Source: Candidatus Moraniibacteriota bacterium (GTDB lineage Bacteria > Patescibacteriota > Minisyncoccia > Moranbacterales > GCA-2747515). From it: a DNA stretch of 61,691 nt. Made by a program: the position numbers and the translations under genes. Positions within the stretch are counted from its first letter, which is position 1. The number at the start of each line of letters is the position of its first letter. The stretch is taken from contig JBBQZC010000007.1 in assembly GCA_038208115.1 (NCBI GenBank), positions 1-61,691 on the forward strand, written 5' to 3'. The notes under the pieces were generated by a model that was given only the letters and a program-made list of their open reading frames with translations, did no database searches and had not been told where the DNA came from. Positions 1-61,691 of the stretch are shown here, piece by piece.

Positions 1-1
1 T

Positions 2-148
2 ATTGATTATCTTATTTGGTACAATACACGAAGAGTACACCACGCTTTCAAAAACAAACTTTCTCCGATACAATTCATATTATCAGAAGGATTTAATCTT
101 AATTTGCCTCAAGAGTGCAAAGTAGGGTGGACGCATACAAAAGATTGA
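2..148 (+). mobile_element. 3' end of an IS481-like (integrase-core) transposase, cut by the window edge; element right end at ...GCATACA (139)
   Basis: Manual translation from position 2 gives IDYLIWYNTRRVHHAFKNKLSPIQF...ECKVGWTHTKD*. The WYNxxRxH...SP motif is typical of the rve/IS481 C-terminus, and the terminal ACA fits IS481 TGT...ACA ends. Confidence 0.7.
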
Positions 149-173
149 CAAAAGTATAAAAATGGTGTATAAT
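145..173 (+). promoter_or_regulatory. consensus sigma70 promoter
   Basis: TTGACA (145-150), 17-bp spacer, TATAAT (168-173). Confidence 0.8.
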
Positions 174-243
174 GATATATTGTAGTTCTTTTACATCTCA
201 TAAAACCAAATATCGCCTTCAATAGAAAGGCAAGGGAGGCGAT

Positions 244-1179
244 ATGCCTAGTATACTGATTAGTACAGTTTGTGCCGCTCTTGTGAGCATCCCCGTAGTA
301 TTTTGTTTAATAAGACTAATTCAAAATTGGTCATGGGGAAAAGTGATCATGACTGTGGTTTGTATTCTTAGTGCGTTGCTTTTTGGTGAATATGTCACTA
401 TTGAGAAAATTGTGAATATGATCCCTGCGTTGTGGGACTTTGCTCAGGAGTTCGGTTTAAGAATTCTGATCATTGCAATTTTAATTCTGTTTGCAGTACA
501 AGTTGCGAGTTTGATTGGAAAATTTTTTGAGAGTAGTGTTTGGCGTATGTTGGTCAATGGTATTCGAATTACGATGAATTTTATTGCCAATATCCATCCC
601 TGGATAGCAAAATGTGTAGTCGGTATCATGTGGCTCACAAATTGCACTCAGATTGCTCTCGCCAGTTTTTATGAAATCGACAATGATGATGATGTGGAGG
701 ACTCAACAGTTAAGGTGCGTGAACTTCATGCAATGAGCTTGCTCTATGACATCATTGATTATTGGGCTGCTGGTCTCTGTGCACTGCTGGTATCATACAT
801 GGTAGAATATCATTGGTCATTTGCAGAAAAAACGGTCGGAGTATGGTTGTTTGATATCGTTTTTGCTCTGAGCGCTTTGTATGGATGTTTCAAATCTGGT
901 AAAGATCTCACATGGGGGGAAGCACATCGGCGAGCACATGATGGAGTTTACGAGCACAATCATGTCGCTGGATGGATTTACAGAATCGTCCAGCATGTAG
1001 TCGGTGTAGTATGGGATGGTCCGGAGCAAATCGTTATTTTTTACAAAAACGAGCTGCGAACTAAATCCAGCATGATCATAATTGCCATAGTTCTGAGTGC
1101 TGTACAAGGTGCATTCTGGACATGGTTGTACACTGTTGGGCATAATACGTTTATTGAACGTATTATGACATGGTTCTGA
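244..1179 (+). CDS. hypothetical multi-pass membrane protein (islet ORFan)
   Basis: 311-aa ORF with several hydrophobic segments, SD GGGAGG, own promoter and terminator. Confidence 0.75.
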   Translation: MPSILISTVCAALVSIPVVFCLIRLIQNWSWGKVIMTVVCILSALLFGEYVTIEKIVNMIPALWDFAQEFGLRILIIAILILFAVQVASLIGKFFESSVWRMLVNGIRITMNFIANIHPWIAKCVVGIMWLTNCTQIALASFYEIDNDDDVEDSTVKVRELHAMSLLYDIIDYWAAGLCALLVSYMVEYHWSFAEKTVGVWLFDIVFALSALYGCFKSGKDLTWGEAHRRAHDGVYEHNHVAGWIYRIVQHVVGVVWDGPEQIVIFYKNELRTKSSMIIIAIVLSAVQGAFWTWLYTVGHNTFIERIMTWF

Positions 1180-1186
1180 GATGTAT

Positions 1187-1225
1187 GAGAGGTATATGTT
1201 TTTTATAAAACACATACCTCTTTTA
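1187..1225 (+). terminator. intrinsic terminator
   Basis: GAGAGGTATATGTTTT / AAAACACATACCTCT hairpin followed by Ts. Confidence 0.65.
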
Positions 1226-1367
1226 ATTTTTTAAAGTGTAAGTACGGAAAAATATGATTTACTTTTAAGTTATCAATTATTATGGTTTAATAAAAAATTT
1301 AATAGTATTACATAAAGCATAAGTATGATATAATTCAAAAAGAATTAAGAGAGTATATATTTTTTGT

Positions 1368-1892
1368 ATGCAAAAGAGAACTTATTCTTAGATAAATCCA
1401 AGTGTTGAAATGCGAAAAACTCCAAATACGGGTAATGGAATTTATGCGACGAAATCTATTGTCAAAGACGATCTAATTTCAGTTTTTGGTGGATATGTAA
1501 TTACGCGTGATGAAGAGCTAATGTTGCCAGAGGAATTTAATGATGAAGGCGTGCAAATAAGTGATAATTTAATACTAGGAATTAAAGACGCGTCAGGCCT
1601 TGAAGATGCGAGTTACGTTAACCATAGTTGTGATCCAAACTCTGGTTTTAAGGGTCAAATATTTCTCGTGGCGATGCGTGATATTAAAGCAGATGAAGAA
1701 ATTACATTTGATTACGCAATGTGCTTATCTCGTATCGAGAAAGAGCCCTATTCTTTTCAATGTGAGTGTGACGCTCCCAATTGTCGTGGAAAAGTAACAG
1801 ATGACGATTGGAAAAATGCTGATATACAAAAAAAATATAATGGATATTTTCAATGGTATTTGCAGGAAAAGATTGATGCGGGTATAAACTAA
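1368..1892 (+). pseudogene. SET-domain protein with an in-frame TAG at codon 8 (or a shortened CDS 1410-1892)
   Basis: Motifs GNGIYAT, YVNHSCDPN, EEITFDY and post-SET CECDAPNCRG. An upstream in-frame ATG at 1368 gives MQKRTYS*INPSVEMRK, with TAG at 1389-1391. Confidence 0.7.
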
Positions 1893-1901
1893 AATAATGT
1901 C

Positions 1902-2638
1902 ATGAAAGAATTTTATGCATTAATAGAAGATGCAAAAACTGAAATTCAGAGACGCTGGCAGGATGAGGAATTAAAAAAAACTAGTGTATAAGTATTTAAA
2001 CGATGATATTCCAGCCATTCTTGAAAGCACCTCGCGCTGTTTTGCTCCGTCATATTATTTCGCCGAATTTGGAATTTTTGAGGTTTTTAGCTATATCAAA
2101 AAAATAAATCTGAGCCCATTGGGATGGGAATATTTAGATGATTTATTTATTAAAACAAATGAGGATAAAATGTGTTTGGCAAAAGGGCTTTTTTGAAAAA
2201 AGATCAGTAAATGGTACGGCAGTTTTTAGCTATAAAAAAATTATTGATTTATCATGATATGAAAAAAAGAAAGTTAAAGATATTAACACTTTGAAGTGTG
2301 AAAATTTTGTGGAATTTCATTATAGATTATTGAATGCATTTGTAAAGGATTGAGTGGATTTATTTGATAGTTCAGCATGGTTAAAAAAACATGGTGGAAA
2401 TGCTAAAAGCTATTATTCGAGTTATTTATCTCTTTTTGTTACTCACGGTGTCTTATTTGAAAACTTTTTAAGCAATGAAAATGAGGGTAAATTCTTTATT
2501 AATGTTTTCATGCCAACATTTGATTTTTTGACAGCATATTATGGATATAAACCAATTATTGTACAGGCAATTCCAGAAGCGGATATCGATGATTTGTATT
2601 GGTGGTGCTATCCAAATTATGTAAAAAAATTTATATAA
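1902..2638 (+). pseudogene. degraded paralogue of the 2811-3551 protein
   Basis: Fragments in shifting frames align with the intact copy: EDAKTEIQRRWQDEELKK / PFLKAPRAVLLRHIISPN / WEYLDDLFIKTNEDKM / HGVLFENF / YWWCY. About 4 frameshifts plus TGA at 2255 and 2351. Confidence 0.85.
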
Positions 2639-2810
2639 AAAAATATGAATTAAAATTATGGTATAGCGCTTGTCTCTTATGACACTGTGATTCGACAAGA
2701 GGGACATTGTTTCGATAAACATATGTTTTTTAAAATAAAAAATATCTTCTTAATTGAAGATGTGATATAATATGGTACAGTAAAATAAGAGGAAAATAAA
2801 ATTACATTTT

Positions 2811-3551
2811 ATGCACGATTATTATACATCACTTGAAGATGCGAGATTAGAAATTCAAAAACGTTGGCAAAACGAAGAATTGAAAAAAAAGGTGAGCGCC
2901 TATCTTGGTGGTGATATTCCTGAACCGTTTTTAAGTGAGCCTCGTGCTGTGTTGGCACGTAACATAGCATCTCCTGACAATGAATTTATGTATTTTTTAG
3001 AGCTTTCAAAAAAAGTTGCTCTTGAGCCAATTAGTTTGGAATATGTTCATGACAAGTTTTTTACAATGAATACTGACAAGATGGCGTATGCGAAGATGCA
3101 GTTTATGAATGATGTAAGACAAATTCATACAGTGCAAATTGTTGATTTTGGAATGTATGATAAAAAGAGATTTGTCGATATAAATACAATAACAGGTGAA
3201 AGCTTAGTAGACTTTCATCATCGTATATTGAATGAATTTGTGGGAAACCAATATAAAACACAAAATATATATGATATGTCAGAGTGGTATCACCGGAGAC
3301 ATGGTCGATCAGTAGATTATTACCGATATTATGTGGCACTTTTTGTGTGTCATGGAATATTATTTGAAAATTTTGTCACGGATGATTCGGAGGCAGGATT
3401 TGAAAAAAAAATTGTTTTGCCTGCATTACAAGAAATACAAAAACGTTTTGGATTTAAGCCACTAATCGTTCCATTAGCGCCAGATCCAACTGATGCATAT
3501 TGGTGGAGTTATTCTGATGTTCTTGAAAAATATGTGAACTTCAAAAATTAA
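2811..3551 (+). CDS. conserved hypothetical cytoplasmic protein (~245-aa family, seen twice here)
   Basis: Intact 246-aa ORF, paralogous to the upstream pseudogene. Extended -10 TGATATAAT near 2764-2772. Confidence 0.85.
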   Translation: MHDYYTSLEDARLEIQKRWQNEELKKKVSAYLGGDIPEPFLSEPRAVLARNIASPDNEFMYFLELSKKVALEPISLEYVHDKFFTMNTDKMAYAKMQFMNDVRQIHTVQIVDFGMYDKKRFVDINTITGESLVDFHHRILNEFVGNQYKTQNIYDMSEWYHRRHGRSVDYYRYYVALFVCHGILFENFVTDDSEAGFEKKIVLPALQEIQKRFGFKPLIVPLAPDPTDAYWWSYSDVLEKYVNFKN

Positions 3552-3562
3552 ATAAAAAAAAT

Positions 3563-5272
3563 ATGAATTTCAATTTTGTTTCTCATTTAGAAACGTGCTA
3601 TAATGCAGTACAGCAAAACACTACGCTTTTGTACTATTCTCATATTCCGACAGCAATCATAATATTGTTTGTGGGTTTTTTTGTTCTTTCTAAAAATAGG
3701 TCATTATTGAGTAAAATATTATTTGGCATAACGGTTACATTCTCTCTTTGGATTATTTTAAATTTGATTGTTTGGACTAATTATAATAGTGAGTTGATTA
3801 TGTTTTCGTGGGCAGTTCTAAATGTTTTTGATGTCTTATTTTATGTGCTATGTTTTTACTTTGTTTATGTATTTATTGAAAAAAAAGACGTATCATTTGG
3901 CGTTAAGATGATTATCTCGCTGATTTTATCATTAATTGTCATTTTTTCACTAACAACGTATCATTTACAAGGATTTTTTTACAATGATTGTGTGGCCATT
4001 GAGGGCGAAATATTTCTTGATGTAATATTTTATATAGAACTTGGAATTTCTTTTGCAATTATTTTCTTTTGTATTTCAAAATATATTTTTGCAGGCAGGG
4101 ATGATAAACGGCAAATTCTTGTGCTGATGTTTGGCATGTCAGTGTTTTTGTTGTCTTTTTTTGTTGCCGGATATTTGGCAGATTATTATGGAGAATATGA
4201 CATAGAATTGTATGGTCTTTTTGGCATAATCATCTTTATGGCGTCACTGGCATACCTAATTGTGCAGCACAGTGCATTGGATATTAAGCTTGCGCGGGCA
4301 CAAGCTCTCGTATGGTCATTGATTTTCCTTATCGGAGCACAATTTTTCTTTATCCGTAATCCGACTAATCAAGTGCTTAATAGCATCGCTTTTGTTTTGG
4401 TGTGCTTTGTGGGATATGGCGTTGTAAAAAGCGTCAAACGCGAGGAACAACAGAACGATCGACTCATTCATTTTTCCAAAGAGTTGACGCGTGCCAACGC
4501 TGAACTAAAGAAACTTGATAGTGCCAAATCAGAATTTATCTCTATCGCATCACATCAGCTCCGTACGCCACTCACAGCGATCAAAGGATATATCTCACTC
4601 ATCCTCGAGGGTGCATACGGTACGAATGCAGAGCGTACCGATGATGCGCTTAATAAGATCTTTCTCGCCAATGAGCGACTCATCCAGCTCGTAGAAGACA
4701 TGCTCAATCTCACACGTATCGAGTCAGGACGATTGGATTATCATCTCGAAAGTAACGTGCAAGTTGAGGAAATTTTATCAGAACTCAAAGACATGTTCAT
4801 CTTGCGTGCAAAGGATAAGGGTCTCGAATTAACGATCATGGAATCTGAAAAATTAACACCTCTCATTACTGCGGACAAATCGAAATTGCGTGAAGTAATC
4901 TCCAACTTGATGGATAATGCAATCAAATATACAAAGCAAGGATTTGTGCGTGTATCAGCAGAACCAATCGGCAATGTTGTGCGTATCACCATCGCAGACT
5001 CTGGTATGGGTATATCAGAAGAATCGATAAAGACACTATTTACCAAGTTTTCACGTGGAACGGACTCAACTAAAGTGTATACAGATGGCTCGGGACTCGG
5101 ATTGTATGTGGGAAAAAATTTGATTGAATCTCAAGGTGGACATATTTATATCGAATCTGATGGTGTGGACAAGGGGTCGCGGTTCATCATCGAAATGCCA
5201 ATCAAAAGAGATAATGTGGTCATGGATCAAGAGAAACGATCTTTTGTAGAGGGCGACGGTATCAAGCAATAA
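3563..5272 (+). CDS. sensor histidine kinase with multi-TM N-terminal region (HisKA + HATPase_c)
   Basis: H-box EFISIASHQLRTPLT, N-box NLMDNAIKYT, G1 DSGMGI, G2 GSGLGL. About 9 hydrophobic segments in the first 290 aa. Confidence 0.93.
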   Translation: MNFNFVSHLETCYNAVQQNTTLLYYSHIPTAIIILFVGFFVLSKNRSLLSKILFGITVTFSLWIILNLIVWTNYNSELIMFSWAVLNVFDVLFYVLCFYFVYVFIEKKDVSFGVKMIISLILSLIVIFSLTTYHLQGFFYNDCVAIEGEIFLDVIFYIELGISFAIIFFCISKYIFAGRDDKRQILVLMFGMSVFLLSFFVAGYLADYYGEYDIELYGLFGIIIFMASLAYLIVQHSALDIKLARAQALVWSLIFLIGAQFFFIRNPTNQVLNSIAFVLVCFVGYGVVKSVKREEQQNDRLIHFSKELTRANAELKKLDSAKSEFISIASHQLRTPLTAIKGYISLILEGAYGTNAERTDDALNKIFLANERLIQLVEDMLNLTRIESGRLDYHLESNVQVEEILSELKDMFILRAKDKGLELTIMESEKLTPLITADKSKLREVISNLMDNAIKYTKQGFVRVSAEPIGNVVRITIADSGMGISEESIKTLFTKFSRGTDSTKVYTDGSGLGLYVGKNLIESQGGHIYIESDGVDKGSRFIIEMPIKRDNVVMDQEKRSFVEGDGIKQ

Positions 5273-5384
5273 ATGATTCTGTAAAAAGAAAAGTTTATAG
5301 AGTTTAGAAAGTAAAATTTACTCCCAAAAAAATGAGAGGAATTTTTGGTTGATAAGCGTGTTTTGTGGTGATAGTAAGGGTGCA

Positions 5385-5530
5385 CTTAAGAAGTGCTTCG
5401 AAAGGGGATTTATTCAAAGATTCTCAGTGTCTGGTTGGATGTGACTTTTACATTCAAACGCCCCCCTGCGCCAACGCCAGACACTGAGAATCATCTCAAC
5501 GCCTTGCGGCTTACCGTAAGGCTTTTTTAT
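5385..5530 (+). ncRNA. candidate structured ncRNA or palindromic element upstream of the secE promoter
   Basis: Perfect 16-bp inverted repeat 5419-5434/5477-5492, then a terminator-like hairpin 5501-5522 plus T6. Confidence 0.4.
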
Positions 5531-5568
5531 TGAGATTCAACCTGTGAAGAGGTCACTGATATGGAAAT

Positions 5569-5597
5569 TTGACAAAAAACGGAAATGTCGTTATTAT
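5569..5597 (+). promoter_or_regulatory. sigma70 promoter for secE-nusG-rplK-rplA
   Basis: TTGACA, 17 bp, TATTAT. Confidence 0.7.
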
Positions 5598-5643
5598 AGA
5601 AGTGTATTTAGAGCCCGAGGGGGCTTTTTAAAATCCAAAAAAT

Positions 5644-5826
5644 ATGGGAAAAATCAAGCAATTTTTACGAGAGGCATATAGTGAGCTGCAGAAAGTTTCA
5701 TGGCCTACACGAGAGCAAACGATTCAATACACGACACTTGTTGTTGTGATCAGTATTTCAGTTGCGCTGTTTCTTGGACTATTGGATTATTTGTTTGGTG
5801 GTGTGATCAAAAATGTGATCTTGTAG
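5644..5826 (+). CDS. secE: preprotein translocase subunit SecE
   Basis: ELQKVSWPTR motif, single TM segment, upstream of nusG. Confidence 0.95.
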   Translation: MGKIKQFLREAYSELQKVSWPTREQTIQYTTLVVVISISVALFLGLLDYLFGGVIKNVIL

Positions 5827-5869
5827 TATTAAAAGGTCAATGTAATTTTATTAAAAGTGAGAAATATTT

Positions 5870-6415
5870 ATGGCAAAACAATCTCAACACCACGGTAAGG
5901 CGTGGTATGTATTGCACACATATTCTGGTTATGAAGATAATGTTTCGCGCAATTTGCGTCAACGTATCGAATCCATGGATATGCAAGATTATATCTTTGA
6001 CATCATCATCCCCATAGAAAAAAAGATCAAGATTAAAAACGGTAAGCGTGTCACGGTAGAAGAGAAAATCTATCCGGGATATGTGCTCGTACAAATGATC
6101 GTAACAGATGCATCATGGTATGTGGTGCGTAACACGCCAAATGTCACCGGATTCATCGGTCTCGGCACGACACCAACACCAGTTGATCCTCTCGAGATTA
6201 TGACGATCAAAAAGAAAATGGGTCAAAATGAGCCACGATATCGTATCGATGTGAAAAAAGGAGAGAGTATTAAAATTATCGATGGTCCGTTCAAAGATTT
6301 CGACGGTGTGGTCAAGGAAATCGATGAATCAAAGGGAAAAGTAAAAGTGCTCGTACTTGTATTTGGTCGTGAGACCCCTGTGGAGATCGACTTTTTACAG
6401 ATCAAGAAGCTCTAA
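5870..6415 (+). CDS. nusG: transcription termination/antitermination factor NusG
   Basis: WYVLHTYSGYE, YPGYVLVQM and KOW motif GPFKDFDG...FGRETPVE. Confidence 0.97.
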   Translation: MAKQSQHHGKAWYVLHTYSGYEDNVSRNLRQRIESMDMQDYIFDIIIPIEKKIKIKNGKRVTVEEKIYPGYVLVQMIVTDASWYVVRNTPNVTGFIGLGTTPTPVDPLEIMTIKKKMGQNEPRYRIDVKKGESIKIIDGPFKDFDGVVKEIDESKGKVKVLVLVFGRETPVEIDFLQIKKL

Positions 6416-6454
6416 TCAATTTTTTGCATAAATAATCACTAATTACCAAAGAAT

Positions 6455-6883
6455 ATGGCAGTAAAAAAAATCAAGACAGTTGTCAAATTGCAAATCCAAG
6501 CTGGCAAAGCAAACCCTGCTCCTCCAGTAGGACCAGCATTGGGTCAACATGGTCTCAATATCCAGGACTTTTGTATGCAATTTAATGAAGCGACAAAAGA
6601 ACGTATGGGTGATGTCGTCCCTGTGGAGATCACAGTATATGAGGATCGCACGTTTAGCTTTGTGATGAAGACATCTCCTGCATCAGAATTGGTCAGAAAA
6701 GCAGCTGGCGCAGCAAAAGGCTCAAGTAATCCCGCAGTTGATAAAGTGGGAAAGATCACACAAGCGCAACTCCGAGAAATCGCTGAAACAAAAATGGTAG
6801 ATCTCAATGCAGCAAGTGTAGAAGCAGCGATGAAAATCATCGAAGGCACAGCACGCTCAATGGGTGTAACAGTAGAAAAATAA
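6455..6883 (+). CDS. rplK: 50S ribosomal protein L11
   Basis: [18 protein letters not shown]. Confidence 0.98.
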
Positions 6884-6939
6884 TCAAGAAATTAAAAATG
6901 ATCAATTCTTAATTATTCATTATTCATTATTAATTAAAA

Positions 6940-6975
6940 TGGTGGGAGAGTCACATGACTCGCTCGTACCACGGC
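6940..6975 (+). promoter_or_regulatory. L1-binding autoregulatory leader before rplA
   Basis: GTGGGAG-hairpin-ACCAC directly upstream of rplA, matching the L1 mRNA site pattern. Confidence 0.6.
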
Positions 6976-6982
6976 AAAAATT

Positions 6983-7654
6983 ATGAAAAGAAGCAAGAGA
7001 TACAATGGTGCAATGGAAAAACGTACGACTGAGGTGATGGCACTCCCAGAAGCAATTGTGTATATCAAAGAAAACGCCAAAGCAAAATTTGATGAATCGA
7101 TCGAAGTGCATGTACGACTCAATATCGATCCTAAAAAAGGGGAACAAGCAGTGCGTGGAAGCGTTTCATTGCCACATGGGATCGGCAAGTCAGTCCGCGT
7201 AGCAGTAATCACAGAGAGTAAAGCAGATGAGGCTAAAAAAGCTGGCGCAGATATTGTCGGAGGACAAGAATTGATCGACAAGATCAAAGCAGGCACTCTG
7301 CCGGATGTAGATGTGATCGTAGCAACTCCAGATATGATGCCAAAACTTGCGCCTGTCGCTCGCGTACTCGGACCCCGTGGCTTGATGCCAAGTCCAAAGA
7401 CAGATACAGTGACGACAAACGTCGGTGAGGCAGTAGAATCACTCAAAAAAGGAAAAGCAAATTTCAAAAATGATAATTCAGGCAATGTCCACCAAGTGAT
7501 CGGTAAAGCATCATTTGATGCAGAGAAGCTCACACAAAACTATGCTGCATTTATCGACGCTGTAAAAGGATGCCGTACAGAAGCGCATAAGGGACAGCTC
7601 ATGACATCTATCAGTATTTGTTCTACGATGAGTCCTGCAGTTAAAATTCAATAG
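6983..7654 (+). CDS. rplA: 50S ribosomal protein L1
   Basis: KFDESIEVHVRLNIDP and LGPRGLMPSPK. Confidence 0.98.
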   Translation: MKRSKRYNGAMEKRTTEVMALPEAIVYIKENAKAKFDESIEVHVRLNIDPKKGEQAVRGSVSLPHGIGKSVRVAVITESKADEAKKAGADIVGGQELIDKIKAGTLPDVDVIVATPDMMPKLAPVARVLGPRGLMPSPKTDTVTTNVGEAVESLKKGKANFKNDNSGNVHQVIGKASFDAEKLTQNYAAFIDAVKGCRTEAHKGQLMTSISICSTMSPAVKIQ

Positions 7655-7670
7655 CTTCGCTACTGATATA

Positions 7671-7702
7671 AAAAGTTCATGCTTACAGCGTGGACTTTTT
7701 TG
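7671..7702 (+). terminator. intrinsic terminator after rplA
   Basis: AAAAGTTCATGCT-TAC-AGCGTGGACTTTTTT. Confidence 0.65.
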
Positions 7703-7758
7703 TTGAGGTGCTATATAATTTACAAGTAAAACGTCATTTTTATTAAAAATAGATATTT

Positions 7759-8325
7759 ATGAATAAAAAAATCGTTATTGGTTTGGTGGGAGAGACCGGT
7801 GGAGGCAAGGATACAGTGGCACATTATCTCAAAAGACGTTACGATGTGGAGCTTTTACGGTTCAGTCGACCACTTAAAAAGGCGCTTGATCTCTTTTTTG
7901 AGCAGTCATCCAAAGAGGATCAGGCATGGCTCTATCTCATGTTCAAGGAACGTTTCGGAGAGGAAATATTACATCAAGGCATTGCACGTTATGTCACACA
8001 ACATGACGGCATTATGTGTGTAAATGGTATGCGTATGATGAAGGACCTTGATTTTATACGTTCTTTCCCAGATAATTATATTATCTACATCACAGCAGAT
8101 CAAAAAATGCGATGGACACGTGCTGTCAGTCGTGGTGAGAAATCTGATGACAATCAATCATTTGAAGAATTTCAAAAATTCGAGGCAACGGCAGAAACAG
8201 AAAAGGCAATTCCAGCAATTGGGGCAAAAGCGGATTTTGTCGTACGTAATGAAGGAACTATGGATGATCTCTTATGGCAAGTAGATGACGCGATGAAAGA
8301 AATATTGAAGAGTCACATGGAATAA
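7759..8325 (+). CDS. P-loop (deoxy)nucleoside monophosphate kinase-like / AAA-family protein, paralogue 1
   Basis: N-terminal Walker A GETGGGKDT, NGMR motif, lid RWTRAVSRGEK. Confidence 0.75.
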   Translation: MNKKIVIGLVGETGGGKDTVAHYLKRRYDVELLRFSRPLKKALDLFFEQSSKEDQAWLYLMFKERFGEEILHQGIARYVTQHDGIMCVNGMRMMKDLDFIRSFPDNYIIYITADQKMRWTRAVSRGEKSDDNQSFEEFQKFEATAETEKAIPAIGAKADFVVRNEGTMDDLLWQVDDAMKEILKSHME

Positions 8326-8339
8326 TAATAAATTTTTTT

Positions 8340-8879
8340 ATGAAACATGACAAAAGAAAGGAATACCTTGATTGGGATGAAACATTTATGCTTATGAGCA
8401 TGTTAATCGCGAAGAGGTCTAAAGATCCTTCTACACAAGTGGGTGCATGTATCGTTGGACAAAATAATGTCATTATCGGACTGGGATATAATGGGCATCC
8501 ACGTGGTTGTCATGATGATAAAATACCATGGGTACGCGAAGGTGCGACATTGGATGTAAAATATACATATGTCGTGCATGCAGAGGCGAACGCAATCATG
8601 AATGCAAATAGTTCTGTAAAAGGATGTCGTATGTATATAAGTCTTTTTCCTTGTAATGAATGTGCAAAGATGATCATACAAAGTGGGATATCTGAAGTAG
8701 TATATACATCAGATAAATATGCGGAAGTAGATATATTTAAAGCGTCACATGTAATGATGCGTATGGCAGGTGTGAAATTACGGCAATATGTCCCAAAAAA
8801 CGAATTGGTTTTGCAGAAAATAGCTCCACAAAAATCCGATAAACCAAAACCAAAGAAAAAAAGAACTACTGCAAAGTAA
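8340..8879 (+). CDS. dCMP deaminase (ComEB-like)
   Basis: RSKDPSTQVGA, HAEANA and PCNECAK zinc motif. Confidence 0.93.
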   Translation: MKHDKRKEYLDWDETFMLMSMLIAKRSKDPSTQVGACIVGQNNVIIGLGYNGHPRGCHDDKIPWVREGATLDVKYTYVVHAEANAIMNANSSVKGCRMYISLFPCNECAKMIIQSGISEVVYTSDKYAEVDIFKASHVMMRMAGVKLRQYVPKNELVLQKIAPQKSDKPKPKKKRTTAK

Positions 8880-8897
8880 TTACTAATTATCAAAGTA

Positions 8898-9446
8898 ATG
8901 GCAAAGATCATCATTGGACTTGCAGGAGAAATGGCAAGTGGCAAAGGAACGGTTGCACAATATTTAGTACAAGAAAAAGAGGCTTCGACACATCGATTTT
9001 CGACGATGTTGCGTGACGTGTTAAATCGTTTACATTTAGAACAATCGCGAGATAATTTGCAAAAACTATCTTTCATTGTGCGTGATGCATATGGGCAAGA
9101 TACACTTGCACACGTGATGGCAGAAGATGTAAGGAAAGATGAAAACGATACCATCGTGGTAGATGGTGTGCGACGCATGGATGATATCGTATTCCTCAAG
9201 CAAATGCCAGAGTTCAAGCTCGTCTATATCGATGTAGATATCAAAAGTCGCTACGAACGCATCATCAAACGTAGTGAAAATCCTGATGATCAAGGCAAGA
9301 CTTTTGAACAGTTTGTTGCTGAAAGTAAAGCTGACGCAGAATTACAAATTGCCGGATTGAAGGACTGCGCCGACGTTGTGATCGACAATAACAGTGATAT
9401 TGAAAGTCTTTATGCGCAGATTGACATATTGCTTTCAGACGTTTAA
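8898..9446 (+). CDS. P-loop nucleoside monophosphate kinase-like protein, paralogue 2
   Basis: Walker A GEMASGKGT, DGVRR, RYERIIKR. Similar to 7759-8325. Confidence 0.75.
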   Translation: MAKIIIGLAGEMASGKGTVAQYLVQEKEASTHRFSTMLRDVLNRLHLEQSRDNLQKLSFIVRDAYGQDTLAHVMAEDVRKDENDTIVVDGVRRMDDIVFLKQMPEFKLVYIDVDIKSRYERIIKRSENPDDQGKTFEQFVAESKADAELQIAGLKDCADVVIDNNSDIESLYAQIDILLSDV

Positions 9447-9716
9447 ATAGGCAGCCTCATTTTGGGTTATGATGTACAGAAATGGTCAATTGTGCATAGG
9501 TATGCTTGTTTGATCTTCGGTAAGGAGTTGCAGGGTATGTATCACGCATATCCTGTTTTTTGACTTTACGGGTGTGATATGACAAAATGATATACTTGAT
9601 CAATATTGATGCAAGTATTATGTTTTTTGACATTTGGAAGTAGTTATAGTTTGTGAAGATTAAAAATGGTATAAATAATCAATTTTTTATCAATCATTAA
9701 TGAGGGAGGATGAACT

Positions 9717-10768
9717 ATGAGTGGTGTTGAGATTGCTTTAGGGAGTGGCTGTAACGATGAGAAAGACAATGCACAAAGGGTTTATCGGATCATAGATCCG
9801 TCTTCTGAGATACTCTCATATCTTGATTTGCTGTCTGTAGAGGAGCGGACTGAAATATGCGCGCGAATCTGCTATAAATCTGAAGAAGATATGACGGTTG
9901 ATTCAGCAATCGACCTATGTAGAAAAATGATTACACATAAACATAATTCCGTCGTGGAAATGGCTGTGTTATCGTTTCACGTCATTGCGATGGGGGGGAT
10001 GTGCGTAAATTACGCGAAGTCTCAAAATACGTGATTATTGATGAGTATGTGGATGGTTATTTGATCACGGGTAGCATCCGTGCATTCCGTGAGGCATATA
10101 TGATGTGTCCGTCAGATGTATTGATCAGAGGTCTTGCGCACGCCGTTGCGAAACGTCATCCAATCTTTTTTGAGGATCTGGTTTTGCAAGATAATAATCG
10201 TATGGAACAACTTATCGAAAAAGTTGATCTAACAGTGCTTGATGGTGCGATTAAAGACACATTTCCGCGACTATGGCAGCGTCACAGATTTATCGCAGTG
10301 AAGTTTATCGTCAATCGTGCCGTGACTCATGAGTTAGTGCGTCATCGACCGTGCGCATTTTTACAAGAAAGCCAACGATATTGCCGATACAGTGATGAGC
10401 GGTTTGATGGTTTGGTCACATTTATCAAACCGTTCTTTTTTCATGAATGCACGCCAGAGTATCAACACTGGTTGGATGTGATGGAGTTTACAGCAACGAA
10501 GTACCTGAAATTGCTCAAAACCTCCACACCGCAGGCTGCACGGACTGTATTGCCGAACAGTTGTAAAACGGAGATCATTGTTTTTGCAAATGCTGATGAG
10601 TGGAATCACATTTTCCATATGCGGACAAGTCTTGCTGCGGAGCCGTCTATGCGTGAGGTCATGATCCCGCTGCATCGAGCAATGATAACACAATTTCCGT
10701 GGAATACGTTTGATAAACGGTCACCGGAAGCATATCTTGTTGACGCGAGTTCTGTAGAAGTAATGTAG
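9717..10768 (+). CDS. thyX: FAD-dependent thymidylate synthase, split by a -1 frame break at G7 (9992-9998)
   Basis: 5' ORF has ARICYKSE...HNSVVE. 3' ORF has THELVRHR...QESQRY and ARTVLPNSCKTEI...WNHIFHMR. One extra G joins the frames. Confidence 0.85.
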
Positions 10769-10775
10769 AATTTCC

Positions 10776-10812
10776 AAAACCGTCTATAGCGTAATGCTAT
10801 AGCGGTTTTTTA
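10776..10812 (+). terminator. intrinsic terminator after thyX
   Basis: AAAACCG-TCTATAGC/GCTATAG-CGGTTTTT. Confidence 0.7.
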
Positions 10813-10890
10813 TTATTCAGGGCATAGTCTTTTGTTATTACAAAAAAAGTGATAGAATATGAGGGTTAATATTCATTTTTATACAAACAC

Positions 10891-11220
10891 ATGGATTTCA
10901 ATACATATCAAAAAAAATCACGAGAAACAGCCCTTTATCCTGATTTGGGTGCGAATTTTGTATATCCGACACTCGGACTTGTCGGTGAGGCGGGCGAGGT
11001 AGCTGATAAACTCAAAAAAACGATTCGTGATGATAATGGTATTTTGACAGAAGATAAAAAAAATGACGTTGGCAAAGAACTCGGTGATGTGCTCTGGTAT
11101 GTGGCGCAAGTTGCTTCTGAGATGGGTCTTTCCTTGGATGATATTGCACAGGGTAATCTAGAAAAATTATTTAGTCGTAAAGAACGCGGAGTACTCGGGG
11201 GCAGTGGGGATAATCGATAA
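10891..11220 (+). CDS. MazG-like nucleoside triphosphate pyrophosphohydrolase
   Basis: LGLVGEAGEVADKLKK and ELGDVLWY (ExxE...ExxD). Confidence 0.9.
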   Translation: MDFNTYQKKSRETALYPDLGANFVYPTLGLVGEAGEVADKLKKTIRDDNGILTEDKKNDVGKELGDVLWYVAQVASEMGLSLDDIAQGNLEKLFSRKERGVLGGSGDNR

Positions 11221-11302
11221 TAATTCAGAATGAAAAATGAAGAATGAAAAAGTACTGGTAATTCATAATCATTCTTGTTTCTAATAACTAAATCTTTTTT
11301 AT

Positions 11303-12781
11303 ATGAATACACAGAAATATAAAGTAACAATTGGGATGGAGATTCATGTTGAACTTAAAACAGAATCAAAGATGTTTTCTGCAGTACCAAATCATCTCGG
11401 CATGGAGAATGAGCCAAATGTCTCGATCGATCCTATAACGACAGCGCAACCTGGCAGCTTGCCTGTGCCAAATAAGCAAGCAATCATGTTTGTGCAAAAG
11501 GCAGGCCTTGCACTCGGATGTGAGATCGCACGCAAGAGTAAATTCGATCGGAAGAATTATTTTTATCCCGATTTACCAAAGGGATATCAGATCTCACAAT
11601 ATGACATGCCGCTCTGCGAAAACGGCAAGATTACGGTGGGAGAAGAGGAAATTGGGATTACACGTATTCACATGGAAGAAGATACGGGGAAATCATCGCA
11701 TCCTGCAGGGACGTCGTATTCACTTATTGATCTTAATCGTGCAGGTGTACCACTCATGGAGCTCGTCACAGAGCCAGATATTACGTCAGGTGCACAAGCA
11801 CGAATCTTTTGTCAAAAGATTCAACAGATATTTCGTTATATTGATATCGCAGATGCGGATATGGAGAGAGGACAAATGCGTTGTGAGGTCAATATTTCAC
11901 TATTTAAAGACGGTACAGATCGATTAAGTGGTCAGAAAGTGGAAGTAAAAAATCTCAATTCGTTCAAGGTTGTAGAAAAGGCAATTGATTATGAGATCGC
12001 ACGGCAGACAAAGGCATTGAATAATAATGAAATCATCGTGCAAGAAACACGTGGATGGGATGATATAAAAAGCAAAACTGTGTCACAAAGGAAAAAAGAA
12101 AATGCTCATGATTATCGATATTTTCCTGAACCAGATATTCCTCCGATGAATTTTAGTGATGAGTATGTAGAAGAATTGCGTCGAACATTGCCAGAACTTC
12201 CAGCACAAAAAGAAAAGCGTTTTACTGAAGAATACAATCTTAGCAAAGAGAATTGTAGTGTTATTACATCAGATATCGATACGGCAAACTATTTTGAAAA
12301 TGTTGTAAGTGAGATTAATGAAAAAAAAGAATCTGGTGAATTAAAAGCTGACTCAGTGAAGGCAATTAAACTCGCAGCAAATTATCTCGTAAGTGAGATC
12401 CAAAAATTTCTTGTGAAAGAGGGACAAAAAATTACAGAGATGAAAATTTCAGCAGAAAATTTTGCAGAACTAATGTCAATTATTGCTGATGAAACAATCA
12501 ATTCTTCTGCAGCACAGACGGTGCTATCCGAAATGTATTATGGAGAAGAACATGATCCGAGTCGTATCATTGAATCAAAAAACTTGGCACAAGTATCAGA
12601 TAGCGGTGAGTTAGAATCACATGTTGATGCAGTAATCGCTGATAATCCACAATCTGTGGATGATTATAAAGCAGGTAAAGATCGCGCCATTAAATACCTC
12701 ATGGGACAGGTGATGAAAGCGTCTAGCGGTAAAGCAAATCCACAAATGGTTATGGAAATTCTACAAAAGAAGCTTCACTAA
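11303..12781 (+). CDS. gatB: Asp/Glu-tRNA amidotransferase subunit B
   Basis: IGMEIHVEL, FDRKNYFYPDLPKGYQISQ, HMEEDTGK, YRYFPEPD. Confidence 0.98.
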   Translation: MNTQKYKVTIGMEIHVELKTESKMFSAVPNHLGMENEPNVSIDPITTAQPGSLPVPNKQAIMFVQKAGLALGCEIARKSKFDRKNYFYPDLPKGYQISQYDMPLCENGKITVGEEEIGITRIHMEEDTGKSSHPAGTSYSLIDLNRAGVPLMELVTEPDITSGAQARIFCQKIQQIFRYIDIADADMERGQMRCEVNISLFKDGTDRLSGQKVEVKNLNSFKVVEKAIDYEIARQTKALNNNEIIVQETRGWDDIKSKTVSQRKKENAHDYRYFPEPDIPPMNFSDEYVEELRRTLPELPAQKEKRFTEEYNLSKENCSVITSDIDTANYFENVVSEINEKKESGELKADSVKAIKLAANYLVSEIQKFLVKEGQKITEMKISAENFAELMSIIADETINSSAAQTVLSEMYYGEEHDPSRIIESKNLAQVSDSGELESHVDAVIADNPQSVDDYKAGKDRAIKYLMGQVMKASSGKANPQMVMEILQKKLH

Positions 12782-12839
12782 GAATAAGAAAATCACTAAA
12801 TCTCAATGTAGGACAAAATACAACATTGCGCTTTTTTGT

Positions 12840-13421
12840 CTAGATAATATGATCAAGATGAAAAAAATAATAGATTGTCCCGATCACTTCGTGTAGAAAG
12901 AATTGTGGTTCTTTGAAGTAACGACCGCGATAGTATGTCGCGCGATGCAAAGAAAAATCTTTGATGCTATATTGATGTGCAAGCAACGCGATGCGTGCAA
13001 GATGGAAATCATTGGATACAAAAATATAACTCTTTGTAGGATCTAAGTTTTGAATTGTCGCTTGCGTATCGAGTCCGTTATGATCATTGATGATGACTAC
13101 ATCTGGCACGTTGTATTCAGATGCGATATTCCGCATCACATCGACTTCTCGCGCTCCATAACGTGACGGTCCCCCGGAAAATACGAGACATGTTACTAGA
13201 TTTTCATTATAGAGTTCGATCGCTGTAACTGTGCGATCATAGAGAGCATGTGATGGCTGATCATCTTTCCATACAGCAGCACCAAAGACGACTGCACAGT
13301 CTTTTGGCTCTGTATCGGCACGTGTGTAGTAGTGTGCAACATAAAATGTACTGATCAAAAAAATAAGAAGTATAGGCAGGCAAATATACAGTGCAATTTT
13401 TCGAATGATTTTTTTTAGCAT
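12840..13421 (-). CDS. YdcF/SanA (DUF218) family protein
   Basis: N-terminal TM, AVVFGA...LYDR, FSGG, SNDFHLAR, HE near the C-terminus. Confidence 0.85.
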   Translation of the reverse strand: MLKKIIRKIALYICLPILLIFLISTFYVAHYYTRADTEPKDCAVVFGAAVWKDDQPSHALYDRTVTAIELYNENLVTCLVFSGGPSRYGAREVDVMRNIASEYNVPDVVIINDHNGLDTQATIQNLDPTKSYIFVSNDFHLARIALLAHQYSIKDFSLHRATYYRGRYFKEPQFFLHEVIGTIYYFFHLDHII

Positions 13422-13429
13422 AGTAATAT

Positions 13430-14380
13430 TTATTTTTTTAGAAATTTTTTGATGTGAGTATGCGCTTCAGTAATTGATGTAATACGCTGGATTGGTGCAC
13501 CTTGTTTTTCCCAGCGGCGTATCCACGTTTCTTGTCTTTTAGCGTACTGTTTAAGGTCATGTATAATGTGATTACGCATGTCATCAAATGTGATTAACCC
13601 ACGCACAAAACGTGTGCACCATTTGTATTCCAATCCGAAGCTCTCTAAGCGTTTCCATGGCACATGGAGTGTGTGATGTGCATTGATAATTTCATCAAAT
13701 ATGCCATTACAGAACCATAAATTCATCCGACGTTCGATTTTTTCATGCAATACAGGTCGTGAAAATATGATTGCGAAGATGAGATGATCTTTAGGATCAA
13801 TTTTGTGTGATACATGTTCAGGAACTTTTCCAAGCGTTTGAGCGATCTCAATTGCACGAATGATTCGCACAGGATTATTGACGTCAACTTTACGTGCATA
13901 TAATGGATCAATTTTCGTGAGTATTGCTAGAAGTTTTTTTAGTGAAAGTTTGCTCAATGATTGACGTAATAATTTATTTGGTAACACAGCAGGGAACGTT
14001 TGACCTTCGATCAATGCTTGTGCCCAAAACATTGTACCACCACACACAATCGGTATTTTGTTTCTACGCCAAATATTCTCACGAATTCGTATCGATTTTT
14101 TGACATACTTCGCGACATTGTATGGGGTATTTGGGTGAACGATGTCGATCATGTAATGAGGAACGTCATCTGATATGTATGCATATTGTGTACATGACAC
14201 ATGACCTTTTTGTTGTACAATTTTTCCAGGCTCTTTTCCTGTGCCGATCGAGAGATCACGATGGATCTGGCGTGAATCTGCAGAAATAATCTCACCACCA
14301 AGTTCCTGCGCAAGCAGAATTGCCATGCGTGATTTGCCGGATGCTGTGGGTCCAATAATAGTTATTGACTTTTTGTTCAT
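13430..14380 (-). CDS. miaA: tRNA dimethylallyltransferase
   Basis: GPTASGKS, IISADSRQ, GGT, YAKRQETW. Confidence 0.96.
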   Translation of the reverse strand: MNKKSITIIGPTASGKSRMAILLAQELGGEIISADSRQIHRDLSIGTGKEPGKIVQQKGHVSCTQYAYISDDVPHYMIDIVHPNTPYNVAKYVKKSIRIRENIWRRNKIPIVCGGTMFWAQALIEGQTFPAVLPNKLLRQSLSKLSLKKLLAILTKIDPLYARKVDVNNPVRIIRAIEIAQTLGKVPEHVSHKIDPKDHLIFAIIFSRPVLHEKIERRMNLWFCNGIFDEIINAHHTLHVPWKRLESFGLEYKWCTRFVRGLITFDDMRNHIIHDLKQYAKRQETWIRRWEKQGAPIQRITSITEAHTHIKKFLKK

Positions 14381-14451
14381 AAGGTGTTATAATATTCGTT
14401 CATAGTACATTAATTTTTTCAAAAAAGCAATACAAAAGAAATGGGGGATTG

Positions 14452-14760
14452 ATGGACAGAGAAAAGATCGAAAAAATCACCTTTATCACGCAAACACATG
14501 TGGCGAAAAAAATTATCGTTTTTGGCAAGAACTTTCAGAGAGAGATTCTTGTGCAACGAACAGTTCGTACATGGCGTGCTGGTCATTGGATAGATCGGCA
14601 TATTATGATGATAGGAGCGTGTCAGAGCATCACATATAACTCTGGCACAGAGCAAATTAATATAATGACCCAAAGAGGTGAAGAACAAAATTATGTTTCT
14701 TTGGGACAAAGATGTACTCATGATGATGGACATGTGCAAATAACACATATTGTCGCATGA
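14452..14760 (+). CDS. hypothetical protein (islet ORFan)
   Basis: ORF with GGGGGA SD and downstream hairpin AGCAAATG/CATTTGCT plus Ts. Confidence 0.5.
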   Translation: MDREKIEKITFITQTHVAKKIIVFGKNFQREILVQRTVRTWRAGHWIDRHIMMIGACQSITYNSGTEQINIMTQRGEEQNYVSLGQRCTHDDGHVQITHIVA

Positions 14761-14821
14761 GGAGATGTAAACAGCAAATGGTCATCATTTGCTGCTTTTT
14801 ATTTATAAAAATTAAATAAGT

Positions 14822-14853
14822 AAAAACACGCACAAAAAAATGTGCGTGTTTTT
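14822..14853. terminator. bidirectional terminator ending thrS
   Basis: Perfect inverted repeat AAAAACACGCACA / TGTGCGTGTTTTT. Confidence 0.75.
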
Positions 14854-14863
14854 ATTTGTAAAT

Positions 14864-16618
14864 TTACGTAATCTGAGAAAGAAATTCTTCTACAGTCACA
14901 ACGCCTTGATCACCATTGTCACGTGAGCGCACGGCTACGGTTTTATCAGTCACTTCTTTCTCACCGACAACAAGCATGTAAGGTACTTTCTCATTTTGTC
15001 CACGGCGGATGCGTTTGCCGAGTGAATCAGACTCACCGTAGAGATCGACACGATAATCTTTGTCTCGCAATTGATCAACTACATTTTGTGCATAATCAGA
15101 AAACTTTTCGGAGACAGGGATTACGGCAATTTGCACTGGTGAAAGCCACAGTGGAAATGCTCCAGCAAAATGCTCGATAATCACTGAAAGGAATCTTTCC
15201 AATGAGCCGGCGATTGCACGATGAAGCATGACTGGCGTTTGTTTTGTATTAGTTTCATCAGTATATTCCAATTTAAATCGCTCTGGCATGATGAAGTCAA
15301 GCTGAGCTGTTGCTAATTGCCATTCTCGGCCGATTGCATCACGAAACATGAAGTCCAGTTTAGGACCATAAAATGCAGCTTCACCCTCTACTCTTTTGTA
15401 AGGCAATTTTTCTTTTTTTGCAATCGACTCAAGAATTTCCTCTGCACGATCCCATTTTTGTGGGTCTCCGAGATACTTCTCTGGTGTTTTCGAATCACGT
15501 ACAGATACGGATACCCAATAGTCACCATCATTGAACATATTAAGTGAGGTGTAGAAATCTTTGATCACTGATACAATACCCCCTACTTCAGCTTCGATCT
15601 GATCAGGCGTACAAAATACATGTCCATCATCTTGAGAAATCGATCGTACGCGAGATAGTCCAAGTAGCTCTCCCGCTTGTTCATCACGATAGACCATGGT
15701 CGTTTCCATAAAACGTACTGGGAGATCGCGATACGAACGTTGTTTTGATGCAAAAATTTGCGTGTGATGTGGACAGTTCATTGGTTTCATGACAAATTCT
15801 TGGTCTGATTGCCCTTTAACTTTGAAGAGTTCATCACCAAATTTATCCCAGTGTCCGGATGTCATATAAAGTTCTTTCTTTGTGATGTGTGGGATAGTAA
15901 CTTTTTGATAACCAAACTTTTTTTGAAGATTCTGAATTTTATCAACAATCAAATCTCGCAATAGCGTGCCTTTTGGAGTAAAAAGAGGAAGTCCAGCACC
16001 GACAAGATCTGAAAAAGTGAAAAGATCAAGCTCTTTGCCGAGCTTCCGATGATCACGTTTTTTTGCTTCTTCAATGCGAGCTAGGTGGATATCTAATTCT
16101 TCTTTTGAGTCAAAGAGTATGCCGTAGATGCGCGTAAGTTGCTCACGTTTTTCGTCACTTTTCCAATATGCACCAGCAAGACGAGTGATTTTGAGTGCAG
16201 ATGCATCAATTTCTCCAGAGTTTTTCACATGGGGTCCACGACACAGATCGTCGAAATCTTTGGAGGTAAATAGTGATACTGTTTTTTCTCCTGTAAGTGC
16301 TAAGTCACTGATAATTTCGACTTTGTATTTTTGATCGAGGGATGTAAATTTTTCTTTCGCTTCAGCAATAGATAATTCAGATCGTTCAAATGGTATTTTC
16401 TGTCCAATGAATTTTTTCATTCTTTTTTCTAGTTGCTTGAGATCAGCTTCGGTGATAGGTTGAGATGATTCGATGTCATAATAAAATCCATCATCGATTA
16501 CTGGTCCGATGCCAAATCGCGCATCAGGACGGAGGTCATGTACTGCCATAGCTAAGAGATGGGCTGCAGAATGTCTTTTTTGTGAAAGTTCACTTGCGTG
16601 ATCGTGTGTGCTACACAT
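14864..16618 (-). CDS. thrS: threonyl-tRNA synthetase
   Basis: RHSAAHL, DLCRGPH, RDHRKLG, KPMNCPHH, GEAAFYGPKLD, HRAIAGSLERF. Confidence 0.98.
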   Translation of the reverse strand: MCSTHDHASELSQKRHSAAHLLAMAVHDLRPDARFGIGPVIDDGFYYDIESSQPITEADLKQLEKRMKKFIGQKIPFERSELSIAEAKEKFTSLDQKYKVEIISDLALTGEKTVSLFTSKDFDDLCRGPHVKNSGEIDASALKITRLAGAYWKSDEKREQLTRIYGILFDSKEELDIHLARIEEAKKRDHRKLGKELDLFTFSDLVGAGLPLFTPKGTLLRDLIVDKIQNLQKKFGYQKVTIPHITKKELYMTSGHWDKFGDELFKVKGQSDQEFVMKPMNCPHHTQIFASKQRSYRDLPVRFMETTMVYRDEQAGELLGLSRVRSISQDDGHVFCTPDQIEAEVGGIVSVIKDFYTSLNMFNDGDYWVSVSVRDSKTPEKYLGDPQKWDRAEEILESIAKKEKLPYKRVEGEAAFYGPKLDFMFRDAIGREWQLATAQLDFIMPERFKLEYTDETNTKQTPVMLHRAIAGSLERFLSVIIEHFAGAFPLWLSPVQIAVIPVSEKFSDYAQNVVDQLRDKDYRVDLYGESDSLGKRIRRGQNEKVPYMLVVGEKEVTDKTVAVRSRDNGDQGVVTVEEFLSQIT

Positions 16619-16744
16619 ATGGTTTTTCGATTAATAGATTATTATATTAAGCAGGAGGTGATGATATCACTTGTCTGCTAATACAGAGATCAATTTTGTT
16701 GTGACAAAAATTAAAAAGCGTCTACAACAAAAAATGAAATGCGT

Positions 16745-16880
16745 GTTACTGAGACCCTCCAGTGAGAAGGGCGGTTCCACTCAGTTTCCCGATATTTGTT
16801 GTGGGCGCTCTTTATATGCAACTTACGCGTGCAGTTTCTGCGCAGACTCCATAGATAGTGAGGCTATATCAACATCTGTA
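16745..16880 (-). promoter_or_regulatory. T-box riboswitch (Thr) in the thrS leader
   Basis: Minus strand AAACTGAG-TGGAACC-GCCC...GGGT-CTCAGT forms the antiterminator with a UGGN bulge. A short stem I carries ACT in its apical loop. Confidence 0.75.
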
Positions 16881-16976
16881 TTATATTGTACTGTTATTGT
16901 GTCACATTCTAAGACAGTGTCAAGTATTGACATATTACACGAAATATGCTATAATCGAACGTTAGTGTCAAAAAAG

Positions 16977-19900
16977 CTATTTTTCATGTATGATTGCCGA
17001 CGAATCAATAAATTCATGCAGTTGCGAAGCACATTTTTCCGTGTAATCAATTACATATGAGGTTTTCATTTTTTGACCATTGTGCACGAGAAAAATCGTC
17101 ACACCACCTTTATCACAATGATCAAGAATTGATTTTATGTGAGTGATTACGTCATGTGCGCTATCGTCTGGCAAAGTGATGAATAATTTTGTTTTATTAA
17201 TCGTTGCACTTTTTTCTTTTTTCATCTGTGCACGTTTTTCTTTTGTGTCTCCATATTTTTTGCGTGTGGACATAATGTCTTTTGCATAGTCATTCTTTTC
17301 AGCAGCGATTTCCTCGATCTCATTAGCGATGAACTTGAGCTCATCATCTTTATCAGAAAGATTACCTTTGAGCACGATGGCGCGACCCTCAGTGAGGAGA
17401 TCTTTATGCGCTTCGAGCATTTTGGGAAATATGAGACATTCTGTTGTGCTTTTTCCATCTTCCAATGTGAGAAATGCCATATTTTTTCCACTTTTTGTCA
17501 ATATGATTTTTACTGCAATGACAATGCCACCAATCGTGATCATTTTATTTGCATTTTCTTTATTGAGCTCGTGGAGAGGTGTACACATATAATCGAGGAA
17601 ATCTCGATACTCATTAGAAGGATGATCTGAAATATAGAGTCCCATTAATTGTTTTTCCCATGCAAGGTGTTGTCTTTTGCCAGAATCAATGCCTTTTTTA
17701 ATTTTAATTTCTGCGCGAGAAAGGAGAGACGCGCCAAATAGTGAATCCTGATTTGACTTGGAATGTGTTCTTAGCTCTTTGATAAATATAAGGATGTTTT
17801 CACTGCTTGCTAAAATATCATCACGTTTTGCAAAACTATCAAATGCACCAACCATTGCTAATGCTTCCACCGATTTTTTATTGAGATCTCTCGAGCCAAC
17901 GCGTGAGCAGAGATCAGTAAGATCTTTATATTTACCATTTCGCTTGCGTTCAGCGACAATCTCTTTGGCAATGGGGCGACCGACATTCTTGATGGCGTTG
18001 AGTCCAAAACGAATGCGAGGGCTTTTCTTTTCAGCGTCATCTTCAGTGTAGATTACTGCAAACTCTTGAAAGCTCTCGTTGATGTCTGGAGGAAGTACTG
18101 TGATTTCCATTTCACGACACTCAGCAGCTTCAATTGCAATACGATCAGTGTTTCCTTGGTCAGATGTCATGAGTGCTGCCATAAATTCTGCAGGATAGTG
18201 TGCCTTGAGATACGCAGTTTGATAACCGATGAGGCCGTAACATGCGGCATGTGAGCGATTAAATCCATAACCAGCAAATGGTTCAATGAATGCAAAAACT
18301 TTTTCTGCAATTTCTTTTTTCACGCCGTGTGTGACGCAACCTTCTACAAATTTAATTTTTTGCTCTTTGATAAGTTTGAGAATTTTTTTCCCCATAGCTT
18401 TACGCAAAATATCAGCTTCACCTAATGTAAAACCAGCAAGATCTTGCGCGATACGCATAACTTGCTCCTGATAAACTGCCACGCCATAAGTATCAGCGAG
18501 GATTGCTTCAAGTTTGGGATGAAGGTATGTAACTTTCTTCTTGCCATGTTTGCCATCGACAAAATCAGGAATCCATTCCATCGGACCCGGCCGATAGAGA
18601 GCAACCATAGCGATGATATCTTCAAGTACAGTTGGTTTTAGACCTTTGAGATATCTTTTCATACCACTAGATTCCAATTGAAATACGCCCGTGGTATGAG
18701 CTTCTTGGAGGAGTGTGTACGTTTTTGCATCATCAAGAGGAATTTTCTCGATGTCGATCTTTTGACCATGGATTTTTTTGACGATGCGAAGGGTGTTTTG
18801 AATAATTGTTAAGTTTTTAAGTCCGAGAAAATCCATTTTGAGAAGGCCAATCTTTTCTACTGCGGAAAATTTGGTGCTTGATGCATATTGTGTGACAGTT
18901 GCTTCATCATTTCCTGAAACTCGTTGCAAAGCAGTATATTCTACGACAGGTTTGTCAGTAATTACCACGCCACATGCATGTACTGATGAATGTCGACAGA
19001 GACCCTCAAGTCGATGTGCAGTGTCGATGAGTTCGCGTGCGTCACTATTTTCTTTGTGAAGGCGTTTAAAGTCTGGCACTTCTGCAAGAGCCTTGTCCAT
19101 TGATGTCAGCTCTGGGATGAGTTTAGCAACTTGATCACAAAAGATATATGCAAATCCGAGTGCGCGACCCGCATCACGCACAGCAGCACGGGCAGCCATA
19201 GTACCAAATGTAATGATCTGAGCGACGTGATCAGCGCCGTATGTCTTGCGAACATAAGCAAGTACATCATCGCGTCGATCATCAGCAAAATCCATATCAA
19301 CATCGGGCATGGAGACACGCTCAGGATTGAGGAATCGTTCAAAGAGTAACTTATATTCGATGGGATCTATGTTGGTGATACCAGTGAGATACGATACAAA
19401 TGAACCTGCAGCACTTCCACGTCCAGGTCCTACGACGATGCCATCATTTTTAGCCCAGTTGACGAAATCTTGGACAATAAGGAAGTATGAAGCATAACCA
19501 GTTTTTTTGATAACATCCAATTCATAATTCATGCGTTGTCTTTGGAGGCTTGTAATATTGTCGCTAAAATGTTTTTTAAGCCCAATTTCCGAGATGTCAC
19601 GGAGATGTTCGTCAGCAGTCTTGCCCTCTGGGAGAGGAAAGGATGGTAATTTCGTGTGACCGAGCTCGAGTTCAAATGTGCATCTTTGTGCGATGATGTC
19701 AGTATTATCGATGGCTTCTGGCACGTCAGCAAAAATTACACGAAGATCTTTTTCTGTACGAAGAGATAAATTAAAATGCTTCAATGTCGGACGATCGCCT
19801 TCATTGACTTTGCGATTCAATTGGATGCACAAGAGGACATCATGGATGTCACGATCTTCTTTTTTAATATAATAAACGTCTCCGCATACAACGAGAGGAA

Positions 19901-20498
19901 TACCGGTTTTTTTGCTAATTTTTTTGAGTCCGTTATTGATTTTTAGTTGTGGGAGATGATCAGGATGATCTTGCAACTCAAGGTAAAAATTATTTTGACC
20001 AAAAATATTGTTATAGAGAAGTGCTTTTTCAGTTGCTTTGTCGATTCCATCATGTGCAATAAATTCACTGACTTCTCCTTCTCCATTGCCCGAGAGTGCA
20101 ATGAGTCCTTCAGAATATTTGCGGAGAACATCATAATCAACACGTGGTTTGAAATAAAATCCGTCCAAGTGAGCAATTGTAATTATTTTGAGAAGATTTT
20201 TATAACCAATTTCATTTTGTACCAATAAGACAAGTTGATTGACTTTGCGGGATTGCGGTGATGCAGTTTGATGATCCATGCCCGCAGGCGCAACGAGAAT
20301 TTCTGCTCCGATAATTGGCTTAATTCCTCGTTCTTTAGCTTTGACTGATAGTTCCACCGCACCGTAAACGGCATTTTTATCAGTAAGAGCCATCGCTTTC
20401 ATGCCATTTTTCTCTGCAGCGTCCAAAAGATCGTCGATTTTGGCAAGACCGTGTAAAAGAGAATAATCAGAATGAACGTGGAGATGTGTGAATGACAT
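16977..20498 (-). CDS. dnaE: DNA polymerase III alpha subunit
   Basis: PHP domain FTHLHVHSDYS, GPGRGSAAGS, FERFLNPERVSMPDVDMDF, YGFNRSHA. Confidence 0.98.
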   Translation of the reverse strand: MSFTHLHVHSDYSLLHGLAKIDDLLDAAEKNGMKAMALTDKNAVYGAVELSVKAKERGIKPIIGAEILVAPAGMDHQTASPQSRKVNQLVLLVQNEIGYKNLLKIITIAHLDGFYFKPRVDYDVLRKYSEGLIALSGNGEGEVSEFIAHDGIDKATEKALLYNNIFGQNNFYLELQDHPDHLPQLKINNGLKKISKKTGIPLVVCGDVYYIKKEDRDIHDVLLCIQLNRKVNEGDRPTLKHFNLSLRTEKDLRVIFADVPEAIDNTDIIAQRCTFELELGHTKLPSFPLPEGKTADEHLRDISEIGLKKHFSDNITSLQRQRMNYELDVIKKTGYASYFLIVQDFVNWAKNDGIVVGPGRGSAAGSFVSYLTGITNIDPIEYKLLFERFLNPERVSMPDVDMDFADDRRDDVLAYVRKTYGADHVAQIITFGTMAARAAVRDAGRALGFAYIFCDQVAKLIPELTSMDKALAEVPDFKRLHKENSDARELIDTAHRLEGLCRHSSVHACGVVITDKPVVEYTALQRVSGNDEATVTQYASSTKFSAVEKIGLLKMDFLGLKNLTIIQNTLRIVKKIHGQKIDIEKIPLDDAKTYTLLQEAHTTGVFQLESSGMKRYLKGLKPTVLEDIIAMVALYRPGPMEWIPDFVDGKHGKKKVTYLHPKLEAILADTYGVAVYQEQVMRIAQDLAGFTLGEADILRKAMGKKILKLIKEQKIKFVEGCVTHGVKKEIAEKVFAFIEPFAGYGFNRSHAACYGLIGYQTAYLKAHYPAEFMAALMTSDQGNTDRIAIEAAECREMEITVLPPDINESFQEFAVIYTEDDAEKKSPRIRFGLNAIKNVGRPIAKEIVAERKRNGKYKDLTDLCSRVGSRDLNKKSVEALAMVGAFDSFAKRDDILASSENILIFIKELRTHSKSNQDSLFGASLLSRAEIKIKKGIDSGKRQHLAWEKQLMGLYISDHPSNEYRDFLDYMCTPLHELNKENANKMITIGGIVIAVKIILTKSGKNMAFLTLEDGKSTTECLIFPKMLEAHKDLLTEGRAIVLKGNLSDKDDELKFIANEIEEIAAEKNDYAKDIMSTRKKYGDTKEKRAQMKKEKSATINKTKLFITLPDDSAHDVITHIKSILDHCDKGGVTIFLVHNGQKMKTSYVIDYTEKCASQLHEFIDSSAIIHEK

Positions 20499-20891
20499 AG
20501 TCTAAAATTGAGAAGTAAGTAGCAAATAGATGTAGTAATATTGTAGCACATAAAAAATAGAAGAGGGAAATATGAGAAAAATCAACTGTTTCAACCTGAA
20601 GCATTTTAAAAGAGATATTTGCTGGGAAAGATGTATATACGATTCTTTGGAGAGTGTTAACCTCTCTCGAGCGATGTTGGTGGAGTAAGATTGTGTACTG
20701 ATTGTGATGTGTAGAGGCAGTTTAAGGATGAATGTAGATAAAGTCGGCTATTTTTTCACATAGCTTTAATTTGTTGCAAGAATGTGATAGAGAAAATATG
20801 TATAAGTAGCGTGTGATAGTATCATAAAAATCATAAAAAAAAGGAAGTGATACATCGTTGACCACTTCCGTATAAGACTTCTGAACTCGTG

Positions 20892-21272
20892 TTACGCTTG
20901 TTTTCGCAGGAGATTTCGTTTGCGGTATACGGCTGATAAACTCCTACCAAGAGCATGCGCTATTTCCATACCCGTATATTCTGTTGATAGGGCAAATTCT
21001 TCATCCGGTGTTGACCATGGTGCACGATTGTTCACAGCAAATTCATGTGACTGTGCAATGTAGTCATTGTAGATTTTTCGTGCTCTTTGTGGATTTTTTT
21101 TCCGCCAAGTTTTGACAGATGTATAATGAATTTTCGGTTTCAAAAATCGCCTTCGAGCTGAACGCACAGAGCAAGCTGTACACCCATCGCCGATCATCTG
21201 AGCGATATCACGTGATGACAGTTCACCAGAAATAATCAAATCTTTGTACGGCAAATATTTTGATTTGCTCAT
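20892..21272 (-). CDS. hypothetical DNA-binding protein with two HTH-like repeats (phage-like)
   Basis: SSRDIAQMIG..ACSVRSAR and WSTPDEEFAL..EIAHALGRSLSAVYRKR. SD AGAGGTG precedes the ATG at 21272. Confidence 0.65.
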   Translation of the reverse strand: MSKSKYLPYKDLIISGELSSRDIAQMIGDGCTACSVRSARRRFLKPKIHYTSVKTWRKKNPQRARKIYNDYIAQSHEFAVNNRAPWSTPDEEFALSTEYTGMEIAHALGRSLSAVYRKRNLLRKQA

Positions 21273-21355
21273 GAACACACCTCTGCTTTTGAATATGAAA
21301 TTTTAAAAAACGATTACCATTGCTATATACCGACATATTAGTATAGAATGGAATA

Positions 21356-22027
21356 ATGAAAATTGCAACGTTTGAAAAAGAAAAAGAATTGCTCGGAATA
21401 GGGTATCATATAATTATCGGGATCGATGAAGTGGGACGAGGACCTCTAGCTGGACCAGTCGTAACTGCTGCATGTGTCGTCAAAGATGTCGCATGTTTTA
21501 CATGTGATGATACGATAGAAAAGGAGTGGCGCTATGTACGAGATTCAAAACTTCTTAGTGAAAAAAAACGTGAAGAGATTTATGATTTCATACAAAAACA
21601 TTTTTATGTCGGTATTGGTATGAGTATGCCGGATACGATCGATCGAATCAATATTTTGCAAGCAACATTTCTCGCGATGAAAAAAGCAGTCACTGATCTG
21701 GAAAAAATACTAGATCATTCGGGGGCATATCTCAATGCAGAAAAGATGATCGTGCTCATCGATGGCAATCAGCGTATCCCAAATTTTACAAGAGAACAAA
21801 TGTGTATTGCAAAAGGCGACCAAAAGATCAGGTCAATCTCAGCAGCGTCTATCATCGCAAAAGTGACACGAGATACGATGATGAAAAAATATGATAATCA
21901 ATATCCAGATTATGGATTTCGCGGACATAAAGGATATGGTACAAAGATCCACATGGAAGCACTTCAAAAATATGGTGCAACCCCAATTCATAGAAGGAGT
22001 TTTGCGCCTGTAAAAAATGTCTTGTAG
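21356..22027 (+). CDS. rnhB: ribonuclease HII
   Basis: GIDEVGRGPLAGPV, DSK, DGN, ASIIAKVTRD, HKGYGT. Confidence 0.97.
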   Translation: MKIATFEKEKELLGIGYHIIIGIDEVGRGPLAGPVVTAACVVKDVACFTCDDTIEKEWRYVRDSKLLSEKKREEIYDFIQKHFYVGIGMSMPDTIDRINILQATFLAMKKAVTDLEKILDHSGAYLNAEKMIVLIDGNQRIPNFTREQMCIAKGDQKIRSISAASIIAKVTRDTMMKKYDNQYPDYGFRGHKGYGTKIHMEALQKYGATPIHRRSFAPVKNVL

Positions 22028-22141
22028 TCATTTATATCAGGTAGATGACTGTGAGAGTATTTGCACAATCTCATATATCGTGTATGCTTTTGTTGTGGGA
22101 GAGTTCGTTTTTGGTTTTTATTAATTTCAACTGAGGTAGCC

Positions 22142-22264
22142 ATGGAAAAAGCCGATGAAGAAGAGTTGTCCGCAGCAGATGTCCTCTGTCTCTATGATAA
22201 GACAGATGCATGTGATTATTGTGACATCACACCATGTATTAATGATAGTCCTCCGCCATATTAA
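22142..22264 (+). CDS. small Cys-rich ORF (40 aa)
   Basis: SD TGAGGT, then MEKADEEELSAADVLCLYDKTDACDYCDITPCINDSPPPY. Confidence 0.4.
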   Translation: MEKADEEELSAADVLCLYDKTDACDYCDITPCINDSPPPY

Positions 22265-22430
22265 TAATGATTTTTTGCAGAGCATGTTATATTATAATGA
22301 TATAACATGTTTTATTTTGTTAATTGGTTGACATAAAATAATTTTTATTATATATTTGTGCGTTGTGATGTGAATACGATATGTACGGCGTAAGTTCTTA
22401 ACCAATAAATTTGACAAGAAGGAATAGAAA

Positions 22431-22829
22431 ATGAAGATTATACTTGCACCTTCTGGTGAGCAGGTTACAGAAAACATGATGTTATTTTTCTTAAATCTTT
22501 GTAAAGATCTCTTTCCGGAAGGTATCGCATTCGTACGTTCTGGTGTGAGACCAATCATTGCGACTCTAGATCAAAATGGAAATCTTAAAACCATTTCAGA
22601 CCCAACGGCAACAATATGTCTAGAGCTGCCGAGAAACATCATTCGATTAGCAACAGGAATACACGCTCCGACAAGAGAATCTATGCGGGAGCTTGCCGAG
22701 TTTATTACGTCATGTGATGATGGTGAGCGTCGGGAGATTTATGCAGCAAAAAGAATTGATGATGCAGCAAAACCGTTCTCAATAGAGTTTATGGAAATAG
22801 TGCGATATTTTCCACCAAGTACAGTGTAG
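22431..22829 (+). CDS. hypothetical protein (islet ORFan)
   Basis: 132-aa ORF with AAGGA SD and downstream hairpin AAAGTCATTAGTTG/CAATTGATGACTTT plus Ts. Confidence 0.6.
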   Translation: MKIILAPSGEQVTENMMLFFLNLCKDLFPEGIAFVRSGVRPIIATLDQNGNLKTISDPTATICLELPRNIIRLATGIHAPTRESMRELAEFITSCDDGERREIYAAKRIDDAAKPFSIEFMEIVRYFPPSTV

Positions 22830-22965
22830 ATGACATAAAGTCATTAGTTGTAAACCTGCTAATCAGGGGAGCAATTGATGACTTTTTTTATGTGATTATC
22901 CTGATAGTGAGACATCAAATAGCTCAATAGAGGGATAATTCTCTGATGAGATGAAGATTATTTCT

Positions 22966-25176
22966 TTAATTTTTTTGTAGTTTATCCGGACGGTGATTTG
23001 GACACGTTTTATCACTGCATCGTTCTGGAATTGTCTTAGTACCCTCCATCATGAGAGCACCACATTTCTGACCGTCTTTGTCATCACGCTTATATGTGCA
23101 GATTTTGCCAGTCGGTTTGGTTTTGATTGCGTTTTTACATTCTGGATATTCTGTACAACTGAAGAAGATGCCGAATCGTCCTTTTCGTTCCATCATTTCA
23201 CCTTTGCCGCAAAGTGGGCATTTTACTCCGGTTTTTTTCTTTGCAGCTTCCTCAGGATCTTCTTTGATAAATTTACATTTTGGATAATTGTGACATGAAA
23301 TAAATTTCCCAAACTTACCTTCGCGTTCCACGAGTTTGCCATCTTTACATTTGGGACATTTTTCTCCTGTTTCTTTAGGTCCTTGCATTTCTTTACCATC
23401 GATTGTACGTGCACCGTCACAGTCAGGGAATTTTTGACAACTGAGAAATTTCCCATTTTTACCAAGCTTGATGATCATTGGTCCGCTACATTTTGGGCAG
23501 ATGTGATGTGCCTCTGCATCACCGAGATCAGTTGCTTTGTCGAGTTTTGCTTTGGACTTCACGTCTTTGTGAAAAGGTTTATAAAAATCAGAGAGTGTCT
23601 TGACATAATCACGTTCACCTCGTGCGATCTCATCAAGTTCATCTTCCATTTCTGCGGTAAATGTGTCACTGATATATGTCGCGAAATGTTCACTGAGGAA
23701 ATCACTGACGACTTCCCCTGTGTCTGTCGGTCTGAGAGAACGTCCTTCTTTATCGACATAACCACGGACTTGGATTGTGCGGATGATCGATGCATAAGTA
23801 CTCGGTCGTCCGATGCCGCGCTTCTCTAGTTCTTTGACGAGTCCTGCTTCACTGTACCGTTGTGGAGGGAGGGTTTCTTTCTCATCATTGTGGAAATCGA
23901 GAAGTGCTAATTTTTCGTCGACGGATACTTTTGGAACTTCTGTATCATCTTTTCTTGCTGCAGGATCTGCTTTGAGCCATCCGAGAGAAAGTATGCGTGA
24001 TCCTGTGACAGAAAAATCTGGAATCATGCCAGTAGTAATGTTTGCAATAATTTTCGTTTTTTTCATTTCGGCATCAATCATTTGTGATCCGAGTGTACGT
24101 GCACGAATGAGTTCATATAAGCGTTTTTGATCTGGTGTTGCGCCCGCATGTGTGACACTGATATTAGATGGACGGACAGCCTCATGAGCCTCCTGTGCAT
24201 TTTTACTTTTTGTTTTGTAAATGCGGAGTTCATGGTGATCAGCACCAAAAGTCTTTATGATTTCCTTTTTAATCGATGTGAGAGCATCTTGAGAGAGTGT
24301 TGTAGAATCTGTGCGCATGTATGTGATAAAACCTGCTTCATATAATTTTTGTGCCGTTTGCATTGTGCGTGACGGGGAAAATCCTAAACGAGAAGATGCA
24401 GCCTGTTGTAGAGTAGATGTTGTAAACGGAGCGTACGGATGACGTTTTTGTGTGGTTTCTTTGACTTCTGTTACGTGCCATGCGCCTTTTTGTGCTTCTT
24501 TGGCAATGCGTATTGCCTCATTGGGATCGCGTGGCTCTTCTTTACATGTCAACGTAAGCATATCCTTATTTTTTGTATGAAAATCTGCAGAAAGTGTCCA
24601 ATATTTTTCTGGAATAAATGCTTTGATCTCCTTTTCTCTTTCTACGAGAATGCGGAGAGCAGGGGATTGTACACGGCCAGCAGAGAGACCATAGCGGACT
24701 TTTTGCCAAATAATACCTGAAAGATCATATCCTACGAGACGATCAAGTACGCGTCGCGCTTCTTGTGCGCGACGAAGGTTTTGGTCAATCGTTCTTGGAT
24801 GGAGCATTGCTTCATTGACTGCGGATTCGGTGATCTCGTGGAAAGTGATACGTTTCATTCGGCTTTTTGGGATACCTGCATCTTTCAATATTTCAGCAAC
24901 ATGCCACGCGATTGCTTCCCCCTCACGGTCAGGGTCGGTTGCAAGACAAATCTCATCTGCTTTTTTTGCGAGTTTGATAAGATCGGCCACAACGTTTTCC
25001 TTGTCTTTTGAGGTGACGTACCGAGGGACAAAGCCGTTCTCGATATCTATAGCATCTTTATTGGATTTTGGGAGATCACGAATATGACCGATGCTAGATG
25101 TCACCGTATAGCCTTTTCCGAGATATTTCTTGATTGTTTTGGTTTTAGATGGGGACTCTACGATGAGAAGTTTCAT
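22966..25176 (-). CDS. topA: DNA topoisomerase I with C-terminal zinc ribbons
   Basis: IVESPSK, ATDPDREGEAIA, SAGRVQSP, ITYMRTDS, GIGRPSTYA, and C4 repeats. Confidence 0.98.
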   Translation of the reverse strand: MKLLIVESPSKTKTIKKYLGKGYTVTSSIGHIRDLPKSNKDAIDIENGFVPRYVTSKDKENVVADLIKLAKKADEICLATDPDREGEAIAWHVAEILKDAGIPKSRMKRITFHEITESAVNEAMLHPRTIDQNLRRAQEARRVLDRLVGYDLSGIIWQKVRYGLSAGRVQSPALRILVEREKEIKAFIPEKYWTLSADFHTKNKDMLTLTCKEEPRDPNEAIRIAKEAQKGAWHVTEVKETTQKRHPYAPFTTSTLQQAASSRLGFSPSRTMQTAQKLYEAGFITYMRTDSTTLSQDALTSIKKEIIKTFGADHHELRIYKTKSKNAQEAHEAVRPSNISVTHAGATPDQKRLYELIRARTLGSQMIDAEMKKTKIIANITTGMIPDFSVTGSRILSLGWLKADPAARKDDTEVPKVSVDEKLALLDFHNDEKETLPPQRYSEAGLVKELEKRGIGRPSTYASIIRTIQVRGYVDKEGRSLRPTDTGEVVSDFLSEHFATYISDTFTAEMEDELDEIARGERDYVKTLSDFYKPFHKDVKSKAKLDKATDLGDAEAHHICPKCSGPMIIKLGKNGKFLSCQKFPDCDGARTIDGKEMQGPKETGEKCPKCKDGKLVEREGKFGKFISCHNYPKCKFIKEDPEEAAKKKTGVKCPLCGKGEMMERKGRFGIFFSCTEYPECKNAIKTKPTGKICTYKRDDKDGQKCGALMMEGTKTIPERCSDKTCPNHRPDKLQKN

Positions 25177-25398
25177 GACATTTAGTAGATTAATATATTA
25201 GTAAGTAGTGAGTAATAATAATGTTGAAATGTACAATTTGCAATTTCTTACAAAAAATACAATTAAAACAACAATTTGTCAAATTTTACAGAAATAATGA
25301 TAATATTTAGTGATTGACAAAAATATTTGAATTTGATATAACACACGAAGAAGTATTAATGCTGTTCATTAGTGAAAAAAACCAAAAAGGAGTTGTGA

Positions 25399-25803
25399 AT
25401 GGAAGTAAAACTTGAAGTGGCATGTGAAGGTAGAGAATATTCTGTGTATTATAAGGATGGAACATTGATTCCCGTGTCCAAAAAATGCACAAAGTGTCAG
25501 AAGATAAAATCGCACTTTGATGCAGGATTTCCGCTGATAACGGAAATAATAGATGCACATACGCAAATTCCTGTGGAGAAAAACAGTAGTCTATGGGAAA
25601 AAGTTGAGGTGTTTGCGCAGCATCAATATCAATGTGACATGCGTCACATGGATGCACTGATGTATCTTGCCAGTGTAGACGATTGTGAGTTGAGTGAGGT
25701 TGAAGAAACGAGTATAAAATCCCTTATGGATAATGGAGGTGTTCCATATGTGTGTATGGATTGTGATGAGGATTTTGCAGAAATGCTCATGCATCACATA
25801 TAA
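25399..25803 (+). CDS. hypothetical protein with CxxC pairs (islet ORFan)
   Basis: AAGGAG SD, CTKC...CMDC, hairpin AAAACCGTC/GACGGTTTT downstream. Confidence 0.65.
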   Translation: MEVKLEVACEGREYSVYYKDGTLIPVSKKCTKCQKIKSHFDAGFPLITEIIDAHTQIPVEKNSSLWEKVEVFAQHQYQCDMRHMDALMYLASVDDCELSEVEETSIKSLMDNGGVPYVCMDCDEDFAEMLMHHI

Positions 25804-25928
25804 AAAGAAGTACATCTTTTAAGCAGTTTTACAACAAATTGTTTAATGGCAAAACCGTCTTGATAGCGATTCTATCCTGACGGTTTTTTTTAAAAAATTT
25901 ATCACTTTACAAACCATTAGATTTAACT

Positions 25929-27047
25929 TTAAACTATTGATACGTATGTTTGATTCCCAATATTCTTTATATACTCATCGATTTCAAGTATTGTTAGTGT
26001 GCTAGAAACGGTATTTGCATCGCGTGACGATTCTTTGATGAGATGATTGATTTGGATACCGTCTGGATGTTTGTTGATAATGTTGAACAATTTTTTTTCA
26101 TCCTCATTTACAAACGTTGGTGTAATTTTTTGTGCTACGTTTTTGTGTTCTTTGTGGAATACAGCTAGAACATCATTACTTGAGAAAATTGGTTTTGCAA
26201 TGTCATTGCGAATAAGGTGGTTTGGTCCGTAAGCATGTGGGGCGAAAATAGAACCTGGAAGGGCAAATAATTTTTTCTTAAATTGAGATGCATATGCAGC
26301 AGTGATGAGTGTGCCTGACTTCTCTCCGGCCTCGATGATGATCGTTGCTTGTGTGAGTCCTGCCATGATGCGATTGCGTGCGGGAAATGTGCCACGTGTT
26401 GGTTTAGTTGATAGGGGATATTCTGATATGAGTGCACCCCCGTGATCAATGATCTGTTTTGCTATGTGTATATGCGAACGCGGAGCAATGGACATGTCGT
26501 CTATGCCACCAGCGAGAATAGCAATGGTGATGCCATTATTTGTAAGTGCCGCGCGATGGGCAGTAATGTCTGTTCCTAGTGCAAGTCCTGATACAATAAC
26601 AATACCTGCATGTGCAAGATCATGTACAAATACGGTGGTCGCACGAATACCATAATCGCTAATCTTGCGAGATCCAACAATTGCGACAGATGGCAAATTT
26701 AATACAGTGGCATCGCCACGCACATAGAGACAAAATGGTGGATTGGTAATGTCATGTAGTTGTTTTGGGAATAACGGATTATGATGCGTGATGATATTAA
26801 TTTTATTTTTTTGTAATTTATCCCATTCAATTTCTGGGTTAATTTTCTTTCTCTGCTCAATTATTTGTATTACAAGAGATTTAGATAACCCAGCTGTAAC
26901 AAGCATAGTGTGATCAGCAAACCATGCATCCTTAAAGCAGTTAAAATATTGATTAAGTACATGGAGTTTGTGTGAACCAACGCCAGTTAGATGATTGAAT
27001 GCATTTATATACATGAGGTCAGGTAATGAATGTGTGGATGTTGACAT
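25929..27047 (-). CDS. dprA: DNA-processing protein DprA
   Basis: VAIVGSR, IVSGLALGTD, ISEYP, FPARNRIMAGL, EAGEKSGTLITA, C-terminal winged helix. Confidence 0.96.
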   Translation of the reverse strand: MSTSTHSLPDLMYINAFNHLTGVGSHKLHVLNQYFNCFKDAWFADHTMLVTAGLSKSLVIQIIEQRKKINPEIEWDKLQKNKINIITHHNPLFPKQLHDITNPPFCLYVRGDATVLNLPSVAIVGSRKISDYGIRATTVFVHDLAHAGIVIVSGLALGTDITAHRAALTNNGITIAILAGGIDDMSIAPRSHIHIAKQIIDHGGALISEYPLSTKPTRGTFPARNRIMAGLTQATIIIEAGEKSGTLITAAYASQFKKKLFALPGSIFAPHAYGPNHLIRNDIAKPIFSSNDVLAVFHKEHKNVAQKITPTFVNEDEKKLFNIINKHPDGIQINHLIKESSRDANTVSSTLTILEIDEYIKNIGNQTYVSIV

Positions 27048-27257
27048 ATGGAAGAAAATTTGTTATTATGTATCATCATTCAGCATAATATATGATTACA
27101 ATTTCGTCTACAGAAGAGGGTCATTGCGGTTCTCTCCTCCTTACCAAGATGTCACTACAAGTATAGCCAATTTTCATAATGAACTATATGTCTGTAGGCG
27201 GTATTGTGTTCGTATATATAATGATATTCTTTAAAAATTTAAGAAAGGAAAATTGTA

Positions 27258-27683
27258 ATGGTAAAAAAAAATATCAGTATAGCTTTTCTCTTGGTGATAT
27301 GTTGCGGAATATCTGTGCAATGTTTTGGTGCGGATCTAGGAGCAATAGAAGTGATCAACAAGCTACGTGCTTTAGAAAAAGATTCTATGATTTCAATAAA
27401 TGAGTCTGAAAAATCTTTGCATGTCTGTCAACATGTGGCAAATCCACAGGCAGAAAAGATCATCTATCAGTTTGCACAGGAGGTATGCAGTGAAGAAAAG
27501 CATGCAGAAAAAATGAGATGCGCTGTTAAATTTGTTAAGAAAGCAATACCTGATTTCATTGAGGTATATATCGGAAATCATGATGGGAGATTAAGCATAG
27601 AAGAAAAAATAACTTTTTCAAAAATGGCCTCACAGAGAAAAGGTTTAATATTCTTTGCATGCATGATGGAGGAGTACAGATGA
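27258..27683 (+). CDS. putative secreted Cys-containing protein, paralogue A
   Basis: Signal peptide-like N-terminus; shares KAIPDFI..Y.GN.DGR..EE with the next gene. Confidence 0.75.
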   Translation: MVKKNISIAFLLVICCGISVQCFGADLGAIEVINKLRALEKDSMISINESEKSLHVCQHVANPQAEKIIYQFAQEVCSEEKHAEKMRCAVKFVKKAIPDFIEVYIGNHDGRLSIEEKITFSKMASQRKGLIFFACMMEEYR

Positions 27684-28117
27684 GAGGGGAAATAAGAATC
27701 ATTTTAAGTAGTATTTTCATGCTGATGTTAGCCCTTCCTGCAAAAAGTTATGGCATTGATCAAAAATCAATTGATGTCATGACGCAGCTCGCTGATTCAG
27801 GATATATGATCGCGCTGATACCGACGGAGAAGATCGAAGGATTGAAGCCCGTATGCCATGTGACAAGTCCAATCGCCGAAGAACTTATTCGAGAGTATTC
27901 ACGAGAGACGTGTGGCGGTGTTTCGGATAAAAAAATCACATGCGCGATGGAGCGTGTCGTGAAAGCAATTCCGGATTTTATCGATCAATATTTTGGAAAC
28001 AAAGATGGCAGAGTTGATCAAGAGGAGTTGAAAAAGTTTAAAATAGAAGCAGCAGTCAATAATGGTTTATTTTTCTTGTGTTGTGTGATCGCACAAAACA
28101 CAAAAGAAGCTAAATAA
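27680..28117 (+). CDS. putative secreted Cys-containing protein, paralogue B
   Basis: GGAGGAG SD, ATGA overlap with the previous gene, signal peptide, same Cys and GNxDG motifs. Confidence 0.75.
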   Translation: MRGEIRIILSSIFMLMLALPAKSYGIDQKSIDVMTQLADSGYMIALIPTEKIEGLKPVCHVTSPIAEELIREYSRETCGGVSDKKITCAMERVVKAIPDFIDQYFGNKDGRVDQEELKKFKIEAAVNNGLFFLCCVIAQNTKEAK

Positions 28118-28135
28118 TTTAGGAACCGCTTTTTG

Positions 28136-28687
28136 TTAATCAAAGAGCGGTTTTTTTATGTTAGTAATAATTTCTTGTATGGCAGTTAAAAGCAGCGCAT
28201 ATTCTTCAGATGAGAATTTTTGGAGGACATACGCATCGCCCGGGATTTGTTCTCGTTCTGTGCGGCCACCAAGTGCTTCAACGCCGATACGAATGCGTGT
28301 AAATTCTTGTGTTCCGAGACAGTCAATAATGCTTTGTACACCATTATGACCGGCAGCTCGGATATTGGATGATTTTTTATAATGCCCAATCTCAATATCG
28401 AGATCATCATGTACAATCATAATATCAGAAAGAGATATGTTGTAGTAACTGATGATTGTGCGTACAGCAGACCCTGAGTTATTCATAAATGTTTGTGGTT
28501 TTACGAGGATAATTTTGCCAAGTGTGGTGTGATGACCCTCAGAGATTTCAGCAGAAAATTTTTTATTCATAGCAAAGGCAGGTAGTTGTAATTCTGCTTG
28601 AAAATGGTCAACAAATTCAAACCCGGCGTTATGACGTGTTCCGCGATATTCATTTTCGGGATTACCTAGTCCGATAATTAATTTCAT
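28136..28687 (-). CDS. pth: peptidyl-tRNA hydrolase
   Basis: IGLGNP...TRHNAG, KPQTFMNNSG, HDDLD, GHNG, RIRIG. Confidence 0.97.
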   Translation of the reverse strand: MKLIIGLGNPENEYRGTRHNAGFEFVDHFQAELQLPAFAMNKKFSAEISEGHHTTLGKIILVKPQTFMNNSGSAVRTIISYYNISLSDIMIVHDDLDIEIGHYKKSSNIRAAGHNGVQSIIDCLGTQEFTRIRIGVEALGGRTEREQIPGDAYVLQKFSSEEYALLLTAIQEIITNIKKPLFD

Positions 28688-30300
28688 AGTTGTGGTTCAG
28701 CATTTAAAATATTATTATTATCACGTTCCATTTCATCTTGTGATATTTCCGTGTAGGTATAGTGTTCTTTCATGTTGTTACCAATCATGATTACGAGATC
28801 ACTATGTACATCAGTAAGTATAGCAGCATTTTCGTCACTTTTCTCTAGCGGGATTTTTTTCAGAAGTTCATCAAGAGAAAACGGCATTGCGCCATTTGTA
28901 GTATCAATGATGATTGATTGTTCACGTGTTGAAATCTGATTTTTGTTTTTTTGAGGAGGTGTATATATGGTAATGTCTTCAAAACCAATTGAATGTAATG
29001 TTGTAGTAATGCGTTGAATAATCTGAAAATCATCCGTTGTGTTTACGAGTGTGATTGTTGGCTGTTCGTTTTGGATGTCCTTTTCGCGTTGTGCAATTTT
29101 ATTAAGATTAAAAATGTTTTCTGCACGGTCGCGAATTTCTTTATAATTGCCAATGCGAGGCAATAATCCTGAAATACGTACACCATCGGAAAATTGTCGT
29201 GCACTCACAAGAAGGCTTCTGGGTTGCCATGCATCCACAACAACTGTCGTAATGTTTTGTGTATCAAGTTTTTTGAAAAGAGCAATGAATGGTTCGATTT
29301 CATTGGGGGAAACATTTGTATGCACATGTTCACCGAGCACATCAAAAATTTCACTAATTTTAATCGGATTTACGATTGTTCCGAGAGAAAATGCTTTGTT
29401 GCGAGATGCTTGTAGAATTTGTTGTTGACGTTTGGCACGACCGAAGTCGCCTTCTGCATCATGCCGTGTGCGTGCATATTTTAATGCTATTTCTCCGTTA
29501 AATTTCTGTAATCCAGGATATACTTCAAATGTTTCATAACTGTAGCCTGGTCCGGGGTAGCGTTCATCTTTGATGTGTGATTGTACATCGACATTTATAC
29601 CATCAAGTATATCGATAATTTTGATAAATCCTTCAAAATCCATCACAACATAATAATGAATTTTTTGTCCCGTAACATCTTGCACAGTATCGATGATATA
29701 ATCAGCACCAGCATTGTTGCGCAAACCTGATTGATAGAGTGCATTAATCTTGCCATAAGAGTTTCCATGAGCTACGAGGAGGTCGCGAGGGAGGGAAAAT
29801 AGTCCAACAGTATAGTCAGTTGTGTTGATGCTTGCAAGCATGATTGTGTCTGTCAAATCTTTGCCAGATTTGTGAGAATTTGCACGTCCGAGAAGGAGAA
29901 TGTTGATGCGCCCTTCTGTAAAACCCGCTAGAGAATCATATGAGTGAGAGTTTGTAATATTGGAAAACGTTGTAAATATTGAGTGTTTTTCTGTGCTATC
30001 AGACATGTCTGTAAAGGTGCTGTTGGTTTTAGCGTATAAAAGATAGAGTGCAATGATAATGCTTGATATAAAAACAAAAAAGGCAATCCAAAAAATTGTT
30101 CTACCAATTTTTTTTACTGGTTTTTTGTCAGTGTTTTCTTTAATGTGTGTTCTTTTGATGTATTGATCAAAAGTTTCAATCGGATCACTTTTTTGTGCAG
30201 AAGTAGTAAAAGTGTTGCGTGGTCTTGCCACACGGATTGCACTGTGATGTATGGGTGGCTGCTGTGAATGAGAAATGGGTTTTCGTCGTGCAATGTCCAT
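28684..30300 (-). CDS. LCP (LytR-CpsA-Psr) family glycopolymer transferase
   Basis: N-terminal TM, INILLLG, TDTIML, SLPRD, KINA, YARTRH, DFGRAKRQQ. Confidence 0.92.
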   Translation of the reverse strand: MDIARRKPISHSQQPPIHHSAIRVARPRNTFTTSAQKSDPIETFDQYIKRTHIKENTDKKPVKKIGRTIFWIAFFVFISSIIIALYLLYAKTNSTFTDMSDSTEKHSIFTTFSNITNSHSYDSLAGFTEGRINILLLGRANSHKSGKDLTDTIMLASINTTDYTVGLFSLPRDLLVAHGNSYGKINALYQSGLRNNAGADYIIDTVQDVTGQKIHYYVVMDFEGFIKIIDILDGINVDVQSHIKDERYPGPGYSYETFEVYPGLQKFNGEIALKYARTRHDAEGDFGRAKRQQQILQASRNKAFSLGTIVNPIKISEIFDVLGEHVHTNVSPNEIEPFIALFKKLDTQNITTVVVDAWQPRSLLVSARQFSDGVRISGLLPRIGNYKEIRDRAENIFNLNKIAQREKDIQNEQPTITLVNTTDDFQIIQRITTTLHSIGFEDITIYTPPQKNKNQISTREQSIIIDTTNGAMPFSLDELLKKIPLEKSDENAAILTDVHSDLVIMIGNNMKEHYTYTEISQDEMERDNNNILNAEPQL

Positions 30301-30475
30301 GGTATATAAAAAAAGATGAAATCAGAATAATTATATTTTAGCATAGAATGAAATATTCAGTAACTTTATGTGGTATTTAAATCTAAAGATCAGTTCCTAA
30401 AAATTAAAAAAGGACACTCTACTATAGCAAAGTAGCGTGTCCTGTAAATTGATGGAAAAAATGGTCATTCTTTCA

Positions 30476-30790
30476 TCAATTCGTTTTTTTGAGGAGCTTT
30501 TGAGCCATGTGGCTCGCAAATCCTCTAGGAGTAGGTGAGGCGGGTTTTTCTTGCTCAACTTGGATTGTCTTCCGACTTGCGGCAATCCTCGCGTCTACAA
30601 ATACTTGCATGTTCCCGTTATTGTCATAAAAGACAATGGTGTCTGGCAAGTCGCTGTGGGTTGAAACAACGTCTCTGAACTCTTCCCGCACTTCTTCCCA
30701 GAACGTTAACTGATGCGCATGTGATTCTGCAATAAAGCAAAATATCAACACAACAATAGTCATAGTAGCCAATCTGAATGAATTTTTCAT
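30476..30790 (-). CDS. hypothetical secreted protein (islet ORFan)
   Basis: Signal peptide ending AESHA, GAGGA SD, downstream hairpin AGGACAC/GTGTCCT. Confidence 0.6.
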   Translation of the reverse strand: MKNSFRLATMTIVVLIFCFIAESHAHQLTFWEEVREEFRDVVSTHSDLPDTIVFYDNNGNMQVFVDARIAASRKTIQVEQEKPASPTPRGFASHMAQKLLKKTN

Positions 30791-31162
30791 CTGGTATCCT
30801 CATTTTAAGAACAATTATCTTACAAAATTAGGAATTCTGCAAAAAAAACAGAAATCCAGCCATTTCAATTGTAATTGTATATTATACACCAAAATTGACA
30901 AATTGTCAATAATTTCGATTTGTGCTTTGTATTTACATAGAAATGTAATTACATAGTTATTATCCCTAAATATCAATAAAAACATCTATTATGTTTTTTA
31001 ACAATAATCAAATTTTTTTGCAATTATAGTTTGTCGAAATAATCTACTGCCTGAAAACCCCTGTCTTAAAATCCTTGCTCTGACAAAAATTATTGTGTAT
31101 GCTAATATAGATGTAATATGTTTACAATTCTGAACGACTAACTACTCACTACTTACTAAAAT

Positions 31163-33508
31163 ATGTACTTAAAGAGAATAGAAATAAAAGGATTTAAATC
31201 TTTTGCAACGGAAACAGCTTTTGATTTTTCACGGCAGTGTGTTGGTGCGAGCGCAGGCAATGATAAGGGGTGTGGTATCACAGCAATTGTCGGACCAAAT
31301 GGTTCAGGTAAATCCAACCTATCAGATGCAGTGCGATGGGTGATGGGGGAACAATCCATGAAAAGTTTGCGTGGAAAGAAAAGCGAAGACGTGATCTTCT
31401 CGGGATCTGAAAAAAAAGGACGTGCGTCTATGGCTTCCGTATCATTGATCTTTGATAATATTGATAAATCAATACCAATTGAATTTGATGAAGTAATTAT
31501 CACACGCACATTATTTCGTAGCGGAGAAAGTGAATACATGATCAATGATGCACATGTGCGCCTCTTGGACGTAATTGATTTGCTTGCTCGTGTTGGCATT
31601 GGGAAGGAAAGTTATTGTGTCGTCGGACAAGGCCTGACGGATGCGATCTTGAATGCAACAGCGCTCGAGAGACGAGGTATCATCGAAGATGCTGCTGGCG
31701 TGAGACATTTCCAGATTCGCAAAGAACGTTCACTCAAAAAGTTGGATCGCACGAAAGAAAATCTTGATCAAGTGCAAACATTAATCACAGAGGTGACGCC
31801 ACATTTGCGCTCACTGCGGAGACAAGCTGGAAAGGCGAAGCAAGGCAAAGAAGTATATGATGCACTCAAAGAATCACAAAAAAATTATTTTTCACTTGTG
31901 TGGCATAATCTTTATAAAGAAAAAGTACATTTAGAAGACGAACGTCAACGAATTGGCGTCGTGCTCAAAAATGCAGAAAGGGAAGTGGATATCCTCAATG
32001 ATCAAATTATTGCTGAATCAAAAAAAGTAGATGACGCAGAAAAAATTGCGGAGTATGAAAAGGAAAAAAGAGGTGCATATGTGAAATTGCAGTCATTGGA
32101 GAAGAAGATCGCTGTTGCGGAAGGTCATATCGAAATTCAAAAAGAACGACGGAATCATGAAGTGAAAGTCAAAAGTGTTCCTGTGGATCTCTTTTATGTA
32201 CAAAAACAATTAGCACAGATTAGAGAGAAGCAGAACATGCTTGTTGATGAATTGGAAAATGTAAAAGAAATCAATGAGCTAAAAGAAATCGTCAAAAAAT
32301 TACGTGCAGTGCATGCTGAGGTGTCTAAGTTATATGATGATGCAGAGCGTCGTCAGGTGGATGTGGTCCAGGATGACTACGATATGAAAGTGCAAAAGTA
32401 TGATGATAAGATTGCGGAATTGGATAAGGAAATTATAGAACACACAAAGTATGTCGTGGGAATGCGCCAGGAGATTGAGCGATTGGATACGCTGATCATT
32501 GCAGCGGTAGTTGCAGATAAAGAAGCGCGTACTCAATTTTTTGTATTAGAAAAAGAACTGCGTGAGAAACAGCGTATGCTTGATGCTGTACGTGAACAAT
32601 TCAATGATGTAAAAGTAGAGATCGCACGTACAGAGGTGAGAGAAGAAGACGTCGTTTCTGAAGTGCGTCAGGAGCTTGGTATAGAGGTCACTGAATTGGG
32701 TGAGTGCACGACGGCAGATGCGAGCAGAGAAGATTTGGAGCGTGAAATGCAAAGATTGCGCAGTAAATATGAACAGATTGGTGGAATCGATCCGATGGTA
32801 ATCGAAGAGTATGAGGAGATGCAAGGGCGATTTGATGTGCTCGCGACAGAATCAGAGGACCTTGCACAGGCGATTATCCAGCTCAAAGAAGTGGTTAAAG
32901 AGATGGATCAAAAGATTCATACAGCTTTTGTGTCAGCATACAAAGAAATCAACATTGAATTTACGAAATACTTTCGCATACTCTTTAACGGCGGTAATGC
33001 CAAATTATCAAAGATTACGGTCGATGTCACGCCACAAAAGAAAAAAAGCGAAGACATTGAAGGCGATGTGGAATTGGAAATTTTGCAGGACGTCGAAGAA
33101 GACTCATATGATGCGAAAGTAGTAGCAAAACAGGGAAAGACGGAGATTGGTATAGAGATCATTGCATCGCCACCAGGAAAAAAAATCAAACACCTCTCAC
33201 TACTTTCTGGAGGGGAGCGCTCTCTTACATCGATAGCTATGTTACTTGCGATTATCGCATATAATCCACCACCATTTACGATCCTCGATGAAGTTGAAGC
33301 TGCTCTTGATGAGGCAAACTCACGCAGGCTCGCAAAGATCTTTGGAGAACTCTCACATAAGACACAATTTATTATCATTACACACAATCGCGAAACAATG
33401 CGACATTCTGATACGATGTATGGCGTGACGATGGGTAACGATGGTGCATCACAACTCCTCTCCGTAAAACTTGACCAGATCAAAGATGATGGTGAAATAA
33501 CAACGTAA
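31163..33508 (+). CDS. smc: SMC-family chromosome segregation ATPase, short form (781 aa)
   Basis: GFKSF, Walker A GPNGSGKSN, signature LSGGE, Walker B LDEVEAALD, H-loop ITH, coiled coils between the head halves. Confidence 0.93.
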   Translation: MYLKRIEIKGFKSFATETAFDFSRQCVGASAGNDKGCGITAIVGPNGSGKSNLSDAVRWVMGEQSMKSLRGKKSEDVIFSGSEKKGRASMASVSLIFDNIDKSIPIEFDEVIITRTLFRSGESEYMINDAHVRLLDVIDLLARVGIGKESYCVVGQGLTDAILNATALERRGIIEDAAGVRHFQIRKERSLKKLDRTKENLDQVQTLITEVTPHLRSLRRQAGKAKQGKEVYDALKESQKNYFSLVWHNLYKEKVHLEDERQRIGVVLKNAEREVDILNDQIIAESKKVDDAEKIAEYEKEKRGAYVKLQSLEKKIAVAEGHIEIQKERRNHEVKVKSVPVDLFYVQKQLAQIREKQNMLVDELENVKEINELKEIVKKLRAVHAEVSKLYDDAERRQVDVVQDDYDMKVQKYDDKIAELDKEIIEHTKYVVGMRQEIERLDTLIIAAVVADKEARTQFFVLEKELREKQRMLDAVREQFNDVKVEIARTEVREEDVVSEVRQELGIEVTELGECTTADASREDLEREMQRLRSKYEQIGGIDPMVIEEYEEMQGRFDVLATESEDLAQAIIQLKEVVKEMDQKIHTAFVSAYKEINIEFTKYFRILFNGGNAKLSKITVDVTPQKKKSEDIEGDVELEILQDVEEDSYDAKVVAKQGKTEIGIEIIASPPGKKIKHLSLLSGGERSLTSIAMLLAIIAYNPPPFTILDEVEAALDEANSRRLAKIFGELSHKTQFIIITHNRETMRHSDTMYGVTMGNDGASQLLSVKLDQIKDDGEITT

Positions 33509-33509
33509 T

Positions 33510-33543
33510 AAAAATGCTACAAGAATTCTCTTGTAGCATTTTT
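33510..33543. terminator. bidirectional terminator
   Basis: Perfect inverted repeat AAAAATGCTACAAGA/TCTTGTAGCATTTTT between convergent genes. Confidence 0.8.
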
Positions 33544-33553
33544 CTTATACAAA

Positions 33554-33964
33554 CTAGGTGATTTTTGAAGACTTCATTTTTTTGATGATTAGTCCAATTA
33601 AAAAACAGAAGAGCCATATCACGAGTGTTACACCACAACTTAAGGCAGTAAGCAGAACATGCAAAAGGTCAATGGGTTGAAAGCCTGTTGTGAGCAATGT
33701 ATGTATTGTTGATACAATAATAAAAATGATCGTACAGACAATGAACATTCTCAAAAGATCATAGACTATTACATTGATAATGCCAGGTATGCCGTTACGC
33801 TTAAAAGCTTTTGGTATTTCGATGATCCCATCATACCACGGAGGATGTGCAATCAGACTAATTGAGGAACCTTTATAGATGAGGAAAACAAAGAGTATCA
33901 TGGTGACAATGACCTTAATCATAATCCATAAAACCGCACAAATGTATCCAATGATTGTAATCAT
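33554..33964 (-). CDS. hypothetical 3-TM membrane protein (islet ORFan)
   Basis: GGGAGG SD; minus-strand promoter TTGACT-17-TATAGT near 34027-34055. Confidence 0.65.
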   Translation of the reverse strand: MITIIGYICAVLWIMIKVIVTMILFVFLIYKGSSISLIAHPPWYDGIIEIPKAFKRNGIPGIINVIVYDLLRMFIVCTIIFIIVSTIHTLLTTGFQPIDLLHVLLTALSCGVTLVIWLFCFLIGLIIKKMKSSKIT

Positions 33965-34074
33965 GAAAAAGCCTCCCTTGCAGATGAGTGTTATTAAATG
34001 AACTGTGAATATGTAGCATGTGCCTCACTATAGCAGAATGGAAAGCGCAGTCAATATACATAAAAATAATCAAC

Positions 34075-34433
34075 TGTTAGCATTGCAGCAAAGGAGGTTA
34101 CACTTTTCACAGAAGAATTAAGCTAGAAGGTCATCTTTTAGCTTAAAAACTATGAATATTTATGACTCACAATATATGTCACTGCAAGAAGAAAAACTTA
34201 AATTAATCATAGAAAAACAAACCACTGTGGTAGCTGCGGCTGAAGATTTCAATGTTACCAGACAAACAGTCCATAAAAAGATGTACGCTCCACTAAAAAT
34301 TATCAGCACAGGTTAAATTTATTTCTACATTATTACAATTACCAAAAAAACCGCGAATTAGGTATAAATGGGAAAACGCCCATGCAAAGGCTCCAGGAGT
34401 GTGCAAGTGTAAACTTGACGCTGCAATGCTACA
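34075..34433 (+). mobile_element. internally deleted IS481-like element (359 bp)
   Basis: Terminal IRs TGT(T)AGCATTGCAGC / GCTGCAATGCTACA. It holds a transposase N-terminal HTH (TVVAAAEDFNVTRQTVHK) and C-terminus (FLHYYNYQ..LGINGKTPMQRL) with the core missing. Confidence 0.8.
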
Positions 34434-34437
34434 AAAA

Positions 34438-34466
34438 TTGACAAAAACGATATTTCGTAGTAAAAT
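34438..34466 (+). promoter_or_regulatory. sigma70 promoter abutting the IS right end
   Basis: TTGACA, 17 bp, TAAAAT. Confidence 0.7.
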
Positions 34467-34611
34467 AGTTATTCTGTTCTTTGATATTTTGAAGTAACTG
34501 TTTGCCATAGCAGAAAGGATTATTCTCGATTGTGAGAAATGTATTTTCTGTTGTGGCAAAGTCGATGGTCGATTTTAGTCACGGCAATAACATTTATTGT
34601 GGAGGTTTGTC

Positions 34612-35268
34612 ATGGCAACAGCAGTAGTCACCGGCGAACAATATTACGAAGTTCATGGAAAAGTGCTCGAATTAATGAGGCAGTTGAGACAGAAGGGCGG
34701 CTATCCGCACGATATTAATAAACTGGATCAACATCTTCATGCAGCAACTGAAGGTCGCTTTCTAAATATTCCTGGGAGATTTTTGGCAGAATTCACATGT
34801 TCAAAATTGCCTGATGGCCCTGCAATTTGTGATACAGTCAAGATATTTAATCCAGAAGGATATTTATCTGACGCAACAAGAGGGTTGTTGCTTCAAATGG
34901 ATATTTTGCCTGAGGAAAAAGATGTATGTTTATGGAGTGTGACTGGTAAGGAGCTGGGTTTTAACAATGCTTCTCCGATGCATCGAGTTTATGAACGTGC
35001 TGAGCAGTTCGGTCTAGGGGTGGTTACGCCACAGATGATGGTTGGATATTTTATCAAGATCAAGAATGATAATATTCTCATCAAAAATCATTTCGGCGGC
35101 ATGAAGCCAATAATCGTAAAAGCAAATTATTATGATCCATTCTGTGTTTTTTGTATTATTAATAGGGCTGGCGTTATGGTATTAAGTCATCAAGAAGCTC
35201 ATAGCAACACCCTATTTAACCCAGAAGTTCGATGGATGTTTACATGTCCCCCAGGATGGGTGAAATAA
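34612..35268 (+). CDS. hypothetical protein (islet ORFan)
   Basis: GGAGG SD before the ATG at 34612; hairpin ACCCACTTATC/GATAAGTGGGT downstream. Confidence 0.7.
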   Translation: MATAVVTGEQYYEVHGKVLELMRQLRQKGGYPHDINKLDQHLHAATEGRFLNIPGRFLAEFTCSKLPDGPAICDTVKIFNPEGYLSDATRGLLLQMDILPEEKDVCLWSVTGKELGFNNASPMHRVYERAEQFGLGVVTPQMMVGYFIKIKNDNILIKNHFGGMKPIIVKANYYDPFCVFCIINRAGVMVLSHQEAHSNTLFNPEVRWMFTCPPGWVK

Positions 35269-35395
35269 TCCAAAAAAACTGAAGTACCCACTTATCTTAT
35301 AGCAAAATTGTTGTATTTGATAAGTGGGTTTTATATTTAGATTACATTTATTTTTGTTTAATTCTCCAAGAAAACGCAAAATTAATAGTAGCATG

Positions 35396-35424
35396 TTGAC
35401 AAAAAACGATATTTTATCTATTAT
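35396..35424 (+). promoter_or_regulatory. sigma70 promoter for rpsP
   Basis: TTGACA, 17 bp, TATTAT. Confidence 0.7.
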
Positions 35425-35498
35425 GAGTAGTACATGCTAAATGTTCATGAGAGTACATGCTCGTGAATTATTTAAATTTTTGAATATTTAATGAAATT

Positions 35499-35834
35499 AT
35501 GTTAGTAATACGATTTAGTCGTGTAGGAAGACACAATCACGCACAATACAGAATTGTCGTGCAAGAAAATGCAAAAGCTCCATCAGGGAAGCATCTTGCA
35601 GTAGTTGGAAGCTATGATCCACACACAAAACAAACCGTGCTGAAAGAGGAGAAGATTAAAAGTTTTTTGGCAAACGGTGCGCAACCTTCTGATAGTGTGT
35701 ACAATCTTTTGGTACGAAATGGTATTATCAAAGGCACAAAACGTGTCGTAAAACTTCCAGCAAAACCAGTTCCAGAAGTAGTAGAGGATACTGTCACAGA
35801 AAAGACAGAAGAAAAAAATCCAGAAATTAAATAG
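35499..35834 (+). CDS. rpsP: 30S ribosomal protein S16
   Basis: IRFSRVGR...YRIVV...GSYDP...GAQPSDSV. Confidence 0.96.
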   Translation: MLVIRFSRVGRHNHAQYRIVVQENAKAPSGKHLAVVGSYDPHTKQTVLKEEKIKSFLANGAQPSDSVYNLLVRNGIIKGTKRVVKLPAKPVPEVVEDTVTEKTEEKNPEIK

Positions 35835-35838
35835 ATCA

Positions 35839-36005
35839 TTGACAACCCTGAAATATTACGTTAGTATGGGAAGAGTTTAAAAAAAGAAAATACTATAAGT
35901 CCGCAGAAGCAAGGCGCAAGATGGTAGGTCCTTGTGAGGAAATTGATAGCATATATTACATGTGTTAATTGATGAAATTCTGCGAGATAATCGCGGAATT
36001 TTTTT
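35839..36005 (+). promoter_or_regulatory. rplJ promoter and L10 leader
   Basis: TTGACA-17-TAGTAT, then AAGTCCGCAGAA...TTCTGCGAGA...CGCGGAATTTTTT: an L10-leader-like stem plus terminator-like hairpin. Confidence 0.6.
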
Positions 36006-36034
36006 AGTATTAAAAAGTATTAATAAGAAATAAT

Positions 36035-36553
36035 ATGCTTACACGACAACAGAAGGAAGAAATCGTCGCAAAGTTAAGTGCAGAGCTCAAAAATTCTCCT
36101 GCATGTGTGCTTACTGATTTCAAAGGCCTGAATGCAAATGATATGGTGGCGCTCAAGAGACAGCTTCGCGAATCAGGATCTACATTTCAGATCATCAAGA
36201 AAAAATTATTGGCAATTGCACTCAAAAATAATAACATTGAGATAGACCCAAAATCACTAGATGGACAGATTGCAGTGAGTGTGTCATCAGATGAAGTAAC
36301 ATCCGCAAAGATTATTTTTGACACAGCAAAGAAAAATGAAAATGTAAAGATCGTTGGCGGAGTATTGGGAGAGAAATTGATGAGCATAGATGAAGTGAAT
36401 GTATTGGCAAAGTTGCCATCACGCGACGAGCTTCGTGCACAACTTCTCGGTCAATTGCAAGCGCCGATCAGTGGATTCGTCAATGTGTTAGCTGGTGTGC
36501 CTCGTACATTTGTACAAGCATTGTCCGCGATTAAAGATAGTAAAGAATCATAA
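36035..36553 (+). CDS. rplJ: 50S ribosomal protein L10
   Basis: TRQQKEEIV, LRRQLR-like segment, LAKLPSRDELRAQL. Confidence 0.96.
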   Translation: MLTRQQKEEIVAKLSAELKNSPACVLTDFKGLNANDMVALKRQLRESGSTFQIIKKKLLAIALKNNNIEIDPKSLDGQIAVSVSSDEVTSAKIIFDTAKKNENVKIVGGVLGEKLMSIDEVNVLAKLPSRDELRAQLLGQLQAPISGFVNVLAGVPRTFVQALSAIKDSKES

Positions 36554-36606
36554 TTTTCTTACGTAATTTATTTATAAATTAATTAATAAGTATAATCAAC
36601 AATCCT

Positions 36607-37029
36607 ATGACAGAGGAAAAAAATGTAGCAGAAGCTGTGGAAGAAAAAGAAGTGGTAGTACCAAAGAAATTTGAAAAGATCGTTAAAGAAATCGAAGAAA
36701 TGAGCGTTCTTGATCTTGCAGAATTAATCAAGGTTCTTGAGGACAAATTTGGTGTAAGTGCTGCTGCTCCTATGGCAATGGCTATGCCAGTTGCTGGTGA
36801 AGCTGTAGTAGAAGAAAAATCTACATTTGATGTAGAATTAACAGCTATTGGTGATTCAAAGATTAATGTGATCAAAGCTGTTCGTGAACTTACAGGACAA
36901 GGTTTGAAAGAAGCTAAAGACATGGTAGATGGTGCGCCTGTTGTTGTAAAAGAAGGTGTATCAAAAGAGGAAGCCGAAACTGTAAAAGGTAAGCTCGAAG
37001 AAGCTGGTGCTACAGTAACATTGAAATAG
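36607..37029 (+). CDS. rplL: 50S ribosomal protein L7/L12
   Basis: [37 protein letters not shown]. Confidence 0.98.
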
Positions 37030-37056
37030 TCTTTCAATAAAACAATTCGCATGCAC

Positions 37057-37088
37057 AAAACCCCGATAATCTATATGTCGGGGTTTTT
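37057..37088 (+). terminator. intrinsic terminator after rplL
   Basis: AAAACCCCGATA/TGTCGGGGTTTTT. Confidence 0.8.
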
Positions 37089-37193
37089 GTTATTGACAAA
37101 GAAAAAATTTCATTTTATAATCATAAGTCGAATAGGAAAAAAAGTTCTTAGCGAATGATGAATTCAATATTAAATACAATTGGAGGATGTGTA

Positions 37194-37532
37194 ATGAAGG
37201 AAAAAGAAAGTAAAAAACGATCTGATTTATCCATCAATATTGCATTTACAAGTTTTGGTGATGATGCGGTAATGGTTAACATCGTCGGGGCTAAAACAGA
37301 GGATGAGGCCAGAAAAATGTATGATGATTTTACTGTGGGAGAGGAAAAGGTTGTACATTATTGCTCTTTTGCAGCTGAGGATATCATAAGTGATGATGGA
37401 GAAATTGATGCAGGTTTTCGCATCGTTGAGGCGTTAATGCATCATCCTACTACAGTAGTAGTAATGGAACAGCTCCTTGCGAAAATTTTTGAAGCGAGTC
37501 AAAAAATGGCTTTGCAAAAAAATAAAGAGTAA
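37194..37532 (+). CDS. hypothetical protein (islet ORFan)
   Basis: GGAGG SD before the ATG at 37194; hairpin AGGCTTTGCGTG/ACGCAGAGTCTT downstream. Confidence 0.65.
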   Translation: MKEKESKKRSDLSINIAFTSFGDDAVMVNIVGAKTEDEARKMYDDFTVGEEKVVHYCSFAAEDIISDDGEIDAGFRIVEALMHHPTTVVVMEQLLAKIFEASQKMALQKNKE

Positions 37533-37873
37533 TAGAAAGTTAGGCTTTGCGTGATAATGATCAATTACACGCAGAGTCTTTTATTTATTTTTATCAAATT
37601 CTAAGATTATGTATGTGCATGAATAGCAAATACAGAATGGGTTATTGATATCCATTCTAACTATAAAATTTTTCATGTCTGAGGAACCGTTTGAGATGAA
37701 GAAGCTAATAATATATCAATTTAGATAATATTAGAGTATTTGCACTTTATAAGTTATTTCATTATATCTTGATAATACAATTAAAGCATGGCAGCTAGAT
37801 TTGTCGATGAAGCCCCTTAAAATATCAGGAGCTTCTTTTAAAATTTTTAAAAAAAGGGTACAATAGTCACACT

Positions 37874-38542
37874 ATGATGAAAATTGATTTTGTAACAATT
37901 TTTCCCGAGTTGATCCGTCCGTATACGAAAGACTCAATAATGAAGCGTGCAGTGGATTGTGGCGCCGTTATTTTTGGTTTTCGAAATATCAGAGAATACA
38001 CGGAGGATAAATATCATCGCGTGGATGACACGCCATATGGTGGAGGTGCGGGTATGGTTATGCAAGTTGCACCAATTCATCATGCAGTAGAATCGATCAC
38101 AATCGAAAATTCAGAAAAAAAAATGCGTATTATTTTGCTTTCAGCAAAGGGAAATAGATTCACACAGCGTGACGCAGAACGTCTGAAAGACTATGAGCAT
38201 CTGATTTTTATTTGTGGACGTTATGAGGGCGTTGATGAACGAGTGGCGACATACATTGCAGATGAGGAAATCTCTATTGGAGATTATGTATTGACAGGTG
38301 GAGAACTTGGAGCTATGGTGATTGCGGACAGTGTTGTGCGATTATTGCCTGATGTATTGGGTAATGAACTAAGTGCTGTGAATGAATCGCATAATCGGGA
38401 TGGATATCGAGAGCATCCACAGTATACGAAACCAGAAGAGTATAATGGATGGAAAGTGCCTGAAATACTATTGTCTGGACATCATGAAAATATCAACGTA
38501 TGGCGAAGTGAACAGAGTAAAATCATAAATAATGATGAGTAA
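37874..38542 (+). CDS. trmD: tRNA (guanine37-N1)-methyltransferase
   Basis: [40 protein letters not shown]. Confidence 0.98.
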
Positions 38543-39710
38543 AAAAAGTAGAGTAGTATACTCGAAAAAACAAAATAAAAATAAAATTTCACGTGAGACA
38601 TTATATTTTACAGGTGTATCGGATCGCATGCTCTTTGGTGTTGTGAGTATATTAACTATTTTTGGTGTTCTGATGATTGCATCAGCTGGTGTCGTATATG
38701 CAGATGTGCGATTTGATGATCCATATTTCTTTTTTAAAAGACAGTTGATTGGTGTTGTGTTAGGATTTATATTACTTATTGTATTGAGCCGTGTGGATTA
38801 TCATATTTTTCGGCGATGGTCACTCATGATCTATGTGATTGCTCTGATATTTCTGGTGCTTGTTTTGGTTCCAGGAATCGGCATTACATCATATGGTGCA
38901 AGTCGCTGGTTAAACCTTGGTCCGATTCCATCATTTCAACCGTCAGAAATGATGAAATTGGCGTTGATATTATATGTGTCCGCATGGTGCAGCGGGAAAG
39001 GTCCAAAGATTGTAGCAAATTTTCATACTGGGCTTTTGCCATTCTTGTCCATTATTGGTATTCCATGTGTGCTTGTTTTTTTGCAGCCAAATGTAGGGAC
39101 AATGAGTATATTGGTTTTTATTTCACTTGCTATTTTTTTTCTTGCTGGAGCAGCAACAAAACATATTTTTAGCGTATTTGGTATGGGAGTAGTCGGATTG
39201 CTTGGATTGATTATTGCTGCACCATATCGCATGTCACGATTTATGTCATTTATCAATCCTGAGGCGGATCCACAGGGAAGTGGTTATCAGATTCAGCAAG
39301 CACTTATTGCGATTGGCAGTGGTGGAATTTTTGGTCTTGGCTTAGGACATAGTAAACAAAAGGGACTATATTTGCCAGAACCTGTAGGTGATTCAATCTT
39401 CGCGATTATTGGTGAGGAGCTGGGCTTCATAGGGGTAGCAGCTGTTTTGTTACTATTTTTTCTTCTTGCATGGCGAGGAATGCGGATTTCTGCGGCGGCA
39501 CCAGATCTTTTTGGTAAACTTGTTGCGGGAGGAATAACAGTCTGGATTACAGGACAGGCCATTATGAATATCGCTGCAATTACTTCATTGATGCCACTTA
39601 CAGGCATTCCGATGCCTTTCATTAGTTATGGAGGTACATCAATAATTTTTTCACTTGCTGCGGTGGGTATATTACTTAATATATCCAAGCAGTCAAAAGT
39701 TGATATCTAG
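38532..39710 (+). CDS. ftsW: SEDS peptidoglycan polymerase FtsW
   Basis: [46 protein letters not shown]; upstream of murG. Confidence 0.95.
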
Positions 39711-39845
39711 AATTTTACTTGGATAAATTAAATAACGTAAAATGCAGAACTCTTTTGTATGCATATCTTTGCGATGGATTTATTCAATTTGATAGAATTG
39801 AATGAATCAGTGTATAATAGATGTATAAAAAATAAAGTACAAAAA

Positions 39846-40973
39846 ATGGAAAATTTACGAATTGTATTAACGGGAGGTGGAACGGGAGGTCACGTTTTTC
39901 CACTGGTCGCAGTTGCGCAAGAAATGAAGCGTCAAGTGCCGAATACAGATTTTCTGTATATTGGTACAAAATCACAAATGGGAAAGATGGCTGAAGATAC
40001 CATGGCAGAAATTGGTGTTCCAACAAAAAATATCACAACTGGGAAAATGCGACGATATTTTTCACTTGAATATTTTTTGGATTTTTTTCGTATACCTGTC
40101 GGCTTAGTGCAATCGCTATGGCACTTGTTAGTTTATATGCCAGACGCTGTTTTTTCAAAAGGAGGATATGCATCTGTCCCTGTAGTTATTGCTGCATGGT
40201 TGTATCATATCCCAGTGCTTACCCATGATTCTGATGCGATACCAGGTTGGGCAAACAGAATCTGTGGAAAGCTTTCATATTATGTGGCAATTTCCTATGT
40301 TACAAGTATGAAATATTTTACTACAAAAAATACTGTCCTTACCGGTAATCCAATTCGACAGTCGATATTGCAGGGTGACCGAATGCGTGGATATGTACGA
40401 TGGGGATTTACGGAATCACGACCAACTATTTTAATCATCGGCGGGAGTCAAGGTGCTCAAAGAATAAACCAAGCAATAATGACGATTTTGTCTGACCTTA
40501 CAAAAATTTCTCAAATATTGCATGTGACTGGTCAGGATAATTATGAAAAAACACTTCATCTGGCAGCAGAATATGGTATTAAATCTGGGAGACATCTTTA
40601 TGTTGCTACTCCATTTCTCAATTCTGAAGAAATGGCGGATGCATATGCAGTTGCTGATATTGTAATATCGCGAGCAGGTGCAAATTCGATTACGGAGATA
40701 GCTGCAAATAAAAAAGTTGCGATTTTTATTCCGTTGCCAGAAAGTGCAAATGATCATCAATTAATGAATGCAAATGAGATGGCAAAAATGGGTGGGGCGA
40801 TGGTTGTGGAAGAGCCAAACCTTGGTAGTAATTTGTTTATAGAGAAAATTAAAGAGCTATTATATACTCGTGAGTTACGGTTACAGCTGCAAGAAAAAAT
40901 CAGTGTGTTCTATCACCCGGATGCAGCTGAAAAAATTGTAGCTGGTATTACTAAAATGATTTCGGAAAAATAA
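39846..40973 (+). CDS. murG: MurG glycosyltransferase
   Basis: GGGTGGHVFP, GGYASVP, TGNPIR, GGSQGA, SRAGA. Likely start at MENL (39846). Confidence 0.96.
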   Translation: MENLRIVLTGGGTGGHVFPLVAVAQEMKRQVPNTDFLYIGTKSQMGKMAEDTMAEIGVPTKNITTGKMRRYFSLEYFLDFFRIPVGLVQSLWHLLVYMPDAVFSKGGYASVPVVIAAWLYHIPVLTHDSDAIPGWANRICGKLSYYVAISYVTSMKYFTTKNTVLTGNPIRQSILQGDRMRGYVRWGFTESRPTILIIGGSQGAQRINQAIMTILSDLTKISQILHVTGQDNYEKTLHLAAEYGIKSGRHLYVATPFLNSEEMADAYAVADIVISRAGANSITEIAANKKVAIFIPLPESANDHQLMNANEMAKMGGAMVVEEPNLGSNLFIEKIKELLYTRELRLQLQEKISVFYHPDAAEKIVAGITKMISEK

Positions 40974-40982
40974 TTACAATAT

Positions 40983-42350
40983 ATGAAGATTTATATTATA
41001 GGCATTGGTGGAGCAGGCACATCTGCATTGGCAACAATCTATCATAAAAAAGGATATGAAGTGATGGGTGTTGATGAAGGTGATGATGGATTTTATAGTG
41101 ATGAATTGAGACGAAATCAAATTACAGTACATGATCATTTCAATATAAATCATATAAATGGCGATATCGATTTGATCGTACATTCCACGTCAATTCAAAA
41201 AAATAATTGTGAAATGATTGAGGCGATAGGGCAAAACATAAAAATTATGTCTTATCCAGAAGCAATTGGTGTGTTATCGCATGAGATGAAAACTGTCGCT
41301 GTTTGTGGAACACATGGCAAGACAACAACGACTGCCCTAACAGCCTATGCAATGATTAGTGCAGATATTAAGCCAACGGTGATCGTAGGGTCTCGCATAG
41401 CTGCATGGGGGAGTGGTGCTTATTATGCAGGTGATCACTATTTTATTGTGGAGGCTGATGAATATCAAAACAAACTTGCATTGTATTATCCATTTGCTGT
41501 GATTCTTACAAGTATCGATTTTGATCATCCTGATTTTTTTGCGGATTTTGCAATATATAAAAAAACATTTTCTGATTTTATTAAACGGATACCTCAAGAA
41601 GGGGTGCTCGTCGCATGTGGAGATGGGATAGATGTGAGAGAAGTGGCACACGTTGCACAGTGTCGTGTTATATTTTATGGTGAAAATGATAATAATGATT
41701 GCGTAATAAAATCACGGTCAATTACTGACGAAGGACAAGAGATTGTAATTGCATATCACGATAATTCCTATGTGATCAATACGCAATTATACGGAGCACA
41801 TAATGCCAAAAATGCAGTTGCTGCCTGGGTGATGAGTTCCTCCCTGACACTTCAGGAGTCAAAAGCCGCAGAAGGCATTTGCGAATTTGTTGGTACTGCA
41901 CGACGATTTGAAAAACGTGGATATCTCAATGGCGCGATTTTGATTGATGATTATGCCCATCATCCAGAAGAAATTCGTGCAACTCTTAATACGGCGAGGG
42001 AGATTTATCCACATAAAAAAATTATTGTTGCATTTCACCCGCATACGTTTTCACGTACAAAAGCGTTGTTAAACGGTTTCGCAGAAACACTAAATATAGC
42101 AGACCATGTCATTGTGTTGGATATATATAGCAGTGCTCGTGAAAGTGGGGGTTCTGTATCTGCGTATGATTTAGTAGATGCGATAAATGCGTATGCAAAA
42201 CATGATAAAGCCGAATATCATGCAACAGTTGATGAACTCGCAGTCTGGATGAAAGATTCGCTTGATGATAATGATGTATTGCTGACACTTGGCGCAGGAG
42301 ATATTTGGAAAGTGTATAGTATAATAGAAGATCAAAAAAGTGCAAAATAA
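40983..42350 (+). CDS. murC: UDP-N-acetylmuramate--L-alanine ligase
   Basis: IGIGGAG, GTHGKTTTT, EADE, DDYAHHP, FHPHTFSRT. Confidence 0.96.
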   Translation: MKIYIIGIGGAGTSALATIYHKKGYEVMGVDEGDDGFYSDELRRNQITVHDHFNINHINGDIDLIVHSTSIQKNNCEMIEAIGQNIKIMSYPEAIGVLSHEMKTVAVCGTHGKTTTTALTAYAMISADIKPTVIVGSRIAAWGSGAYYAGDHYFIVEADEYQNKLALYYPFAVILTSIDFDHPDFFADFAIYKKTFSDFIKRIPQEGVLVACGDGIDVREVAHVAQCRVIFYGENDNNDCVIKSRSITDEGQEIVIAYHDNSYVINTQLYGAHNAKNAVAAWVMSSSLTLQESKAAEGICEFVGTARRFEKRGYLNGAILIDDYAHHPEEIRATLNTAREIYPHKKIIVAFHPHTFSRTKALLNGFAETLNIADHVIVLDIYSSARESGGSVSAYDLVDAINAYAKHDKAEYHATVDELAVWMKDSLDDNDVLLTLGAGDIWKVYSIIEDQKSAK

Positions 42351-42438
42351 AAAATAATATAATCTTTAAAGCAATTTCTAACAATTAATGTAAATACAAT
42401 TTACACAATAATATGCTGTTAAGAAATAATAATGAAAT

Positions 42439-43365
42439 ATGATTGTAGTAAAGGAAAATACATCTCTCGCTGAGTATACAACATTTGAAATTGGCGGATG
42501 TGCAAAATATTTTGTGGAAGCATCTAGTGTGGATGATATCAAAGAGGCGATTGCGTTTGCAAAAGAGCATAATATAAAATATTTTGTTTTTTCTGGAGGT
42601 AGTAATGTTCTTTTTTCGGATAACGGTTTTGATGGATTGGTTATTCGAATTGCAAATATGAGTATGACGATAAATGGTGGAGAACTTATGTGCGCTGCAG
42701 GAACAAGATTGATGGATTTCTTGGTTTTTGCTGCTGAGAATGAACTTACTGGTGGAGAAAATCTGACAGGTATACCAGGCTCAGTTGGCGGAGCAGTGCG
42801 AGGTAATGCAGGTGCATTTGGGACAGAAATGCAAAATGTTGTAAAAGAAGTATATGCTTTCAATACACAAACAGAGGAGGTGGAGATTTTTGACAAAGAA
42901 CGCTGTGTATTCTCATACCGAAATAGTTTTTTTAAAAAAAATGCACATTATATAATTGTGAGTGTGACGTGTGTTTTTTTGCCAGGTGTAAAAAAAGAAA
43001 TACAAGTGGCTATGTATGATACAATCGCAAAAAGAAATAATTTGCAGATTCAAGATGTAAAAAGTGCAGGATCATGGTTTATTAATCCGGAAGTCAATGA
43101 ACGCGTTCAAGAAATGTTTGAGCATGACACAGGTAAAAAACCACACGAGGGTCGCGTACCAGCCGGATGGTTATTACAGTCATGCGGATTATTTAAAAAA
43201 CGAATTGGTGATATACAGGCAGGAATTCAACATGCAAATTATTTTATCAATATGGGTGAGGGGACTGCAGAGCAGGCGATGCAACTATCCACAGTTGCTA
43301 AGACTCGTGTGCGAGATGAATATGAGATTAATCTGAAAGAAGAGGTGGTACTTGCGGGTTTTTGA
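42439..43365 (+). CDS. murB: UDP-N-acetylmuramate dehydrogenase
   Basis: TTFEIGG, GGSNVL, GIPGSVGGAVRGNAGA, FSYRNS, SAGSWF. Confidence 0.96.
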   Translation: MIVVKENTSLAEYTTFEIGGCAKYFVEASSVDDIKEAIAFAKEHNIKYFVFSGGSNVLFSDNGFDGLVIRIANMSMTINGGELMCAAGTRLMDFLVFAAENELTGGENLTGIPGSVGGAVRGNAGAFGTEMQNVVKEVYAFNTQTEEVEIFDKERCVFSYRNSFFKKNAHYIIVSVTCVFLPGVKKEIQVAMYDTIAKRNNLQIQDVKSAGSWFINPEVNERVQEMFEHDTGKKPHEGRVPAGWLLQSCGLFKKRIGDIQAGIQHANYFINMGEGTAEQAMQLSTVAKTRVRDEYEINLKEEVVLAGF

Positions 43366-43407
43366 GATATCAGTAGAATAATATTATCATCATTAATAAA
43401 AAGATAT

Positions 43408-43764
43408 ATGAAAATAGAATATTTTTATAAGAACATCAAACCATTAGGGGAGACATCAAAGAACTATGTAGAAGATAAAATTGGATCAGTGTCACGATTG
43501 GTGTCTGTGCGTGATGCCTATATAGAAATAGAAGAACAACCAAAAGAAGGATCGTTTAGCATGAGTGTAACAGTCCGCACCAAAAATGGAGCAGAATATC
43601 GTGCTGATGAAAAGGCGCTAACCGTACAAGCGTGTGTAGACATCATTGAAGATGAATTGAAGGGGCAAATACGACGCGCAACAGAAAAAACGAGAGACTT
43701 GAAACGACGCGGAGGGAGATCTCTGAAAAAGAAGATTACCATTGACGAAAATGCACGTCTGTAG
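43408..43764 (+). CDS. raiA: ribosome hibernation factor HPF/RaiA
   Basis: YVEDKI, beta-alpha pattern, DELKGQIRR. Confidence 0.8.
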   Translation: MKIEYFYKNIKPLGETSKNYVEDKIGSVSRLVSVRDAYIEIEEQPKEGSFSMSVTVRTKNGAEYRADEKALTVQACVDIIEDELKGQIRRATEKTRDLKRRGGRSLKKKITIDENARL

Positions 43765-43916
43765 TATAATCGTTATGCTTATGAAAGCTATCAATAGGAT
43801 ATTGGTGGCTTTTGTATTTGACAGTATGAAACAATTTGATATAGTGTAATCATATCTGAAAAGACACATGCAAAATAAACCGTGTGTTTTTAATTCGTAA
43901 AAATGAAAATAACCAT

Positions 43917-44375
43917 ATGGCACGTTTAGTCACAAAAGAAGGTTTAGACAAATTACAAAATGAATATGATGAACGAACAACTGTTGTGCGTCAGGAAATT
44001 GCAGGTTCAATCAAGGAGGCTAAAGAGCAGGGAGATCTTTCTGAAAACGCGGAGTATTCTTCTGCTAAAGAGCGTCAAACTGAAAATGAGGCACGTATCG
44101 CATCATTGGAAAGCTTGATTAAAGATTCACGTGTTGTGGAGCATGATGCTAATGATGATTCTGCACAGATTGGCTCAAAGGTTACTGTTCGCACAAAAAA
44201 TCAAGAAATGATTTTTGAAATTGTTGGATCAAATGAAGCAGATCCAGTGCAGAGAAAAATTTCAAATGAGTCACCAATTGGCAAAGCTTTGATTGGTGCA
44301 CGCACAGGTGATTCAATTGATGTAGATACACCGAGTGGCGTTGTTGTGAAATATGACATTATATCAGTGGAGTAA
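43917..44375 (+). CDS. greA: transcription elongation factor GreA
   Basis: EAKEQGDLSENAEY, IGSKV, ISNESPIGKAL. Confidence 0.97.
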   Translation: MARLVTKEGLDKLQNEYDERTTVVRQEIAGSIKEAKEQGDLSENAEYSSAKERQTENEARIASLESLIKDSRVVEHDANDDSAQIGSKVTVRTKNQEMIFEIVGSNEADPVQRKISNESPIGKALIGARTGDSIDVDTPSGVVVKYDIISVE

Positions 44376-44401
44376 AATTTATCTAAAAAATATATTTATT
44401 G

Positions 44402-44432
44402 AAAACATCATGCGTACCATGATGTTTTTTGA
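44402..44432 (+). terminator. intrinsic terminator after greA
   Basis: AAAACATCATG/CATGATGTTTTTT. Confidence 0.7.
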
Positions 44433-44494
44433 TTTTTTTTATCTTTTGCGTTAGAGTAAGTATTACAAGGTTGTATTTGAATAATAACTATCCT

Positions 44495-45973
44495 ATGAGT
44501 GAAAATAACGCAGTGCTTCTAACTGAATATGATGAACGCAAAAATAAGCTAGATATGTTAAAAGATAAAGGCATTGTAGCTTATCCGTCATATTCTGAAA
44601 GGACGTATATGATCAATGATGTTTTAACACATTTCGATGTGTTGGAAAAAGAAAAAAAAACTGTTACAGTTTGCGGACGATTGCGGTCAAAGCGGACTCA
44701 CGGCAACTTATCTTTTGCAGATATTGAAGATGGAAGTGGGCGTATGCAGGTTGCTGTGTCAAAAAAAGAACTGATCGGTGATTATAAAATATTTGTAAAA
44801 CTAATTGACGCGAGTGATTTTGTACAAGTTTCTGGTAATGTGTTTGTTACGCAGGCTGGGCAACAGACGATCATGGCCAAAGAGGTAAAATTATTAACCA
44901 AGTCACTACGTAATTTACCAACAGATTATTTTGGATTAAAAGATGAGAATGAACGATTTCGTAAGAGATACGCAGACTTGGCAGTGAATGCTGACTTGAG
45001 AGCAGTATTTATGCGTCGAGCGAAATTCTGGCGTGTGATGCGTCAATTTATGGAGTCAAAAGAATTTATCGAAGTGGAAACACCGACAATCGAATTGACA
45101 ACAGGTGGAGCTGAGGCTCGACCGTTTGCAACTCACCATAATGATTTTGATCTTCCTGTTTTTTTACGTATATCGATTGGTGAATTGTGGCAAAAACGTC
45201 TTATGGCAGGAGGATTTGAAAAGACATTTGAAATAGGTCGTGCGTTTCGTAATGAAGGATCAAGTCCAAATCATTTGCAAGAATTTACGAACATGGAATT
45301 TTATTGGGCATACGCGGATTATAATGATGGAATGAAACTTGTGCAAGAATTGTATCGCGAGATCGCACGAGAAGTATATGGAAAAACTATTTTTACCGCA
45401 CGTGGATTAACTTTCGATCTTGCTGATGAATGGCTAAAAATTGATTATGTGGATGAAATTGTCGCACAAACTGGTGTAAATGTGTTAGAGGCATCACCAG
45501 CGGAGTTAAGAGAAGCTCTGGAGCGATTACACGTGAAATATGAAGGGGATAACAAAGAACGACTGACAGATTCGTTATGGAAGTATTGTCGACAACGGAT
45601 TGCAGGACCAGCATTCCTCGTCAATCACCCCATAATCATGGCACCATTATCAAAACGGTGTGCAGATAGACCCGACCGTGCAGAAAAATTTCAAGTGATT
45701 ATTGGTGGTGCAGAGGTAGGCAATGGATACAGCGAGCTCAATGACCCAATCGATCAGCGTAAGCGGTTTGAGGAACAAAAAGCGTTGATTGAAGGTGGAG
45801 ATGAGGAAGCAATGATGCCAGATTGGGATTTTGTCGAAATGCTGGAATATGGCATGCCCCCAACATGCGGATTTGGTGCGGGTGAAAGACTTTTTGCTTT
45901 CTTTGAAGATCAAACATTGCGAGAAGTAACTCTCTTCCCCTTAATGAAGCCAAAAAGCGACAATGAAAGTTAA
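44495..45973 (+). CDS. lysS: lysyl-tRNA synthetase class II
   Basis: FIEVETP, GGAEARPF, FRNEG, EVGNGYSELNDP, GMPPTCGFGAG. Likely start at MSENN. Confidence 0.97.
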   Translation: MSENNAVLLTEYDERKNKLDMLKDKGIVAYPSYSERTYMINDVLTHFDVLEKEKKTVTVCGRLRSKRTHGNLSFADIEDGSGRMQVAVSKKELIGDYKIFVKLIDASDFVQVSGNVFVTQAGQQTIMAKEVKLLTKSLRNLPTDYFGLKDENERFRKRYADLAVNADLRAVFMRRAKFWRVMRQFMESKEFIEVETPTIELTTGGAEARPFATHHNDFDLPVFLRISIGELWQKRLMAGGFEKTFEIGRAFRNEGSSPNHLQEFTNMEFYWAYADYNDGMKLVQELYREIAREVYGKTIFTARGLTFDLADEWLKIDYVDEIVAQTGVNVLEASPAELREALERLHVKYEGDNKERLTDSLWKYCRQRIAGPAFLVNHPIIMAPLSKRCADRPDRAEKFQVIIGGAEVGNGYSELNDPIDQRKRFEEQKALIEGGDEEAMMPDWDFVEMLEYGMPPTCGFGAGERLFAFFEDQTLREVTLFPLMKPKSDNES

Positions 45974-45994
45974 AAATAATCACAATCATAAATT

Positions 45995-46567
45995 ATGAAG
46001 AGAATTGCTGAATTTATATATGAGGCTGGCATACTGCAAAATACGCCTCGCAGTGGTTTGTGGTATTTAGGCACAGGAAGTCAAAATGTTGCAGAACACT
46101 CTTTTCGTACAGCGATTATTGCGTATGCATTAGCAGAAATGCGTGACGACGTAGACAGTAATCGTATCGCTGTTATGGCACTCTTTCATGATTTTACCGA
46201 AGCGCGTACCTCAGATCATAATTATGTGCACCAGAAATATTGTGTAGTTGATGAAAAAAAAGCTCGTATGGATGCATTTGCTAATTTATCATTTGGAGAA
46301 AAAACGATTCAAGAGATCAACAATATCAAAGATAGAAAGACGATTGAAGCGCAAATTGTCAAAGATGCAGATAACTTGGAATTATTGGCAACGCTTCGCA
46401 GTGAACAGGAGCAAGGAAATAAACGAGCTGGGGAGTGGATTATTACCGTAAAAAAGCGCATGATAACGGAAAATGGTACAATGCTCGCAGAAGAGCTATG
46501 TCGTATGCATCCTGATGAATGGTGGTTTGATCGTGATGGTCAATGGTGGATTTCGCGCGAAGAATAG
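45995..46567 (+). CDS. HD-domain hydrolase (YfbR-like)
   Basis: PRSG, NVAEHSFR, LFHD..EAR..D, KDAD. Confidence 0.88.
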   Translation: MKRIAEFIYEAGILQNTPRSGLWYLGTGSQNVAEHSFRTAIIAYALAEMRDDVDSNRIAVMALFHDFTEARTSDHNYVHQKYCVVDEKKARMDAFANLSFGEKTIQEINNIKDRKTIEAQIVKDADNLELLATLRSEQEQGNKRAGEWIITVKKRMITENGTMLAEELCRMHPDEWWFDRDGQWWISREE

Positions 46568-46631
46568 TTCGCTGCATGTACAAAAAGGTAAAAGTGTGGT
46601 ACGCTTGAACTTAATTATAAAATTACAAATC

Positions 46632-47597
46632 ATGATTATTGATGATGTCACAATTGATGTTGAGGCAGGTCGCGGGGGGGATGGTGTGATTCGTTTTGCG
46701 CGTGCAAAATTTGATCAAGGCCCGACAGGTGGCAATGGAGGGCGAGGGGGTAATGTTTATATAAAAGGCGTATCTGATCTCGGAGCACTTCGACCGTTTC
46801 GCACGACAAAAAATGTCAAGGCAGAGCACGGTAAAAATGGCGAGCAAAACACATGCACAGGCCATAACGGTAAAAATGTCACAATCAATGTGCCTGTGGG
46901 AACCGTCGCTCATGATTTGGATCATGATATTAAATATGAGATTGTGACCGTGGGGCAGAAAGTTGTTGTGGCAAAAGGTGGTAATGGTGGATTTGGTAAT
47001 CATCATTTTCGTTCAAGTCGCAATACGTCGCCAAAGATCGCCAAAGAAGGGCGTGTAGGAGATCATATTAAATTACGACTGGAGTTAAAAATGATCGCTG
47101 ATGTGGGTTTTGTGGGTTATCCAAATGTAGGCAAATCGAGTCTGCTCAACGAGATTACAAATGCAGATAGTAAAGTTGCGAATTATAACTTTACAACTCT
47201 CGAGCCACATCTCGGTGTGTATTATGATTTGATTCTTGCAGATATACCTGGGCTAATCGAGGGCGCTGCTACAGGTAAAGGTCTAGGGCATAAATTTTTA
47301 CGACATATAGAGCGAACACGTATATTGTTTCATTTTGTCGAAGCAACGAGTATTCATCCGGTTGCGGACTATCGTGCGATACGTAAAGAATTGAAAATAT
47401 TCAATCCTGCACTCTGTGAAAAGCCAGAATGGATTGTTGTGAGCAAGATTGATGAATGCACTGAAAAGAAAGTGCAATCAGTTGTAAAAAAATTACAAAA
47501 AATCAATCCACAAATTGTGACATTATCGATTTTAGATGATAAAATGATGATGGATGTAAAAAAGATCTTAAATAATATCCAGGATCGCAAGCTATAA
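46632..47597 (+). CDS. obgE: GTPase ObgE
   Basis: AGRGGDG, GGNGG Gly-rich repeats, VGYPNVGKSSL, NYNFTT, DIPGLIEGA. Confidence 0.97.
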   Translation: MIIDDVTIDVEAGRGGDGVIRFARAKFDQGPTGGNGGRGGNVYIKGVSDLGALRPFRTTKNVKAEHGKNGEQNTCTGHNGKNVTINVPVGTVAHDLDHDIKYEIVTVGQKVVVAKGGNGGFGNHHFRSSRNTSPKIAKEGRVGDHIKLRLELKMIADVGFVGYPNVGKSSLLNEITNADSKVANYNFTTLEPHLGVYYDLILADIPGLIEGAATGKGLGHKFLRHIERTRILFHFVEATSIHPVADYRAIRKELKIFNPALCEKPEWIVVSKIDECTEKKVQSVVKKLQKINPQIVTLSILDDKMMMDVKKILNNIQDRKL

Positions 47598-47602
47598 GAA
47601 TT

Positions 47603-48700
47603 ATGAAAAAAATTATTTTTTTATGCGTCATCGGGGCAACTATATTGTATGGCGGTTTTTTTATGTATTATGTTTCACAAGCACAAAAATTCGATGTGCG
47701 CACAGAAATGTATCGTTCTGAGGCAAAACGAATTTTTGAAGCAATACCTACTTGGCACAAAAAAATCAAAACTGAACAAATAATTAAGATTGGGATTATT
47801 ACGGATACACACGTGCACCCAAATCGCATCAATCGATATAATAAATCTATAGATGCACCGCGATATATTGGCGCGAAGGATAATGCCCCAATCATTCAAT
47901 TTGCAAAACAGATGTCAACACAGTTTTATCCTGATTTTGTTGTGCATACGGGAGATATAATCGAGGGCACGAAGGAGACTGTCGAGGTTGGCATGCAAGG
48001 ATTGCAATTAGTACAAAAAGAACTCAACAAAATCAACGTGCCAGTATATTGGACAGTTGGTAATCATGATTTGCGTAGTGTCACAAAAGATCAATTTCGT
48101 GATGCTCTTGGAGTTAATGCTTTAGATCAGGTTTTTGATGAGGGGGACTATCGCTTCATTATTCTCGATGCAAATTATGATGAAGTGGATGTGCCTTTTG
48201 TGCCAAAGGGTCATGAAATCATACCCGGTAAATTATCAGAAAAAACATTGACTTGGCTCAAAGAACAATTAGCCACGGAGAAGCGTGTGTTCATTTTTAT
48301 CCATCAAGGTACGTTTTTACATGATCTTGCAGGCGATGCGGAGACGCCCGAAGAAGAAATCGCAGAAGATGCATCAGGTAAAGAATATGAAGAGGAACGT
48401 ACAATTGATAATGTGGAATATTATATGAAAAAATCCATTATCAATGCACAAGAGTTAAATGATATCCTCAAAGAATATCGAGTTGATGGAATTTTTAATG
48501 GGCACATGGAAGCGCGTGCATATGAGGTAGTCGATCGCACAGCACATTATTCTCTTACAGGTACTGAAAAAAGTGAAACATATCCAGAATCATATTATGA
48601 ACTCACGATTAATGAGGGCGTGCCAAATATGACAATGTATTACTCGTCGCCGATTGATTATAAACAACATAAAGTAGATTTCGAAAGTGGAGAAAAATAA
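47603..48700 (+). CDS. membrane-anchored metallophosphoesterase
   Basis: N-terminal TM; DTH, GD, GNHD, H and GH motifs. Confidence 0.88.
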   Translation: MKKIIFLCVIGATILYGGFFMYYVSQAQKFDVRTEMYRSEAKRIFEAIPTWHKKIKTEQIIKIGIITDTHVHPNRINRYNKSIDAPRYIGAKDNAPIIQFAKQMSTQFYPDFVVHTGDIIEGTKETVEVGMQGLQLVQKELNKINVPVYWTVGNHDLRSVTKDQFRDALGVNALDQVFDEGDYRFIILDANYDEVDVPFVPKGHEIIPGKLSEKTLTWLKEQLATEKRVFIFIHQGTFLHDLAGDAETPEEEIAEDASGKEYEEERTIDNVEYYMKKSIINAQELNDILKEYRVDGIFNGHMEARAYEVVDRTAHYSLTGTEKSETYPESYYELTINEGVPNMTMYYSSPIDYKQHKVDFESGEK

Positions 48701-48739
48701 TATATTATAAGTAATTCCAGTTTTTTTAAGGTTTATATT

Positions 48740-49768
48740 ATGGAAGGTTTCGTTAATTTTATTTTTTGGACAATTATTATTATATTCGTATTAGTACGTT
48801 TCACACAATCAATACACAACAGATCACGAGATTCAAATATAATTCGTGTTTCACAAAATCCATTTGCAGATCTATTAAGAAAGTTTAGACAAAATCCATC
48901 GACCATGTATGTACAAAAAGCTAATCAATTTAGTAAAAATATTATGAATAATTTAAAAGGGAAGATATTTTTGGCAATAGGTTTCATAATTTTGATTATT
49001 GTCGCGATGAATATTCTCATCGTTATTCCTGCAGGTCAAACGGGTGTGCGAACATTGTTTGGACGTGTCAATGATAAAGAAATGTCGTCAGGATTACATA
49101 TTATTAATCCACTAGAAAATGTGGATCGTATGAGTGTTCGCACTGAAGAATATACGATGAGCGTGACGCAAGGTGAGGGGCAAAAAGTCGGTGCGGATCA
49201 GATAACAGCTTTGACTAATGAGGGATTGCAAGTAGATCTTGATATTACAGTTTTTTATCATCTTGAAGAAAAGAGTGCATCAGATGTCTATAAAAATCTT
49301 GGATTGAGTTATCAAGAAAAAATTATTCGTCCAGAGATTCGTAGTGCAATCCGTGAGGTGGTGGCACGCTATAATGCAAAGGATATATATAGTGAGAAAC
49401 GTAATGAAGTTGCAGATGGAATCCGTATGAAGTTGTCAGAGACGATTGATCCGCGGGGAATTATCGTAGAACAGGTATTGCTTCGTAATGTCACTCTGCC
49501 AGCAAGTCTCTCAAAAAGTATTCAAGAGAAACTGCAAGCAGAACAAGAATCACAACGATATGAATTCATTTTGCAAAAAGAGACAAAAGAAGCTGATCGT
49601 AAACGTGTAGAGGCAGCAGGACAGAGGGACTCTCAAGCAATAATCAATGAGTCGCTCAGCGCAAAATATTTGCAATATCTCTATATCAAAGAACTAAAAG
49701 ATCGTGTCGGTACGATCTATGTGCCAACAGGAGCCGATGGTTTGCCGATATTTAAGAGTGTGGAATAG
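48740..49768 (+). CDS. SPFH/prohibitin family protein
   Basis: IPAGQTGV, GLHIINP, IIRPEIRSAIREV, EQVLLRNV, AEQE. Confidence 0.92.
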   Translation: MEGFVNFIFWTIIIIFVLVRFTQSIHNRSRDSNIIRVSQNPFADLLRKFRQNPSTMYVQKANQFSKNIMNNLKGKIFLAIGFIILIIVAMNILIVIPAGQTGVRTLFGRVNDKEMSSGLHIINPLENVDRMSVRTEEYTMSVTQGEGQKVGADQITALTNEGLQVDLDITVFYHLEEKSASDVYKNLGLSYQEKIIRPEIRSAIREVVARYNAKDIYSEKRNEVADGIRMKLSETIDPRGIIVEQVLLRNVTLPASLSKSIQEKLQAEQESQRYEFILQKETKEADRKRVEAAGQRDSQAIINESLSAKYLQYLYIKELKDRVGTIYVPTGADGLPIFKSVE

Positions 49769-49809
49769 ACTGAAAAAAGTGCGTATCAAAATAATATCAC
49801 ATCTGATAA

Positions 49810-49845
49810 TCCAGTCCAAAAAATGATTTTGGACTGGACTTTTTG
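49810..49845 (+). terminator. intrinsic terminator
   Basis: TCCAGTCCAAAA/TTTTGGACTGGA plus Ts. Confidence 0.75.
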
Positions 49846-49950
49846 AATGTTACAAAACAGTGACAATTGGTTAATATTATGATATAATGGCAAATCGTAG
49901 TTTTTTAAACAATTATCAAAAAAACCTCAAATTCTTCAGGGAGAATTACC

Positions 49951-50253
49951 ATGGCACAGTTTAATTATAGGCTGACAGAGAAAATATATGAAAATCGGAT
50001 CGAAAACGAAGATGGTCCGGGGAGCTTGGAAAACATAATGACACGTGTTAGTGAGTGTCGCGTGATCAATATCTGGTCAGACAAAAGTGTGTATTTTGGA
50101 AAGCATTTGATGAAATCTCATTCTCTCGATTTGCCAGAAGACAGTGCGGATGGTCGCATTGAATATAGTTACACGCTCGAACGAAGAGCCTGCGGTGATT
50201 CTGGAGAATGGTTTTTTTTGGGATTTTTGTATCCCAATAATGTAGAGGAGTAA
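49951..50253 (+). CDS. hypothetical protein (islet ORFan)
   Basis: GGGAG SD, TGATATAAT upstream, hairpin GAAGCTTG/CAAGCTTC plus Ts downstream. Confidence 0.6.
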   Translation: MAQFNYRLTEKIYENRIENEDGPGSLENIMTRVSECRVINIWSDKSVYFGKHLMKSHSLDLPEDSADGRIEYSYTLERRACGDSGEWFFLGFLYPNNVEE

Positions 50254-50374
50254 AAAGTCTCCAAGGAAGCTTGCTGAACAACAATTCAGTCAAGCTTCTT
50301 TTATTTTATTCGTCATTATGCTTGATTGCATCCAATCTCTAAATTTGATACCATGGAGATGTGAATTAAGATTT

Positions 50375-50439
50375 TGTCATCCTGAACTTCAACAAATAAC
50401 GCATGTACGTATGCACTGCGGGCAGGTGTTTCAGAATGA
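50375..50439. repeat. degenerate REP-like palindrome with an insert
   Basis: TGTCATCCTGAACTT ... GTTTCAGAATGA arms (one mismatch) around a ~38-nt insert ending GCGGGCAGG. Confidence 0.35.
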
Positions 50440-50491
50440 TAGCACTTTAATTTGATGAAATTTTTACATTATAATCTTTAAAATTGAAACT

Positions 50492-51817
50492 ATGTTAGAC
50501 ATCAAGTATATACGTGATAATGCAGAAAAAGTACAGAAAGCGGCAGATGAGAAAAAATTGAATTTTGTTGTTGCAGATTTGCTTGCAGTAGATGCTGAAC
50601 GTCTCGCAGTAATGCAAGAGATTGAATCGTTGCAAGCGGAAAAAAATGCTCTCAATGATCAAGTAAAAAATGCAAAAGACGCAGATGCACGAAGTGCAAC
50701 TATCGCAAAAGGAAAAAAAATTAAAGAAAAAATTGAGATCAAAGAGCCACTATTGAAAGAATTGCAGAGTAAATTTGAATTACTGATGGTCCGTGTACCA
50801 ACCGTGCATGCAGATGATGTACCGCGAGGCAAGGATGAAACAGAAAATGTGGTCGTCTATGAAAAAGGTGACAAACCAGTGTTTGATTTTATCCCAAAAG
50901 ATCATATTGCACTCGGTACAGAATTGGATATCATTGATTTTGAGCGTGGTGCAAAAGTCGCTGGATATCGCGGCTATTATCTCAAAGGTGATGGCGCTGC
51001 ACTTACGATGGCGCTCATGATGTTTGCATTGCATAAGATCATCGCGAAGGGCTATACGCCAATGATCCCACCGACACTGGTAAAGGAGTTTGCATTATTT
51101 GGTAGTGGATATTTCAAGGGTGTGGACTATGATCAGGAAGTTGATGAAATCTATCAAGTGGCATCAAAAAATAAAACAGCGGATGGCGCAGAATCAAAAG
51201 AAAAAAAGTTTCTTGTAGGCACAGCTGAACCATCATTGCTTGCATATTATGCGGATGAAATTTTGGATGAGTCACAATTGCCGATGAAACTCTGTGGATA
51301 TAGTCAGTGTTACCGTTCGGAGATCGGGAGTTATGGCAAGGATACAAAAGGGATGTACCGCGTGCATGAATTCATGAAGATTGAGCAAGTTGTATTAGCG
51401 CCAGCAGATGTCGATATGACAGAAAAACTCCAACAAGAAATGGTCTCAATTTCAGAGGAATTGCATCAAGATCTGGGATTGCCATATCGCAAATTGGCAA
51501 TTTGCACAGGTGACATGAGTGCAGGAAAATATCGCATGTTTGATCTCGAAGCATGGATGCCAGGTATGGATCGTTGGGGGGAAACGGGATCCGCATCAAA
51601 TTTTCTTGATTGGCAGTCTCGTCGTCTCAATGTGCGTTACAAAGATAAAGATGGTAAGAAAAAATATGTTTATATGCTCAATAACACGATGCTCCCCTCA
51701 CCTCGACCATTTATTGCAGTTTTAGAAAACTATCAACAGGCAGATGGTAGTATCATTGTGCCAGAAGTATTGCGGCCATATATGCCAGGAGGCAAAACCG
51801 TTATCACAAAAAAATAA
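50492..51817 (+). CDS. serS: seryl-tRNA synthetase
   Basis: MLDIKYIR, LVGTAE, YRSEIGSYG, RVHEFMKIEQ, GSASNF. Confidence 0.97.
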   Translation: MLDIKYIRDNAEKVQKAADEKKLNFVVADLLAVDAERLAVMQEIESLQAEKNALNDQVKNAKDADARSATIAKGKKIKEKIEIKEPLLKELQSKFELLMVRVPTVHADDVPRGKDETENVVVYEKGDKPVFDFIPKDHIALGTELDIIDFERGAKVAGYRGYYLKGDGAALTMALMMFALHKIIAKGYTPMIPPTLVKEFALFGSGYFKGVDYDQEVDEIYQVASKNKTADGAESKEKKFLVGTAEPSLLAYYADEILDESQLPMKLCGYSQCYRSEIGSYGKDTKGMYRVHEFMKIEQVVLAPADVDMTEKLQQEMVSISEELHQDLGLPYRKLAICTGDMSAGKYRMFDLEAWMPGMDRWGETGSASNFLDWQSRRLNVRYKDKDGKKKYVYMLNNTMLPSPRPFIAVLENYQQADGSIIVPEVLRPYMPGGKTVITKK

Positions 51818-51860
51818 TTATGAATATGATAACGTTTATTAATAGCAATGTTTCTTACGT

Positions 51861-52865
51861 ATGAAAATTTTAGTAACAGGTGGTGCAGGATTTATCGGTA
51901 GTAACTATATTCACTATATTTTAGAACAGTACCCAGAAGATCAGATTATCAATCTGGACCTTTTGACATATGCGGGCAATGCTGCAAATTTAAGTTCAAT
52001 CGAAAAACATTCACAATATACATTTATAAAAGGTGATATATGCGATATTGCACTCGTTGATCGTCTTATAAAAGACGTGGATGTTATTGTGCATTTTGCA
52101 GCAGAATCACATGTGGATCGCTCAATCATGGATAGCAGTTCATTTGTACGGACAAATGTAGTGGGCACCTTAGCACTTCTTGAAGCAGCAAAAAAAAATG
52201 GAAACAAAAGATTTCATCATGTATCCACAGATGAGGTATTTGGCTCTCTGAGCAAAGATGCCTCTGCATTCAATGAATCTACTCCCTATGACCCACGAAG
52301 TCCATATAGCGCGTCTAAGGCTGCGTCTGATCATCTTGTGCGAGCGTACTATCATACGCACGGGCTTCCGATTACTATTACAAATTGCAGTAACAACTAT
52401 GGTCCATATCAGTTTCCAGAAAAATTAATTCCGCTTTTTGTGTCTAATCTCATTGATGGAAAGAAAATCCCAATTTATGGCAAAGGTGACAATATTCGTG
52501 ATTGGCTCCATGTGAAAGATCATTGTATAGCGATTGATCGTGTAGTGCGTGATGGCAAAATTGGAGAAACATATTGTGTCGGCGGGAATGCAGAACGTAC
52601 CAATATGCAGATTACAAAAATCATACTCGATGCAATGGGTATGGATGAAAACATGATTGAATATGTGGTAGATCGTAAAGGACATGATAAACGGTATGCA
52701 ATTGATAATACGAAAATTAAAACAGAGCTTGGTTGGGAGCCATCGGTGACATTTGAAAAAGGGATCGCCGATACAATTCAGTGGTTTAGAGATAATGAAA
52801 AATGGTGGCGTGACATAAAAAGTGGTGAATATCAGGAATATTACAAAAAACAGTATGACAAATAA
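51861..52865 (+). CDS. rfbB: dTDP-glucose 4,6-dehydratase
   Basis: GGAGFIGSN, HFAAESHVDRSI, STDEVFG, YSASK, SNNYGPYQFPEKLIP. Confidence 0.97.
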   Translation: MKILVTGGAGFIGSNYIHYILEQYPEDQIINLDLLTYAGNAANLSSIEKHSQYTFIKGDICDIALVDRLIKDVDVIVHFAAESHVDRSIMDSSSFVRTNVVGTLALLEAAKKNGNKRFHHVSTDEVFGSLSKDASAFNESTPYDPRSPYSASKAASDHLVRAYYHTHGLPITITNCSNNYGPYQFPEKLIPLFVSNLIDGKKIPIYGKGDNIRDWLHVKDHCIAIDRVVRDGKIGETYCVGGNAERTNMQITKIILDAMGMDENMIEYVVDRKGHDKRYAIDNTKIKTELGWEPSVTFEKGIADTIQWFRDNEKWWRDIKSGEYQEYYKKQYDK

Positions 52866-53517
52866 AAAAATTCTTCTCGGATTTACAACGACGCGGGGAT
52901 CTGATTGGCGTAAAAAGATCGAAGATATAAAACGATTAAATATCACAGAGATTGCTCTTTTCCCAACATGTCTTGATTTAGGGCAAAGGCAAGAGTTATA
53001 CGCATTACTCAAAGAAACAGCTGTAAATAATATACCTCATGTGCACTTGCGATCGGACATGACGGTGAATGAAATCGAATATTTGCGTGATACATATCAT
53101 GTACAGTATTTCAATATACATCCGACATCGTCTGACTATCCTTTTTTATATGATTATACAAAATATGCATCACAAATTTATGTGGAAAATTCCAATGACG
53201 TACCATCATTAGAGGATTTAAATAAATATGCTGGAATATGTTTGGATTTTTCGCACTGGGAAACGGGTGACGGTGTATATAATGGTCTCGAGGAATTGGT
53301 CATGAAATACCCGATTGGTTGTTGTCACGTGTCTGCATATCGTTTTGTGTGGTCGCGATTATGTATGTGCGACGATCATACATATTATAATTTGTCTGAT
53401 TTTGATTATATGAAAAAATACGTGCAATATCTGCCAGATGTAATAAGCTTGGAATTGGAAAATAATTTTGATGAACAATTAAAAGCAAAAGAATATTTGG
53501 AGAAACTTATTGGATAA
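52855..53517 (+). CDS. TIM-barrel metalloprotein (AP-endonuclease-2 / xylose isomerase-like)
   Basis: VHLR, NIHP, VEN, CLDFSH, CHVS and LELE pattern; overlaps the rfbB stop. Confidence 0.55.
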   Translation: MTNKKILLGFTTTRGSDWRKKIEDIKRLNITEIALFPTCLDLGQRQELYALLKETAVNNIPHVHLRSDMTVNEIEYLRDTYHVQYFNIHPTSSDYPFLYDYTKYASQIYVENSNDVPSLEDLNKYAGICLDFSHWETGDGVYNGLEELVMKYPIGCCHVSAYRFVWSRLCMCDDHTYYNLSDFDYMKKYVQYLPDVISLELENNFDEQLKAKEYLEKLIG

Positions 53518-53712
53518 TCATCAGATAAAAAAACGACGGAAACATATTATGTCTTTTGTCGTTTGTAACAAGCTGTGCATTAGCGACTAAGTTTGAGATT
53601 TGATTATTGATTGTAAATCTACATGTTCTCGATTTGATGTAAAATGTTGTATAGCTATATCGTGTAGTAATATTTTTTGTATCAATGGTTGATATAGATA
53701 TTACAGATGTGT

Positions 53713-53759
53713 TTGACATTATATTCCATGTAGAATATTATATCAATGTAAATTGATAT
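53713..53759 (+). promoter_or_regulatory. arsR promoter with an inverted-repeat operator
   Basis: TTGACA-17-TATTAT; IR ATATCAAT-GTAA-ATTGATAT (53740-53759) overlaps -10/+1. Confidence 0.65.
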
Positions 53760-53774
53760 AATATATATTGATAT

Positions 53775-54080
53775 ATGTCACTGGCATGTTTTAAGAATGA
53801 AAAGGCTATGCGGGAATTGTCAGAAACGGCAGATTTTTTGAAGGTGATTGCCGAAGAAAATCGTCTTAAGATTCTATGCATGCTAAAAGATGGAGAAAGA
53901 TGCGTGTGTGAAATTTGGCAGTATTTGGATTTGCAACAAAACCTCACATCACATCATCTAAGGATATTAAAAGATTTCAAATTGATATCATCGCGCAAAG
54001 ATGGTCTGAAAGTTTATTATTCATTAAATAAAAAAATGTTCAATGCACATATAAAATTATTAGTAAATCACTTACGATAA
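53775..54080 (+). CDS. arsR: ArsR/SmtB family repressor
   Basis: RLKILCML...CVCEI...SHHLRIL...GL. Confidence 0.9.
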   Translation: MSLACFKNEKAMRELSETADFLKVIAEENRLKILCMLKDGERCVCEIWQYLDLQQNLTSHHLRILKDFKLISSRKDGLKVYYSLNKKMFNAHIKLLVNHLR

Positions 54081-54084
54081 AATT

Positions 54085-55053
54085 ATGAATATCTTTTATC
54101 CTATACAATTATTTTCCGACCTCATTACGTATCACGCATTTGGTTTATCACATGATGAGTTACTTGGTGAAGTAATAAATTATTTTATCTTTGATGTGAT
54201 AAAGATATTTATTCTTCTCGGAATTATTATATTTGTTGTATCTTTGATACGATCATATTTACCACAAGAAAAAATTCGCAACATACTTGCATCTCAAAGT
54301 AAGGTTGTAGGGCATATTTTGGCCTCACTCATTGGCATTATTATGCCATTTTGCTCTTGCAGTGCAGTGCCGCTTTTTTTGGGGTTTGTAGAAACAGGTG
54401 TACCACTAGGAATCACATTTTCATTTTTGGTTGCAGCACCAATGATTAATGAAGTGGCTCTTGCAATGCTTTTTGGCAGCTTTGGATTGAAAGTTGCACT
54501 CATTTATATTGGAAGTGGTCTTCTGATTGCAGTGGTGTCTGGTATGGTAATCGGACATTTGAAAGTGGAATATCTCTTGGAAGATCTTGGACATGGTAAG
54601 AGATATAAAAAAGATGAGAGCATGATTAAAATGACATGGGAAGATCGTGTGAGTTATGCATGGAATTATTCAATTAAGATTATAAAAAAAGTTGGTGTAT
54701 ATATTGTGATTGGTGTGGGTCTGGGTGCATTAATCCATGGGTATGCACCTGCAGATTTTTTGGCGCAGTATGCTGGAGCAGATAAATGGTATGCCGTGCC
54801 ACTTGCGACTCTTGTAGGAATTCCATTGTATTCTAACGCTGCTGGTGTGATGCCAATCGTAAATGTGCTTTTTGAAAAAGGTGTAGCGCTTGGAACGGTG
54901 TTAGCATTTATGATGGCAGTCACAGCTTTGTCATTGCCAGAATTTTTGATTTTGCGAAAACTGATGAAGCCAAAACTCATCATGATTTTTGCAGGAGTTG
55001 TGGGCGTGGGGATTATTTTTACAGGCTATATATTTAATGCAATTAAATTGTGA
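54085..55053 (+). CDS. DUF318/ArsP-type permease
   Basis: PFCSCSAVP, FLVAAPMINE, GIPLYSN, ALSLPE. Confidence 0.9.
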   Translation: MNIFYPIQLFSDLITYHAFGLSHDELLGEVINYFIFDVIKIFILLGIIIFVVSLIRSYLPQEKIRNILASQSKVVGHILASLIGIIMPFCSCSAVPLFLGFVETGVPLGITFSFLVAAPMINEVALAMLFGSFGLKVALIYIGSGLLIAVVSGMVIGHLKVEYLLEDLGHGKRYKKDESMIKMTWEDRVSYAWNYSIKIIKKVGVYIVIGVGLGALIHGYAPADFLAQYAGADKWYAVPLATLVGIPLYSNAAGVMPIVNVLFEKGVALGTVLAFMMAVTALSLPEFLILRKLMKPKLIMIFAGVVGVGIIFTGYIFNAIKL

Positions 55054-55156
55054 AATATTGATTAAATAGTTGATACAAAAAATTGAAATTTGTGATAATG
55101 TGTGAAGAGAGTCACTGTTATTGACAGATAGATGCATGCGGTGTAGTCTGCGTATA

Positions 55157-55352
55157 AGATTTTCCGAGTGTGGGCATATATCGTGCTAAGTCGTTTGAGG
55201 ATTTTTTCTCCGCTCACGAGCACATGCAATGAGAAAATCTAGGGGTTTGACACAATTCCATCCTGGGAGAGCGTGATTCTCCTGCTGTTCTTTGAGCAGA
55301 GTTATAACCCCGGGGCATCGAGAGTACAGTGTACTACTTTTGATGCCTTTTT
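55157..55352 (+). ncRNA. candidate standalone structured ncRNA (~190 nt)
   Basis: TTGACA-17-TAGTCT promoter upstream; nested stems AGATTTTC/GAAAATCT and GGGGTT/AACCCC; terminator GGCATC...GATGCC plus T6; no substantial ORF. Confidence 0.5.
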
Positions 55353-55422
55353 TAATTTTCTTTGATTTTATTTAACTTCTAATATAAAATATGAGTAATT
55401 GTTGATTTATAATGATTGATTT

Positions 55423-55836
55423 ATGAGAACGAAAGTAGTCGTGATTGGATTAATTGAGAATGATGAAAAGCAGTTTTTAATCAATCAACGATTTGATCCA
55501 AGGATCGCAGATGCACATATGAAATGGGATTTCTTCGGAGGAATGATCGAATTTGGTGAATCTCCTGAAGACGCACTAAAAAGGGAAGTCAAAGAAGAAT
55601 CGGGATTAAACATACAGATTGGTGAAATGATACCACAGTGTTATTCACGGATATGGAATCATGATGACTATAAATTACATGTAATAGTGTTGTGTTATCG
55701 CTGTAAATTGATAGATGGTGTATTAAAAATCGGAGATTATAAAATTCATGCTGTGAAATGGATAAGTAAAACAGAATTTAAGGATCTTGATTTTCTTCCA
55801 TCGATAGATCTATTTTTAAAAGCGATAAATTTTTAA
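55423..55836 (+). CDS. NUDIX hydrolase
   Basis: GGMIEFGESPEDALKREVKEESG Nudix box. Confidence 0.93.
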   Translation: MRTKVVVIGLIENDEKQFLINQRFDPRIADAHMKWDFFGGMIEFGESPEDALKREVKEESGLNIQIGEMIPQCYSRIWNHDDYKLHVIVLCYRCKLIDGVLKIGDYKIHAVKWISKTEFKDLDFLPSIDLFLKAINF

Positions 55837-56075
55837 AAAATAATTTTTGATTAAATAACTCATGATAAGTATATAATTTCGTGTATGAGTCAAACACGTG
55901 CATGTGATCATGATAAAGTATGTCTTTAAGCACTAATTCTTAAGAAGAATTGGTGCTTAATGCGTACTAAATTTGTTTGTTGAAAATGTAAAATGGATGT
56001 ACAATGGAATGTAACAAAATATCGCTTAAGCATAAAAACAAATTTTACATTAATTAATCAATAACGACGCGTTCT

Positions 56076-56456
56076 ATGAATAAACAAACAATATTCAGCA
56101 TTATTGCTGTTGGTGTGATTTTAAGTGGTGTTGGATTATATTATCTTTTGCCAGATGAATCAGTAAAAAGTGTTTTGCCGACAGATATTGTATTTTACTA
56201 TGGTGATACGTGTCCACATTGCAAGAAAGTAGAAGAGTATGTCATACAAAATAACATCCATGACCAAATTCCGTTTGTGGAAAAGGAGGTGTATAACGAT
56301 GCACAAAATGCCAAAGAATTAGAAGCTGTAGCGGAGGCATGTGGTATAGATCCGATGAAAGTCGGTGTGCCATTATTGTGGAGTAACAAAAGTTGCCTCG
56401 TGGGAGATGCAGATATCATTGCTTTTTTTCAAGAAAAAATTAGTGTAAAACAATAA
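56076..56456 (+). CDS. membrane-anchored thioredoxin/glutaredoxin-like protein
   Basis: N-terminal TM, CPHC, GVP cis-Pro motif. Confidence 0.85.
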   Translation: MNKQTIFSIIAVGVILSGVGLYYLLPDESVKSVLPTDIVFYYGDTCPHCKKVEEYVIQNNIHDQIPFVEKEVYNDAQNAKELEAVAEACGIDPMKVGVPLLWSNKSCLVGDADIIAFFQEKISVKQ

Positions 56457-56534
56457 ATAAGTAGTATTGTGTTCTTTTGATAGAAGTTCAAAAAACATTT
56501 CCCCACACGTATTGTATTCGTAAGTAGCATTACT

Positions 56535-57083
56535 ATGAAAATTCCAGAACAATACACATCGCTCGAATATATTCATGACATTGATTGGCATGATATCTTT
56601 GCAGTTTGGCGATCACATGAGGCATATCAGAGAGATTGGCAGCGACATTGGACAGAATGTGGTTTTGATTCATGGGATACGTGGCGCACAAGCTATATCG
56701 CGCCACTTGTGCCAAATTCACGAAAATGGAAAATCTATCGCATCATGGATACGGCACATGATGTGCAATTGATGTATGGTGTGCCGTCGCGCGGATGGCA
56801 GGCGAAATGTTATGATGGTACATCGACTAAGAGGATTGCAGATATACTGTCACATCCAGTGGTTACACGTAATCCTAAAGTGCAATTCATCAAGGAAAGT
56901 TTTCCGTTTCAGACAATGCTTATGGGTGTACTTCATGAAAATAAAATTGTGTTAATAGAGGGCATGCATCGTGCATGTGCATTAGCACAGATGGAAAATC
57001 AATTTGGCGGTGACGTAGTGATTGCATTAACGACGTATGAAGGTGACCTACCAACAATCGGAAAAGGTGAATATGTGATATAA
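56535..57083 (+). CDS. hypothetical protein with a ParB/Srx-like motif
   Basis: VLIEGMHRACAL resembles the ParB/Srx DGxHR motif. Confidence 0.55.
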   Translation: MKIPEQYTSLEYIHDIDWHDIFAVWRSHEAYQRDWQRHWTECGFDSWDTWRTSYIAPLVPNSRKWKIYRIMDTAHDVQLMYGVPSRGWQAKCYDGTSTKRIADILSHPVVTRNPKVQFIKESFPFQTMLMGVLHENKIVLIEGMHRACALAQMENQFGGDVVIALTTYEGDLPTIGKGEYVI

Positions 57084-57111
57084 TATATGATATAAATAAT
57101 AAATAAACAGT

Positions 57112-58980
57112 ATGGATAAGTTGATTGAGATTTTACTGAGTCTGCGTGATGATCTCGCGAGCTTGCGATCAGATGTTGCGATGTTGTCCTCAAAAGTGGA
57201 TCACATAGCAGAAAGTAGCTCAAAACAAATGGTCCAAAATAATTTCGCAGAACAAAGTGTGCCTATAGCACCACAATCGCAGAAAAGCAATAATTATAAT
57301 TACGGGCGTCCGTTATCAAACTCAGAAGAATTATATATAAGTACATTACACAGTGATGGTGAAAATGAATCTTCACTTGATAATAATGCGGCAAAGCTTG
57401 AGACCACTCCACCACCAGCGCCATATGTCAAACCTGTAGATTCAATGATTGAAAACTTCTTCAAATGGGTTGTGACAGATTGGCCAATGAAAGTTGGTGG
57501 ATTCTTTATTATTGCAGCGGTCGGATGGTTTGTGACGTATGCAGCGAGAATAGGGTGGCTCTCTGAAACGGCACGGGTGGTGATGGGATATATTTTTGCT
57601 GTAGTATGTTTGTCATATGGTTCGTTGCGTGCGGAGAAAGTGCGTGTGCAGGGCAATTTATTTCTTATTATTGGCGTTGCTGCGATGTTCATCGCTACTC
57701 TCGCGAGTATTTATCTCGAAACGGTCGGTATGCCGTATATTGTTGGACTCTTCGTTATGCTTGTTTCCGTCGGTTTTGTCACACTTGTATCTTTGAGACA
57801 AAAGAGTTATGCACTCACAGCATCGATTATCTTTTTTGGTGGACTTATTCCGGTATTTTTTTATTCACAAATTGAAGTGAATATTCTTTTTGCATATCTC
57901 TTTATTTTGACATTGGGCACTCTTTGGGTGGTTTCTTTTGCAAATTGGCGAAGCTTGACGACAGGTATGTTGGGCGTGGTGTTGCTATATTCGCTCGCAT
58001 ATATTATCGATGCGTCTAGTATAGAATTAGAATCACTGAAAAATATCATTATCGCATTTGTCTTTGTTGGTGTGTTTTATGTTGCAAATGTGTCATCAAT
58101 TATTCGATCTGGTAGATCTGGTTTTTTTGATATCATGACAGCAATGGGTATTGGTATAGTTTTTCTGATATGGATGTTGAGCTTTGCCCCAAAAGAATTT
58201 GAAGTAATGATGCTTCTCGTCGGTATATTATTTTTCTCTTCCGCATCATATCTGATATTTCGTTCAATTGAGCATCGCGCACCATCAATTACGTATGCCG
58301 GAGTTAGTGCAGTACTTTTTGTGATCGCCACTGCACTGCAATTTCATGGTCCTGTTTTAGCAACAGCATATTTGGTTGAGGCAAGTGCATTTATCATTAC
58401 TATGATGTATTTCTTGCAGCCTAAGCTCACGAATACATTTCGCTTTGCATCGATTTTACTGTATGCAATACCCGTCTTAATATCATTTTTTTACATAGGT
58501 GAGGTATTTGATCTGATCGGAAACGGTGGAAAATATATTATTGAGGATGCTTTGCCCGGACTTTATGTTGTCTTTATTGGATGTATCGCGACGCTTGCAA
58601 TTGCGATGGCTGCGATTCGTATCTCAGATACAACAGATAAAGATAATCTCACTTTTTTTCGCATTTTTGCCCATGGTGGTGGTATCTATGCGATTATTCT
58701 GATTTGGTTTATCACACATGTGTTTATGGGAACGTATGATGTAGCGACATTTGTAGCATTACTTGTTTATACCGTTGTAGGTGTCATATTCTATGTCATG
58801 GGTGTTCGTGAAGGTTATAAACCCTATATGTTTGTAGGAGGTATATTATTTGGATTAGTCGTTGTGCGTTTACTCTTTGTAGAGTTTTGGGAAATGGATA
58901 TCGTTATGCGTATTATTACATCATTCGTTTTGGGAGCACTGCTTGTCTCCACAGCGTTTATTCGAACAATAAAAAAATAA
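57112..58980 (+). CDS. DUF2339-like polytopic membrane protein
   Basis: Soluble N-terminus, then W.MKVGG...GWF.TYA...LSETARV and many TM segments. Confidence 0.8.
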   Translation: MDKLIEILLSLRDDLASLRSDVAMLSSKVDHIAESSSKQMVQNNFAEQSVPIAPQSQKSNNYNYGRPLSNSEELYISTLHSDGENESSLDNNAAKLETTPPPAPYVKPVDSMIENFFKWVVTDWPMKVGGFFIIAAVGWFVTYAARIGWLSETARVVMGYIFAVVCLSYGSLRAEKVRVQGNLFLIIGVAAMFIATLASIYLETVGMPYIVGLFVMLVSVGFVTLVSLRQKSYALTASIIFFGGLIPVFFYSQIEVNILFAYLFILTLGTLWVVSFANWRSLTTGMLGVVLLYSLAYIIDASSIELESLKNIIIAFVFVGVFYVANVSSIIRSGRSGFFDIMTAMGIGIVFLIWMLSFAPKEFEVMMLLVGILFFSSASYLIFRSIEHRAPSITYAGVSAVLFVIATALQFHGPVLATAYLVEASAFIITMMYFLQPKLTNTFRFASILLYAIPVLISFFYIGEVFDLIGNGGKYIIEDALPGLYVVFIGCIATLAIAMAAIRISDTTDKDNLTFFRIFAHGGGIYAIILIWFITHVFMGTYDVATFVALLVYTVVGVIFYVMGVREGYKPYMFVGGILFGLVVVRLLFVEFWEMDIVMRIITSFVLGALLVSTAFIRTIKK

Positions 58981-58984
58981 TTCT

Positions 58985-60214
58985 ATGCAAAATTTCATTT
59001 ATGGTTTATTAATAACATTGTGTTTTCCAGGTATTATTTGCGCTGTAAATAATACAAAACCACAAATAGATCAGCAACAAAAAGGATCTTTTATGACACA
59101 GGCAACTATTGCACAAAATACTTTTGCTGTGCCAACCATGATTGATGTGCCTCTTGTATTTGAAAGTCAGATGTTGTCTGAAGTTGCTGTGGTAGATAAT
59201 TCTGATGTTGTGGTACCATCGACAATTATCACAAATACAGAATATAGTCCTCTTCATTTTACGACTGAAGATTCTTATGCAAATACGAGTGCACAAAATA
59301 TGACTGATGGCGATCAGGATACTTTTACGGAATTTCCTTTTACTGAAGATGAATCAATAGGAAATGAAACAATCGTATCTATAACAGATCAGAATAATAA
59401 CGAGAAAAATATTCAGGAAAAAGTTGCAGTCGTATCTGAAAAAAATACGGTGAATATAGACATAATATCAAATCGTGCATTTGTAACGGATTCATTTACA
59501 TTGATTTTTGATACACACATTGCAAAGCCAACGCATATCCGTGTTGCATCTGTTGATGTCTCTGGTAAAGAGCATATTTTACTCCCTGAAAAATTTTATT
59601 CTCAAGACACAATCGTCTTTCCTGAAGAAAAAACAAATCATTATCGCATAACTTTGAAATACAGGAAGCCTCTTCGCATCAATGAAATAGTATTTAATGA
59701 AAAAAATGCTCCTCAGACAATAGAAAGATCTGTACGATTTATCGCTCAACCACAAATATCATACATGATCTACTACAATACAAATAATCATGTCAATCTA
59801 GTACAGCAAGAGTCACCAAGTTTTAACACAAAAATAAATGTCCCGATTGTACACTCAGTTGAAGTCAGCAATAATCCGCTGTACAAAAAAATTGATTCAG
59901 ATAAAGATGGTGTTATCGATCGTGATGATAACTGTGTCGATGTGGAAAATGCTGATCAGATAGATAAAGATAGTAATGGTATAGGTGATGCATGTGAAGA
60001 CTTTGATCTTGATGGAATAATTAATGTGAGGGATAATTGTCCTGATGTGCCAAACAAAAATCAAGTCGATAAAGATTTTGATAAGATTGGTGATGTCTGT
60101 GATGCAGAGGAAAGTCGTTTTATGGAAAAGTATCCATGGATCCCTTTTACAGCTCTAATCCTTGTTTTTGGCATAGTAGTATTATTGATTTTAAAAACTT
60201 TGCAAAAGAAATAA
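58985..60214 (+). CDS. surface protein with thrombospondin type-3 (Ca-binding) repeats
   Basis: Signal peptide; DSDKDGVIDRDDNC..NADQ.D.D.NGIGDAC repeated twice; C-terminal TM. Confidence 0.88.
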   Translation: MQNFIYGLLITLCFPGIICAVNNTKPQIDQQQKGSFMTQATIAQNTFAVPTMIDVPLVFESQMLSEVAVVDNSDVVVPSTIITNTEYSPLHFTTEDSYANTSAQNMTDGDQDTFTEFPFTEDESIGNETIVSITDQNNNEKNIQEKVAVVSEKNTVNIDIISNRAFVTDSFTLIFDTHIAKPTHIRVASVDVSGKEHILLPEKFYSQDTIVFPEEKTNHYRITLKYRKPLRINEIVFNEKNAPQTIERSVRFIAQPQISYMIYYNTNNHVNLVQQESPSFNTKINVPIVHSVEVSNNPLYKKIDSDKDGVIDRDDNCVDVENADQIDKDSNGIGDACEDFDLDGIINVRDNCPDVPNKNQVDKDFDKIGDVCDAEESRFMEKYPWIPFTALILVFGIVVLLILKTLQKK

Positions 60215-60218
60215 TTGT

Positions 60219-60578
60219 ATGAAAAAGATTATTTTTGTCGCGATAGTAGTAGCTATTCCTGTTCTGGTAATTATATATGGGGTATATTATTTTGGACCGT
60301 ATCAGCAGCAAAAAGAAATATCACTTGTAATGGATGAATTGAAGACATCATATTATAAAGGAGTGGCTTCTGTGTGCTATAAAAAAAAGATTTCACAAAA
60401 TACGTGTTGCTTGGAATCGGTCAAAGAAATGTCGCGCATAAAAGGACGGTTGGCAAATGAACCTATTTGTGGAGACCTTTCCAAAGATACTTTAAAATGT
60501 AATGGATCGTATGAATGGTGTGTTCCTGCACATAGTTCAAAGAAAGATGATAACGATGGAGGATTGGCAATAAATTAA
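60219..60578 (+). CDS. membrane-anchored 6-Cys hypothetical protein
   Basis: N-terminal TM; C...CC...C...C..SYEWC.P. Confidence 0.7.
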   Translation: MKKIIFVAIVVAIPVLVIIYGVYYFGPYQQQKEISLVMDELKTSYYKGVASVCYKKKISQNTCCLESVKEMSRIKGRLANEPICGDLSKDTLKCNGSYEWCVPAHSSKKDDNDGGLAIN

Positions 60579-60771
60579 TACCACTGTAATGATGATTGTA
60601 TGTCAGTGATGTGTTGTCAAATGTTGGACTGAGATATCGATGTAACAATATGTGATAATAGTGCATACGGCATTTAATCAAAAGAATGAATTTTTTTGTG
60701 GATTATATTATTGGGGTTTTCAAAATTAATAATGCGTCAATTGTTTTATCTTTTAACGTAGTAAAATTCGT

Positions 60772-61691
60772 ATGCAAAAAATATTGATTCTAGGGGCAAA
60801 AGGAATGCTGGGGCAAGAATTGGTCCGAGTATATAACGATGGTATGTATGATGTGACGGCATGGGATAGAGAAGATATTGATGTAACAGATTTTGATGTG
60901 TTGCATCAAAAAATCAATGATTTGTGGCCAGATGTAATCTATAATGCAGTCGCATATAATGCGGTTGATGCATGTGAAAATGATGATGAATATATAATAG
61001 CAGATCAGCTCAATGGGGTGTTCCCAGGTGAACTTGCAAAGATAGCAAAAAATCTTGATGCAACACTTGTGCATTATTCTACGGACTATGTTTTTGATGG
61101 TGAGCGGCCAATGTATCCTGAGGGAAAAAATCCAGGATGTTGTGGAAATGGATGCTCGGGGTGTATGTACAAGGGTCCGGAAGATACGTTAGAGTATTTT
61201 GCGTATCATGAGGGTGATGTACCTCGCCCAATCTCTCGCTATGGCATGACGAAACTCCACGGAGAGCAAGCGATTGAAAAAAACATGAATAATTATTATG
61301 TAATCAGACTCTCAAAATTATTTGGTAAACCAGCAACTTCGATCGCAGGTAAAAAAAGTTTTTTTGATTTAATGTTGGATTTGGGCAAAAAAAATGATGA
61401 AGTAAAGGCGGTGAACGGCGAAATAAGTAAATTTACGTATGCGCCAGATTTGGCATATGAAAGCAAAAGAATAGTTGACGCACATTTATCATATGGCATA
61501 TATCACGTGGCAAATGAGGGCGCTGCTACATGGTATGATGGGGCAGTGGCGCTTTATGAGCTCGCAGGATTGAAGACACGTATCATTCCTGTATCATCTG
61601 ATACATTTCCACGCCTCGCAAAACGACCATCATCTTCAGTTCTTAAAGTTACCAAAATTCCGCCCATGCGTCATTATCGCGATGCCCTGCG
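60772..61691 (+). CDS. rfbD: dTDP-4-dehydrorhamnose reductase family protein, 3'-truncated by the window edge
   Basis: Manual translation (absent from the ORF track): MQKILILGAKGMLG, AYNAVD, STDYVFDG, YGMTK, GIYHVAN, AKRP. Confidence 0.92.
   Translation, partial: MQKILILGAKGMLGQELVRVYNDGMYDVTAWDREDIDVTDFDVLHQKINDLWPDVIYNAVAYNAVDACENDDEYIIADQLNGVFPGELAKIAKNLDATLVHYSTDYVFDGERPMYPEGKNPGCCGNGCSGCMYKGPEDTLEYFAYHEGDVPRPISRYGMTKLHGEQAIEKNMNNYYVIRLSKLFGKPATSIAGKKSFFDLMLDLGKKNDEVKAVNGEISKFTYAPDLAYESKRIVDAHLSYGIYHVANEGAATWYDGAVALYELAGLKTRIIPVSSDTFPRLAKRPSSSVLKVTKIPPMRHYRDAL

Follow-up and report, generated by a model that had tools for sequence, protein, structure and literature searches.

IS-A, an IS481-like insertion sequence that has been active recently in its host, very likely chooses sigma70-type promoters as its insertion target. 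The rule rests on more than 100 insertions (sequence evidence), on one empty site and on published junctions. The promoters themselves are inferred from their sequence and from conservation in a single congener, and there is neither an experiment nor any transcript data behind them. By “the window” we mean the whole stretch of DNA that was analysed, 61,691 nucleotides, which holds two insertion sites: site 1 at its very start, and site 2, the work of a sister lineage, more than halfway along.

At site 1, the 3′-terminal 139 bp of IS-A (about 1.1 kb in full) occupy positions 1–139 on the plus strand, and the truncation at position 1 is the start of the contig, not a biological event. The right inverted repeat, GAGTGCAAAGTAGGGTGGACGCATACA (113–139, plus strand), matches the left end TGTCTAAGTTCACATACATATTGCACTC found at seven contig ends, and it doubles as coding sequence for the conserved transposase C-terminus ECKVGWTHT. 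Base-for-base checking places the end of the element at ACA 139. What follows is the 5-bp target-site duplication AAAGA (140–144), whose partner is the left-end flank on contig C9, where ..GCAAAAAGA abuts the IS. Then comes a host promoter on the plus strand, with its −35 hexamer TTGACA at 145–150, a 17-bp spacer at 151–167 and the −10 hexamer TATAAT at 168–173. The gene downstream (244–1179, plus strand) encodes a 311-aa membrane protein without a Pfam match. The 3′ end of the transposase ORF spans 2–148 on the plus strand, its frame being open at the 5′ end, and reads ...YNTRRVHHAFKNKLSPIQF...ECKVGWTHT before continuing into the flank as K-D-stop, the stop codon being TGA 146–148 inside TTGACA. 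Thus, the transposase ORF of IS-A has no stop codon within the element, and in other copies the frame ends at different codons of the flank.

The identical 139-bp end recurs at 10 places across the genome's 40 contigs; nearly all are contig ends, this being where the assembler (k = 141 overlaps) broke off. The interior of IS-A is a 1116-bp unitig with a depth of 255 in the source metagenome, against 17.7 for the neighbouring unique DNA, from which we derive about 14 copies in the genome. The ends do not differ between copies (100% identity), from which it follows that the element was recently active. Its left end was identified through families of repeats at contig ends and through the pairing of duplications: a second such family, with seven ends beginning TGTCTAAGTTCACATACATATTGCACTC..., supplies five left ends that pair with five right ends by the 5-bp duplications AAAGA, ATAAG, TATAC, CAAGT and AATAT. 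The two inverted repeats are imperfect, and no exact inverse of the right one serves as a left end anywhere in the genome. Nor was an empty-site allele seen among the assembled contigs of the source metagenome, the sole data type available there.

The assignment to the IS481 family has three supports. Contig C3 carries 581 bp of IS-A, that is, 193 residues of an rve-type DDE core whose best NCBIfam family is IS481, and a full-length relative, 70% identical, is a 361-aa protein with HTH_32/HTH_23 and with rve, rve_3 and rve_2 (Pfam); residues D190, D248 and E283 are invariant across 37 homologues. The family architecture of a single transposase ORF, an N-terminal HTH and an rve-type DDE core is therefore met. 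So is the test of termini, with imperfect inverted repeats bearing TGT...ACA tips (left TGTCTAAGTTCAC.., right ..GGACGCATACA) and a 5-bp duplication, the family's target duplications being 2–15 bp long (PMC10045372). Homology to an IS481 element of ISfinder is provided by the transposase of ISKpn28 (38% identity over 92%). NF033577 (transpos_IS481) is the best family for all three lineages treated here, covering model positions 2–283 of 284, with IS3 second, but all three scores fall short of the curated cut-off of 224 bits: the site-1 lineage reaches 162.6 bits, the C13/site-2 lineage 178.4 and a third lineage 194.2. These are therefore divergent members, and we call them IS481-like. Both inverted repeats, in the elements from the CPR as in ISKpn28, hold TTG[C/G]AC (TTGCAC/TTGGAC) about 20 bp from the tips.

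Beyond the terminal ACA, the flanks of all 10 right ends in the genome are mutually unrelated, and what they share is a pattern. Writing a slash between the bases next to the element and the −35-like hexamer, they read AAAGA/TTGACA-17-TATAAT (site 1), ATAAG/TTGACT-17-TATAAT, AATTC/TTGAAA-17-TATACT, AACTC/TTGCAT-17-TATAAT, ACTTA/TTGCAA-17-TAATCT, ATTAC/TTGAGT-17-TATGCT, AATAT/TTGCAA-17-TATAAT, TATAC/TTGCAA-17-TATACT, CTGG/TTGTCA-18-TATAAT and CAAGT/TTTACA-15-TATGCT. Nine of the ten have TTG or TTT at +6 and the remaining one has TTG at +5; eight show TTG(+6)-17-TAnnnT exactly, and some form of −35/−10 pattern is present in all ten. The background in the same genome is much lower: TAnnnT lies 17 bp after 5.4% of intergenic TTGs and at 16–18 bp after 12.5% of them, and the combination of TTG with TAnnnT at 16–18 bp is found at 0.27% of intergenic positions. 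Eight exact promoter matches among ten are beyond chance, and a preference for TTG alone does not suffice to explain them either. Chance adjacency to promoters, which we considered as a candidate explanation, was rejected on these figures.

The genes behind the targeted promoters include housekeeping ones: uvrA, aspS, an S1 protein and a tRNA. The copy on contig C16 lies within a radical-SAM gene, which it splits at an internal TTGTCA-18-TATAAT. The 94-aa fragment behind it gave no Pfam match; it is the C-terminus of the interrupted gene, as a 354-aa homologue in a further genome (G045) reveals. The harmlessness of a site is thus not what defines it as a target.

Is the promoter host DNA, or does the element bring it along? 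In a congener (G011), the two genes that flank site 1 here are separated by TTGACAAAAATGTAATAATGGTGTATAAT, and no IS is present. The upstream gene of this pair is an ABC-transporter gene ending ...GGVYKKLHELQH.., and the downstream one is the orthologue (58% identical) of the 311-aa protein, sitting behind the same promoter with its −35 and −10 hexamers conserved. The occupied counterpart in the present genome runs ...GCAAAAAGA, then the IS, then AAAGA TTGACAAAAGTATAAAAATGGTGTATAAT. Moreover, the −35 hexamer varies from copy to copy (TTGACA, TTGACT, TTGAAA, TTGCAT, TTGCAA, TTGAGT), and the 5-bp target duplication separates the tip of IS-A from it. Because the hexamers vary, because the duplication precedes the hexamer and because the congener has the promoter without the IS, we conclude that the promoter is host DNA.

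The rule extends well beyond this genome. Four relatives in related genomes obey it, at TTTAC/TTGAAA-17-TAGGAT, GGGTA/TTGACA-16-TATAAT, ATCAT/TTGACA-17-TATCAT and TTTAT/TTGACA-17-TATGAT. Searching metagenome contigs with an alignment of the 37 homologues yielded 80 loci, with 62 unique readable right flanks, from relatives of 50–72% protein identity; a single-protein search of genome contigs gave 7 loci only. TTG stands at +6 in 44 of the 62 flanks and at any other offset in no more than 3. A TAnnnT begins at +28 in 14 of them, at +29 in 35 and at +30 in 5 (54 in total). When only the 44 sites with TTG are considered, 42 have a −10 at 16–18 bp, and a −10 in register is kept by 10 of the 18 that lack TTG. 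Positions +1 to +5 carry no information, and no promoter is visible at 6–8 of the 62 sites. Single sites from metagenome-assembled genomes of other phyla also fit, one actinobacterial (AATAC/TTTACA-17-TACAAT) and one gammaproteobacterial (CACTC/TTGACA-17-TACCAT, before an IMP-dehydrogenase-like gene). Site 1 itself qualifies for membership of a promoter-seeking clade, the criteria being a right end followed after 5 bp by TTGnnn, a −10 at 16–18 bp, one orientation and no internal stop codon.

The left ends served as a control. At 46 loci read outward from the left end, TTG is found at +6 once and TAnnnT 5 times, whereas the right flanks of the same loci have TTG in 36 cases and TAnnnT in 39. 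It follows from this near-empty control that the target is asymmetric and that no palindromic cleavage preference is at work. We had entertained a palindromic target consensus, CAA-N5-TTG, and rejected it on the single left-end match. An exact 5-bp duplication was recovered in only 12 of 47 metagenomic copies, and this feature was not used as support; assemblers that join flanks of different identical copies may be responsible for the poor matching, an attribution that has not been shown.

The transposase proteins provide another record of the target, since the ORF runs into the flank. We compared the tails of 113 cluster representatives drawn from 2,550 homologues. Of the 113, 64 end exactly 2 residues past the element-encoded ..GWxYT, and a second length peak lies at 10 residues. 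Tail residue 2 fits an NNT codon in 111 of the 113, and position 3 is Cys (TGY) in 22 of the 49 longer tails. At the DNA level, 28 of the 62 metagenomic sites and 4 of the 10 in the present genome close the frame with a TGA at tail codon 3; a further 7 and 3, respectively, do so with a TAA at codon 11. This TAA lies within TATAAT, and a 17-bp spacer brings it into the reading frame of the TGA. Between them, the promoter hexamers account for over half of all transposase stops.

The element at site 2 (34,075–34,433, plus strand), from a second IS481-like lineage, is a relic that internal deletion has reduced to about 360 bp. Its left inverted repeat is TGTTAGCATTGCAGC..TTACACTT, the reverse complement of its right one is TGTAGCATTGCAGCG..TTTACACTT, and these repeats are 77–78% identical to those of an intact element on contig C13. 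The relic retains a 54-aa N-terminal HTH ORF (34,152–34,316) and the last 37 or so codons of the transposase (..LQCYKN*); the catalytic core is deleted. Four bases, AAAA (34,434–34,437), separate its end from a host promoter on the plus strand (34,438–34,466), with TTGACA at 34,438–34,443, a 17-bp spacer and TAAAAT at 34,461–34,466. The transposase frame of the relic is closed by TGA 34,439–34,441. The ORF downstream (34,597–35,268, plus strand; likely start ATG 34,612) has no Pfam match. An earlier note, made without database searches, had described this geometry at both sites, that is, an element ending at ACA, TTGACA 5 bp further on in a promoter with a 17-bp spacer, and a frame stopping at the TGA in TTGACA, with a different inverted repeat at site 2. 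For site 1 (ACA 139, TGA 146–148) this held base for base. For site 2 the ACA at 34,433, the in-frame TGA and the different repeat held, except that the gap is 4 bp and not 5.

The intact C13 element encodes 340 aa and ends ..CAGTACA/AAATT/TTGATA-16-TATACT, and it is flanked by a 12–13-bp duplication, AATTTTGATAAA, that contains the −35 hexamer. This long duplication implies right-hand docking as for IS-A, with the cut of the other strand about one helical turn further on. The 4-bp gap puts the TGA in frame at site 2, whereas the C13 copy, with 5 bp, has its TGA out of frame. Site 2 may also retain a decayed long duplication (9 of 13 positions match), which has not been shown. We consider it very likely that site 2 is an old, deleted copy of a sister lineage that inserted at the same position of another promoter.

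The third lineage has three copies in the genome, with ends at contigs C10, C20, C21, C1 and C27, and makes a 4-bp duplication. Here it is the left end that lies near a promoter, 8 bp upstream of a divergent TTGACA. All 22 sites of this class have TTG at +9, the hexamer TTGACA carries about 9.7 bits, and a clear −10 is present at 14 of the 22. The site-1 lineage is different, in that the information content of its −35 hexamer amounts to only about 4.8 bits (T-T-G, then A/C) and a −10 is almost always present.

These results bear on the remaining claims of the earlier note. Its proposal that the elements target sigma70 promoters and insert upstream of the −35 box is supported by the copies of this genome, by the 62 metagenomic sites and by the 113 protein tails. 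It had cautioned that with two cases chance could not be excluded; with 10 right ends of the genome's own and their relatives, it now is. Its idea would have been refuted by random flanks at other copies, or by TTGACA proving to be part of the element. The flanks are not random, as their sequences differ and the −35/−10 pattern is common to them, and the promoter without an IS in the congener means that TTGACA is not part of the element. As to the suggestion that the host gene stays expressed, the promoter is intact in sequence, and there are no transcript data for this organism. Whether the guide is RNA polymerase with sigma or TTGACA itself, both of which had been named, is undecided, except that TTG alone cannot explain the sites.

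How might the insertion come about? We hold it very likely that IS-A integrates with a 5-bp staggered cut that leaves 5 bp between its right end and the −35 hexamer downstream, its transposase gene being directed towards the promoter. The promoter stays intact, and the gene downstream retains its core promoter and is parted only from sequence upstream of about −41. The transposase borrows its stop from the promoter, either the TGA of TTGA at codon 3 or, failing that, the in-frame TAA of TATAAT at codon 11 (with a 17-bp spacer). If the mark is the whole promoter and not the TTG triplet, its most economical reader would be the promoter-bound RNA polymerase holoenzyme. The transpososome may dock beside sigma region 4 or the alpha-CTD, or where the DNA bends immediately before the −35, and asymmetric docking would fix the orientation. 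The predicted cuts, at about −41/−40 and −36/−35, would fall where class II activators and the alpha-CTD sit and where promoter DNA bends. DDE enzymes are known to prefer bent targets.

The argument for the holoenzyme is that the promoter behaves as a unit, which makes the sigma70 holoenzyme its natural reader; this is an inference. No protein–protein contact has been shown, and docking on the holoenzyme is, in our estimate, as likely to be wrong as right. What counts against polymerase docking is that the position of insertion keeps its distance to the −35 and not to the −10. Three sites without a −35 (L102, L108 and L109) have TGn extended −10 sequences, TATATA..TGATAGAAT, GTGAAA..TGGTAGGAT and ATTTAA..TGATAAAAT, and at a further TTG-less metagenomic site TACGGT is paired with a perfect TATAAT. 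Extended −10 promoters are the type that RNA polymerase uses without a −35 box. The evidence of this kind for reading by polymerase is limited to those three sites.

The main rival to docking is that the transposase, or spare DNA-binding domains, read −35-like DNA and perhaps the −10 as well, with no need of polymerase; genuine −35 boxes, as the best matches, would then account for the insertions that persist at promoters. This reading is possible, though we rate it somewhat below docking. In favor of it, insertion is fixed to the TTG while the −10 floats at 16–18 bp, and the TTGCAC/TTGGAC inside the inverted repeats suggests that a DNA-binding domain may read −35-like DNA. The lineage inserting 8 bp away by its left end points the same way, as its invariant TTG and its 9.7 bits go beyond the needs of RNA polymerase and only 14 of its 22 sites have a clear −10. 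In addition, the duplication of the C13 element contains the −35 hexamer, so its transpososome must span that hexamer. Both sister lineages look as though the hexamer were itself what they read. Against direct readout, only T-T-G is conserved in the site-1 lineage, and yet the −10 is there at 42 of 44 sites, compared with 12.5% of intergenic TTGs; sites with no resemblance to a −35 but with a good or extended −10 are targeted in the same register; and, to our knowledge, no transposase reads a bipartite motif with a 17 ± 1 spacer, as the sigma70 holoenzyme does.

Two further rivals dispute the targeting itself. One holds that TTGACA, or the whole promoter, is an outward-facing part of the element, as in the hybrids formed by IS1, IS2, IS30 and ISAba1. 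Many insertion sequences do have outward −35 boxes at their tips, and sites 1 and 2 coincide in the hexamer and the bases that follow (TTGACAAAA). However, everything after ACA, hexamer included, differs among the 10 copies, a target duplication intervenes between tip and hexamer, and the congener has the promoter in the absence of the IS. The test for an outward or hybrid promoter is not met, the hexamer being neither inside the terminal repeat nor constant across copies, and this rival is all but ruled out. The other grants only a weak TTG preference and lets purifying selection in a gene-dense genome of 1.3 Mb spare genes and promoters. The genome is indeed about 84% coding (by a crude ORF call), and most surviving copies precede intact genes, several of essential type. 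Nevertheless, selection cannot set a fixed distance of 5 bp and a single orientation, and the roughly 87% of intergenic TTGs without a −10, which should be neutral sites, are almost never used. A gene is in fact disrupted by one of the copies, at a sequence resembling a promoter; the copies are recent, their ends being identical; and a de novo ISKpn28 insertion in the laboratory was already of the form GGTGG/TTGCTT. We regard selection alone as very unlikely, and retain promoter targeting, with its reader unsettled.

It is tempting to go further and to propose that a whole clade of DDE transposases, from the CPR to the Enterobacteriaceae, is guided by the holoenzyme to a place next to sigma region 4, at about −41/−36 of essentially any sigma70-type promoter, as a counterpart of Ty3-style tethering. 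The evidence for this bolder reading is indirect (the signature of a whole promoter, and the targeted extended −10 promoters without a −35), and on balance we lean slightly against it. It is also conceivable, as pure speculation, that promoter occupancy controls transposase output, given that the transposase ORF ends within the footprint of the polymerase, for instance when a bound polymerase blocks read-through before the borrowed stop.

If promoter targeting is true, there would be a class of bacterial transposons that read promoters, a universal signal, which would explain both their spread across phyla and their persistence in tiny, gene-dense genomes without destruction of genes. Each insertion would replace the DNA upstream of −41, with its UP elements and activator sites, and would send read-through transcription into the gene. 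The regulatory rewiring that results would therefore be systematic, not random, and would extend to clinical Klebsiella and E. coli plasmids that carry the ISKpn28 group. The insertion sites would also amount to a sequence-only map of promoters for uncultivated organisms, and the transposase might become a tool for promoter-directed integration.

The literature searched, outside which most subscription journals lie, yielded no account of IS481-type elements inserting in a promoter-directed manner. Two large surveys say no more of the IS481 family than that its members frequently adjoin neighbouring genes or are rich in predicted regulatory motifs (PMC13548323, PMC9208149). The closest known system is ISKpn28, an IS481-family element of Klebsiella and E. 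coli chromosomes and plasmids, whose transposase is annotated “IS481-like element ISKpn28 family transposase” and aligns with that of IS-A up to the last residues. Its termini, TGTGTAAGTTCACAC.. and ..GTGGTGGACCCATACA, are nearly identical to the TGTCTAAGTTCACAT.. and ..GGTGGACGCATACA of IS-A, and it shares the 5-bp direct repeats and the lack of a canonical stop codon in the element (PMC13733257). The authors of that study (November 2026) stated that its insertion-site preference could not be determined. Their insertion table nonetheless fits the promoter rule, which passed unremarked there: TTG follows the 5-bp repeats at 5 of 9 loci in K. pneumoniae (PMC13733257, Table 3). The de novo insertion mentioned above lies inside nlpD, upstream of rpoS (PMC13733257). 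On a Klebsiella plasmid the flank is CGGAG/TTCCAT-17-TATAAT. ISKpn28 differs in its hosts, Enterobacteriaceae and not CPR, and in a promoter pattern that is looser in the few sites sampled. An ISKpn28-like element, 80–90% identical, occurs in 1,086 of 5,426 complete E. coli genomes. The sampled E. coli sites are mixed, with a hok-type site, TCTCC/TTGCCT-17-TAACCT, an integrase site, GCATT/TTGATT, a yegH site with TTTTAG and a poor −10, and one broken plasmid copy without a promoter.

The prototypes of the family, IS481 and IS1002 of Bordetella, resemble IS-A in having a single-ORF transposase with HTH and rve DDE core and TGT...ACA termini. They make 6-bp duplications (PMC10045372 for the length) at the palindrome NCTAGN and act on their neighbours through outward promoters of their own. 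IS-A, in contrast, makes a 5-bp duplication at an asymmetric promoter target, and the −35 box is outside the element. Among IS481 relatives, duplication lengths are discrete (about 4–6, 15 and 25 bp), with targets undiscussed (PMC10045372).

A functional parallel is with the yeast elements Ty3, Ty1 and Tf1, whose integrases are guided by the transcription machinery or by a promoter-bound factor. They share with IS-A the rve integrase fold, insertion at a fixed short distance upstream of start sites and the sparing of genes. They are, however, eukaryotic retroelements with known tethers, and as no tether has been shown for IS-A, the likeness does not go beyond function. Other bacterial elements, too, insert in a set orientation at a conserved and harmless signal, among them Tn7 at attTn7, the IS1202 subgroup at XerCD sites, IS1397 and IS110-type elements at REP sequences and group II introns at terminators. 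The IS1202 group, reported to target XerCD recombination sites (preprint 10.1101/2022.12.17.520857), falls inside the IS481 phylogeny (PMC10045372). What sets IS-A apart from all of these is the signal itself, a promoter, of which there are hundreds per genome in nearly all bacteria.

A third IS481-like lineage, absent from the window, is found on other contigs of the same genome (both ends of C10, and C20, C21, C1 and C27; loci L115 and L129-L149). Its transposase, of about 307 aa, has its own stop codon, its left inverted repeat begins GGTAATGTGCA.., and its target duplication is 4 bp. In this lineage the promoter is divergent, and it is the left end that lies upstream of it, at a distance of 8 bp. 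All of the sites (22/22) have TTG at +9, with TTGACA almost invariant, and a -10 box was found at 14 of the 22.

The relic at window positions 34075-34433, which is internally deleted, has an intact relative on contig C13 of the same genome (about 25,920-27,000; locus L025). The C13 element is flanked by a target duplication of 12-13 bp, AATTTTGATAAA, that includes the -35 hexamer. As judged from this intact copy, the lineage duplicates the -35 box and does not lie next to it.

Only one of the 10 copies of the IS whose right end opens the window is intragenic. It lies inside a radical-SAM/SPASM gene (contig C16, 1-424; locus L169), where the target is an internal promoter-like sequence, TTGTCA-18-TATAAT, and the gap to the IS is 4 bp. 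In a Moraniibacteriota MAG (JAGYLL010000029.1; locus L027), a degenerate copy of this lineage ends 61 bp before the next TTGACA, and a terminator-like hairpin lies within that interval. This may be a breach of the rule that the right end sits 5 bp upstream of the -35 hexamer, or other DNA may have inserted there later and separated the IS from its promoter.

The leader of the 311-aa membrane protein gene (window 244..1179, forward strand) contains, at 210-246, an 11-bp hairpin (ATATCGCCTTC...GGGAGGCGATAT; -15 kcal/mol) that sequesters the Shine-Dalgarno sequence and extends to the start codon. The congeneric genome G011 has kept the two arms of the stem, and the hairpin could be a translational control element. 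At another of the hit promoters, on contig C8 of the window's own genome (139-185), the uvrA start codons directly follow the -10 box (TATACT ATGATGACTATG..), which suggests a leaderless or near-leaderless mRNA.

Separately, this genome has at least six copies of a ~140-bp repeat that is bounded by inverted repeats (..ATAATGTCGGCAGC ... GCTGCCGACATTAT..), at the right ends of C12 and C20, the left end of C32, and on C21 (20337-20475, 21884-22023 and 22940-23086). It is possibly a MITE-like element.

Both inverted repeats of the window's first IS, like both of those of ISKpn28, the Klebsiella/E. coli relative, carry a -35-like TTGCAC or TTGCAA about 20 bp from their tips (window 113-139; left ends at the contig ends of C9, C18, C23, C24, C33 and C34; locus L113, 281-310 and 1346-1375). 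In the right repeat, the same bases also encode the conserved E-C-K.

Follow-up and report, generated by a model that had tools for sequence, protein, structure and literature searches.

An unannotated soluble protein family linked to a nine-helix histidine kinase in a Patescibacteria signaling cassette, reduced and partly decayed in a Moraniibacteriota genome

CPR bacteria (Patescibacteria) have tiny genomes with few regulators, and to our knowledge little is established on how they sense their hosts or each other. A sequence-only reading of a contig from Candidatus Moraniibacteriota proposed a signal synthase with its receptor in a run of four co-oriented features at positions 1368 to 5272, namely a SET-domain gene, two copies of a soluble protein family (here named FAM) and a histidine kinase gene. 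Do these genes belong together, and what might they do? All four features are present in the window (the whole 61.7-kb stretch analyzed). They belong to a signaling cassette conserved in Patescibacteria, which is reduced and partly decayed here. As to its role, our main, tentative reading (probability about 0.4) is that FAM deals with a compound of the amine or polyamine type and that the kinase reports on it.

All genes of the locus lie on the forward strand. A gene for a multi-transmembrane (TM) protein of 311 amino acids without a Pfam match (here named TM311) extends from 244 to 1179 and is preceded by a promoter-like site (TTGACA-17-TATAAT, 12/12; 145 to 173). It is followed by the SET gene (1368 to 1892), with a promoter-like site of its own (ATTACA-16-TATAAT with TG; 1307 to 1334), a FAM pseudogene (1903 to 2638), the intact FAM gene (2811 to 3551) and the kinase gene (3563 to 5272). 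Both sites are plain consensus matches on the forward strand, and the number of promoter-like sites in the region is about that expected from shuffled sequence. Downstream, a terminator-like hairpin on the same strand, recognized by pattern match (9-bp stem with six GC pairs and a T-tract; 5501 to 5522), would end the operon ahead of secE-nusG-rplK-rplA. Logan contigs from two sediment-metagenome runs recovered the window sequence with 0 differences, one contig covering 1300 to 3600 and the second sample covering 2214 to 2626; the first of these runs is possibly the source sample itself. The stops and frameshifts described below are thus unlikely to be artifacts of one assembly.

The product of the SET gene matches Pfam SET with an E value of 1.1e-13, so the domain had been recognized correctly, but the gene is not intact from 1368, its ancestral start. 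An in-frame TAG occupies codon 8 (1389 to 1391), where DNA alignment places TGG (Trp8) in the syntenic ortholog L011. The sole possible restart is ATG 1410, from which an open frame of 160 amino acids (1410 to 1892), shorter by 14 residues at the N terminus, is obtained. In other genomes, SET adjoins FAM in 15 of 78 loci, and SET-FAM fusions exist in at least four protein clusters. Adjacency and fusions bear out the proposed partnership: SET is a genuine functional partner of FAM.

The pseudogene, paralogue 1, still shows the motifs PRAVLLRHIISP, EYLDDLF, FH, HGVLFENF and YWWCY, and the shared motifs from which a FAM duplication had been deduced are therefore real. The window does not, however, hold two working genes. 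Similarity of paralogue 1 to the intact FAM (~35% identity, residues 1 to 242) is spread over three reading frames, with at least three to four frame changes and several in-frame stops; an identity of only 35% indicates that the duplication is old. Recoding, with TGA or TAG read as sense, was ruled out as a rescue of this copy, since the frame changes persist. At other loci, tandem arrays of two to four divergent FAM paralogues stand ahead of a single kinase. The cassette in this genome is eroding, with one FAM copy dead, SET minus 14 codons and no regulator within 61 kb.

The kinase gene starts 11 bp past the FAM stop codon, as had been noted, and encodes a HisKA-type protein with intact H-box and ATP-binding motifs (HisKA, E = 1.6e-17; HATPase_c, E = 4.8e-24). 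H331, N448/N452, G481/G483 and G511/G513 are conserved in 55 orthologs. The match to HisKA_7TM (PF16927) is weak, at 19.6 bits for a cut-off of 28.6, and several orthologs carry a precomputed PF16927 match. Nine TM segments (residues 25 to 288) are predicted in an N-out orientation, and the largest external loop has about 21 residues, in agreement with the earlier description of a kinase of about nine TM segments without a large periplasmic domain. Two conserved cysteines, C12 and C143, are predicted to lie outside the membrane. A search with the REC hidden Markov model detected no receiver domain in the 61.7-kb window (best E = 0.15), confirming that a response regulator is absent from it. 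In relatives, REC-only or REC-REC genes lie 3' of the kinase, and the linked response regulators are receiver-only.

A signaling role in the sense of the sequence-only reading hinged on a linkage of the FAM family to this kinase family. FAM was followed by the kinase in all of the first six look-ups, and we extended the survey to 78 species-level genome loci, 68 of them testable for the next gene. In 45 of the 68, the gene after FAM encodes a kinase homologous in both the nine-TM region and the catalytic core. The gap between the two genes has a median of 7 bp, eight pairs overlap, and a homologous kinase lies within 6 kb of FAM in 58/78 loci. All TM-homologous kinases in the surveyed loci (55/55) are located inside the cassette. 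When kinases were sampled first, FAM was found directly upstream in three of five cases; in the other two, SET (L091) or SpeD/E (L092) adjoins the kinase. The linkage is specific and widespread, and the survey showed FAM to be co-transcribed, and often translationally coupled, with the nine-helix kinase.

FAM itself is a cytosolic protein of 246 amino acids from a family of about 990 sequence clusters. It has no match in Pfam (also tried on 50 members), NCBIfam or PADLOC, and without any Pfam match it matches none of the known autoinducer synthase families (LuxI/LuxM/AinS, CqsA, LuxS). K90, H136, F178 and P217 are invariant, K90 being present in 50/50 sequences, and conserved motifs comprise [ST]-P-[ND]-x-E after strand 1 ([ST]54), DFHH and HGxLFEN. 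The invariant or near-invariant polar residues (R50, E58, E77, D81, N87, K90, H136, H137, D155, E186, N187 and K216) map to strand ends and helix starts when their positions are compared with the secondary-structure string of the predicted model, which has an alpha/beta, Rossmann-like layout (pLDDT, 94.7). Layout and residues together give FAM an enzyme-like character. Foldseek searches yielded nothing at an E value of ≤1e-3 among the 50 PDB matches listed and nothing significant in BFVD. The fold thus corresponds to no housekeeping enzyme, an outcome on which the signaling proposal also depended. Weak matches in both databases (E = 0.08 to 1; TM score of about 0.3) belong mostly to the HUP/Rossmann-like class, which comprises class I aminoacyl-tRNA synthetases (aaRSs), nucleotidyltransferases, PP-loop ATPases and USP proteins. 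FAM shares the strand-loop-helix start of such domains, but all of these matches are non-significant (E ≥ 0.08) and profile comparisons are negative. Neither HIGH, SGGxDS nor a glycine-rich/GxxG phosphate-binding motif occurs among the conserved FAM columns, and a glycine-rich nucleotide motif is missing from the loop that follows strand 1. Sequence homology to class I aaRSs was rejected (hhalign, 0.4% for TrpRS and 0.1% for CysRS, with 0.1% for the class II control AspRS). A phmmer match to human Pim-1 kinase (E = 1e-3) vanished with the family profile and was treated as spurious, since it lies on residues not conserved among FAM members.

A by-eye resemblance to cyclodipeptide synthases (CDPSs) did not hold up, and an aminoacyl-tRNA-dependent, CDPS-like signal synthase is very improbable. 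FAM is similar to CDPSs (AlbC, Rv2275, YvmC) in length and has a Ser/Thr-Pro loop after the first strand, with [ST]-P-[ND]-x-E where solved CDPSs have G-x-S-x-x-N-S-x-F. Furthermore, its best PDB matches in Foldseek, although non-significant, are tyrosyl-tRNA synthetases from five organisms, a fold class that CDPSs resemble. Yet profile, Pfam and fold-search support is absent throughout. Comparison of 50 FAM sequences with four solved CDPSs by hhalign gave a probability of 0.13% and aligned no motif, so that equivalents of CDPS Y178, E182 and Y202 are not identifiable in FAM; the TrpRS value given above is similarly low. None of 50 FAM members matches Pfam CDPS (PF16715) even at an E value of ≤10, and the 50 Foldseek matches listed include no CDPS chain, though several are in the PDB copy searched. 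Genes for aaRSs (AspRS, CysRS, TrpRS) lie near the cassette in about 30% of loci, which by a rough estimate is about chance in gene-dense CPR genomes.

Beyond FAM and the kinase, cassettes usually contain a membrane-anchored protein with ten cysteines (C10; 115 to 170 amino acids), whose inspected examples end in a strongly acidic tail after the 10-Cys domain, and a further membrane protein. The latter is M200, an EamA/DMT-type transporter (24 loci) or TM311, one of which adjoins FAM in 66/78 loci. The C-terminal 220 residues of TM311 match a protein cluster (cluster 16; E = 6e-75) whose members shortly precede FAM in L011, L025, L029, L031/32/38 and L090, and TM311 is an accessory membrane component of the cassette variant in the window. 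The M200 model has no relative in the PDB (E > 5), which makes transport a guess outside the EamA cases. Homology between M200 and TM311 was not established (hhalign probability, 11%). No polyamine gene and no C10, M200, EamA or GNAT-F was found in the window, and FAM, SET, TM311 and M200 are all without a match to the anti-phage defense models of PADLOC.

Gene fusions and neighbors hint at the chemistry. GNAT+FAM fusions occur in three clusters and in L015; FAM is also fused to a CxxCxxCC-like domain and to multi-TM domains, of which those in P0173 and P0238 match neither M200, EamA nor TM311. About 60 of the 78 cassettes have no SET or GNAT nearby. Genes for polyamine synthesis, of several unrelated types, recur within or beside cassettes: AdoMet decarboxylase and/or spermidine synthase in 11/78 loci, in at least five gene orders, as well as in L001 and L092 (the polyamine genes of L003 duplicate those of L011, being on the same contig), and arginine decarboxylase, a deoxyhypusine-synthase-like gene and agmatinase in five to seven loci. 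In L045, a saccharopine-dehydrogenase-type gene is followed by M200 and then FAM. Only about one locus in four has polyamine genes, and many of the loci are phylogenetically non-independent. With FAM ahead of the kinase and its fusions or adjacency to amine enzymes and polyamine genes, the family marks a signaling cassette.

The polyamine genes, the GNAT fusions and the FAM+M200 pairs without a kinase on contigs binned to non-CPR phyla suggest amine or polyamine chemistry. In our main reading, FAM binds, and probably chemically converts, a primary-amine compound, most likely a polyamine or a derivative, whose amine may be capped by SET (methyl) or GNAT (acetyl). The membrane partner would carry this compound across or into the membrane, where it would be read by the polytopic domain of the kinase, aided outside by the Cys-rich protein where present, and the kinase would then phosphorylate stand-alone receiver proteins. 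Such chemistry is as compatible with the sensing of metabolites or modification of the envelope as with communication between cells. A more specific version, which we regard as doubtful, makes FAM a new enzyme class that converts a polyamine to a methylated or acetylated derivative, exported by M200/EamA and read outside by the 10-Cys protein and the kinase, i.e., a polyamine autoinducer or host-sensing circuit in ultra-small symbionts.

FAM might, alternatively, be a cytoplasmic co-sensor or regulatory subunit that binds an intracellular metabolite (polyamine, SAM-derived compound or nucleotide), docks on the kinase and sets its activity, comparable to GraX with GraS, the USP domain of KdpD or PII with NtrB. 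Such homeostatic feedback, rather than communication, is a serious possibility, if still somewhat unlikely. The short gaps and the overlaps between the two genes are usual for stoichiometric partners, and the tight coupling together with arrays of up to four divergent paralogues before one kinase would be expected of a physically bound co-sensor no less than of a synthase. The weak fold matches belong to the HUP class, of which the ligand-binding USP proteins are members, the conserved acidic and aromatic residues of FAM would suit a polycation pocket, and the receiver-only regulators suggest protein-protein outputs. However, FAM occurs with M200 and with SET, GNAT or SpeE, but without the kinase, on contigs binned to non-CPR phyla, which argues that its core job is independent of the kinase. 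That FAM is fused to two different group-transfer enzymes is a pattern seen more often for successive steps of a pathway, and kinases of the same family exist without FAM (L091 and L092).

An unlikely explanation is a system for envelope charge or surface amines, analogous to PmrAB/Arn, GraRS-VraFG, Dlt and MprF. Here FAM and the membrane partner would decorate a lipid or a wall polymer with an amine or polyamine, and cationic stress would be sensed by the kinase and by the Cys-rich protein with its acidic tail. It would account for the frequent membrane protein beside FAM, the relatives of EamA/DMT proteins (which include Arn flippase subunits and the spermidine exporter MdtJI), the acidic tail of C10 and a kinase without a ligand-binding ectodomain, as in intramembrane-sensing kinases. 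Yet the cassette has no conserved glycosyl-, acyl- or lipid-transferase, and M200 has no recognizable fold relative. More improbable still, FAM itself could be the target, a lysine being modified by SET or GNAT and the modification state switching the kinase, loosely like chemoreceptor methylation by CheR/CheB. In favor of this, SET enzymes are protein-lysine methyltransferases, K90 is invariant, and FAM has dedicated subfamilies of SET and GNAT as fusion partners or neighbors. Five loci also have a linked deoxyhypusine-synthase-like gene, whose family modifies a lysine in a protein. The many cassettes without SET or GNAT speak against it, enzyme-substrate fusions are unusual, and the many conserved polar residues are better explained by an active or binding site than by modification at one site.

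A full-text literature search found no description of the FAM-kinase cassette, and the Lipocone paper does not cover it. Among known systems, LuxM-LuxN, AinS-AinR, CqsA-CqsS and LqsA-LqsS likewise place a gene for a soluble protein beside a kinase with a TM-bundle sensor and no large ectodomain, LuxN having nine TM segments. They differ in that FAM matches none of the known synthase families, its cassette adds a Cys-rich and another membrane protein, and its regulators are receiver-only instead of Lux-type phosphorelay proteins. The order of C10 (precursor or accessory?), FAM (cytosolic modifier?) and polytopic kinase could be read like ComQXPA or Agr, and FAM paralogue diversification resembles pherotype variation. 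However, C10 is a membrane-anchored 10-Cys protein, absent from the window, not a short pre-peptide; FAM is neither a prenyltransferase nor an AgrB-type protease; and the kinase is of the HisKA type, not the HPK10 type. GraXRS-VraFG and other intramembrane-sensing kinases share a cytosolic Rossmann-like accessory protein, an ectodomain-less kinase and membrane partners, but FAM is not homologous to GraX, no ABC transporter is conserved, and FAM also occurs kinase-free. In Vibrio cholerae, NspS-MbaA senses norspermidine, with a polyamine as the signal, and likewise ties polyamine metabolism to a membrane signaling protein. Its components are a periplasmic binding protein of the PotD type (NspS) and a c-di-GMP enzyme (MbaA), whereas the candidate ligand handler FAM is cytosolic and its transducer a histidine kinase.

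Across many CPR lineages, a kinase family is locked to three unannotated families, FAM, C10 and M200; for two of them, confident models revealed no structural relative. If FAM turns out to be an enzyme, polyamine or amine metabolism would gain a family that is new at the level of the fold. Should the doubtful communication version prove true, a polyamine circuit would operate in Patescibacteria and, without the kinase, in some other anaerobes, and the tandem FAM arrays would be different "dialects." The cassette offers a concrete entry point to sensing in CPR bacteria, through a soluble protein of about 250 residues and a kinase.

The gene block comprises, all on the forward strand, TM311 (positions 244 to 1179), which encodes a 311-aa multi-TM protein without family match, a SET-domain gene (1368/1410 to 1892), psiFAM (1903 to 2638), a broken copy of an unannotated protein family here named FAM, the intact 246-aa FAM copy (2811 to 3551), and a gene for a histidine kinase of 569 aa (3563 to 5272) that starts 11 bp past the FAM stop. 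A terminator-like hairpin (5501 to 5522) lies between the FAM/kinase block and secE-nusG-rplK-rplA. This version of the gene block, TM311-SET-psiFAM-FAM-kinase, matches two homologous loci in other genomes, L011 and L090. The G+C content is 0.30 over positions 2001 to 4000 (psiFAM and FAM) versus 0.36 to 0.42 in the remaining window. Logan contigs from two runs of one sediment study, one covering positions 1300 to 3600 and the other 2214 to 2626, matched the sequence with zero differences; a Logan re-assembly contig ends ~112 bp inside the window.

Two gene calls of the sequence-only reading were revised. The SET gene is present, but it cannot start at position 1368 as proposed, since a TAG codon (1389 to 1391) seven codons downstream of this ATG blocks the frame. 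The same codon is TGG in the syntenic ortholog of L011 (assembly GCA_020718085.1); the TAG is therefore a nonsense mutation, which leaves a 160-aa protein initiated at ATG 1410 as the sole possible product. Similarly, a second FAM-family copy does exist, but the first of the two paralogs described is a pseudogene that aligns to FAM residues 1 to 242 only across three frames and contains several in-frame stops. The duplication is old, because psiFAM and the intact FAM share just 35% identity. At L090 (747 to 3903), four tandem divergent FAM paralogs (29 to 51% identical) stand between a TM311 homolog and a single kinase, with secE-nusG-rplK coming next, a neighborhood matching that of the window. 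The psiFAM-FAM pair looks like the decayed remnant of an array of this type. With its dead paralog, truncated SET gene, and low G+C content, the cassette of this genome is eroding, and it may be only partly functional.

The link between FAM and the kinase, suggested earlier from the window, is real and was recovered in a survey of other genomes. All six homologs looked up on long contigs have a kinase of 547 to 588 aa as the immediate next gene. A one-genome-per-species scan gave 80 loci, almost exclusively in Patescibacteria-type MAGs, and our own ORF calling and HMMs identified FAM in 78 of them. A kinase homologous to that of the window in the TM region and catalytic core is the next gene after FAM in 45 of the 68 FAM loci with sufficient downstream sequence and lies within 6 kb in 58 of 78; the median FAM-kinase gap is 7 bp, eight pairs overlap, and several remaining loci have the order FAM-SET-kinase. 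All TM-homologous kinases in the scanned loci (55/55) are located inside the cassette. When five kinases were picked by TM domain alone, FAM was directly upstream in three, among them L090 with its four tandem paralogs, and in the other two a SET gene (L091) or a SpeD-SpeE fusion (L092) adjoins the kinase. L091 (1235 to 5695) reads RR-kinase-SET-kinase without FAM; its SET gene extends past the start of the second kinase, which means that SET can be a direct partner of kinases of this family.

The kinase contains HisKA and HATPase_c domains and a HisKA_7TM match below threshold. Nine predicted TM helices fall within residues 25 to 288, and the largest external loop has ~21 residues, in agreement with the earlier description of about nine TM segments and no large periplasmic domain. 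As the kinase core is intracellular, nine predicted helices place the N terminus outside. Among 55 orthologs, several tryptophans and two cysteines predicted to be extramembrane, C12 and C143, are conserved; C12 is part of the N-terminal tail and C143 of the loop between TM4 and TM5, and both are present in at least 85% of the orthologs. Their conservation points to a disulfide on the outer side, perhaps one at which the Cys-rich protein C10 described below docks. As had been read from the sequence, the window holds no response regulator: neither a receiver domain nor a second kinase was found anywhere in its 61.7 kb. A regulator is linked in nine loci, and also at L001 and L093, in receiver-only or double-receiver form without an output domain. 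At L017 (8548 to 9360), L019, L046, L049, and L078, the gene after the kinase encodes a 265- to 274-aa protein consisting solely of two receiver domains, and single 124-aa receivers occur at other loci. No DNA-binding output domain was linked to this kinase family among the loci examined; an OmpR-type regulator was matched only in L012, adjoining a kinase outside the cassette.

Clustering of all neighboring genes at the scanned loci yielded a core order of M200 or an EamA/DMT transporter, then C10, FAM, and the kinase. C10, the most frequent immediate upstream neighbor of FAM, occurs in 47 of 78 loci (L017:5442-5942, L037, L093:1870-2352, and 44 others). Its product consists of a single TM anchor at the N terminus and a stretch of ~100 residues in which 10 cysteines are conserved; it has no Pfam match and, in the examples inspected, ends in a strongly acidic tail. 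M200, a helical membrane protein of ~200 aa, is found in 36 loci, and its model (pLDDT 88.7) had no relative in the PDB. Of the 78 loci, 66 have M200, EamA, or TM311. The window version of the cassette contains no C10, M200, or EamA; at L011, C10 and SpeD/E are located 4 to 6 kb further upstream, past the point where the window starts, and an ABC transporter is also found in the region upstream of the equivalent position.

Other Cys-rich and radical-SAM proteins were observed near the cassette. At L092 (3461 to 3889, minus strand), a CxxCxxCC (PF03692) protein adjoins the kinase, and protein P0138 consists of FAM fused to a Cys-rich domain at the C terminus with a CxxCxxxCC stretch; this may be the same domain, which would then be another recurrent accessory. 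In 8 of 78 loci (L020, L027, L030, L035, L047, L061, L072, and L079), radical-SAM genes occur no more than 6 kb from the cassette in varying orientation and distance, the L020/L005 example being a radical SAM plus SPASM protein according to Pfam; they are possibly relevant to C10. Many loci (L011, L013, L017, L023, and others) show CPR-type gene content under submitter labels such as Micavibrio, Bdellovibrionales, or Saccharibacteria, and these heterogeneous labels were set aside for taxonomy.

No family in Pfam, NCBIfam, or PADLOC matches FAM. At least 193 homologs were found in a set of 5.8 billion proteins, the named ones all labeled hypothetical, and 989 clusters at E ≤ 1e-3 in a 50%-identity library. 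The very confident AlphaFold2 model (50 sequences; pLDDT 94.7, pTM 0.91) begins with a helical hairpin, after which strands and helices alternate in a Rossmann-like manner. Invariant or near-invariant residues are R50, [ST]54-P55-[ND]-x-E58, E77, D81, N87, K90, F135-H136-H137, D155, W159, G182-x-L-F-E186-N187, E194, and K216-P217; in the secondary structure of the model, they map to the ends of strands and the beginnings of helices, the location of active or binding sites in this fold type. Foldseek searches against the PDB and BFVD revealed no significant relative. The best weak matches (tyrosyl-tRNA synthetases, TtuA, adenine-alpha-hydrolase, cytidylyltransferases, QueC, and NMNAT) belong mostly to the HUP class, yet with E ≥ 0.08 and TM ~0.3, and a nucleotide-binding signature is absent from the conserved columns of FAM. 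A single-sequence match to Pim-1 was gone with the family profile and was discarded.

A weak by-eye likeness of FAM to cyclodipeptide synthases (CDPSs) had also been put forward. Against a profile of four solved CDPSs, whose alignment was rebuilt from PDB search output, hhalign gave a probability of 0.13% (0.4% for TrpRS), and no CDPS was among the Foldseek matches listed. The local [ST]-P-[ND] loop likeness is therefore no evidence of membership, and it is highly improbable that FAM is a CDPS-like synthase.

Clues to the chemistry came from fusions and neighbors. The proposed role of SET as a partner held up, as it adjoins FAM in 15 of 78 loci and is fused to it in four clusters. GNAT+FAM fusions form three clusters and also occur at L015; the fused GNAT is a dedicated subfamily that is also encoded just upstream of FAM (L001 and L025). 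Further fusions join FAM to a CxxCxxCC-like protein or to multi-TM proteins. Genes for AdoMet decarboxylase, spermidine synthase, or both lie within the cassette or next to it in 11 of the 78 loci, where at least five different gene orders are represented (the L003 instance is the same contig as L011), and also at L001 and L092. Another, unrelated group of genes (for arginine decarboxylase, a deoxyhypusine-synthase-like protein, and agmatinase) is linked in five to seven loci. On a GC-rich contig binned to Desulfobulbaceae, M200-FAM is immediately preceded by a saccharopine-dehydrogenase-type enzyme, whose architecture is that of homospermidine synthase or carboxyspermidine dehydrogenase. FAM also occurs with M200 and SET, GNAT, or SpeE, without the kinase, on contigs whose bin labels assign them to non-CPR phyla. 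Primary amines are the targets of SET, GNAT, and aminopropyltransferases alike. A substrate or ligand of the amine or polyamine type would most simply unite these enzymes.

These data show a conserved cassette that couples FAM to the nine-helix kinase and in which SET is a genuine partner. Our tentative reading, with a probability of about 0.4, is that FAM converts or carries a compound of the amine or polyamine type, which SET or GNAT would tailor, the membrane partner would move, and the kinase would read. Somewhat less probable is that FAM serves as a metabolite-binding co-sensor subunit. We regard a system of envelope-amine modification coupled to a sensor of cation stress as unlikely, and a lysine-modification switch on the invariant FAM residue K90 as slightly more doubtful still.

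Full-text literature searches returned no published description of the cassette. It is of a known kind, two-component systems with accessory proteins, the accessory families here being FAM, C10, and M200; these families, the breadth of the cassette across CPR, and the SET/GNAT/polyamine link are apparently new to the libraries and full-text literature searched.

Follow-up and report, generated by a model that had tools for sequence, protein, structure and literature searches.

The spacer in front of thrS in this Candidatus Moraniibacteriota bacterium raises the question of whether an RNA leader with a Stem I of 36 nt can be a threonine-specific T-box riboswitch and, if so, how it would control its gene. 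Transcriptional T-boxes are described as needing a long Stem I for the fast capture of the tRNA elbow; the truncated forms are translational and use the Stem II S-turn (PMC7583486, PMC11297988). We analyzed the 61,691-nt stretch that forms positions 1 to 61,691 of contig JBBQZC010000007.1 (hereafter, the window) together with thrS leaders of related bacteria. On sequence and comparative grounds, the leader is very probably a threonine-specific T-box riboswitch controlling thrS by transcription attenuation. We are highly confident of its T-box identity and moderately confident of the switching mechanism proposed below.

The spacer holding the leader is 358 nt long and is read on the minus strand, with dnaE (16977-20498) upstream and thrS (14864-16618) downstream. 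The leader lies 88-263 nt 5′ of the thrS start codon and on the same strand. The thrS product contains the Pfam domains tRNA_SAD, tRNA-synt_2b (the class II core), and HGTP_anticodon, and its closest ThrRS homologues are annotated as threonine--tRNA ligase under the names Parcubacteria, Moranbacteria, and Patescibacteria.

A consensus scan placed a promoter-like site with an extended –10 element ahead of the leader, and a second conserved TACAAT is found ~10 nt beyond its CACAAT. The pattern TTGACA-N17-nACAAU and the subsequent ACAAU are kept in the leaders of relatives; the site at 16923-16896 would be the promoter of the unit. The same type of scan gave a weak promoter-like site downstream, at 16670-16641, and thrS expression from that site could bypass the switch.

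For leader positions, we set p1 at 16881, such that a window coordinate equals 16882 minus p. Up to the antiterminator, the elements are as follows.

14864-16618, minus strand: thrS, the gene under the proposed control, encoding a ThrRS of 584 aa without an N-terminal TGS domain
16896-16923, minus strand: promoter-like site from the consensus scan, with TTGACA at 16923-16918, a 16-nt spacer, CACAAT at 16901-16896, and TG before the –10
16843-16878, minus strand: ultrashort Stem I, 36 nt (sequence and covariation)
16878-16874 with 16847-16843 (p4-8 with p35-39), minus strand: C-stem of Stem I, CAGAU/GUCUG, 5 bp
16873-16869 and 16849-16848, minus strand: K-turn-like motif, with a GUU bulge (16873-16871) and G.A and A.G from 16870-16869 and 16849-16848
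16868-16864 with 16854-16850 (p14-18 with p28-32), minus strand: upper stem of Stem I, AUAG/CUAU and a U.G pair, 5 bp
16863-16855, minus strand: 9-nt apical loop of Stem I, CCUCACUAU
16856-16859, minus strand: specifier ACU, a Thr codon (16859-16857), and the purine A (16856), from alignment with homologous loops
16817-16842, minus strand: H-type pseudoknot of the Stem IIA/B kind (covariation and complementarity across lineages)
16842-16840 with 16828-16826 (p40-42 with p54-56), minus strand: pseudoknot helix S1, CGC/GCG
16833-16830 with 16820-16817 (p49-52 with p62-65), minus strand: pseudoknot helix S2, UGCA/UGCA
16827-16823, minus strand: F-box-like CGUAA, after S1
16786-16813, minus strand: 5′ half of the discriminator (conservation and covariation)
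16813-16811 and 16810-16806, minus strand: AAA and the purine string GAGCG, which fits RRRxG
16805-16803 with 16790-16788, minus strand: Stem III, CCC/GGG, 3 bp, with a 12-nt loop ACAACAAAUAUC (16802-16791)
16787-16786, minus strand: AA after Stem III
16748-16785, minus strand: antiterminator (sequence, Rfam match, and covariation)
16785-16780 with 16753-16748, minus strand: antiterminator helix A1, (A)CUGAG/CUCAG(U)
16779-16773, minus strand: T-box bulge, UGGAACC
16772-16766 with 16760-16754, minus strand: antiterminator helix A2, GCCCUUC/GGAGGGU, with the loop UCACU

The outer and inner helices, the GA-containing internal loop, the apical loop, Stem III, and the antiterminator had all been listed in the initial annotation, and each was found on the minus strand where it had been placed. 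The unit runs ~40 nt past the range given there, 16745-16880, to a terminator at 16731-16706. Neither a transcriptional switch, with terminator and U-runs, nor the pairing of the terminator on the Stem III side had been described there.

Homologous leaders and covariation

The Rfam T-box model RF00230 matched 16747-16881 on the minus strand over its full span (E=5e-4 for the 501 nt searched), with a score of 26.4 bits versus a gathering score of 93. No Rfam match in the window reached its gathering score. Rfam at gathering likewise gave nothing in 20 related loci, none of 19 related CPR leaders reached the RF00230 gathering score, and the thrS leader of Dictyobacter (L079), intended as a positive control, was also missed, which points to a strict cut-off. 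Since the RF00230 score alone is only a hint, the case rests on the relatives of the leader.

We sampled thrS loci of CPR bacteria, 160 of them from collections of genomes and metagenomes, and added ten close ones by exact protein look-ups. In a simple motif scan, GGUGGAACC or AGUGGAACC was found 5′ of thrS in nearly half of the fetched loci. Eleven close relatives, with ThrRS identities of 64-94%, keep a leader alignable from Stem I through the terminator. We trained a covariance model (R1) on 11 leaders from the clade of the window; at a threshold of E<0.005, it matched 61 leaders across CPR lineages, all of them 5′ of thrS and on the thrS strand. A Thr-specific ultrashort T-box had been called unusual for a CPR-type genome; it is unusual in comparison with the literature, in which our search found no T-box report for CPR, Patescibacteria, Saccharibacteria, Parcubacteria, or TM7 and no published description of a leader of the window's type, but it is common among CPR thrS leaders.

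Among the 35 best leaders, 94.8% of the alignment cells at paired positions form pairs versus 63% in shuffled sequences, a count biased in favor of the R1 structure because the alignments were fitted to it. In the same alignment, 29 of the 30 pairs show compensatory changes, and sliding the partners by one column reduced the paired fraction to 43-46%. An independent MAFFT alignment of 11 sequences gave the same picture on a smaller scale. The identification of a Thr T-box 5′ of thrS is thus upheld by the ThrRS gene downstream, the RF00230 match, the 61 homologous leaders, and their covariation.

Both helices of Stem I covary. The C-stem is CAGAU/GUCUG, CAUGC/GCAUG, CACGC/GCGUG, or CAAAC/GUUUG in different relatives, and the upper stem is found as AUAG/CUAU, GUAG/CUAC, GCAG/CUGC, GUGG/CCAC, and GCGG/CCGC. 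Between these two covarying helices, the internal loop GUUGA (16873-16869) faces GA (16849-16848), a pattern predicted to form a K-turn. The stem ends in the 9-nt specifier loop, and the distal elbow platform of interdigitated T-loops is absent; 76 Stem I positions of the RF00230 model are deleted in the window match. The proposal of an ultrashort Stem I with the specifier in its end loop, an arrangement described for actinobacterial translational T-boxes (PMC7583486), is thereby confirmed at the level of sequence.

At least 55 of the 61 homologous thrS leaders have a Thr codon ACN followed by a purine in the loop of a closed hairpin, and the specifier is hence conserved as expected for a threonine-specific sensor. 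ACC-A is the prevalent form (~45-50 leaders), and ACU-A occurs in the window and in three others (L161, L001, and L036); ACA (L103) and ACG (L047) are rarer. The third base can thus be any of the four, with AC constant. Many lineages have a 7-nt Stem I loop, CUACCAA, with the shape of an anticodon loop and the codon occupying the place of the anticodon.

The segment between Stem I and the discriminator had been read as a stem II-like region. It is indeed structured but is better read as an H-type pseudoknot, without a Stem II. The S1 pair p42/54 covaries between C-G and U-A, and the S2 sequence diverges between lineages with its complementarity kept (UGCA/UGCA, GGUGU/ACACC, AUGUGCA/UGCACAU, UUGCC/GGCAA, and others; in further lineages, GAACUA/UAGUUC and CCUAUG/CAUGGG). 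The best pseudoknot reached the 5% level of shuffled sequences in 24 of 59 leaders, with a value of 0.03 for the window. The Stem II proposed by cmscan at 16843-16825 (GCGCAG...CUGCACGCG) was rejected: its upper pairs are lost in relatives, whereas the pseudoknot helices are kept. As the first base of the pseudoknot (16842) abuts the last base of Stem I (16843), no nucleotides are left for a Stem II, and the S-turn is absent. The layout and the CGUAA resemble Stem IIA/B and its F-box, which is CGUCA in the ileS leader of Mycobacterium tuberculosis (PMC11297988), and the pseudoknot is probably the equivalent of that element.

In the discriminator, the AA 3′ of Stem III and the UGGAACC bulge are each kept in 60 of the 61 leaders. 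All three pairs of Stem III, which has a predicted energy of –2.7 kcal/mol, covary across lineages, and 12 of the 13 pairs of A1 and A2 have changed on both sides in the covariation alignment. The basal pair of A2 is G16772.U16754 in the window and G.U in 30 of the 61 leaders, being Watson–Crick in the remainder. Both the RRRxG-Stem III-AA motif and a basal G.U pair in A2 are named features of T-boxes, and an antiterminator without Stem III hardly binds tRNA (PMC7583486).

Terminator pairing on the Stem III side

In canonical T-boxes, the 5′ strand of the terminator consists of the 3′ strands of A1 and A2 (PMC7583486). In the window, the predicted terminator is built differently. Its elements are as follows.

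16706-16731, minus strand: terminator element including its tail, with the 3′ strand UUUGUUGUAGACGCUUUUUA at 16731-16712 (pairing and U-runs)
16717-16713 and 16710-16706, minus strand: U-runs of the terminator
16795-16814 (p68-87), minus strand: 5′ strand of the terminator, UAAAGAGCGCCCACAACAAA, overlapping the purine string, the 5′ strand of Stem III, and its loop

The sequence UUUGUUGUAGACGCUUUUUAAUUUUU begins 16 nt past A1. In the minimum free energy and evaluated structures, 16731-16712 pairs with 16814-16795 in an 18-bp helix, followed by CUUUUUAAUUUUU; the 5′ partner comprises the A-tract, the purine string, the 5′ strand of Stem III, and most of the Stem III loop. The evaluated structure with the terminator, A1, and A2 has an energy of –31.7 kcal/mol versus –19.4 kcal/mol with Stem III, A1, and A2. 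The 'loop' of this terminator holds a structured insert of ~60 nt, which is unusual for a terminator.

We compared this pairing with the canonical alternative. Within the downstream 75 nt, the A1/A2 3′ strands pair best with AGACGCUUU, at –9.8 kcal/mol, a pairing that lacks conservation (–5 in L164 and L169) and that we therefore rejected for the window; the pairing of the purine-string and Stem III side reaches –19.0 kcal/mol and is conserved. RNAalifold on 11 leaders kept the basal 8 bp of the helix and paired the purine string with CGCUUUUU. In the 11 relatives, the terminator helix is 92% paired, and just four pairs are compensatory, reflecting the conservation of the sequence itself. The argument from covariation therefore rests on the comparison between lineages.

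By a simple energy rule, the 61 leaders divide into ~34 with a terminator on the Stem III side, 17 with a canonical terminator, and 10 that are ambiguous. The first group spans 12 lineages and consists of the window's clade, two further Paceibacteria-like groups, and leaders of the Saccharibacteria type. The pairing sequences are unrelated between these groups (CCACCA/UGGUGG, AUCCAGU/ACUGGAU, CUCACC/GGUGAG, and CCACGUGCC/GGCAGGUGG). In these 34 leaders, at least three of the five purine-string bases are paired in 31 cases and at least three bases of the loop in all 34. With the purine string omitted, leaders paired with their own terminator strands at a mean of –11.7 kcal/mol versus –6.7 kcal/mol with strands of other lineages; in a permutation test with one representative for each of the 12 lineages, none of 20,000 permutations reached the observed mean (p<5e-5). 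We take this preference for the cognate strand as covariation evidence for the terminator helix.

A candidate extra helix may form in the same region by pairing of GAAA/AAACU, which precedes A1, with UUUC/AGUUU of the spacer; in the terminated state, A1 would then be opened in part. This pairing is present in most close relatives and absent from two of them (L170 and L002).

Proposed mechanism and alternative explanations

Under the mechanism that we propose, transcription would start at the promoter at ~16923-16896, and the nascent 36-nt Stem I would offer its apical ACU and the following A to the anticodon of tRNA-Thr, with the IIA/B-type pseudoknot adjoining. The discriminator would emerge in the order GAGCG, 3-bp Stem III, AA, A1, UGGAACC bulge, and A2, and the 3′ end of an uncharged tRNA-Thr, expected to be UCCA, would pair with UGGA. 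ARAGORN found no tRNA genes in the window and no tRNA-Thr in the 170 fetched loci, and the sequencing runs found to contain this stretch were all DNA runs. After the pairing with UGGA, the purine string of Stem III would latch into the minor groove in the manner known from solved T-box complexes, and both the purine string and Stem III would be locked.

About 16 nt further on, the polymerase would make UUUGUUGUAGACGC and the U-runs, a strand able to pair with the purine string and with the 5′ strand and loop of Stem III. With the tRNA charged or absent, these strands would be free, the 3-bp Stem III would be no obstacle, and the 18-bp helix would form at the U-tract and stop transcription before thrS. 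With the strands latched, the terminator helix would come too late while the polymerase crosses the U-tract, and thrS would be transcribed. A1 and A2 may persist in both states, as no melting of either is required. Given a Stem III of 3 bp and a terminator that is far more stable, antitermination would have to be kinetic and dependent on tRNA. The binding of tRNA, the UCCA match, and the competition between latch and terminator are the steps that we infer. Because the literature holds that transcriptional T-boxes cannot capture tRNA quickly enough unless Stem I is long, the function of such a minimal form is not assured.

The most serious alternative is a decayed T-box that no longer switches, its leader being kept for constitutive attenuation or mRNA stability without control by tRNA. 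Such a relic might be expected to look as this leader does in some respects: it lacks an elbow platform as well as a Stem II S-turn, both held in the literature to be necessary for tRNA capture, Stem III has just 3 bp, and the terminator need not unwind A1 or A2. However, the specifier, UGGAACC, the purine string, and the AA linker are conserved in 61 leaders from many lineages, nearly all helices are compensated, and ACN is kept while the third codon base drifts. This is the pattern expected from purifying selection on tRNA sensing, and we consider a relic improbable.

A translational T-box like that of actinobacterial ileS, in which tRNA binding would free a ribosome-binding site, has a precedent, in that the ultrashort Stem I forms described to date belong to translational T-boxes (PMC7583486). 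The window also contains a GGAGG within the 3′ strand of A2 (16760-16756), and CACCUCCU at 16660-16653 resembles an anti-SD. The geometry speaks against translational control: thrS begins 130 nt beyond the antiterminator and 88 nt beyond the U-tract, its AUG lacks a preceding SD (AAAAACCAUAUG), and the distance from the T-box to the start codon varies from ~95 to 343 nt in relatives, with unrelated repeat-like inserts. In the window and its relatives alike, the conserved alternative helix leads into a U-tract. We rejected the sequestration of the GGAGG at 16760-16756 by the CACCUCCU at 16660-16653, as CACCUCCU is absent from the relatives, and regard translational control as very unlikely, more so than a relic.

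The thrS leader of Escherichia coli contains an operator, a tRNA-like hairpin to which ThrRS itself binds. The end loop of Stem I in the window resembles an anticodon loop, the related 7-nt form being CUACCAA, and the leader might similarly be an operator bound by ThrRS, with its T-box likeness secondary. The loop nevertheless has a Thr codon (ACU or ACC) and not a Thr anticodon (GGU, UGU, or CGU), so that it would pair with tRNA-Thr instead of imitating it, and a full discriminator with the UGGAACC bulge would be left without a role; we find a protein operator hardly credible. Finally, a T-box likeness arisen by chance in an AT-rich spacer would fit a score far under the gathering level and a window in which nothing reaches that level, but is effectively refuted by the position upstream of thrS, the Thr codon in the loop, the 61 homologous leaders, and their strong covariation.

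Relation to known T-boxes

As a tRNA-responsive transcriptional T-box, the reading that we prefer, the leader shares much with the canonical transcriptional forms (RF00230; thrS and tyrS of B. subtilis): it precedes a synthetase gene and has a basal K-turn in Stem I, a specifier followed by a purine, an IIA/B-type pseudoknot with an F-box-like CGUAA, the succession of RRRxG, Stem III, and AA, an antiterminator with A1, the UGGNACC bulge, A2, and a G.U at the base of A2, and a read-out by an intrinsic terminator. It is unlike them in its 36-nt Stem I that ends at the specifier, in lacking the elbow platform and the Stem II S-turn, in a terminator whose 5′ strand lies ahead of the antiterminator and is formed by the purine string and Stem III, and in a score far below the Rfam cut-off.

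Two papers (PMC7583486, PMC11297988; citing Sherwood et al. 2015) describe the actinobacterial ileS T-boxes as translational, acting by SD sequestration and recognizing tRNA-Ile, with a Stem II S-turn that holds the codon–anticodon helix. Compared with the ileS leaders of M. tuberculosis and M. smegmatis as described there, the window leader is alike in its truncated Stem I, the lack of an elbow-binding motif, a specifier near or at the end, an IIA/B pseudoknot with an F-box (CGUCA in M. tuberculosis, CGUAA here), and the same discriminator core. In contrast, it has no Stem II, a Thr specifier, and a terminator platform, and comes from a different phylum.

The glyQS T-boxes of Bacillus and Geobacillus are likewise transcriptional and without a Stem II S-turn, and they dispense with Stem II because of the strength of their GGC:GCC codon–anticodon helix (PMC7583486). 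For the prevalent specifier, ACC:GGU would have two G-C pairs, whereas the ACU of the window would need a G.U wobble with a GGU anticodon. In the remaining architecture, the two are reversed: glyQS has a long Stem I with the elbow platform and no IIA/B pseudoknot, the window leader the opposite.

As read from its sequence, the architecture lacks three canonical features (the platform, the S-turn, and the A1/A2 terminator) and also the SD platform of the actinobacterial forms. We see about an even chance that the leader represents a distinct class of T-boxes widespread in Patescibacteria, which would decode with just a K-turn hairpin, its end loop like an anticodon loop, and a IIA/B pseudoknot, would have neither elbow platform nor Stem II, and would switch by a 'latch-capture' terminator and in which the decision would be taken at the purine latch instead of by strand exchange of the antiterminator.

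Rfam misses leaders of this kind, and so, by its stated method, does TBDB, whose short-Stem-I model was applied to Actinobacteria only, alongside hits of the Rfam model; censuses of riboswitches consequently under-count CPR bacteria. A compact natural switch could seed inducible expression tools, which are lacking in Patescibacteria genetics (PMC11665869). In the leader and its ~60 relatives, a terminator is joined to a Stem I supported by neither an elbow platform nor an S-turn; if functional, these leaders would redefine the minimum for a tRNA sensor that acts co-transcriptionally.

Sequences flanking the thrS leader

The 3' strand of the T-box terminator (UUUUGUUGU, GAC) has a second possible partner further downstream, where the Stem III loop sequence is repeated; the two could form a hairpin over window positions 16731-16694 of the minus strand.

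16702-16694, minus strand: repeat of the Stem III loop sequence (GUC, ACAACAAAA)

Analogous hairpins, which sequester the 3' strand of the terminator or else its U-run, were found in most close relatives, among them the thrS loci L161 (GACGU...ACGUC with CAUUUUUCU/AGAAAAAUG) and L164 (GGUGCU...AGCGCU). The hairpin at 16731-16694 forms too late to influence termination.

Two further features were recognized in the spacer between the terminator and the thrS start, neither of which is kept in relatives.

16660-16653, minus strand: anti-SD-like CACCUCCU, within a small hairpin
16670-16641, minus strand: weak promoter-like site (GTGATA, 18 nt, TATAAT)

The sequence ahead of thrS (AAAAACCAUAUG) lacks a Shine-Dalgarno sequence, which is also missing from thrS of the relatives. 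In three relatives, the corresponding spacer contains an insertion of 150-250 nt made up of GC-rich palindromic modules (e.g., CCCUGCCUACCGGCAGGCAGG) that resemble small mobile or repeat elements.

L166, approximately 1730-2000: GC-rich palindromic insert
L167, approximately 1830-2000: GC-rich palindromic insert
L001, approximately 1260-1500: GC-rich palindromic insert

On the other side of the leader, a predicted promoter faces the 3' end of dnaE in antisense orientation.

16927-16955, plus strand, overlapping 16918-16932: perfect sigma-70-type promoter (TTGACA, 17 nt, TATAAT, with TG)

Its -35 box and that of thrS together make up the palindrome TGTCAAtacTTGACA, and a divergent TTGACA-N17-TATAAT/TATTAT is likewise readable in the relatives L161, L166 and L001. 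An antisense RNA could be transcribed from the plus-strand promoter at 16927-16955, or else the palindrome could serve as an operator.

Other thrS leaders

A second decoding architecture of CPR thrS T-boxes was found upstream of thrS at nine of the compared loci (L003, L014, L021, L040, L054, L084, L091, L095 and L118): a specifier hairpin with a seven-nucleotide loop (CUACCAA) and a further hairpin are both enclosed by a helix GAGAUUG...CCUAAUCUG, with a canonical terminator accompanying this helix and with no K-turn/pseudoknot pattern. At loci of the Saccharibacteria type (L034, L041, L060, L077, L140 and others), a tRNA gene adjoins the leader on its upstream side, some 100 nt before the T-box; tRNA-Val accounted for 18 of the 26 tRNAs detected by ARAGORN in all loci.

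Outside CPR, the thrS leader of Dictyobacter aurantiacus (Chloroflexota; L079, 1315) contains GGGUGGAACCACGG and scores under the Rfam gathering threshold of 93 bits, and the cut-off therefore misses non-CPR T-boxes too.

The ThrRS protein

The ThrRS encoded in the window (14864-16618, minus strand) is missing the N-terminal TGS domain; its N terminus (MCSTHDH...) lies about 15 residues ahead of the RHSAAHLLA motif. Because all close homologues are 577-608 amino acids long, a TGS-less enzyme is the norm for this clade.

Follow-up and report, generated by a model that had tools for sequence, protein, structure and literature searches.

A GC-rich block between arsP and a NUDIX hydrolase gene of a Moranbacterales genome as a possible orphan small RNA or 3'-UTR-type transcript

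The enterobacterial RNAs CpxQ, SroC and MicL are small RNAs that share a terminator with, or derive from the 3'-UTR of, a longer transcript. For RNAs of this type, conservation extends across genera, function requires Hfq or ProQ, and both targets and expression have been verified. More widely, it is common for bacterial small RNAs to be confined to one species or genus. Among cis-acting RNAs, some riboswitch variants, for example ykkC subtype 2c, precede NUDIX genes. A different line of work starts from base composition: in AT-rich genomes, a high GC content of intergenic regions is an established mark of the templates of structured RNAs (PMC8632094). Here we analyze a GC-rich block between an arsenic-type operon and a NUDIX gene in Candidatus Moraniibacteriota bacterium. 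If transcribed and functional, it would join a very short list of small RNAs proposed in CPR/Patescibacteria, where the usual RNA chaperones seem to be missing, and the variable gene slots of these tiny genomes would then carry non-coding cargo of their own.

The window, that is, the whole stretch of DNA analyzed (61,691 nucleotides), comes from a genome of 1.32 Mb in 40 contigs with 37% GC. The candidate block lies on the plus strand within a 369-bp spacer (55054-55422) between arsP and a gene encoding a NUDIX hydrolase of 137 aa (55423..55836, plus strand; Pfam NUDIX, 6.1e-17). Directly 5' of it, the plus-strand genes arsR (53775-54080; Pfam HTH_5, ArsR family, 2.2e-14) and arsP, encoding a permease (54085-55053; Pfam ArsP_1, 1.1e-73), form a two-gene arsenic-type operon (53775..55053). 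An imperfect, AT-rich direct repeat of 40 nt with 70% identity is found at the 3' ends of arsP (55014-55053) and of the NUDIX gene (55811-55850) and flanks exactly the 797-bp unit formed by the block and the NUDIX gene; it may be a product of chance.

The block extends from ~55100 to ~55345 with a GC content of 42-53% between flanks of 15-30%, and its borders are sharp, with steps from 17% to 42% at ~55100 and from 47% to 20% at ~55340. By peak GC, the spacer that contains it ranks 33rd of 451 intergenic regions, a ranking from which only ORFs of at least 90 aa were removed, so that some of the regions may be small genes. At least 18 of the 32 spacers of higher peak GC hold tRNA, rRNA or RNase P RNA genes, and the tmRNA is found at similar GC. 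The block has little coding potential: the longest overlapping ORFs encode 55 and 34 aa in minus-strand frames and 30 aa in a plus-strand frame. An earlier note, made from the sequence of this stretch, had described the element as richer in GC than its flanks and devoid of a substantial ORF, and both statements hold. The possibility that the block is a coding remnant was considered and is unsupported: tblastn of the ORFs of related loci and of the slot genes described below gave nothing above 23 bits against the block, blastx of the block against the genome's own ORFs returned self-matches only, and two matches near E 5e-5, obtained when phmmer compared the 61-aa longest open frame (minus strand) with 1.84 billion representatives, were both tandem-repeat-protein artefacts. 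The other five frames were compared with local sets only.

The promoter scan reported a plus-strand promoter-like site, TTGATA-18-GATAAT with TG and 10 of 12 matches, at 55070-55099, immediately 5' of the rise in GC; an RNA initiated near 55106 would be ~245 nt long. It also reported TTGATT-17-TAAAAT at 55362-55390, on the same strand, between the terminator and the NUDIX start codon, which points to a separate promoter for the NUDIX gene. Overall, the scan found four matches in the region, against 6.8 expected from shuffles. The promoter-like site singled out in the earlier note, TTGACA-17-TAGTCT, was located by reading on the plus strand, where both the motif and its 17-nt spacer are present (TTGACA 55121-55126, TAGTCT 55144-55149). 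The -35 hexamer is perfect, but the site begins at 55121, 2 nt away from the start that had been given, its -10 hexamer matches TATAAT at only three of six positions, and the promoter scan did not report it. A start derived from this site, near 55156, would sit at the foot of the first predicted domain. The GC rise begins 5' of TTGACA-17-TAGTCT and just 3' of the site at 55070-55099.

A perfect 14-bp inverted repeat (ATTTTTTGTATCAA / TTGATACAAAAAAT, at 53672-53685 and 55070-55083) brackets the arsR-arsP operon, and its right arm makes up the -35 half of TTGATA-18-GATAAT, the promoter-like site ahead of the GC rise; ~0.1 such repeats are expected by chance in the region. An ArsR operator common to the block and the arsR promoter was considered and set aside, as it comes down to this 14-bp inverted repeat, the meaning of which is uncertain.

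At the 3' end of the block, the terminator scan and the fold both identify an intrinsic terminator on the plus strand with a 15-bp stem and an 8-nt loop followed by a T-run (hairpin 55312-55349, element to 55352), in agreement with the earlier reading of a terminator after the second domain. The terminator scan found no terminator-like site between the arsP stop codon and 55312.

The minimum free energy (MFE) fold of 55150-55352, at -66.9 kcal/mol, is identical to the centroid and comprises three consecutive independent domains. Domain 1 (55157-55240, plus strand) is an interrupted hairpin of 84 nt closed by AGAUUUUC/GAAAAUCU; it is well defined, with an MFE frequency of 0.32, and reproduces the long interrupted hairpin previously proposed at these positions. 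Domain 2 (55242-55311, plus strand) is a three-way junction of 70 nt, made of P1 (GGGGUUUGAC/GUUA.AACCCC), P2 (GGGAGAG/UUCUCCU) and P3 (CUGUUC/GAGCAG), in which a 13-nt single-stranded stretch, ACAAUUCCAUCCU, links P1 to P2. The junction closed by GGGGUU/AACCCC that had been proposed is thus recovered. The inner registers of the fold are slightly different from those of the earlier note, because two registers compete. The terminator forms the third domain, and the loops of the MFE fold are UUUU, CGUGA and UUU, in addition to the 8-nt terminator loop.

The stability of these domains was compared with that of 300 dinucleotide-preserving shuffles per segment. Domain 1 has a z of -1.55 (24 of 300 shuffles fold as well), domain 2 a z of -1.96 (8 of 300), and the two together a z of -1.63 (18 of 300). 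Neither domain is therefore significantly more stable than shuffled sequence. The terminator has a z of -5.45, which none of the 300 shuffles equals. The whole element reaches z -3.05, a value attained by 17% of 586 intergenic 200-nt windows of the genome (mean z -1.37, SD 1.94), and this value comes mostly from the terminator, since the domain scores are weak and that of the terminator is strong. Similarly, the energy gap between the plus and minus strands reflects composition (G+T richness) and not selection at the RNA level, as shuffles reproduce the gap. The definition of the fold is more unusual: the MFE structure accounts for 8.1% of the ensemble for domains 1 and 2, compared with a shuffle median of 0.5%, and only one of 200 shuffles is as high. 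The features above chance are therefore no more than the terminator, the GC-rich block itself and the good definition of the fold; two domains are predicted, but with no evidence of selection maintaining them. In an AT-rich genome, the signal behind a convincing fold between a promoter-like site and a terminator can thus be nearly all terminator and GC content.

Other GC-rich regions of this genome share some of these features. A second GC-rich structured element, at 5330-5530 of the window (plus strand), lies between a gene of 569 aa and secE-nusG; its long hairpin, CTCAGTGTCTGG ... CCAGACACTGAG, precedes a terminator, CTTACCGTAAGGCTTTTTT, and the element has a z of -5.07 in the genome census and matches no Rfam family. 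About 13 further intergenic regions have a peak GC at least equal to that of the candidate and no Rfam match at E<=0.01, among them C3:13740-14629, C3:90765-91182, C14:28327-29084, C15:23607-24852 and C3:14948-15781.

With regard to known RNA families, a search of the whole window against Rfam at gathering score gave no match for the block, and sub-windows of 701 nt and 261 nt searched at E<=10 returned only unrelated families, the best with E 0.7-9. ARAGORN found no tRNA or tmRNA in the window, and the RNase P RNA and the tmRNA of this genome are encoded elsewhere, at C21:3184-3720 (105.9 bits) and C6:46256-46875 (112.8 bits), respectively. The Rfam comparison recommended in the earlier note thus leaves the block without a family, and the statement that it is not assignable to tmRNA, RNase P, SRP RNA or a known riboswitch is borne out.

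A divergent housekeeping RNA, 6S or SRP, deserves mention because the models for these RNAs are blank in this genome: RF00013 (6S) has no match in the region at E<=10 nor in the genome, and RF00169 and RF01854 (SRP RNA) have none in the block (E<=10) nor in the genome. The block is also, like 6S RNA, near 200 nt, non-coding and highly paired. It nevertheless has unpaired ends in place of a closing stem, no central bubble, and three independent domains, and a GNRA-capped or GNAR motif resembling SRP helix 8 is absent from it, both by reading and by motif regex. Furthermore, none of the 11 congeners has a counterpart, which a housekeeping RNA should have, making such a role unlikely, and no SRP RNA is to be expected since the SRP proteins also appear to be missing from the whole genus. 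Both candidates were rejected on these grounds. We regard a housekeeping RNA as very improbable and the identity of the block as 6S or SRP RNA as effectively refuted, so that the earlier suggestion of a divergent 6S-like RNA falls.

The situation of the SRP in this genus is an observation in its own right. RF00169 matches none of the 12 genus genomes, one of which is a single contig, and RF01854 has no match in the source genome. The Ffh/FtsY GTPase domain (PF00448) is found in 0 of 12 genus genomes vs 14 of 14 control genomes, and an E. coli Ffh query gave no match in the source genome by tblastn and phmmer, under conditions in which the positive control worked. On the basis of these profile and sequence searches, the whole genus appears to lack the SRP system (Ffh, FtsY and SRP RNA). 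A quick literature search found no description of SRP loss in CPR. This apparent genus-wide loss is more consequential than the RNA candidate itself.

Homologues of the block were sought at several taxonomic depths, which together covered the 11 other species of the genus and about 1,100 further Patescibacteria genomes. BLAST against 60 relatives, including the 11 congeners, and against 400 genomes of the class gave only chance matches of 23-31 nt. A gene with an ASCH domain, matched twice by BLAST, was discarded as a coincidence of nine residues (MRKSWGLTQ) that does not extend. A single-sequence covariance model built from the block and its fold recovered only the block itself in 300 genomes of the order, 400 genomes of the phylum and the 11 congeners (E<=5). 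No homologue lies beside the arsP orthologues or the NUDIX orthologues, plasmid and phage collections hold no match, one junction 20-mer searched against metagenome and genome contigs gave four chance matches in unrelated organisms, and nhmmer found no paralogue in the genome itself, where the block is single-copy. The search in CPR genomes that the earlier note had advised, carried out here by BLAST and by covariance model, was therefore unsuccessful, and in the absence of a homologue no alignment, and hence no covariation, can be obtained. As judged from these comparisons, the block is a single-copy, species-specific orphan of a single genome and not a member of a conserved structured-RNA family. 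Of the earlier proposal of an undescribed CPR non-coding RNA, the part that no known family matches stands, while a CPR-wide distribution does not.

These searches also bear on whether the block is the founding member of a new structured RNA class, whose other members have not been sampled or have diverged beyond the reach of a single-sequence model. The GC block, the dominant fold, the three-way junction with its long single-stranded joining region and the missing Rfam match are what such a class would offer at first sight. We nonetheless consider it improbable: neither the 11 congeners nor the further Patescibacteria genomes contain a homologue, there is no paralogue, and helix stability is at chance level. 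A more specific form of the idea, to which we give similarly little credence, takes the block for the first sampled representative of a new, narrowly distributed RNA, composed of a hairpin and a three-way junction with a 13-nt joining strand, which a Moranbacteria-type CPR lineage would have acquired along with a NUDIX cassette and which would serve as an Hfq-free trans regulator or as an unconventional sensor. At best, the block would be a species-specific small RNA or the tail of an mRNA, rather than a conserved RNA class of a new kind.

The position of the block 5' of the NUDIX gene raises the possibility of a cis-acting leader, either a riboswitch or a protein-dependent attenuator, in which domain 1 or domain 2 would sense the signal and the terminator would be the expression platform. 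The layout is the expected one, with a promoter, a structured region and a terminator followed by a same-strand gene 70 nt downstream, and the order of promoter, three-way-junction domain, terminator and NUDIX gene resembles that of ykkC subtype 2c (RF00442 fold) and of terminating riboswitches, the former being known to precede NUDIX genes. The predicted behavior of the terminator is different. In co-transcriptional snapshots it folds alone, its 5' strand pairing with nothing upstream, and when it was forbidden in a constrained folding that searched for an antiterminator, the 5' strand stayed unpaired, 18.6 kcal/mol were lost and no alternative helix appeared. Because the terminator folds independently and no helix competes with it, termination would be constitutive, not that of a classical riboswitch. 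No ykkC or other riboswitch model matches the block even at E<=10, and an additional promoter-like site lies 3' of the terminator, ahead of the gene.

The NUDIX orthologues point the same way. None of 40 related genomes encodes a relative of the NUDIX protein above 37% identity; its closest relatives, 66-69% identical, are encoded on other metagenomic Parcubacteria-type contigs, with different neighbours (FtsH, a radical-SAM gene, KilA-N, MacB). The collections searched contained no genome of the same or a sister species, the cluster of this protein having one member only. At eight such orthologue loci, no leader matches or aligns with the block. Among six distinct NUDIX loci, four (L024, L026, L028 and L030) share a conserved upstream sequence unlike that of the block, and two (L029 and L031) have only short spacers. 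Given the missing competition, model match and conservation before the orthologues, we hold a leader of the NUDIX gene to be decidedly improbable. Homology between the block's terminator and those of the orthologues was also considered and rejected: the terminators of L024, L028 and L030 are related to one another, and not convincingly to that of the block. As a separate observation, the closest orthologue (69%) is directly preceded by a GC-rich segment of ~190 nt (L024 2655-2860; JGI contig Ga0376277_0000460), which lies between a promoter-like TGTTATAAT and a terminator and adopts a different, multi-hairpin fold with a z of -2.2. This segment does not align with the block of the window and has no Rfam match.

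On the arsP side, the orthologues of two congeners share 74% (G004) and 72% (G011) identity and stand in conserved synteny, in the order arsR, arsP, a slot, a glutaredoxin-like gene, a gene of 182 aa and a membrane protein of 622 aa, and onward to rmlD. The slot is variable: it contains a hypothetical gene of 408 aa in G004 (L076, 7409-9332), a Ser_hydrolase gene and the 408-aa gene in G011 (L077, 10500-12668), and the block with the NUDIX gene in the source genome (window 55054-56075). Because the content of the slot varies and the upstream regions of the NUDIX orthologues differ, the block is a conserved partner of neither arsP nor NUDIX. Near another arsP orthologue, in G037, a putative leader of the SAM-I riboswitch type was recognized by eye (TTATCAAGAGCGATGGCAGAGCACTGGC...CCGGCAACC; L013, ~3060-3270), downstream of arsP and 5' of metK.

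The variability of the slot brings forward a second interpretation, namely that the block is inert leftover DNA with a working terminator, a residue of the recombination that placed the NUDIX gene in the slot. It would be foreign DNA, or the unrecognizable fragment of a former gene, not yet decayed to the AT-rich composition of its surroundings, with the terminator as its only functional part and with helices such as any sequence of this length and 45% GC would yield. Slot content that changes among congeners while the flanking synteny holds is consistent with this interpretation, as are the absence of the block from every relative searched and domain stabilities at the level of chance. Several features are less easily accommodated: no frame shows protein similarity (the longest against 1.84 billion representatives, the rest against local sets), the borders in GC fall at a promoter-like site and at the terminator, and the fold is unusually well defined. 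We consider leftover DNA unlikely, while recognizing it as the close rival, second in rank, of an orphan transcript.

The interpretation that we rank first, and put forward tentatively, sees in the block an orphan small RNA or a 3'-UTR-type transcript of the arsR-arsP operon. To judge from the sequence, it is most likely present in RNA. Since no terminator intervenes between the arsP stop codon and 55312, transcripts of arsR-arsP should extend through the block to the terminator, and one or both of the promoter-like sites at 55070-55099 and 55121-55149 may start an independent RNA of ~200-245 nt. All such transcripts would end at the hairpin and T-run of 55312-55352. According to the computed fold, this terminator should act constitutively and thereby shield the NUDIX gene, which would be served by its own promoter-like site. 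The product could be an independent RNA, a structured extension at the 3' end of the arsRP mRNA, or the two together.

An orphan transcript is favored by the sharp borders of the GC block within an AT-rich spacer; by a strong plus-strand terminator with none earlier after the arsP stop codon, together with promoter-like sites on the same strand; and by a fold that dominates its ensemble in a segment with no ORF, no protein-remnant signal and no antiterminator. Against it weigh the lack of a homologue in the genomes searched, and hence of support from covariation, and also domain stabilities near those of shuffles, a z that 17% of intergenic windows reach, and the weak -10 box at 55144-55149. 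The lack of conservation is itself compatible with a small RNA, because such RNAs are commonly confined to a species or genus. Complementarity to potential targets was modest, with an 8-bp seed to arsR as the best and one exact 13-mer elsewhere, both estimated to be near chance, and the single-stranded junction has no convincing target beyond chance. The Hfq proteins of E. coli and B. subtilis and E. coli CsrA, used as tblastn queries, matched nothing in the genome, and any trans-acting mechanism would have to do without them.

Compared with described systems, the block resembles the regions collected by GC-IGR pipelines in being a long GC-enriched spacer in an AT-rich genome; these pipelines name motifs only where homologues show covariation, so that a block without a homologue would stay unclassified there (PMC8632094, PMC6429828, PMC11109978). 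It differs from RNAs of the CpxQ, SroC and MicL type in that it is not conserved, has no convincing target and occurs in a genome in which no Hfq or CsrA homologue was found. Its likeness to these 3'-UTR-derived and terminator-sharing small RNAs resides in its architecture: the block directly follows the last gene of an operon, ends at the only intrinsic terminator of that operon, and contains internal promoter-like sites that could give rise to an independent short transcript.

Follow-up and report, generated by a model that had tools for sequence, protein, structure and literature searches.

The dTDP-4-dehydrorhamnose reductase (RmlD) encoded at the end of the stretch of DNA analysed here (the window, 61,691 nucleotides) carries an enlarged loop between its catalytic residues, and slightly better than even odds (about 55 %) are given to the reading that this loop is shaped by a four-ligand metal site, most likely a structural zinc, the binding of which we infer from the pattern of the ligands. 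The insertion has a single origin, its cysteines are conserved, four potential ligands are maintained while their positions shift, and the inserted residues are under selection at the level of the protein. The enzymes that carry it form an undescribed subfamily of RmlD that is real, widespread and lineage-wide, and which represents a small departure from a familiar enzyme rather than a new kind of system, though one amenable to experiment.

The gene product is, as the original prediction had it, an RmlD, predicted to catalyse the final, NADPH-dependent step of dTDP-L-rhamnose synthesis. The family profile PF04321 matches residues 3 to 296 with 220.3 bits (cut-off 27), the solved RmlDs in the PDB match with E values of 1e-43 to 1e-20, and the AlphaFold model (mean pLDDT 95.5) has exclusively RmlDs as its top Foldseek matches, with TM-scores spanning 0.80 to 0.90 for 1VL0, 3SC6, 4WPG and 8G22 (0.83/0.90 to 1VL0 and 3SC6). 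The canonical enzymes 1VL0, 3SC6, 4WPG (GacA) and 1KBZ share with the window protein the fold, the Rossmann motif and the Thr/Tyr/Lys triad. Both the GxxGxxG motif and the triad T104/Y157/K161 are intact in the window protein and are kept across 121 homologues, among which S103, Y106, F108, Y157 and K161 are invariant; the codon of the catalytic Thr104 lies at positions 61081-61083, and the modelled helix αF comprises residues 156-171. The catalytic triad of Salmonella RmlD is formed by T104, Y128 and K132, with Y157 and K161 of the window protein as the counterparts of the latter two residues (PMC4832382).

The open reading frame (60772-61689, forward strand) runs open off the end of the window. 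The end of the window contig (C7) and the start of contig C17 overlap by 113 identical nucleotides. C17 supplies the final eight codons (ending in DALREYLNEQK and a stop codon), and the complete protein read from the joined contigs comprises 314 amino acids. The host genome (1.3 Mb in 40 contigs, 37 % GC) was derived from a sediment metagenome, the sediment being probably anoxic, and the nearest named homologues of the protein occur in Moranbacteria and Parcubacteria-group Patescibacteria. This is the sole RmlD of the genome, and the pathway partners of canonical RmlD are likewise present, as RmlB, RmlC and an RmlA-like enzyme. RmlB is encoded 8 kb upstream, not sharing an operon with rmlD, while RmlC is located on contig C1 (246 bits, above its cut-off) and an RmlA-like nucleotidyltransferase on contig C10 (233 bits, below the rmlA cut-off of 360). 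The rhamnose pathway is complete, yet its genes are scattered in the genome. No rml operon was found around rmlD, of which the neighbours are unrelated and the downstream genes encode ribosomal proteins. The features discussed below are listed in Table 1.

Table 1. Features of the rmlD gene and of its pathway partner in the window, with the evidence on which each assignment is based.
Feature	Positions	Strand	Evidence
RmlB (dTDP-glucose 4,6-dehydratase)	51861..52865	+	TIGR01181, 492 bits (cut-off 365); PF16363, 303 bits
rmlD (dTDP-4-dehydrorhamnose reductase)	60772..61691	+	PF04321, matches to RmlDs in the PDB, AlphaFold/Foldseek; gene cut by the contig end
Rossmann dinucleotide-binding motif G8-A-K-G11-M-L-G14	60793..60813	+	Translation; conservation of G8, G11 and G14 of 90 % or more among 121 homologues
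S103-T104-D105-Y106-V107-F108, strand β5	61078..61095	+	Aligned to STDYVF of solved RmlDs
Lineage-specific loop insert R112-F143 (RPMYPEGKNPGCCGNGCSGCMYKGPEDTLEYF)	61105..61200	+	Split PDB alignment, spacing
Cys core C123-C124-G-N-G-C128-S-G-C131, proposed four metal ligands	61138..61164	+	Alignment
K134, position of the His in the Cys3His class	61171..61173	+	Alignment of the 22 sequences of that class
Y157-G-M-T-K161, catalytic Tyr/Lys (YxxxK), start of helix αF	61240..61254	+	Alignment, model

Using phmmer, the match of the window protein to the solved RmlDs breaks into two parts (residues 1-112 and 144-306), and the distance between the S-T-D-Y and Y-G-x-(S/T)-K segments is 59 residues, as opposed to 29 to 31 in approximately 120 canonical relatives. 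The window protein accordingly has 29 residues above the canonical enzyme, all of which are located between the catalytic Thr104 and Tyr157/Lys161. An insert of about 28 amino acids between two catalytic residues had been proposed from the sequence, and the coordinates given for it and for its Cys codons, which are those of Table 1, proved exact. Since the insert begins six residues past the S-T-D-Y segment that bears the catalytic threonine, its probable location is the rim of the active-site cleft. The AlphaFold model, which had been suggested as a check, presents it as an ordered but irregular loop with neither helices nor strands (pLDDT of 84, 77 and 91 over successive blocks of ten residues), while the corresponding values for a member with a Cys3His insert are 79, 62 and 74; confidence in the stretch that holds the cysteines is thus only moderate (pLDDT 62-77). 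In none of the solved RmlDs are the catalytic Thr and Tyr separated by such a Cys-rich loop of 29 residues, in which respect they differ from the window protein, and a search of the PDB sequences with a profile of the insert gave no match at E ≤ 10. The β5-αF loop goes undescribed in the text of the GacA paper. The positions whose conservation differs between insert-bearing and insert-lacking RmlDs are general markers of the clade, with no clear packing partners of the loop among them.

Nearly all of the best 120 homologues (52-85 % amino acid identity) carry a Cys-rich insert at the same spot, while after clustering of the library at 50 % identity a handful of representatives carry the insert, placed among many insert-free RmlDs (40-56 % identical). 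In an unrooted tree of 257 sequences, constructed with the insert columns masked, all 128 insert-bearing sequences fall within one clade of 132, and the insert label changes four times on the tree, against a mean of about 86 changes for shuffled labels; the other four members of the clade lack the insert. The alignment of homologues that the original prediction had called for hence identifies the insert as common within one lineage. Among 400 reference genomes sampled evenly across the phylum, RmlD was found in 95, four of which gave a continuous match over the Cys-rich loop, all of them in the order to which the window belongs. In 300 genomes of this order RmlD was found in 275, with a continuous match in approximately 160 and a split match in approximately 113. 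Among 58 loci that were read individually, a continuous high-scoring match always corresponded to a Cys-rich insert and a split match always to canonical spacing, so that the type of match is a valid proxy for the insert. Within the reference genomes, the insert is restricted to one order of Patescibacteria, that of the window, and the RmlDs of this order that lack it come mainly from f148, most of f151, parts of f3 and genus g356. These data suggest an insert that arose once and was later lost several times, an order of events that an unrooted tree can suggest but not prove. Unrelated, Cys-free inserts of 16 to 22 residues occur at the same point in a distant family (L012 and L013), and the β5-αF loop is an insertion hotspot.

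Within the insert, C124 is invariant among the 121 homologues (52-85 % identity), and conservation reaches 90 % or more for C128, C131 and P113, beyond what chance would give; the insert is neither unique to this gene nor are its cysteines unconserved. As the original prediction held, the cysteine pattern is of a metal-binding kind. Exactly four potential ligands are kept in 121 of the 128 insert-bearing sequences, and three arrangements of these ligands can be distinguished. The most common is the CCxxxCxxC class (94 sequences, 92 of which have inserts with exactly four Cys), which has the form C-C-G-x-G-C-x-x-C-(M/Q/S)-Y and is typical of the window's family (f1). In the CxxxCxxCxxH class (22 sequences in f2 and f149), of the form G-C-x3-C-x2-C-x-L-H, glycine takes the place of C123 and a histidine is found three residues past the last cysteine. 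In the CCxxxCC class (C-C-G-G-G-C-C; 5 sequences in parts of f3 and f1), the fourth cysteine is shifted to position 129. The number of ligands is held while their positions shift, as is characteristic of metal sites with four-fold coordination, and the loss of C123 is offset by a downstream histidine, as would be predicted for a tetrahedral site. There are exceptions to these classes. The insert of P0063 is short and deleted, that of P0052 (= L048), from a genome of the window's genus, reads FCDDACVKYTC, and P0123, P0126 and P0139 have Cys-free loops, from which it follows that the Cys module is not essential to the survival of the enzyme. The four insert-free sequences and the several degenerate ones inside the clade mark the module as dispensable in some lineages, an observation which counts against the metal-site reading.

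Conservation of this kind could also be the by-product of a DNA element, the insert being an in-frame selfish palindromic repeat similar to the Rickettsia palindromic elements, or else a neutral expansion of the loop, with its Cys and Gly residues a consequence of the DNA. The nature of the loop as an insertion hotspot, with the Cys-free inserts of L012, L013, P0123, P0126 and P0139, is consistent with such an origin, as is the slightly higher GC content of the insert (0.46, compared with 0.40 for the gene). Codon usage, however, argues for selection on the protein. In 33 codon-aligned genes, TGT and TGC are used 24 and 9 times, respectively, at Cys 124, 18 and 15 times at Cys 128, and 19 and 11 times at Cys 131, and all four codons are in use for the Gly and Pro residues of the insert. 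The free choice of Cys codons, together with a pN/pS of the insert (0.39) that is close to that of the remainder of the gene (0.30), indicates that selection acts on the protein, and the Cys residues stay fixed although the synonymous sites are saturated (pS about 0.71). The predicted folding of the insert is not exceptional (z = -1.64, with 14 of 200 shuffled sequences folding equally well), hairpin z values at seven loci representing all three ligand classes range from -1.5 to +1.7, and no inverted repeats were found in the insert of the window. No second copy was found in the genome at either the DNA or the protein level, with no real open reading frame other than rmlD encoding CCGxxCxxC in its 1.3 Mb. 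Across 300 genomes of the order, DNA that could encode the motif outside rmlD occurs at background level, as judged by a rough check with a noisy, frame-agnostic DNA pattern for which a backwards-read control gave similar counts. An origin of the conserved residues in a DNA element or neutral expansion is therefore extremely unlikely. For the insert as it now stands, a palindromic DNA element was rejected on the basis of folding, repeats, copies, codons and the order-wide pattern.

The original prediction further regarded the insert as a redox- or metal-sensing module of the Oxidored-like (PF09791, OXLD1) type, grafted beside the active site. On this view the insert would have its ancestry and function in common with that family. 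It was correct in citing P..CCGSGCxxC(V)(W) as the signature of this family: bait peptides built around it, which are artificial probes, scored 52 to 57 bits and drew 93 genuine members from plants and Xanthomonadales-type bacteria, and CCxxGCxxC is invariant in 38 aligned genuine members, with which the core of the window protein (C123-C124-G-N-G127-C128-S-G-C131) agrees. PF09791 matches were obtained for 21 of 60 inserts, the best at 24.1 bits, so that a few CCGSGC relatives lie just at the cut-off of 24, and in hhalign the profile of the inserts matched that of genuine PF09791 members with a probability of 85 % (E 6e-6, 30 columns). The Pfam scan proposed as a check, in contrast, left the window insert below the cut-off (14.4-18.8 bits), and FeoB_associated, an unrelated Cys/Gly-rich family, was matched about equally often (20 of 60 inserts). 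When the nine-residue core was masked the hhalign probability fell to 0.4 %, compared with 25 % for a reversed target, and neither the N flank nor the C flank alone gave a match to PF09791. Furthermore, no free-standing relative of the insert (24-75 amino acids) was found among 5.8 billion proteins, and PF09791 was absent above its cut-off from the window's genome and from 14 control genomes, the genuine members being of plant and Xanthomonadales type. Shared ancestry and function of the insert with PF09791 are, on these grounds, highly improbable. The grafted domain was rejected as a candidate, as the profile similarity collapses on masking of the Cys core.

Members of PF09791, which include human OXLD1, plant UPF0651 and small Xanthomonadales proteins, do resemble the insert in the invariant core C-C-x-x-G-C-x-x-C, in the proline that usually precedes it and in the aromatic residue two positions after it. 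Unlike the insert, they form a free-standing or N-terminal domain of 46 residues that has a conserved, Pro-rich lead-in (PPEKPLP) as well as a V-W-D-x-Y-x-E-L helix. Similarity is restricted to the nine-residue core. The two have a motif in common, probably by virtue of the same chemistry, but the insert falls outside the domain family. The Oxidored-like domain is an orphan, and human OXLD1 is a mitochondrial protein. The literature searched on OXLD1 biochemistry and on CCGSGC yielded nothing on what the motif does, and as PF09791 is without known biochemistry the comparison provides no mechanism for the insert.

The metal-site reading can be set out as follows. In the ancestor of the order, the loop between β5 (Thr104) and αF (Tyr157/Lys161) would have been lengthened by about 29 residues, of which C124, C128 and C131, together with a fourth ligand, would form a small metal site that fixes the shape of the loop. 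The fourth ligand would be C123 in the window protein, a His at the position of K134 in others and Cys 129 in the third group. The metal would most likely be zinc, with the purely structural role of stiffening a long surface loop that begins near the sugar-contacting S-T-D-Y segment. That a metal is present, that it is zinc and that its role is structural rather than regulatory is suggested by several properties of the enzyme and the loop. A structural zinc is favoured because the RmlD reaction needs no electron carrier, because His can substitute for Cys, because the CCxxxCC class packs four thiols within seven residues, an arrangement more fitting for a single ion than for a cluster, and because the modelled loop is ordered yet irregular, as is seen in metal knuckles. 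An adjacent pair of cysteines on one ion is uncommon, and this counts against a single-ion site.

The invariant core C-x3-C-x2-C has the spacing of the [4Fe-4S] site of radical-SAM enzymes and, given this spacing and the probably anoxic sediment from which the organism derives, iron is a live alternative. The Cys core might accordingly bind an iron-sulphur cluster ([4Fe-4S] or [2Fe-2S], possibly between subunits) instead of zinc, with the activity or stability of RmlD responsive to oxygen or redox state, a regulatory site such as the original prediction had envisaged. The presence of a fourth ligand, Cys or His, in 121 of the 128 sequences would be compatible with this, as a ligand set of three Cys and one His occurs in some Fe-S proteins. 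An NADPH-dependent ketoreductase does not, however, need to transfer electrons, the CCxxxCC class does not keep the spacing and is better suited to a single ion than to a cubane, the insert is without a match to any Fe-S family, and the loop has been lost or has degenerated in several lineages. A cluster is thus considered unlikely. It is distinctly unlikely that the loop constitutes a redox-active centre, either Fe-S or an oxidant-labile zinc-thiolate, which switches the synthesis of dTDP-rhamnose and envelope glycans in response to oxygen or redox state. Were this so, RmlD would become the first example of regulation through a metal site in a sugar-nucleotide SDR, here in anaerobic, host-dependent bacteria, and this easily assayed enzyme would offer the first biochemical handle on the OXLD1 motif.

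The cysteines might also function in a metal-free state, as a thiol/disulfide redox switch or as structural disulfides that alter the shape of the loop. Both vicinal CC pairs and CxxC pairs are well known for redox activity, and an open reading frame 4.5 kb upstream (56076-56456) is glutaredoxin-like, albeit with a weak match (27.7 bits against a cut-off of 88.55). The replacement of C123 by a downstream His, however, fits metal ligation and not disulfides, it is the number of ligands that is fixed at four and not the number of cysteines that is held even, and the protein is cytoplasmic. A thiol switch or disulfide is hence very unlikely.

Among other known systems, the proposed structural zinc site of the RmlD loop finds a parallel in the structural zinc lobe of the medium-chain alcohol dehydrogenases (MDR), in which four cysteines are held in a protruding surface loop away from catalysis, and which has been lost in some lineages with retention of the enzyme. 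Both consist of four closely spaced Cys residues in a loop of a nicotinamide-dependent enzyme, but the superfamily (MDR rather than SDR), the spacing of the cysteines and the position within the fold differ. The CX3CX2C loop of the radical-SAM enzymes shares its spacing with the invariant part of the RmlD motif. It differs in that the RmlD insert has neither a radical-SAM fold nor a Pfam match, that the CCxxxCC class departs from the spacing, and that the radical-SAM loop leaves one site open for SAM where the insert has a putative fourth protein ligand.

In the literature searched, neither RmlD nor any extended SDR with a nucleotide-sugar substrate was found described as carrying a Cys-rich or metal-binding insert, and nothing relevant was found on structural zinc sites in such SDRs or on RmlD in Patescibacteria. 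The insert-bearing enzymes are a large subfamily, present in about 60 % of the RmlD-bearing genomes of one order of Patescibacteria. Should a metal be bound, they would be among the few extended short-chain dehydrogenases to have gained a metal site. They would also offer a clean natural experiment on the origin and upkeep of such a site, given the three arrangements of ligands and the several losses in nature. The identity of the metal could carry over to the Oxidored-like/OXLD1 family, the homology of the two not being established. The insert also affects how these proteins are annotated. Against the NCBIfam equivalog model for rmlD (TIGR01214; cut-off 224.05 bits), the full 314-residue protein scores 217.6 bits in two stretches, whereas removal of 27 insert residues raises the score to 228.3 bits in a single stretch, so that the shortfall is attributable to the insert alone. 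It is because the insert drops these proteins below the rmlD naming threshold that they bear in the databases only the name "NAD(P)-dependent oxidoreductase".

The loop between strand beta5 and helix alphaF, which carries the cysteine-rich insert (Cys loop) of the window's dTDP-4-dehydrorhamnose reductase RmlD, is a recurrent insertion hotspot in the RmlDs of Patescibacteria. In f40, a distant family within this phylum, the two RmlDs encoded at loci L012 (genome G176) and L013 (G193) incorporate inserts of 16 to 22 residues at exactly the same position, for example QKMEGITEETMGMWTKAGQFRGFPENY, which are free of cysteine and unrelated to the Cys loop. The Cys module can also decay while the RmlD enzyme remains intact, as in a genome of the same genus as the window (L048 in G404; protein P0052), where the insert VGVFCDDACVKYTCENSG has retained its length but is degenerate, with three cysteines left at altered spacing. 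Genuine Oxidored-like (PF09791) proteins, which share the CCxxGCxxC core, occur as free-standing proteins of 48 to 70 amino acids (P0346-P0364) in Xanthomonadales-type bacteria, including Pseudoxanthomonas and Dokdonella. These small proteins would be handy material for asking what CCxxGCxxC binds.

A second insertion (PATSIAG) distinguishes the window's RmlD from the solved ones; it reads FGKPATSIAGKKSFF where the solved structure 1VL0 has YGDG-NNF, and the pLDDT of the model falls to 84 at this point. This insertion is independent of the Cys loop, since it is also present in insert-free relatives such as P0133. At the DNA level, the P-D-I-P-E codons of the Cys3His-class gene L004 (G077), in which glycine takes the place of the first cysteine and a histidine follows the last one by three residues, form a small palindrome, CCGGACATTCCGG, within the DNA for MPDIPEPEG, upstream of the Cys core. 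The equivalent peptide of L057, PELPEP, is encoded by DNA without the palindrome, so that such a palindrome is probably a side effect of the encoded peptide.

The window's contig terminates within rmlD. Its last 113 nt (61579-61691) are identical to the start of another contig of the same genome (G000:C17:1-113), and it can thus be concluded that the two contigs abut. The genes on C17 downstream of rmlD (see table) include none for rhamnose. Directly upstream of rmlD are two ORFs, for the shorter of which a family match was not found. The regulator and permease encoded further upstream resemble a compact pair that responds to a metal or metalloid. The RmlA-like protein spans positions 1-264 of the 286 in the profile and is possibly a glucose-1-phosphate thymidylyltransferase that is divergent or of a short form.

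Features of the window and of other contigs of its genome
Feature	Location	Description
Second RmlD insertion	window 61327-61347	PATSIAG, 7 residues (186-192), relative to solved RmlDs
409-aa ORF	window 58985-60214	thrombospondin type 3 (calcium-binding) repeats, C-terminal membrane anchor
119-aa ORF	window 60219-60578	N-terminal hydrophobic helix, several Cys
Regulator and permease	window 53775-55053	ArsR/SmtB-type metalloregulator (101 aa), then directly ArsP_1-type permease (322 aa)
Genes downstream of rmlD	C17	ribosomal proteins S12 and S7, DUF1189 protein, EF-G
RmlA-like gene	G000:C10:7606-8397	sole one in the genome; 233 bits against rmlA equivalog cutoff of 360
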